NCBI GenBank assembly: GCA_964392445.1
Contig: CAYMPD010000005.1
Coordinates: 29,848-50,663, forward strand
Source of the DNA: an uncultured archaeon
GTDB taxonomy: Archaea; Aenigmatarchaeota; Aenigmatarchaeia; CG10238-14
Direction: 5' to 3'
DNA length: 20,816 nucleotides
Every line of letters begins with the position of its first letter. The stretch's first letter is position 1. Positions 1 through 20,816 of the stretch are shown here, in pieces. The notes under the pieces are model-generated. The model saw nothing but the letters and a program-made list of their open reading frames with translations, did no database searches and was not told where the DNA came from. A program made the position numbers and the translations under genes.

Positions 1-240
1 TGTTGTAGAGGTCATGCTTGGAATATAGTTCAATTACCCGGTGAAAATAGGTGGTTAATTATGGACACTACTGGAAATGATAAATCTTATGTAATAAGTA
101 GTTTTCCGAAATGGGGTTATGATTACTGTTCCGCTCTTGGTGTTTTTAATGGTGAATCACTTGATGAAGACGGATGTAGTAATGATGCTCAAAAGGTAAA
201 CTGTCCAGGTAGGTCTAATACAATTGGATGTGAGGTGTAA
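1..240 (+). CDS. 3' end of a transglutaminase-like (papain-fold) domain protein, truncated by the window edge
   Basis: Frame 1 is open from base 1 to TAA 238-240 (CCRGHAWNIVQLPGENRWLIMDTTGND...NCPGRSNTIGCEV*). HAWN...W..MDTT matches the His and Asp motifs of transglutaminase-like cores. Not in the ORF track. Confidence 0.75.
   Translation, partial: CCRGHAWNIVQLPGENRWLIMDTTGNDKSYVISSFPKWGYDYCSALGVFNGESLDEDGCSNDAQKVNCPGRSNTIGCEV
232..237 (+). promoter_or_regulatory. Shine-Dalgarno GAGGTG for ATG 245
   Basis: GAGGTG lies 7 nt before ATG 245, inside the last codons of the upstream gene. This favours 245 over the TTG 224 start in the ORF track. Confidence 0.65.
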
Positions 241-244
241 GAAA

Positions 245-1402
245 ATGAAAAATAAAAAAATGATGAAAATATTGGAAATCTTTACAGTTCTTTTAATCTT
301 AAACTTAACTTTGGTATCGGCACAAACACTTAGAGTAACAAAGCCAGTACCAGAAGAAATAAGACTTGGAGATGTTCTAGAGGTTAATATAATTATTGAA
401 AATTTGGAAAATAGGAGAATTGATATTTATGTTAAAGAAATGATTGGGAATGCAGAACCAATTGATCCACCTGAACTTAATCAACCATCATCACCTACAG
501 GCTGTAAATATTGTATGCCGCCCCCTTATTATTCATGGGATATGACTTTACAATCTGAGGAAACTAGAACTATAGTTTACAAAATAAAACCTGTACATCC
601 AGGGGAATTCCTGTTTTCAAGAACTATTGTAACAACTTCAGACGGTGAAACTTATTATTCAAATTTAGCAATCACATATGTAAGATGTAATGAAAACGGT
701 GTGTGTGAAAAGGATTTAGTTGAAAATTACTTTAACTGTCCAGAGGACTGTTCTTCAGGCTCGGAGGATAATGTATGTGATTTAATAGAAGATGGTGTAT
801 GTGATCCTGATTGCTTCGAAGGAGTTGATCCTGATTGTGTAGATCAAGAGCCTGTAATTGAACCTCAAGATTGGCAAAAATGGATATACATAAATTTCAA
901 AGAAGATGAACAAGGAAGAATAACTATTGAAGATGTTATGACAAGTATTGAATTACCCACTATTCCTCAACCCCCAGGTGATTATTATCTGGAGTTTATC
1001 ATGGAAAATGGTACAGTGATAAAGAAGGGTAATTTTGATATAACAAAAGGGAAAATTGTGTTGGAATATTCGGAGGACATAGAAGATCTTGTAGTTAAGA
1101 AAGATAATGAGGAATTGTTAAGATTTGATTTAAAACAGGTTCTTTGCAATCATGACGGTGTTTGTGATGATTCTGAGAACTTTTTCAGTTGCCCGGATGA
1201 TTGTATCTCGGGTTCAGATGATGGTGTTTGTGATGGGATAAAAGATGGAATAATTGATCCTGATTGTAGAAGACAAAAAAAGTTAGAATTAGATCCAGAT
1301 TATTCAAAACCTAAATGGTGGAAATGGCCAGCGATAGCTGTTGGGTTGGTATTATTGATTGTTATTGGAGTTATTGTTATGTTTTGGAGGGAACGGGAGT
1401 AG
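245..1402 (+). CDS. Secreted, C-terminally membrane-anchored surface protein: Ig-like domain plus two Cys/Asp-rich modules
   Basis: Signal peptide (KKMMKILEIFTVLLILNLTLVSA); beta-rich Ig-like segment (EVNIIIENL...YKIKPVHPGEF); two CN.DG.C...EN...CP.DC.SGS.D.VCD...DG..DPDC modules; C-terminal TM (WPAIAVGLVLLIVIGVIVMFW) followed by RERE. Confidence 0.8.
   Translation: MKNKKMMKILEIFTVLLILNLTLVSAQTLRVTKPVPEEIRLGDVLEVNIIIENLENRRIDIYVKEMIGNAEPIDPPELNQPSSPTGCKYCMPPPYYSWDMTLQSEETRTIVYKIKPVHPGEFLFSRTIVTTSDGETYYSNLAITYVRCNENGVCEKDLVENYFNCPEDCSSGSEDNVCDLIEDGVCDPDCFEGVDPDCVDQEPVIEPQDWQKWIYINFKEDEQGRITIEDVMTSIELPTIPQPPGDYYLEFIMENGTVIKKGNFDITKGKIVLEYSEDIEDLVVKKDNEELLRFDLKQVLCNHDGVCDDSENFFSCPDDCISGSDDGVCDGIKDGIIDPDCRRQKKLELDPDYSKPKWWKWPAIAVGLVLLIVIGVIVMFWRERE
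686..1303 (+). repeat. Two intragenic Cys/Asp-rich repeat modules (about 686-838 and 1145-1303)
   Basis: CNENGVCEKDLVENYFNCPEDCSSGSEDNVCDLIEDGVCDPDC versus CNHDGVCDDSENFFSCPDDCISGSDDGVCDGIKDGIIDPDC. Confidence 0.85.
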
Positions 1403-1403
1403 A

Positions 1404-3197
1404 TTATGAGACTAATTTTTCTCTGATAACAGTATAAGCATCATCACTTGTATGATAAACGTAAACTTCCCCTGTTTCAGTATTTATGAATGGCTGAGGC
1501 ATATCAGGCCCGCAAGATTCTTCATCAGTGCTCTGTCCTAATGGGTTTAAATCATATTTTTCCCAGTTTCTTAAATTTTGACTTCTTGCTACCCCCCAAC
1601 CATAAACGTTTTGTTCTTCCGGCCCCCCACAATTCCAGTTCAAAGTACCTCCCTCATAAAACATCCAATAATAACCATTAGATTCTAATATCCTAGGCAT
1701 GCTTCTACTTCCCTTCTCCCAAGAACCAAGACTATTATCAAGTATGTAGTTCCCAGAATGGTGAAGATCAGTCATGCTACTTCCAGTATGATAAGTGATA
1801 GATAATTCAGTATTAGAGACTTTTTCTGCATAAAAAACATACACAGTACCATCAAATTGATAGACGCTAGGAGTTGCCCTAGTTTTACCATCAAATGAAA
1901 ATAAGGCTCCTCTTTTACTCCAAGATTTACCATCACTAGATGTAGCCCAATGTATTCCCTCTGGTGGTTCTTCATAAACCATTGCCCATTCACCATTTAC
2001 TCTAGCAACTGACGGTGCGACGCTAAAATCAGTTCCATCAGCAGCAATAGGATCGGTATTTGTTATCACAGAATCGCCACCATATTTATCAAAAGTATTA
2101 CCATTATCATTTGAAATTGATAAACAAATCTCAGGCCAATCATTTTCATTATAACATCTATGATACATATACATGGTTGAAGGGTTTATATCTGGACGAT
2201 GAACAGCAAAAGCTTCTCTATGACCAGAATTAGGTGGTGGTAAGGGTACTGGATTTTGATCTACAGTGAAATGTGCGTTATGATTCCAAAAGTCAATCAG
2301 TGTCACATCCCCATTTGGTTCTACTGTTGTAGTCGTAGTGGTTTCACCTGCTTCCAAAACAGTTAATCTTGCCTGATCTTCACATTTGGAACCTCCGCCA
2401 TCAGTTGAGCTTGCACGCAAATTATATTCTCCTGGAGAAGGTGGTGTAAACCTACATTCAACGTCACAATTCTTCACAAAACCATCAGGTCCTGTAATTT
2501 CGAGTTTAATATCTTCCCAAGGTGGTGGGGGTGGTAAGTCTGCATCTTGATTATGTACACCAACAGCTTTAACCTCCCTTCCAAATTCAACAATTAGATG
2601 TTGATGTAAAGGATCTGGACTTCCACCTGTAAATGTATGAAATCTAGCTTGAGTTGAATCATAAGGACATGGACCAGAAATTGCAGTGGTTGTAGAAGTG
2701 GTTTCTTCAGAAACATCAGCAAATTGAGCAAACATTCTAACTTGCCCATCTTCTCCCTTTTGCAGTGTTATTCTATAACTCTTAAATCTAACTTTTCCCG
2801 AGATAGTGTTGACCAAAGTTAAAAGACTTCTTTCTTCCACCTCACTTTTTAATTGTATTTCACAATTTAACTGCCGACAATCGATATCATCTCTAAAATT
2901 GATGCATAAATTATTCCCTTCAGATATACCTCTGTCATTAGTATGATCATCGCCGTCATTGGAAGCATATAAGTTCTTGGTTAATCCCGAAAAAGAATGA
3001 GTTTCTGACATTTTTCCTATTCCCGAAGTCTCACAAAAAGAATTAACCTTTGAAACTAACATGTCAAATGATTCCATAGTGGATTGTCTGTGGTTCTCTA
3101 ATGTAATATCCGATACAACCTTAACAAAAAAAGAGAAAAATATTAGTGAAATCACTACTCCACCAACAACCCATATCCAATTTGAAACTCCTTTCAA
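1404..3197 (-). CDS. Pilin-like (class III signal) protein fused through Thr-rich linkers to a five-bladed beta-propeller glycoside-hydrolase-like domain
   Basis: MKG|VSNWIWVVGGVVISLIFF N-terminus; first ~155 aa paralogous to 6375..6899; TTSTTT and TTTTTT linkers; repeated blade motifs APSVARVNGEWAMVYE, TPSVYQFDGTVYVFYA, MPRILESNGYYWMFYEG, MPQPFINTETGEVYVYHT, typical of GH32/43/130-like propellers. TTG start. Confidence 0.7.
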   Translation of the reverse strand: MKGVSNWIWVVGGVVISLIFFSFFVKVVSDITLENHRQSTMESFDMLVSKVNSFCETSGIGKMSETHSFSGLTKNLYASNDGDDHTNDRGISEGNNLCINFRDDIDCRQLNCEIQLKSEVEERSLLTLVNTISGKVRFKSYRITLQKGEDGQVRMFAQFADVSEETTSTTTAISGPCPYDSTQARFHTFTGGSPDPLHQHLIVEFGREVKAVGVHNQDADLPPPPPWEDIKLEITGPDGFVKNCDVECRFTPPSPGEYNLRASSTDGGGSKCEDQARLTVLEAGETTTTTTVEPNGDVTLIDFWNHNAHFTVDQNPVPLPPPNSGHREAFAVHRPDINPSTMYMYHRCYNENDWPEICLSISNDNGNTFDKYGGDSVITNTDPIAADGTDFSVAPSVARVNGEWAMVYEEPPEGIHWATSSDGKSWSKRGALFSFDGKTRATPSVYQFDGTVYVFYAEKVSNTELSITYHTGSSMTDLHHSGNYILDNSLGSWEKGSRSMPRILESNGYYWMFYEGGTLNWNCGGPEEQNVYGWGVARSQNLRNWEKYDLNPLGQSTDEESCGPDMPQPFINTETGEVYVYHTSDDAYTVIREKLVS

Positions 3198-3237
3198 GAT
3201 ACCACTAATTTATTTTAGGATTCCTATAATTTAAATC

Positions 3238-3699
3238 ATGAATAAAGCACAGATGTCATTAGAATATATAATAAAGATTACATTACTCCTGGTAGTCGTA
3301 GTGGTTGCTATGGGGTTGATTCTTGGGTTTTCGGATGATATTAAAGTTGCTGTAAGTTATTTTTTCAAGAATCTTCTTGGCAATGACGATACTGACTATG
3401 ATTTTCCAGAAATAGTTGAGAAAAATAGTTTTAGTCTGGGGGAAGTATCTGTTTACATAGAAAGCTGTCATTCTCTTATGTCATCTTTATCTGAGGATGA
3501 GCAGAGAAATATCGTATGTTATGTTCTTGAAGCTGATGAAACTTTTGATAATTTTGGTCCAGGTGCCGATCCGGGTACTGATTGGGAAAGTGAACTTTCA
3601 TCCTTAGCTTTAGTATCTGATATAGAAGCAGATTTCGACAAAGTTATCATCAAGATCGAGTATAAGGACGTGGGTAACAGCATAATAATAAGTGATTAA
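3238..3699 (+). CDS. Archaeal type IV pilin-like protein with class III signal peptide (QxSxE type)
   Basis: MNKA|QMSLEYIIKITLLLVVVVVAMGLILGF: short basic leader, Q+1, S+3, E+5, then a long hydrophobic helix. Confidence 0.8.
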   Translation: MNKAQMSLEYIIKITLLLVVVVVAMGLILGFSDDIKVAVSYFFKNLLGNDDTDYDFPEIVEKNSFSLGEVSVYIESCHSLMSSLSEDEQRNIVCYVLEADETFDNFGPGADPGTDWESELSSLALVSDIEADFDKVIIKIEYKDVGNSIIISD

Positions 3700-5200
3700 T
3701 TTGAAAGGTGTGGGTTTTAATTTAATTATTTTTAGTAGTTTGGCTATAGTCTCTATAGTTGTTTTTCTTTTGATTTTGAACTCTATTATTCCGAATTTTA
3801 TGGGAAGGAGTCTTTGTAAAGTTTACCACATTATAATAGCTTTTCCTTTACCTAAGCAACTCAAACCCCACATACCCGGGTGTTCATTGTATCCAGAGAT
3901 GGAGAGAATTATCTTAGAAGAGGAATCTAGTAATGCTCAGACTTTAACTTACTATATAGAAAAGTGTTGGGACAAATCCCAAGAAGGTAGAAGTGGACAA
4001 AGTTTTATTTGCTATGAATTATTTCTGAAAAAAGTTCCAAGAGAATTCAATTATGAAAATATTTTAACGGAACTAAAAGACGAAGGAAAAATAGAATGGC
4101 TATCAGGTCCAATAGAGGGGTCAGATATAACAGTTATTATAAAATATAACTCAGAAACTGGAAAGATAGAATTTATAGGTACTGATATAATAACTTCAAC
4201 CACCACAAGTGCTGCCATGATTTCTACTACCACTAAATCTACTTCAACTACAACATCTTCAATAGCCACTACTTCAACTACAACTCCTGGTGCTTTACAG
4301 GTTAAAGTTTTTTTACTCATTTTCAATCCTATTATTGAATCTAATGGAGGTCAAAAATTAACAGAAATTAAAGGCTGGTATGATCCCGAAATATTAACTC
4401 AAAGTTATATACAAGACATTAAAGATGTTAGTGGGAGTTTTGTAGATTACAAAATTGAAGAAAAAATAGAAATAGATGATATTCCAAAGAAAGAAGATGG
4501 GTTTGATTATACTGATGAAATTTATTTAGAATGTACTAATAATCCTAGTTCTTGTCATTCTCCTGATTGGGTTGATTATCATTCGATCCTAAATGATTAT
4601 AACATCTGTAATAAGTTAAATAATGGGAAAATTGATGAACTCTGGATATGGGGTGGGCCCTGGTTTGGTTATTATGAGGCAAGAATGGCAGGTACTGGAT
4701 CATGGTATACAAACGGACCAGTATTAACTGGTACAAGTTGCGATAGACCCTTACATATTATGGGATTCAATTACGAAAGAACGGAAAATTTCATGTTAGA
4801 GTCCTTTTCACATAGAGTAGAAGGTACAATACAACATTTTGTAGGTCTCAGTGAATGGGATAAATTTGATGGGCAAAGATATAGATATTCACATAGTTAT
4901 AATTGTGACCCTAATGATGGTCGTCCTCCCATTGATACTGTAAATGCGCATTGTGGGAATGTTCACTTTACACCGAATTCTCAATGTCATTATGAATATG
5001 ATAGTTCAGAAAAAGTATTGTCTGATTGTGACGATTGGATTAATTATCCTCACCTTATCGGAGCTAAAAAGGAGACAGATTGCACTGAATGGGGTTGTAA
5101 TCATTATGGTTATATGAAATGGTGGTTGAGTCATTTACCAAAAAACTCAGGTGAAACGAACGGGATATTCAATAACTGGTGGAAATATGTCGTAGGTTAA
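3692..5200 (+). CDS. Pilin-like protein plus Thr/Ser-rich stalk plus ~300-aa extracellular domain (putative metal-binding hydrolase)
   Basis: LKG|VGFNLIIFSSLAIVSIVVFLLIL; YIEKCW...ICY motif shared with neighbours; Thr/Ser linker at aa ~164-199; C-terminal domain with DELWIWGGPWFGYYEARMAG, FNYER..MLESFSHRVE, HCGNVHFTPNS, WWLSHLP, NWWKY. Confidence 0.7.
   Translation: MINLKGVGFNLIIFSSLAIVSIVVFLLILNSIIPNFMGRSLCKVYHIIIAFPLPKQLKPHIPGCSLYPEMERIILEEESSNAQTLTYYIEKCWDKSQEGRSGQSFICYELFLKKVPREFNYENILTELKDEGKIEWLSGPIEGSDITVIIKYNSETGKIEFIGTDIITSTTTSAAMISTTTKSTSTTTSSIATTSTTTPGALQVKVFLLIFNPIIESNGGQKLTEIKGWYDPEILTQSYIQDIKDVSGSFVDYKIEEKIEIDDIPKKEDGFDYTDEIYLECTNNPSSCHSPDWVDYHSILNDYNICNKLNNGKIDELWIWGGPWFGYYEARMAGTGSWYTNGPVLTGTSCDRPLHIMGFNYERTENFMLESFSHRVEGTIQHFVGLSEWDKFDGQRYRYSHSYNCDPNDGRPPIDTVNAHCGNVHFTPNSQCHYEYDSSEKVLSDCDDWINYPHLIGAKKETDCTEWGCNHYGYMKWWLSHLPKNSGETNGIFNNWWKYVVG
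4181..4288 (+). repeat. Low-complexity Thr/Ser linker containing two copies of CTACTTCAACTACAAC
   Basis: Encodes TDIITSTTTSAAMISTTTKSTSTTTSSIATTSTTTP. Confidence 0.8.
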
Positions 5201-5216
5201 TTATAGAAGTGATATA

Positions 5217-5762
5217 ATGGAAATCGAAATTATAGGTGCAATTACTATCGGAATATTTGTGTTTATTGTTTCTGTTCTTGTTATTATTTCTTTTAGCTAT
5301 GATATTAGGTTAAGTTTTATTAGTAAAATAAAAGAAACGTTCAGTAATTTATATTCTCAAATTTTTGGTCGGGAATATTACAACATTTGTCAGGCTTATG
5401 ACGGGGATTATATTTCCTTTAATGACTTTGGGATTTTATTGAATGCTTACTACAATCAAAAATGTAAAGATAGAAAAACAAGTGTTATACTAAGTTTTTC
5501 TCTTTCCAAAGAAGATGTCAAAGAAATTTCAAAAAAGTTAGAGATGGCAAGAGAAGGCGAATTAATTTACTATGGTCCTGCGGATGAACCTTTGGGAATT
5601 GGTGGGATAATAATTGATACTAGAGCGGATTATGGTGATTATGCGTTCAAATTTAAAGATAATGTTACTCTTTGGAATGATGGTTCTCCTGAAAAAGATA
5701 CTCTGTTGAAATTAACAGGTATAAACTGTGATGTTTATGCGAATACTTGTGATCCCAGATAA
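5217..5762 (+). CDS. Membrane-anchored pilin-like or accessory protein
   Basis: N-terminal hydrophobic helix (MEIEIIGAITIGIFVFIVSVLVII) without a clear basic leader; four Cys; co-oriented within the cluster; GTGAT SD-like motif upstream. Confidence 0.6.
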   Translation: MEIEIIGAITIGIFVFIVSVLVIISFSYDIRLSFISKIKETFSNLYSQIFGREYYNICQAYDGDYISFNDFGILLNAYYNQKCKDRKTSVILSFSLSKEDVKEISKKLEMAREGELIYYGPADEPLGIGGIIIDTRADYGDYAFKFKDNVTLWNDGSPEKDTLLKLTGINCDVYANTCDPR

Positions 5763-5799
5763 TGTAATTAATTTATTCCAAGTTCTCTAATCTTATGGT

Positions 5800-6372
5800 A
5801 TGAAAGGTTTTAGTCAAGGTATCCCGAGTTATCTATATGTTCTGGTCGCTTTAATTGTGGCAGTAATAATGCTTACGATGATTTTCAGATATTCAGACGT
5901 TTTTATCGAGGAGAGAACAAACATTACCATCGGTGGGGATGAAAAATCTATCTCGAAGAGTTTGGCACGAATAATCCAAGAATGTTGGGAAGATAATAGA
6001 ATGGGATTGGAAGATGAATCTAGCATCTGTAAGGAAATAAACTTTGAGGAAAATTTGAAGGTAGAAGAAAAAAATGTTACAGAATATTTGAACTGTGAAA
6101 AATTACCTAACGATGATTGTTATCCTTATCCTGAGACTTCAGCGGATTACGATTGTGGTGAATGTTTCTCAGATTATTTTGGCGATACTGACAAGATACT
6201 TTGGTTTGCTGAAAAAGAAAATACAAGAATAAAAATTAATTATTTTGGTGGATCAAGAAAAATCGTGGTCACTGGGTCTCCTTGTGATAATAGATGTATA
6301 TGTGAGAGAGATTGTAAACAGAAGTGTATAGATGGACTACGAAATTGTAAAGAGTGTTATAATAAGTGTTGA
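5800..6372 (+). CDS. Pilin-like protein with Cys-rich C-terminal tail
   Basis: MKG|FSQGIPSYLYVLVALIVAVIML; IIQECW...ICKEI and IKINY motifs shared with 3238 and 3692; tail CDNRCICERDCKQKCIDGLRNCKECYNKC. Confidence 0.7.
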   Translation: MKGFSQGIPSYLYVLVALIVAVIMLTMIFRYSDVFIEERTNITIGGDEKSISKSLARIIQECWEDNRMGLEDESSICKEINFEENLKVEEKNVTEYLNCEKLPNDDCYPYPETSADYDCGECFSDYFGDTDKILWFAEKENTRIKINYFGGSRKIVVTGSPCDNRCICERDCKQKCIDGLRNCKECYNKC

Positions 6373-6374
6373 TT

Positions 6375-6899
6375 ATGAAAGGAGTTGCAAACTGGATCAT
6401 GGTTATAGGCGGGGTTATAATAGGTTTAACTCTATTCTTTGTTTCAGTTAATCTAATAATCAGACAAATAAGAACAAATCAAAAGCAAACTGTACTTGGA
6501 AAAATGCAGAATTTCCACGGTCAGCTTGTAACTGCTTGTAAGATGGGATTGGGACATAAAAAAAACTATGAATTAACTTTACCAGATACTGTAAGAGCTG
6601 TCTATGTAGGCAATGAGACTTATGAATCACCACCGGACAAAGTTTCTGTGATGGTATCTAATCGAGATAAGGCTGTAGGAAATCATACTTGTATTCAATT
6701 TTTTGATGATAATCTTCCCATTTGCCAGTACATAGGATGTTATGCTTCTATGACTTATATGGGATCTCCTTCTTTGAAATCCAACTTACAGACCTTAATT
6801 TCTCGAATAAAGGGTGAGTATCCGGTTTATGAATACACTGTGGAGATAGAAAAATCAGATGAATATTTCTTGGATGTCACTGGTGGACTGGGAAGATAG
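6375..6899 (+). CDS. Pilin-like protein (class III signal), paralog of the N-terminal domain of 1404..3197
   Basis: MKG|VANWIMVIGGVIIGLTLFF. ATG 6375 is preferred over GTG 6366 because it aligns with the paralog's start. Four Cys align with the paralog. Confidence 0.75.
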   Translation: MKGVANWIMVIGGVIIGLTLFFVSVNLIIRQIRTNQKQTVLGKMQNFHGQLVTACKMGLGHKKNYELTLPDTVRAVYVGNETYESPPDKVSVMVSNRDKAVGNHTCIQFFDDNLPICQYIGCYASMTYMGSPSLKSNLQTLISRIKGEYPVYEYTVEIEKSDEYFLDVTGGLGR

Positions 6900-6935
6900 G
6901 TGTAAAATATATTTATTGAAAACTTAATTTATTGT

Positions 6936-7217
6936 ATGAGGACTCTGAAGAAACTAATTTTAATGATTTTTTTAATATTTTTGTTAGTGGGATTGGATAT
7001 AGTCTTTTCGGCTGATATCTGTGATATACTCCCTGACTTGGCTTTCTGTGTTTCTAAAAAGAAAACCTATACTTTCATAACAAAACCACCAGAAGAAAAC
7101 CCAAAACCAAAAGAATCTACTACACCAAATATATGCAAAGTACTGCCATGGTTGCCTTTTTGTAAGTATTCTGGATCAGTTCAAACGGGAGAGATTGTAA
7201 AAATAGATTTTTCTTAG
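6936..7217 (+). CDS. Small secreted protein with duplicated ICxxLPxLxFC motif
   Basis: Signal peptide MRTLKKLILMIFLIFLLVGLDIVFSA; ICDILPDLAFC and ICKVLPWLPFC separated by a Pro/Thr/Lys/Glu-rich spacer. Confidence 0.65.
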   Translation: MRTLKKLILMIFLIFLLVGLDIVFSADICDILPDLAFCVSKKKTYTFITKPPEENPKPKESTTPNICKVLPWLPFCKYSGSVQTGEIVKIDFS

Positions 7218-7228
7218 GTCAAGGAGAT

Positions 7229-7645
7229 TCATTTAACATCAAACAAAAACCTATATCTATCCTTACCAACTCTTTCCAATCTCTGAATTCTGATTTTCCC
7301 AATCTCAGAAGTATTATTAACATGATCATCTGCACAAGGTCTTTTATCAAATCCTTGGATATGTACTATTCTTATTTTCTGAATCTTTTTTGGAACTTTT
7401 CTTAGTTCAACCTCTTTCTCAGCTTTTTTGCGTGACAGAATATATTTCTTAACTGGTAGATTCCGCGATATTACTTCATTTGTTTTATTTTCTAGTTCTT
7501 TTAAATCAATTTCTCTTAAATCTACATCAGAATAAACCTCTAACAGTCCGATATCATCGAATTTACAGATTCCCACTTTCACTTCGAATTTATCCTCCAG
7601 AATTTTCGCTAGAATATGTTCGGCTGTAGGAAGTCTTGGGTTCAT
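7229..7645 (-). CDS. alaX: Stand-alone AlaX-like tRNA editing-domain protein (tRNA_SAD fold)
   Basis: TAEHIL, IRIVHIQGFDKRPCADDHVNNTSEIGKIRI and terminal YRFLF match the AlaRS/ThrRS editing domain. First His of HxxxH is replaced by Pro. Confidence 0.8.
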   Translation of the reverse strand: MNPRLPTAEHILAKILEDKFEVKVGICKFDDIGLLEVYSDVDLREIDLKELENKTNEVISRNLPVKKYILSRKKAEKEVELRKVPKKIQKIRIVHIQGFDKRPCADDHVNNTSEIGKIRIQRLERVGKDRYRFLFDVK

Positions 7646-7676
7646 ATATATTTCTTCATCAATATTAATTTAAAAT
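7646..7676. promoter_or_regulatory. 31-bp divergent intergenic region between alaX and trmY with back-to-back TATA-like boxes
   Basis: TATATA near 7645-7650 is about 27-30 nt before trmY ATG 7677. TTTTAAAT on the minus strand near 7668-7675 is a similar distance before alaX ATG 7645. No SD seen, so leaderless transcripts are inferred. Confidence 0.4.
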
Positions 7677-8225
7677 ATGCGGGAATTCATACTATTTTCA
7701 AGAACTGCTAGAACTGATGGTAATTTCAGGAATCTCAGACTTGGTGGTAGGCTAGATGTCGTTTATCAATGTATTCTAATGAGTATATTCTCTTCTCATA
7801 GACATAGGAACACCAAATTGCACGCTATTCTTAACGGCCCACCTAAATCACCTTTACACTTGGAGGTTCATGGGAAAAAATTAAGAGATGCTAGAGTGGA
7901 TGAAAAAACATGGGAGGAAATTCTGAGGAAAGTTTTGTCAGGAGGAGAACATCCAGGGATTAAAGTTGAGAAAAAGAGTTTCCAGGAACTAGTTAAAGAA
8001 AAAGGTAAAGTTTATGTACTCGAAGAAAGAGGTAAAGATATTGCTGACGTAGAATTTGATGAAAATCCTGTGTTTGTTCTAGGAGATCAAGTTGGACTTC
8101 CCAAGAAAGATGAAGGATTTGCTTTAAGATATGGTGAAAAGATTTCTTTAGGTAAAGGTTTGTATCTCTCTTCTTCTGCTATTGATGTTGTTAATTGGTG
8201 GTTGGATAGAAAAGGGATATTTTAA
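7677..8225 (+). CDS. trmY: tRNA (pseudouridine54-N1)-methyltransferase, SPOUT family
   Basis: MREFILFSRTARTDGNF, GRLDVV, SHRHR, LNGPP, FVLGDQVGL and ISLG..LYLSSSAIDVVNWWLDR are characteristic of TrmY. Confidence 0.92.
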   Translation: MREFILFSRTARTDGNFRNLRLGGRLDVVYQCILMSIFSSHRHRNTKLHAILNGPPKSPLHLEVHGKKLRDARVDEKTWEEILRKVLSGGEHPGIKVEKKSFQELVKEKGKVYVLEERGKDIADVEFDENPVFVLGDQVGLPKKDEGFALRYGEKISLGKGLYLSSSAIDVVNWWLDRKGIF

Positions 8226-8277
8226 TAGTATTTTACTTCAAAATTAATAAAATTAGACAGGTATTTCGTTAGTTAAA

Positions 8278-8285
8278 TTTAAATA
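8278..8285 (+). promoter_or_regulatory. TATA box TTTAAATA for ATG 8308
   Basis: Matches the archaeal TTTAWATA consensus and lies 23-30 nt upstream of ATG 8308. Confidence 0.5.
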
Positions 8286-8307
8286 CCTTAAATATATTCT
8301 TTTTATT

Positions 8308-9464
8308 ATGGATTATTCAACTAGAGCGGATATAATTCGCAAGTATATAGGGGAAATCCAGATATCCTAGGTGCTATTTTATATGGTTCCTCCAGTTTCA
8401 CAGATGGTAGATCTGAGGATGTTGACGTAGCTACTTTGGTACCCTCCAGAAAGAGTGTGGAGGGGGTCTGTGATTTTGATTTATATAGAAGGTTGAGAAA
8501 AACTAGGAAAGAACTAATTAGAGCACTTTATGGGGAAGATGTTGATTTGGTCCCTCATACTGAGGATGAATTACATACGAAAATGTCGCCATTAAAATTT
8601 CCAAGATACAATCCCTCCCTTGTTTATGGTGTACCCCTCAAAGGTGGATTCTCAGTTTCAAGGCCAGATCCCAATACTTCTTATACTCCAGCTGATATAG
8701 CTGAATGGGTTTTATCTGATACTAGAACTATAACAAGGAGACAAATACTTAGACCAACTGGAGAAAGAGAAATAAGAATATTCATCTCAAAATTAGCACA
8801 CGGGCCCGGTAATTATCTTACTTTATGGTCTTACAGGGAAAATATTGGAGATTATTTAGAAAATCCATCTAATATTGAAGGGTCTTTCGAAACTTTTGAA
8901 GAAATTACTGGTGTTAAAATTTTAGATGCTTTAAATTGGGTAAGAACTCTAAAACATGGAATTTCCAATGGTCATTTTAGCCCAGATGATGCTTTTCCTT
9001 TGATTACATGGTATGAAATTATGTTTTACGGTATAATGACTGGTGATTTTGAACCTCTTCAGGATTACATGAGAACGGAGATAAGAAGACCTGGAGTAGT
9101 ATTAATGTTGAGGGACGAGGAAGATAGAAGATTATTAATTCAACGGGACAATAAGGTCGACATAGCTAGCCCAGGAATCTGGTACCCACCAACCGAAACG
9201 ATCGAGTCAGAAAGCCCTTACCAAACCGCAGTTCGTTGCGCACAAGAGGAATTGGGGATAGATGTCGAACCTATGTTACTTAAAAAAGAAGAATTAGCAA
9301 CGGGAACTCCCGCATTCATATACGATGCTCAGATACCAGAAGGAAAAGATTTGGTCCTTCATGAAGGACAGAACTTTGATTTGTTCGATATAAATGCGAT
9401 AGATGGACTTGGAAATCCAGATAATATTAGAAGAAAATTAAAATATCTTTTTTCTCTTAACTAA
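8308..9464 (+). CDS. Pol-beta-type nucleotidyltransferase, helical domain and degenerate Nudix fusion; 5' end split by a frameshift near 8350-8356
   Basis: The frame of the 8436 ORF is open back to 8325 and reads GNPDILGAILYGSSSFTDGRSEDVDVATLVP (GS...DxD motif) with no ATG. ATG 8308 in another frame gives MDYSTRADIIRKYIGE. C-terminal LLIQRD...PGIWYPPTETIESESPYQTAVRCAQEELGI is a Nudix box variant. Confidence 0.7.
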
Positions 9465-9496
9465 TTTGTGACAGGTTCTTTGAATTGAAAAGGTAT

Positions 9497-9886
9497 TCAG
9501 TGACTTACTTCACTTTCTTTTTTCCAGATTAATCCTACTTTTATCTGATGCGATCTCCAATCACCGTCATTTTCTTCTAGGAATTCTCTCTCTTTAATTG
9601 TCGCTATATCATGAGCTTCTTTGTAAGGATCCAGGTCATACTTTTGGGAAACATACTTCTCAATTGATTCATGGACAGCGATTGCTTTTCTACTCATTTC
9701 ATCAAGGTCATCATCAACATATACAGCATGAAGTTGAGTGTCCCATCTTCCAATACATTTCTGATGTTTTTCTACTACTATATAATTCTTGATCTTAGTT
9801 CCATCATACTCTAAGTGAATCCATCCTTCTTTGAACTTGATATTTTTCACGGGTTCTTCTTCTAGTCTTCCGAGTAATTCTTCCAT
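9497..9886 (-). CDS. Small hypothetical protein with HExxE...H motif (possible minimal metalloprotein)
   Basis: VYVDDDL...AIAVHESIEKYV...EAHDIAT..ERE. Confidence 0.6.
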   Translation of the reverse strand: MEELLGRLEEEPVKNIKFKEGWIHLEYDGTKIKNYIVVEKHQKCIGRWDTQLHAVYVDDDLDEMSRKAIAVHESIEKYVSQKYDLDPYKEAHDIATIKEREFLEENDGDWRSHQIKVGLIWKKESEVSH

Positions 9887-9944
9887 TATAGAGATTTAGA
9901 ATTTTAGAGCTAAAATAAGTTTGATTATATGTTCACCAGTTTAA

Positions 9945-10202
9945 TTAAACGCCACCATTAAAAGCTTTAAGAATTAAGTCGTATTCTTCGGCTGTGTGTC
10001 CTTGAACGAAAATATATTGACCATCAGGACTTAAAGTATAACCTAGTTCAGTTGGTCCACCATCTGTAATTCTACTCCACCAACAATCTCCAATTTTTTG
10101 TGAATGACATTTCCCTCGCCAATATATACAACTCCCATCAACACGAGAAACAGCATTCCATGTGTCCTCAGAAACATTGTTGGGTCTTGTTGGTCTTAGC
10201 AT
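9945..10202 (-). CDS. Hypothetical protein, 85 aa
   Basis: ATG start in an otherwise empty interval, mostly A/T third codon positions, no recognisable motif. Confidence 0.5.
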   Translation of the reverse strand: MLRPTRPNNVSEDTWNAVSRVDGSCIYWRGKCHSQKIGDCWWSRITDGGPTELGYTLSPDGQYIFVQGHTAEEYDLILKAFNGGV

Positions 10203-10246
10203 ATTATCTAGTTATTTGGAATATCGGATATAAAATATTATCTGAT

Positions 10247-10321
10247 TGCTCGAGAGGGGATTCGAACCCCCGACCTTCACCTTAGGAGGGTGTTGCTCTA
10301 TCCAAACTGAGCTACTCGAGC
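10247..10321 (-). tRNA. tRNA-Arg(CCT), no intron, CCA not encoded
   Basis: Reverse complement folds as GCTCGAG TA GCTC AGTTTGGATA GAGC A ACACC CTCCTAA GGTGA AGGTC GGGGG TTCGAAT CCCCT CTCGAGC A. Anticodon CCT; A20 arginine identity element present. Confidence 0.96.
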
Positions 10322-10366
10322 GTAAAAATACTATCAATTAATTAGTCTTAAAATACTAAAATAGAT

Positions 10367-10642
10367 TTGATGTTCGGGATAAAAAAGCTTGAAAATGGGA
10401 TAATGATTAAGGTAAAAGTGAAACCTAATTCTCTGAAGTTCAAAATAGAAGAGAAAGATAATAGAATAATAATACATTGTAAATCCCCACCCGAAAAAAA
10501 TCAAGCCAACAGGGAAATAATTGAAAAACTAGAGAAATTAACTGGGAAAAAAGTAAAAATTGGTAGAGGCCTGACCTCAAAAAAGAAAAGTATAATCATT
10601 CATAATATTACAGAAAAAGATTTCAGGGAAATGATTCAATGA
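10367..10642 (+). CDS. DUF167/UPF0235 (YggU-like) family protein
   Basis: IKVKVKPNS...IIHCKSPPEKNQANREIIEKL...GKKVKIGRGLTSKKKSI. Start may be ATG 10370. ATGA overlap with tldD. Confidence 0.88.
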   Translation: MMFGIKKLENGIMIKVKVKPNSLKFKIEEKDNRIIIHCKSPPEKNQANREIIEKLEKLTGKKVKIGRGLTSKKKSIIIHNITEKDFREMIQ

Positions 10643-11997
10643 TCCAAGACTTAATGCAAAAAATTGTAGACATTCTCGGCGAAACATATTACGGTGACGT
10701 CAGATACGATACTTCCGATTCAACAGGTATTGGAAAAAATAAAAGTGAAGAGTCGGTGACAAAAGGTTCAGCAAATGGACTCTGTGTTCGAGTAATAGCA
10801 GACAATCAATGGTACTACCTTGGTTTTGATTCGATTGATGAGAGAAAAATACTCCATGAGATCAAAAATCTAGTAAGAAGAGTAGGAAATAAAAAGTCAA
10901 AAATCTGGATACAGGATCCCTGGGAGCTTGATAAAGAAGTTCAAGTAAAAGAAAATCCTGATGATATTTCGGTCGAAGAAAGAATGGCAAGAATAAGGGA
11001 AATATTCAAAAAAATAATGAAAAACAAAAAAATCGCTAATTCAAGTGTGGGAATGGCAAATGCTAGAAGTGAAACTGTTTTTATGAACACTGAGGGAACA
11101 AAACTCAGACAAGTCCTACCATATTTCCGATTTGTAATGTCTGCTACGTCTAAAGAGGGAAAGAATCTTGAGAATGATTATTTTGTTCTTGCCAAACAAG
11201 GGGGTTATGAACTATTTAGAGGAATAGATATTGATGAAAAAATAAACGATATGGTTAAGAATGCTGTAACTATGCTAGATGCAAAACAGATTAAAGGAGG
11301 GAGATATGATATAATTGTTGATCCTGAAATCTCGGGTGTTATTGCACATGAGTCTTTTGGTCATGGTTTGGAAGCAGATCAGGTTATGAGAGATAGGTCT
11401 TATCTTGCTCCGTTAAAAGGTAAAAAGATTATTTCAGATTTAGTTTCTATTCATGATAATTCTACTCTTAAAGGGGAAAGAGGGTTCTTGTTTTTTGATG
11501 ATGAGGGGATTAAGACTAGGGATAATACTTTGGTTGATAAGGGCGTTTTGAAACAATTTATGCATGACAGACAATCCTGTGTTAGAATGAACTCCCATCC
11601 TACAGGTAATGCTCGCGCTCAGAATTTTTCAAGGAAGGTTTTTGTTAGGATGACTAATACTTACATCTCTCCAGGTGATTGGAAGTTACAGGAGTTAATT
11701 GAAGAAACCAAATCTGGTTATTACTTGATTAAAAACTTGACTGGGATGGAAGATCCTCTTGGTGGAAATATGCAGATGATTACTGGCAGGGCAAAGGAGA
11801 TTAAGAATGGGGAGTTAACTGGGTTGTTTAAAGGTGTGGGAATAGCAGGGAAAGTATTGGAATTTTTAAGTGATGTTGACGCGGTCACAGATAATTTTGA
11901 AATTAAAGGGAGTGGTTGTGGGAAGGGAAGGGAAGATTATGTTTCTGTTAGTACTGGAGGACCATACATGCGTGTTAGAAATGTGGTGATTGGATGA
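10639..11997 (+). CDS. tldD: TldD metalloprotease, catalytic subunit
   Basis: HESFGHGLEAD zinc motif, FDDEG, TGNARAQ, VRMTNTYI, GCGK, VSTGGP. ATGA overlap with tldE. Confidence 0.93.
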   Translation: MIQDLMQKIVDILGETYYGDVRYDTSDSTGIGKNKSEESVTKGSANGLCVRVIADNQWYYLGFDSIDERKILHEIKNLVRRVGNKKSKIWIQDPWELDKEVQVKENPDDISVEERMARIREIFKKIMKNKKIANSSVGMANARSETVFMNTEGTKLRQVLPYFRFVMSATSKEGKNLENDYFVLAKQGGYELFRGIDIDEKINDMVKNAVTMLDAKQIKGGRYDIIVDPEISGVIAHESFGHGLEADQVMRDRSYLAPLKGKKIISDLVSIHDNSTLKGERGFLFFDDEGIKTRDNTLVDKGVLKQFMHDRQSCVRMNSHPTGNARAQNFSRKVFVRMTNTYISPGDWKLQELIEETKSGYYLIKNLTGMEDPLGGNMQMITGRAKEIKNGELTGLFKGVGIAGKVLEFLSDVDAVTDNFEIKGSGCGKGREDYVSVSTGGPYMRVRNVVIG

Positions 11998-13328
11998 AGG
12001 AAAAGATAATTAAACAAGCGAAGAAAATGTTGAAGGATTATGATATTTACCTACAGTCCACCGAGATCAACGAAGTGCAGTTGGAAAGAAAAAGGGTTAA
12101 TTTTGTTAACAAGGTTTTTGATTCAGGTTATGGTGTTCGTACTTTAAAGGGAGGATTGGGATTCAGTGCTAGTAATGTAAAAACAGAAGAAAAGATGAAA
12201 GAAATAATTCAAAATTCGATTAAATCTGCTGAAATGACCGAGAAGGTTAAATTCAAGTTCCCAAAACCAGGGAAATATTCCAAGGTTAAAACAATCGACA
12301 GGAAAATAAGGAAGAAAGGTGAAGAGGCGGTAAAAGATTACACGGAACAATTAGTGAATAAGATTCCAGAAGATGTTTTGTTATCGTTCGGGAAAATAAG
12401 AACTTATGATAGTGTCACCCAAATAATTAATTCTGAAGATTTGGAGGTTGAAAGAGAGGATACCAATTTTATGGTTGAGCTATCGTTGATAGTTGAAAAA
12501 AATAACAAAAGAATGGAATTCTGGCCTCACGAGTATCGAAGAAGGATTCAAGATTTACCTATGAGTAGAATTGAAAGATGGATAAAGATAGCTCAAGATC
12601 AAACAATAGCAAAAGAACCGGAAACAGAAAAGACGACAGTTGTGTTTGCACCCTCAGTTGTTTTGGATGGTCTAGGAACAGTAATAGGTGCTCATGCTAG
12701 TGGTACTGCAAAAGTGAATGATGTGACCAAATTCTCGGTGGGAGATAAGGTTGCTTCGCCGAAGTTAACAATTATTTCTGATGGTCTTTATCCCTATGGG
12801 TTGATGAGTAGCGAGTTTGATGATGAAGGTGTTGCTCAAAGAAAAGTCCCAGTTGTTGTCAACGGTGTTTTCAAAAGTTTTGTTTATGATCAGTTCTATG
12901 CGTTAAAAGATAACACCAAATCAACAGGTAATGGTTTGAAGCAATCAGATGTTTTCTACGTTTTTGATGGTAAATATGCTAGTCAGCCCGGAAACCAAAT
13001 ATCGAATTTTCATGTGAAACCTGGAACTGTTAGTTATGATGATTTGATTGAAGATATTCAACATGGAATTTTGGTTGAACAATTCAGTTGGTTGAATCCT
13101 GATGCTACTACAGGTAAATTTTCCTCGGAGATAAGAGCGGGATATTATATTAGAAATGGAGAAATTAAGGAACCGATCAAGGGTGGTTTAGTTATCGGGA
13201 ATATTTTTGACATGATTAAGAGAATTGATGGGGTTAGTGATGAGTCTGTGATTTGTTCTGGTGCAAATGTATTTGCTGGAATCTGTCCTTATATTAGTTT
13301 TGAGGATGTTCAAGTTGCTGGAAAATGA
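11994..13328 (+). CDS. pmbA: TldE/PmbA non-catalytic subunit
   Basis: GYGVR..GGLGFS, EFDDEGV, STGNG, GKFS, EIKEPIKG; no HExxH; directly follows tldD. Confidence 0.9.
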   Translation: MKEKIIKQAKKMLKDYDIYLQSTEINEVQLERKRVNFVNKVFDSGYGVRTLKGGLGFSASNVKTEEKMKEIIQNSIKSAEMTEKVKFKFPKPGKYSKVKTIDRKIRKKGEEAVKDYTEQLVNKIPEDVLLSFGKIRTYDSVTQIINSEDLEVEREDTNFMVELSLIVEKNNKRMEFWPHEYRRRIQDLPMSRIERWIKIAQDQTIAKEPETEKTTVVFAPSVVLDGLGTVIGAHASGTAKVNDVTKFSVGDKVASPKLTIISDGLYPYGLMSSEFDDEGVAQRKVPVVVNGVFKSFVYDQFYALKDNTKSTGNGLKQSDVFYVFDGKYASQPGNQISNFHVKPGTVSYDDLIEDIQHGILVEQFSWLNPDATTGKFSSEIRAGYYIRNGEIKEPIKGGLVIGNIFDMIKRIDGVSDESVICSGANVFAGICPYISFEDVQVAGK

Positions 13329-13338
13329 TTTGATTAAA

Positions 13339-13554
13339 TTATGGTCCCCAACTTCTCTTGGATCGTAAACTAGCTTTTGACACTTTAGGACTAACCTGTA
13401 AAGGATAAGGACCTGTCTGATTACCTCCTTTAGGTCCAGAACATCTTCCTAGACATGTCCCTCTACCACGATAAACGCCAGTAGATTCCCTCAGACTCGG
13501 TACATATGGTAATCTACGTCCCAAAAAACCTCTTCCTAATCTATCTGAAACCAT
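13339..13554 (-). CDS. 71-aa Gly/Arg/Ser/Pro-rich basic peptide
   Basis: ATG to TAA. By hand count only 13 of 71 codons end in G/C although the segment is relatively GC-rich, which is a coding signature. Contains GRG..GRR, RGRGTCLGRCSGPKGG, TGP. Confidence 0.65.
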   Translation of the reverse strand: MVSDRLGRGFLGRRLPYVPSLRESTGVYRGRGTCLGRCSGPKGGNQTGPYPLQVSPKVSKASLRSKRSWGP

Positions 13555-13645
13555 GCTAAAATATATGAAGAAAGAGATAAAAACCCCACTTTTCTAGCTA
13601 ATAGAAAAATCTAATTAATATTTTCAATATTACAAATAATAGTGT

Positions 13646-14746
13646 ATGAAACTCCGTCAATTTCAAAAAGAACTCGAAAATCAAGAATTAGATGCTTCAA
13701 TATTTCTCTGTTCATCACCTATACACGATTCTAACATTCAATACTTCGCTGGTTTCCTTCAAACCAGATTCTGGGCATTCAGTTGTTTGATAATAACTCC
13801 AGAAAAATCCGTTCTTATACCATCCAGATTAGAATATGACCGAGCGCTAGAAGAAGCTAATGCAAGTGAGATAATTAATCTCAAAGATTACGATAACAGT
13901 CTTACAAGGGTGTTGAAGGAGAAACTAAAAAACACGAAAAGAATCGGAGTAATTGAAAGAATTTTCCCCTACAGATTAGCAAGAAAGTTGAAAGATAAAG
14001 AATTCCAGGATATTTCAGAAATAACAGAAGAATTGAAAAGTATCAAAACAAAAAAAGAACTAGAATTAATTAAAAAATCATGTAAAATAGCAAATCATGG
14101 GATAAAAGTAATTCAAGAAAATCTATCGACGAAAATAACAGAAAAAGAACTAGCAATAACACTTGAACAGGAATTGATTCGAGAGGGTGCTAATGAAATT
14201 GCATTTCCAACAATTGTTAGTTCAGGAAAAAGATCGGCTTATGTACATCCAGAACCTAGTTTCTCCGAAAAAAGAATCCAAGAAGGTCTTGGTTTAATTG
14301 ACTTTGGGGCGAGACACAAAGGTTATTGCTCGGATGTCACGGTACCGTTCTCAATTGGGGAATTAACTAAAAATCAAGAAAAAATGGTAGAAACAACTCA
14401 AGAAGCATATCAAAAATCACTAGAATCATTGAAAGTGGAAAACCCAACCTGGGAGATTTATAATATAGCAGAAAAAGTTCTTGAAAACAATGGTTATGAG
14501 TTCAAACATTCATTAGGGCACGGACTGGGATTGGATGTTCATGATTCGCCAAATTTCTCACCTAAACCTACAGTAGAAGAAGAGTTAAAAGATTGGGAAG
14601 AAGTTAAGCTAAAAGAGAATATGGTATTCACGATTGAACCAGGGGTTTATGTACCTGGAATCGGTGGATCTAGACTTGAAAATGATATTTTGATGACAAA
14701 AAAAGGACCTGAAATTTTAACTAAGTCGAGATTTTTATCTTTTTAG
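13646..14746 (+). CDS. pepQ: Xaa-Pro aminopeptidase/prolidase (M24 family)
   Basis: IDFG...GYCSDVT, HSLGHGLGLDVHD, TIEPGVY, SRLENDIL metal-binding motifs; creatinase-like N-terminal domain. Confidence 0.92.
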   Translation: MKLRQFQKELENQELDASIFLCSSPIHDSNIQYFAGFLQTRFWAFSCLIITPEKSVLIPSRLEYDRALEEANASEIINLKDYDNSLTRVLKEKLKNTKRIGVIERIFPYRLARKLKDKEFQDISEITEELKSIKTKKELELIKKSCKIANHGIKVIQENLSTKITEKELAITLEQELIREGANEIAFPTIVSSGKRSAYVHPEPSFSEKRIQEGLGLIDFGARHKGYCSDVTVPFSIGELTKNQEKMVETTQEAYQKSLESLKVENPTWEIYNIAEKVLENNGYEFKHSLGHGLGLDVHDSPNFSPKPTVEEELKDWEEVKLKENMVFTIEPGVYVPGIGGSRLENDILMTKKGPEILTKSRFLSF

Positions 14747-14788
14747 CTACTTATTTGGTTTTTTATAATTAATTGGTTATTTCTATTT

Positions 14789-16147
14789 ATGCACAATGTA
14801 TATTTCGCAGATTTTATAATAACGCCGGAAAACAAGCCTAAAATACTAGAAGTTCATGGGCCCATTGGTGGAGGTCTTAGATGGTTTAGGCAACTTTATG
14901 GTACAGATCAAGCAAATGAAAGATACTTTAGGGGACTTTCAGAACTGGCTAATGGAAAGCCAATCTACATCCTACCTGTTGGGGATATTTGTCGAATGGA
15001 AATATCTGGTCTTGAATCTTTCATAAGAGATCATAATTTAGTGGGTCCTTTGGAGCCACAAACGGAATGGATAGATGATATGAATGGTCATCACGGGAGA
15101 AAATATTCAGATGATAACATAAATAGAGGAAGGATAATAGATCCTTTATTGAGAAGACTGGGTATTGAATTCTATTATTTTGATGATGTTTCAGGAGAAG
15201 GAGCTGGAAATGTGAAGTTATCAAATGTTAGAGATAGGTATGTTGATAAGAAAAAAAGGTTGGTTAAAGGTAAAGATCTTTGTTTAAGGGAAGATGAAAT
15301 CGGATTGGTTTTAGCTCAGAGACATCCGCATGATTTTCCAGATTATTTAAAAACGGATAGGGAATATCCATTTCAAATTGTTAACCCATTCTGGATGGCT
15401 GAACTTTTGGGTAACAAAGCGTATTTTAATTCTATTTTATTAGATAGTGAACTTCGTGAATTTGTCCCAGATTTTGGACTTTATGGTATGGGGATGATGG
15501 ATGGAAGAACAAGAAAATTAATAGAAAGTTCTCTTGGTCAATCAAATGGGAATCCAATGATGGTTAAAAAACCAACTTATTTACATCTTGGGAGAGGTAT
15601 TAGGTATTTATATAGAAATGATGTCATGGAGTTATTAGATGAATATACAGGCCCTCTACATTCTGAAGACACTGTAATCACACTTCTTACATTGTTATTT
15701 CGTGACATAGATTTATTTACTAGCCTAGTTTCTATAGTACAGGAATTCGTTCCTTCGAAAATTGTTCTCAGTCAAAGAACCGGGGAATATCACCAAGGTT
15801 ACGTTAGAGGAATTACCTTTGATGGTGACTGGATTGGTGGGTTTTGGATACTATCAAATGAGCCATCAGATACCCAATATCCAAAATTTGTTGATTTAAG
15901 GAAACATAGAACGCATTTTTCTCCTTTATCTCCTGATGATGAAGTTATTGTTAGAGAAAGTATGCTCACAGCGATGAACGGATTTGAAAATTTGATCGGA
16001 ACATATGATATGAATTCCGTGGCAACTTTCAGGGATTTTAGATGGTTATTCTGGTGTGAAAGATTAAAAAGAACAATAGATGAGAGTGATGTTTTTGATT
16101 CTAGAATAAAACCAGTTGATTTTCTAGAAATGTTAGAAAGAGAATAG
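14789..16147 (+). CDS. Circularly permuted ATP-grasp-like ligase
   Basis: The D-x11-E-x-(N/H) motif that is normally C-terminal lies at the N-terminus (ADFIITPENKPKILEVHG). It is followed by IVNP...LLGNKAY, MVKKP...GRGI, IVQEFVPS and GYVRG. Confidence 0.65.
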   Translation: MHNVYFADFIITPENKPKILEVHGPIGGGLRWFRQLYGTDQANERYFRGLSELANGKPIYILPVGDICRMEISGLESFIRDHNLVGPLEPQTEWIDDMNGHHGRKYSDDNINRGRIIDPLLRRLGIEFYYFDDVSGEGAGNVKLSNVRDRYVDKKKRLVKGKDLCLREDEIGLVLAQRHPHDFPDYLKTDREYPFQIVNPFWMAELLGNKAYFNSILLDSELREFVPDFGLYGMGMMDGRTRKLIESSLGQSNGNPMMVKKPTYLHLGRGIRYLYRNDVMELLDEYTGPLHSEDTVITLLTLLFRDIDLFTSLVSIVQEFVPSKIVLSQRTGEYHQGYVRGITFDGDWIGGFWILSNEPSDTQYPKFVDLRKHRTHFSPLSPDDEVIVRESMLTAMNGFENLIGTYDMNSVATFRDFRWLFWCERLKRTIDESDVFDSRIKPVDFLEMLERE

Positions 16148-16190
16148 TGGTTCCTTAACAAATAAAGGCAAGAGACTACTAAATATATTA

Positions 16191-16197
16191 AGGAGGT
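16191..16197 (+). promoter_or_regulatory. Shine-Dalgarno AGGAGGT for TTG 16206
   Basis: Strong SD 8 nt before TTG, supporting the non-ATG start. Confidence 0.7.
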
Positions 16198-16205
16198 TTG
16201 ATAAA

Positions 16206-17528
16206 TTGAAAAGAAAAAAAATAATCATAATGGGAGCAGCAGGTAGGGATTTCCATAACTTTAACGTCCATTTTCGAGATAATTCCAATTATGATGTAGT
16301 AGCATTCACGGCTACTCAAATACCAGATATAACTGGAAGAAAGTATCCCAAAGAATTATCAGGTAAACTTTATCCAAAGGGTATTCCGATTTATCCAGAA
16401 GAAAAATTACCTCAGTTAATTAAAAAATACAATATCGACAAAGTGGTTTTTTCCTACAGTGATGTTTCCCATGAATATGTTATGAACCGAGCTTCTTTGG
16501 TAAATGCTTGTGGTGCGGACCTTGAACTCCTAGGAATTAAAAGTACTATGCTAAAGTCAAATAAACCTGTAATTACGGTCTGTGCAGTTAGAACGGGATG
16601 TGGAAAAAGTCAAACCTCAAGAAAAATAGTTGATATTCTAACTGATAAAGGTAAAAAAGTAGTTGCTATTAGACATCCTATGCCTTATGGTGATTTAGCT
16701 AAACAGGCCGTTCAGAGATTTGAAAAGTATGAGGATTTAGAAAAACATAATTGTACGATAGAAGAAATGGAGGAATATGAGCCTTACATTGAAAGAGGAT
16801 TGGTTGTTTATTCTGGAGTTGATTATGAGAAGATATTGAGAAAGGCGGAAAAGGAAGCTGAGATAATCGTTTGGGATGGTGGTAATAATGACACACCGTT
16901 TTTTGTTCCAGATTTACATATAGTTGTTACTGATCCTCATCGGGCAGGACACGAGAGGCAATATTATCCTGGTGAAACTAATTTTCGGATGGCAGATGTG
17001 ATTGTTGTAAATAAAATGGATAGTGCGGACCCTAAAAATGTGAAGGTAATTCTAGATAATGTGAAAGAGATGAATCCTGATGCCAAAGTAATCAAAGCCA
17101 ATTCCAAGATAACAGTAGATAAACCTGAAGTGGTTAAAGGGGAAAAAGTTTTGGTTATTGAAGATGGTCCTACGTTGACCCATGGTGGAATGAGTTTTGG
17201 TGCCGGGGTTATAGCTGCACAGAGATTAGGATGTGAATTGGTAAATCCTAGACATTCAGCGGTGGGATCAATAAAGAAGACACTTAAAAATTATCCTGAC
17301 CTTGAAAATTTGGTTCCGGCAATGGGTTATAGCAAAAAACAAATCACTGAACTCGAAAAAACAATTAACAAAGCAAAGTGTGACGCGGTTGTTGTTGGGA
17401 CACCAATAAACTTGGGAAGATTATTAAGCATCAAAAAACCAATGGTTAGAGTAAATTATGAACTTGATGAGATAGACAAACCTAATCTTGAAACTGTTTT
17501 AGATAAAGTTTTAAAAAAAATGAGGTGA
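16206..17528 (+). CDS. arcE: COG2403 P-loop protein, arginine synthetase (ArcE)-type; often annotated as cyclic 2,3-diphosphoglycerate synthetase-like or GTPase
   Basis: GAAGRDFHNFN, AFTATQIP, YSDVSH, AVRTGCGKSQTSR, IRHPMPYG, TIEEMEEYEP, WDGGNND, EDGPTLTHGGM, PAMGY. Family recognised from memory of the Thermococcus protein; function is by inference. Confidence 0.75.
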   Translation: MKRKKIIIMGAAGRDFHNFNVHFRDNSNYDVVAFTATQIPDITGRKYPKELSGKLYPKGIPIYPEEKLPQLIKKYNIDKVVFSYSDVSHEYVMNRASLVNACGADLELLGIKSTMLKSNKPVITVCAVRTGCGKSQTSRKIVDILTDKGKKVVAIRHPMPYGDLAKQAVQRFEKYEDLEKHNCTIEEMEEYEPYIERGLVVYSGVDYEKILRKAEKEAEIIVWDGGNNDTPFFVPDLHIVVTDPHRAGHERQYYPGETNFRMADVIVVNKMDSADPKNVKVILDNVKEMNPDAKVIKANSKITVDKPEVVKGEKVLVIEDGPTLTHGGMSFGAGVIAAQRLGCELVNPRHSAVGSIKKTLKNYPDLENLVPAMGYSKKQITELEKTINKAKCDAVVVGTPINLGRLLSIKKPMVRVNYELDEIDKPNLETVLDKVLKKMR

Positions 17529-17532
17529 TAAT

Positions 17533-17625
17533 ATGGGAAGGCATCCGAGAAGCCATAAAAGAAAGACTGTTAAAGCAAAGAAGAGGAGTATTAAGAGGGG
17601 AAGAAAGGGTTGGAGAGAAGAGTGA
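17533..17625 (+). CDS. 30-aa highly basic peptide, absent from the ORF track
   Basis: MGRHPRSHKRKTVKAKKRSIKRGRKGWREE*. GAGGTGA SD at 17522-17528 overlaps the upstream stop codon, 4 nt before ATG 17533. Confidence 0.65.
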   Translation: MGRHPRSHKRKTVKAKKRSIKRGRKGWREE

Positions 17626-17686
17626 ATTTTTTAAACGATTTGTTTATTTTAAAGGACTTTAGGTTACATGAGGGATTTTATATCCT

Positions 17687-18166
17687 CTAACTAGCAAAAA
17701 ACCAATGCTTAACATGTCCAAGATTTACAAAATCATCAAAAATATCAAATATCATATGAACTAAAATGCCAGAAAGGGAATAGAAGATTAATAAGTTTCT
17801 CGATTTCAGCGTCATATACCAAAATAAAGATACTAGAGTAAAAACTACAAAATTATGTAGAATAAGTTTATCAAGATTTTTATGCTCTTTTGATGCTAAG
17901 TAAAACGCTCCTTTGAAATCTTTAGATTTTACCTTAGATCTTATTCTATTGGAAAATTTGTTATTCCTTCTATAAACGAATATAGCAAAAATTCCGTCTA
18001 AGTCGATTAAAAAAGTGGATAAAAAGAAGACAAAAACTAATTTAGGATTAATTTTATTAACAATAAGATAGATTACAAAGCAACCTAGAATACCAACCAA
18101 AATGTGTTGTGTTAAATGTCTAAGTGGTCTATCTTTTGAAAAATATTTTCTATAAATTCTTATCAT
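17687..18166 (-). CDS. Membrane-bound metal-dependent hydrolase-like protein (YdjM/DUF457-like)
   Basis: Four hydrophobic segments with RHLTQH, LIDLD, LHN and VHMIFD motifs. Confidence 0.55.
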   Translation of the reverse strand: MIRIYRKYFSKDRPLRHLTQHILVGILGCFVIYLIVNKINPKLVFVFFLSTFLIDLDGIFAIFVYRRNNKFSNRIRSKVKSKDFKGAFYLASKEHKNLDKLILHNFVVFTLVSLFWYMTLKSRNLLIFYSLSGILVHMIFDIFDDFVNLGHVKHWFFAS

Positions 18167-18851
18167 ACGAATCTATCTTGATAATCTTTTCAATATTATT
18201 AAAATCAAAAATGACGTCTTTTTCTATTGATTCAATCATTTTTTTCAACAATATCTCTATTGCTCTTGTACCGAAAATATAATCACCGGTACCTTCTTTT
18301 ATATGTGATCGAATTATTTTAATAGGGTTAAGAGTTATCCAGTTATGAATATCTAAATGAGAAGTGATATACCAAGTCCCATCGCCATTATCAAACATCC
18401 TTACATGTAACCTACTTTTTCCTGGTGAGAGTTTTCTTTTTAATAGTTTACCAAATTTAGGAAAGATATTAGATAATTTTTTTTCAAAAAAAGAATATAA
18501 TGGAACAGAATAACCACCTAAATTGATGACGGCAGATAAGTCAGAAAAAAATACACTCGAAAGTTTTACATCAGTATTAAACCCCATATCGTCAAATAGG
18601 TCTCTTACTTGCCATATGTTTAATCCAGGATAATTTTTATTTTTGTTTCTAAGGAGGATTACTTTTTTGATATTCTCCCTGCCAGAAAGTTCGTGTCTAA
18701 ACATCCTATACTCAGCATTGGTCTTATTTTTCTTTTCTTTTAATCTTCCTACATTAATTTTTTCAAAGGATAATTCACATTTACCGTAGCTTTTTGTCAC
18801 TGGTAATTTCAAGTCGTCTTTTGATCTCTTAATTGATGTCAATATACTCAT
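18150..18851 (-). CDS. Hypothetical basic protein
   Basis: 233-aa ORF with no confident family; C-terminal RLHVRMF...WYITSHLD...HI..GDY looks like a conserved module. Confidence 0.7.
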   Translation of the reverse strand: MSILTSIKRSKDDLKLPVTKSYGKCELSFEKINVGRLKEKKNKTNAEYRMFRHELSGRENIKKVILLRNKNKNYPGLNIWQVRDLFDDMGFNTDVKLSSVFFSDLSAVINLGGYSVPLYSFFEKKLSNIFPKFGKLLKRKLSPGKSRLHVRMFDNGDGTWYITSHLDIHNWITLNPIKIIRSHIKEGTGDYIFGTRAIEILLKKMIESIEKDVIFDFNNIEKIIKIDSYDKNL

Positions 18852-18910
18852 TTTATCTGATAATTATTATTGTTACTGTAGTTAATAAATCGTTCTTCAA
18901 TGAATAATAT

Positions 18911-18938
18911 GGGGTAACTGTTCATTAGACTTGAAGTC
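18911..18938. repeat. 28-bp intergenic element, copy A, with palindromic core GACTT-G-AAGTC
   Basis: GGGGTAACTGTTCATTAGACTTGAAGTC; 26/28 identical to 19611..19638. Confidence 0.85.
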
Positions 18939-19018
18939 ACAAACATATCTAAAATTCTTCGAATTTGAGATTTTATGGTATTTTTAAGATAAGTAGTAAT
19001 ATTCGAATATAATCGATT

Positions 19019-19483
19019 TTATAATTTTTTTTCACATCTTTTGATTGGATTACTTCCATGTGGATTTGTATCTACACAAATTGCATCATCTTGTGGGTCA
19101 TAGTCAATCATACTTACACATGCAGCACAAACTAAATCATCTGGTTTAGGTGGGCAAGAATAAAGATTTTTGTTAACTGAAATAACCTCAGGGTCTGTGA
19201 TTTTGTAACTTTTACAAGTAGGACATAAGTTACAACCAGCTATTGTTAAAATACAGTCATCGTCACTTTCACATGAATAGATGGATTTATTAAAATATTC
19301 GAATTTTTCTTCAAGTCTGTTATTTTCTTCCTCAAGTATTTTTATTGATTGGCTTAACTGATTGTTATCAGATTCTAAATTTGAAATTTTATTTTCTAAA
19401 TTTTGGATTTCTTCGTTATTCTGTGTACAACCACTAAGAACTAAAGCTAAAATCAGGATTGATGTCATGATTAATTTCATCAT
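19019..19483 (-). CDS. Lipoprotein with coiled coil and Cys-rich C-terminal domain
   Basis: Lipobox LVLSGC|TQ; heptad region EIQNLENKISNLESDNNQLSQSIKILEEENNRLEEK; CESDDDC...CNLCPTC...C...CAAC...C...C. Confidence 0.8.
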   Translation of the reverse strand: MMKLIMTSILILALVLSGCTQNNEEIQNLENKISNLESDNNQLSQSIKILEEENNRLEEKFEYFNKSIYSCESDDDCILTIAGCNLCPTCKSYKITDPEVISVNKNLYSCPPKPDDLVCAACVSMIDYDPQDDAICVDTNPHGSNPIKRCEKKL

Positions 19484-19610
19484 ATACTTTTTTATTGTCC
19501 TGGGAATTTAAATACCAACCATTTTTCAAAATGGTAGTGCAAAATTTGTGGTAATGATTTTAACTTGAGGTACAGTGGGGATAAACAGATTTGGATTTCA
19601 AGTCCAAAGT

Positions 19611-19638
19611 GGGGCAACTGTTCATTAAACTTGAAGTC
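19611..19638. repeat. 28-bp intergenic element, copy B, preceded by a degenerate tandem copy at 19577..19604
   Basis: GGGGCAACTGTTCATTAAACTTGAAGTC. The upstream copy GGGGATAAACAGATTTGGATTTCAAGTC has the same length, a 34-nt offset and 15/28 identity, and forms its own near-palindrome TTGGATTT-C-AAGTCCAA. Confidence 0.8.
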
Positions 19639-19671
19639 TAATATATGTTGAAATTTTGGGGTTTACCGAAC

Positions 19672-20706
19672 TTATTCATAATATTCCATTGCCATAGCTA
19701 TTCTTTTGTATTCTGGAGGATGAGTATACAACAAAAATTCCATAATAGGATGAGGAATAGGGTCTGACTCAAAATAGAAAAATTCAGTGTTCTCCAAATC
19801 TTTCCCATAAAGCTTCAAGATAAATGAAATCCAAGAATCAGGATCTCTATTTAATTCTAAACCAAATCTGTCAGCCTTAGTCTCAAAAGACCTTATAAAA
19901 TTATTTTTTGCAACAAAAAGTAGAGATAATATGATTATGACCGATAAGATTAATATTGGAATCCCATAAATTTCATGTATTTTTGCTTTATAATTCTTAA
20001 GCAATTTTTTGTAGAGTATGTGAATTAAGAAACAACCGATGAAGATAAGCAGTAGATTGAATAATTTTTGTCTTGTATCATCACTCCTACTTACATGACT
20101 GAGTTCGTGAGCAAATGCCGATTTTGTTTCGTATACAGTAAAATTTGCGAGAAAATTGGAATTGAAAACAATAATTTCTTCTCCCAAATTTTCATCTAAA
20201 TAAGCACTAGGGGATTTGTTGGAATTAATAAGGTATATTTCATCTATTTCAAGATTTGATTTTTGTAGCAGAGAATCAAATTCTTTTCTTAATGTAGGAT
20301 CTCTAAGTGGCTCAAAATCCCCATAGCCTAAAATAGATCTAGAAATTGGTCTCCAAACAAAAGTGTATACTGAAACTAGAATTAGCAATATTAAAGCGGT
20401 GACAATCCACCATTTATTCTTAAATTTCCTCATAATGAAGTAAAGAATTTCAATACCGATTATTAGTCCCCCACCATCAAAAATTACAAATTTAGAGTAA
20501 TCAAGAAAAAATTCTAAAAACTCGGGTTTATCCTTAGTTCCCAGAATTAGATGTAAATTATTAGGAAGTAAACCCAGAACATAAAAGAAAACTAGAAAAG
20601 TCAAGATGTATAAGCCAATTATCAACACCTGTGATTTTGTCCAAGATTTGTAGAATTTCTCTAACTTCTTTGATATCCCACTCCTCATAAGAAACCAAAG
20701 AAACAA
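19672..20706 (-). CDS. M48 family (Ste24/HtpX-like) membrane zinc metalloprotease; true start uncertain
   Basis: AFAHELSH, RSFETKADRFG, LYTHPPEYKRI, multiple TM helices, SAY motif. The frame stays open upstream to 20790. Confidence 0.88.
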   Translation of the reverse strand: MFLWFLMRSGISKKLEKFYKSWTKSQVLIIGLYILTFLVFFYVLGLLPNNLHLILGTKDKPEFLEFFLDYSKFVIFDGGGLIIGIEILYFIMRKFKNKWWIVTALILLILVSVYTFVWRPISRSILGYGDFEPLRDPTLRKEFDSLLQKSNLEIDEIYLINSNKSPSAYLDENLGEEIIVFNSNFLANFTVYETKSAFAHELSHVSRSDDTRQKLFNLLLIFIGCFLIHILYKKLLKNYKAKIHEIYGIPILILSVIIILSLLFVAKNNFIRSFETKADRFGLELNRDPDSWISFILKLYGKDLENTEFFYFESDPIPHPIMEFLLYTHPPEYKRIAMAMEYYE

Positions 20707-20816
20707 GATAAAGATAATAGCACTAGAACCATAAAATAATGCACTAGAAAATTTCTTTTGTTTGGACTGTGGGACAAAATTCCTAAATAATCATCCCAAG
20801 AGAAATAAATTGTGCC

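Follow-up and report, generated by a model that had tools for sequence, protein, structure and literature searches.

The closest precedents for the locus described here are the modular type IV pilins of bacteria and the bindosome proteins of archaea. In a modular pilin, a functional module is grafted C-terminally onto a small pilin module. PilB-vWA and PilC-lectin of Streptococcus sanguinis are examples, and a survey recorded 264 architectures, a few of them with predicted peptidase modules (Raynaud et al. 2021, PMC8179133). The survey is confined to bacteria; nowhere does its text use the word 'archaea'. Bindosome proteins are presumed to sit on a type IV filament base, and their cargo consists of solute-binding proteins associated with ABC transporters.

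The Epd-type (system 1) pili of Methanococcus maripaludis (PMC3875500, PMC13705601) likewise draw on several different pilin-like genes in each system; the known Epd pilins are small and bare. System-1 pilins have been reported in many DPANN genomes (PMC13705601). 'Dark matter' islands of DPANN archaea combine TadC and an ATPase with many signal-peptide proteins that could not be recognised and were read as divergent pilins (Makarova, Wolf & Koonin 2019, PMC6393860); carrier families, enzyme modules and cargo exchange do not figure in that description. In a 2026 survey, DPANN loci appear as scattered and enzyme fusions are not mentioned. Our literature search found no paper on archaeal enzyme-carrying modular pilins.

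An earlier note on a 20,816-nucleotide stretch of DNA from an uncultured archaeon (hereafter the window) singled out six adjacent genes, G1-G6, as a candidate pilus armed with enzymes. These genes turn out to be the tail of a locus of ~26 kb with two TadC/T2SSF-like platform genes; of this system, the earlier note had seen no more than the final third. The reading we favour, and consider somewhat better than even, is that G1-G6 form, in a DPANN-type archaeon with a small genome, the end of a type IV filament-like locus encoding archaeal modular pilins that display hydrolases. In what follows, 'carrier' denotes the pilin-like N-terminal part of a protein and 'cargo' the domain attached to it.

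The likeness to the bacterial modular pilins lies in design, not family: a C-terminal graft on a small pilin-like module, in many architectures, on carriers unrelated to theirs in sequence. The bacterial proteins have the N-methylation motif IPR012902 (G↓FTLIE-type), which is absent here, where the leaders are archaeal with K/R at -2. The cargo here is mostly hydrolases instead of adhesins, and several carrier slots of one operon are loaded, differently in sister species. Compared with bindosome proteins, the cargo is enzymatic, a full globular pilin head stands between helix and cargo, and dedicated platform genes precede the carrier genes. The G2 leader is of the QxSxEY type typical of Epd-type pilins, but the loaded carriers differ from the bare Epd pilins.

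Results

Six genes at the end of a larger locus

All six open reading frames described in the earlier note are present in the window (Table 1). The divergent gap between G1 and G2, judged by its sequence, is the putative promoter of both. At the start of the window lies the end of a further carrier gene, which occupies slot 1 of the series. Its product, a member of carrier family A, has a sizeable insert and, at its C-terminal end, a transglutaminase-like H..W..D motif; the orthologs in three genomes of the same genus (G001, G002 and G003, the present archaeon being G000) have 183, 434 and 184 aa. The accessory gene between slot 1 and G1 had no match in a Pfam search. It recurs in each module of the locus (paralogs at C5:21264 and C5:23425), and its orthologs adjoin carriers in G001, G002 and G003.

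Table 1. Features of the window and of the carrier proteins. Positions are those of the window; C5 positions refer to the contig
Feature	Position	Strand	Description
Slot-1 carrier gene, 3' end	1-240	+	Full gene C5:27889-30087, 732 aa
Accessory gene	224-1402	+	Sec signal, C-terminal membrane anchor, two Cys/Asp-rich repeats
G1	1404-3197	-	597 aa ORF
G1 cargo	1404-2324	-	Five-bladed beta-propeller, GH43/GH32/GH130 type; invariant acidic and basic residues
G1 stalk	2325-2702	-	Thr run 166-171, Pro-rich middle domain (~115 aa), Thr run 286-291
G1 carrier module	2703-3197	-	Residues 1-165; hydrophobic helix behind class III-type leader MKG↓V; four-Cys head of family B
G1/G2 intergenic	3198-3237		40 bp, A/T-rich, divergent; TATA-like words in both directions
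G2	3238-3699	+	153 aa ORF
G3	3692-5200	+	502 aa ORF
G3 carrier module	3692-4186	+	Residues 1-165; family A, leader LKG↓V
G3 linker	4187-4291	+	Residues 166-200; Thr/Ser-rich, disordered in model
G3 cargo	4292-5200	+	Residues 201-502; conserved extracellular domain; nearly invariant H374, E377, H425
G4	5217-5762	+	181 aa ORF
G5	5800-6372	+	190 aa ORF
G6	6366-6899	+	177 aa ORF

Leaders and carrier families

Archaeal class III signal peptides are defined by a basic residue at -2, G or A at -1, a short leader and about 20 hydrophobic residues directly after it (PMC3387779). Direct reading of the sequences finds this arrangement in five of the six genes, G1, G2, G3, G5 and G6, as the earlier note had said: the leaders KG↓VSN, KA↓QMSLE, KG↓VGF, KG↓FSQ and KG↓VAN are each followed by a hydrophobic stretch of ~20 residues. 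G4 has the hydrophobic helix behind an atypical leader, ME..IG↓A, which is kept in its orthologs; it falls outside the class because it has no basic residue at -2, an observation that counts against a filament. Across the genome, a loose class III pattern occurs in 47 of 1337 crude ORFs, and 14 of these belong to the present locus with its 25 genes (Fisher p = 2e-15).

The division into two paralog families held up under BLASTP, profile comparison and alignment. Family B comprises the N-terminal domain of G1, G6 and C5:19859 (BLASTP 1e-11 to 1e-17; hhalign of the G1 carrier against the G6 group, 99.3%). Its members share four aligned Cys, with C58, C109 and C120 invariant or nearly so, and in the nine rows of its alignment A2 the K and G of the leader are invariant. 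Family A joins G3 to G5 (hhalign 96.4%) and to the slot-1 paralogs (99.1%); G2 is a distant member, linked to the G3 group at 87.6% over the globular part. The bare members vary. G2, small and with a classic archaeal leader (KA↓QMSLEY), has orthologs of 140-145 aa and is a candidate core pilin. G5 is bare but for a Cys-rich tail of 30 aa, and its G001 ortholog has 317 aa. G6 is a bare carrier with a close relative, P0140, that bears a pectate lyase. G4, also a carrier, is bare and represents a separate family; we tried it as a member of A or B and rejected the assignment, for hhalign gave no link and its 58% match covers the membrane helix only. No gene of the locus is an obvious abundant major pilin, which we also count against a filament.

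Predicted architecture

Searches of all six proteins against Pfam and NCBIfam returned nothing significant for G3-G6. The Pfam Class_IIIsignal model (PF04021) scored 17.1 bits with G2, below its cut-off of 23.7, and matched none of the other genes. This sub-threshold support for pilins is a further observation against a filament.

The AlphaFold2 model of G6 (pLDDT 94.2) has a 56-residue N-terminal helix (residues 4-59) followed by six strands. This is the 'lollipop' of a pilin, a helix of ~50 residues, hydrophobic in its first half, with a beta-sheet head, and the earlier note's expectation of a pilin fold stands at the level of architecture. The carrier part of the G3 model, of lower confidence, contains a beta-sheet and two helices, one of them (5-49) kinked. 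With the G6 model, Foldseek gave no match at E <= 0.001; VIA reached a best Z of 4.5 amid OB-fold-like and coiled-coil noise, and only Z 3.2-3.5 over 93-95 residues against the solved type IV pilins 6xxd_A, 8pfb_G and 8tum_e. The identification as pilins therefore rests on predicted architecture and context, because fold searches did not single pilins out. The filament or heteromeric tip complex suggested in the earlier note is a putative assembly.

That pilins were not singled out favours a simpler view, in which these are plain membrane-anchored ectoenzymes and small membrane proteins that form no filament. The helix would be a signal anchor, cleaved or uncleaved, the Thr-rich stalk would span the S-layer, and the adjoining TadC-like genes would serve another pilus. 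We regard this as unlikely. A plain anchor needs neither a conserved K-G/A at -2/-1 nor a continuous 56-residue helix packed to a conserved Cys-bearing head.

Secretion machinery

The machinery that the earlier note presupposed is encoded in the genome, with three matches to PF01478 (A24 prepilin peptidase), five to PF00437 (ATPase) and six to PF00482 (platform). None of the prepilin peptidases, which are encoded on contigs C21, C16 and C26, lies within the ~26 kb locus. Two of the six platform genes, TadC-like, lie directly upstream of G1-G6 on the same contig. Their T2SSF scores sit at the Pfam cut-off, a point noted against a filament. Each is followed by a fixed series of pilin-like carriers, seven in constant order across the genus, and this type of platform is present in 59 of 61 related genomes. 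Plain anchors would need neither this order directly behind a dedicated platform gene nor such conservation of the platform.

A search for a T2SSE-type ATPase found none on contig C5 and none at the locus, here or in the rest of the genus. Its absence from the locus speaks for plain anchors and was counted against a filament. In one relative, G021, which we count in favour of a filament, a distance of 8.6 kb separates the orphan platform, with its family-A and G2-type carriers, from another platform and its ATPase, the latter orthologous to the C13 ATPase (65% identity).

Linkers and in-frame fusions

In each family, as the earlier note had observed, one member runs past the end of its paralogs, through a Thr-rich stalk, into a further domain. 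The Thr-rich runs start at residue 166 of G1 and residue 168 of G3, the point at which bare G6 and the G3 orthologs of 157-165 aa stop. The stalks are probably glycosylated. The middle domain of the G1 stalk matches parts of P0137 and P0138.

Fusions of this kind might be artefacts, either assembly chimeras, a danger the earlier note had itself named, or two genes joined by read-through at low-complexity Thr codons. The linkers are indeed low in complexity, and the closest relatives of the G3 cargo are bacterial. Both fusions, however, are single open frames with conserved archaeal neighbours on either side; the G+C of cargo (0.34-0.38) and carriers (0.31-0.34) lies within the range of the window (0.28-0.38); and dozens of independent assemblies contain equivalent in-frame fusions. 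Chimeras are rejected on these grounds and because same-genus genomes keep the gene order with cargo on different slots. Taken as a whole, an artefactual origin is extremely improbable.

Long, disordered linkers would also suit an export route like type II secretion, in which the pilin-like module targets the enzyme and the cargo is released by cleavage in the Thr-rich linker. Bare carriers with Thr-rich stub ends do exist (the G002 ortholog of G6, P0157 and P0159). The stubs, however, are encoded in genes and end at stop codons, and we therefore read them as cargo loss at the level of the gene, not proteolysis. No dedicated linker protease is evident and, to our knowledge, substrates of known type II systems are not fused to pseudopilins. 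We judge this route improbable.

Two cargo domains

The G1 propeller is likely to be a glycan-acting enzyme. Pfam assigns it to GH32N (25.0 bits, cut-off 22.1) and places it just below the cut-off for GH43 (31.6 against 32.2 bits), a threshold that its closest homolog, P0122, passes with 33.9 bits. It matches 1UYP (E 4e-5), and its atlas neighbours are GH130, GH32 and GH43. The propeller family (alignment A5) has invariants of its own, E29, D37, E110, E111, E216 and D266. In G1, though the blade register is uncertain, an Ala stands opposite the Asp of the GH32 RDP motif; this makes the activity of the G1 cargo uncertain and counts against the favoured reading. Other Aenigmarchaeota have a propeller of the G1 type (63-64% identity) joined to a pilin-like carrier of another kind.

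The G3 cargo, itself without a match in Pfam, has 163 homologs (best E 1e-101), in all of which this domain likewise lacks a Pfam family. Despite a confident model (pLDDT about 97), Foldseek, VIA and a PDB profile search produced no convincing solved relative; adamalysin-like folds came only to Foldseek E >= 6e-3 and VIA Z <= 6.6. We considered a zincin or metzincin metallopeptidase and rejected it because HExxH is absent; nor was there a clear fold match. The action on proteins proposed in the earlier note was not borne out by Pfam, PDB or fold comparison. The conserved pattern, H374-x-x-E377 and H425, makes a metal-dependent hydrolase possible. Domains of this type are attached not only to class III carriers of archaea but also to type IV pilins from ultra-small bacteria; in P0022 and P0029 they follow bacterial-type pilin N-termini. 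The G3 cargo represents a widespread extracellular domain family with neither a Pfam name nor a solved structure.

Exchange of cargo between slots

The swapping of cargo at homologous loci, for which the earlier note suggested a survey, is seen directly in the genus. G001, G002 and G003 keep the slot order and bear cargo on different slots. In the order G000, G003, G001, G002, the G1 slot encodes 597, 680, 314 and about 155 aa; the G3 slot 502, 165, 162 and 157 aa; and the G4 slot, bare here and loaded in the other three, 181, 474, 412 and 471 aa. In two of the three loaded G4 orthologs the cargo is weakly met-zincin-like. Because the corresponding genes of sister species encode different enzymes or no enzyme at all, we regard the subunits as exchangeable carriers, and the earlier note's description of pilin-like carriers, bare and loaded, is supported.

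The pattern extends beyond the genus. In public data, 223 cluster representatives match the family-B profile, in every case at the N-terminus; among the best 150 of these, 81 lack cargo and 61 are longer than 300 aa. About 40% of the representatives among the matches listed bear cargo, mostly proteases, glycanases and lyases, including M28, C25, C1, M64 and M15 peptidases, GH5, pectate lyase and transglutaminase. The 64 loaded representatives fall into at least 29 cargo classes under a rule of 50% mutual coverage, adopted in place of single linkage, which had chained 37 proteins through short common segments. An M23 peptidase is borne by a G3-type carrier.

That most slots can bear bulky domains is more readily expected of membrane anchors than of filament subunits; the body of a filament would accommodate such modules on several of its subunits only with difficulty, and we count this against the filament. 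A more specific arrangement, tentative and less likely than not, is that each platform and its seven ordered carriers build a multi-subunit pilus tip or short filament of sockets, with enzyme and binding modules exchanged among slots, among carrier families and even between the domains of life.

Discussion

Under the favoured reading, of a type IV filament-like locus with modular pilins, each carrier would be exported in the manner of archaeal class III signal peptide proteins, cut after K-G/A by one of the three A24 prepilin-type peptidases and anchored in the membrane through the hydrophobic helix at its N-terminus. The platform encoded in the locus, with an ATPase from elsewhere, would then take it up into a short pilus or a bindosome-like surface assembly. 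Any carrier slot could bear a C-terminal module on a Thr/Ser-rich stalk, G1 and G3 being those loaded in the window. So placed, the hydrolases would be kept off the cell surface and would act on polymers or on the envelope of another cell. The earlier note thought of host attachment; a cargo range of M28, C25 and C1 peptidases, GH5 and pectate lyase is no less compatible with the digestion of polymers. The carriers probably place digestive enzymes on the cell surface.

If the socket arrangement is correct, it would equip archaea of small genome size with a set of extracellular tools that evolves fast and can be reloaded, for breaking down polymers or for opening the envelopes of hosts. Alignments A2 and A4 define the carrier families, and such proteins can now be found systematically. 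The idea of the modular pilin, so far bacterial only, would extend to enzyme display in archaea, and that of the functionalised type IV filament, in archaea so far limited to solute-binding proteins, would extend to enzymes.

Metabolic genes are few in DPANN archaea, which are believed to feed on other cells or on what remains of them. A pilus-type machine with exchangeable proteases, glycanases and wall-cutting enzymes would be a concrete answer to the question of how they reach their food or their hosts.

Cargo exchange between sister species

The swapping of cargo domains anticipated in an earlier note is seen directly in three other genomes of the same genus (G001, G002 and G003). Each pilin-like gene here encodes an N-terminal carrier, either bare or loaded with a C-terminal cargo domain behind a Thr-rich linker. 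The gene order platform (a TadC/T2SSF-like protein), slot 1 (the carrier gene preceding G1), G1, G2, G3, G4, G5, G6 is kept in all three, and the lengths vary. G4, bare in the source genome (G000), is loaded in the others; in two of these three genomes the cargo weakly resembles met-zincins. That we are looking at an artefact seems very improbable.

Lengths (aa) of the proteins encoded in each slot of four same-genus genomes
Slot	G000	G003	G001	G002
Slot 1	732	183	434	184
G1	597	680	314	about 155
G3	502	165	162	157
G4	181	474	412	471
G5	190	about 186	317	203
G2 and G6	small	small	small	small

Where does cargo join the carrier? Thr-rich runs begin at residue 166 of G1 and residue 168 of G3, and these starts coincide with the end points of bare G6 and bare G3 orthologs (157-165 aa), in line with the earlier note, which had compared paralogs. 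The G002 ortholog of G6 (L023:6660-7250) is a bare family-B carrier with a Thr-rich stub of about 20 aa and then a stop codon; the same stubs occur in several database members (P0157, P0159, P0165, P0200 and P0279). Judged from these sequences, the stubs suggest that cargo is gained and lost at the linker: a stub looks like the remnant of a lost cargo or a docking site for a new one. That linker cleavage sets the cargo free is another reading, an improbable one.

At its C-terminus G5 has a 30-aa tail with nine Cys beyond the family A head (window 6280-6372); the G001 ortholog is instead a 317-aa form.

Carrier families, leaders and fold

The window corresponds to C5:29848-50663 of the source genome (1.2 Mb, 54 contigs, 95% complete), and all six open reading frames were found there exactly as listed before. 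On the + strand G2 to G6 follow one another closely, with no overlap or gap longer than 37 bases; a 40-bp A/T-rich spacer separates G2 from the divergent G1. Both proposed paralog families are borne out. The G1 N-domain and G6 form family B together with C5:19859, a gene lying upstream (BLASTP 1e-11 to 1e-17; 99.3% in profile comparison), with conserved Cys residues. Profile comparison likewise unites family A (G3 with G5, 96.4%; G3 with slot-1 genes, 99.1%), of which G2 is a more distant member (87.6%). No relation is detectable among family A, family B and G4.

Class III-like leaders are indeed present in five of the six genes: they are short, end in K-G or K-A and precede about 20 hydrophobic residues. 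The archaeal class III signature depends on positions -2, -1 and +1, with a basic residue typically found at -2 (PMC3387779). The G4 start (ME..IG|A) is atypical, yet conserved. A deliberately loose class III pattern matches 47 of 1337 crude ORFs genome-wide, 14 of them within the 25-gene stretch C5:10921-37064 (Fisher p = 2e-15 for enrichment).

The pilin fold that the note had assumed agrees with the predicted G6 architecture but drew no confirmation from structure searches. The G6 model (68 sequences; pLDDT 94.2, pTM 0.84) has a single helix at 4-59, hydrophobic in its first half and amphipathic in its second, then six strands; this predicted architecture is that of a textbook pilin (PMC8179133). 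Foldseek returned nothing at E <= 0.001 for the model, and in VIA the top Z was 4.5, with solved type IV pilins at 3.2-3.5. The G3 N-domain model, of lower confidence, has a kinked helix (5-49), a second helix with the conserved Cys motif, and a sheet.

Next to G6, window 6936-7217 encodes a 93-aa secreted protein with two copies of a D/N-IC-D/K-(I/V)LP...FC motif, which resembles the N-terminus of a 1930-aa protein (C14:2992-8784).

Cargo domains and their spread

The G1 C-terminal domain is a five-bladed propeller that matches Pfam GH32N over the cut-off, GH43 just under it, and Thermotoga invertase 1UYP at E 4e-5; by language model, it lies nearest to clusters of GH130/32/43. Its small family has invariant charged residues, active-site-like in look. 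The Asp of the GH32 RDP motif is Ala at the aligned position in G1. Other Aenigmarchaeota carry this propeller (63-64% identity) behind a different pilin-like N-terminus; on contig C12 the source genome has a bare gene similar to this N-terminus.

The G3 cargo, a conserved domain spanning about 300 aa (model pLDDT about 97), has 163 homologs, mostly bacterial (best E 1e-101), no Pfam family and no convincing solved relative. It occurs alone or fused to SLH, dockerin, PG-binding, PEGA or Ig-like domains. Because H374, E377 and H425 are nearly invariant, our guess is a putative metal-dependent hydrolase. In P0022 and P0029 the domain follows bacterial-type prepilin N-termini (G|FTLIE-like, Glu at +5) and is therefore mounted on pilins in both domains of life. 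A G3-type carrier (57% identity) bears an M23 peptidase.

Searched against 1.84 billion cluster representatives, the family B profile found 223 proteins, always at the N-terminus. Among the 150 matches listed there are 81 bare carriers and 61 proteins longer than 300 aa. Extensions include Peptidase_M28 (6), C25 (5), C1 (2), GH5 cellulase (2) and transglutaminase core (2), as well as pectate lyase, M64, M15_4, propellers, PKD and cohesin; the 64 loaded representatives cover at least 29 cargo classes. One cargo domain in the window has its closest named homolog in a Candidatus Aenigmarchaeota archaeon. In the phylum sample family B is patchy (70 of 371 genomes, 30 of 170 genera), with about a third of matches in long frames.

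Platforms and assembly genes

Contig C5 also encodes, upstream, two paralogs (690 and 707 aa, sharing 37% identity) whose T2SSF (TadC/PilC-type) matches sit at the Pfam cut-off. A row of pilin-like genes comes after each of them, and several of these genes have additional domains (vWA, HExxH-type, transglutaminase-like). G1 to G6 are thus the second half of module 2; the whole locus measures about 26 kb. Among 61 related genomes, 59 keep this platform type.

In G001:C72 and G003:C2 the 707-type platform comes directly after ABC-transporter genes and a small gene, whereas about 20 kb intervene in the source genome (C5:6102-25700). This stretch, which contains vWA-bearing pilin-like genes, the second platform and module 1, is a lineage-specific expansion. 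Every module, and likewise each of the three same-genus loci, contains one or two genes for a protein that has a Sec signal, a membrane anchor at its C-terminus and repeated Cys/Asp-rich motifs (C..DC...G..D..CD...DG.CDPDC; window 224-1402, C5:21264, C5:23425). This protein lacks a Pfam match and may serve as a scaffold or accessory component.

The genome does possess assembly genes, as the note's reading required: three A24 prepilin-type peptidases and several T2SSE ATPases, all encoded on contigs other than C5. On contig C13 a third, related platform adjoins a 762-aa ATPase. In the relative G021 this ATPase has an ortholog (65% identity) that, together with its platform, is found 8.6 kb from the orphan platform with its family-A and G2-type carriers. 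Contigs C1, C10, C12, C13 and C17 hold four more class III-like gene clusters, three adjoining an ATPase-platform pair. Some of their genes encode long proteins (626, 670 and 878 aa), which makes it probable that loaded carriers extend beyond C5.

Proposed display of hydrolases

We favor, with some confidence, a model in which hydrolases are displayed on pilin-like carriers: the carriers would be processed by prepilin peptidase, and the locus platforms would then mount them. The main rival, plain membrane anchoring with no assembly, is rather unlikely; it is still alive because the locus has no ATPase and the fold matches are weak.

Modular pilins are established in bacteria, a few predicted to bear peptidases (PMC8179133), as are class III signal peptides on archaeal solute-binding proteins, recently surveyed (PMC13705601). 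DPANN islands of unrecognizable pilins were noted in 2019 (PMC6393860). The searchable literature yielded no description of archaeal pilin-like carriers with enzyme modules, or of slot-wise cargo exchange. For the range of cargo seen, polymer digestion is at least as good an explanation as host attachment.
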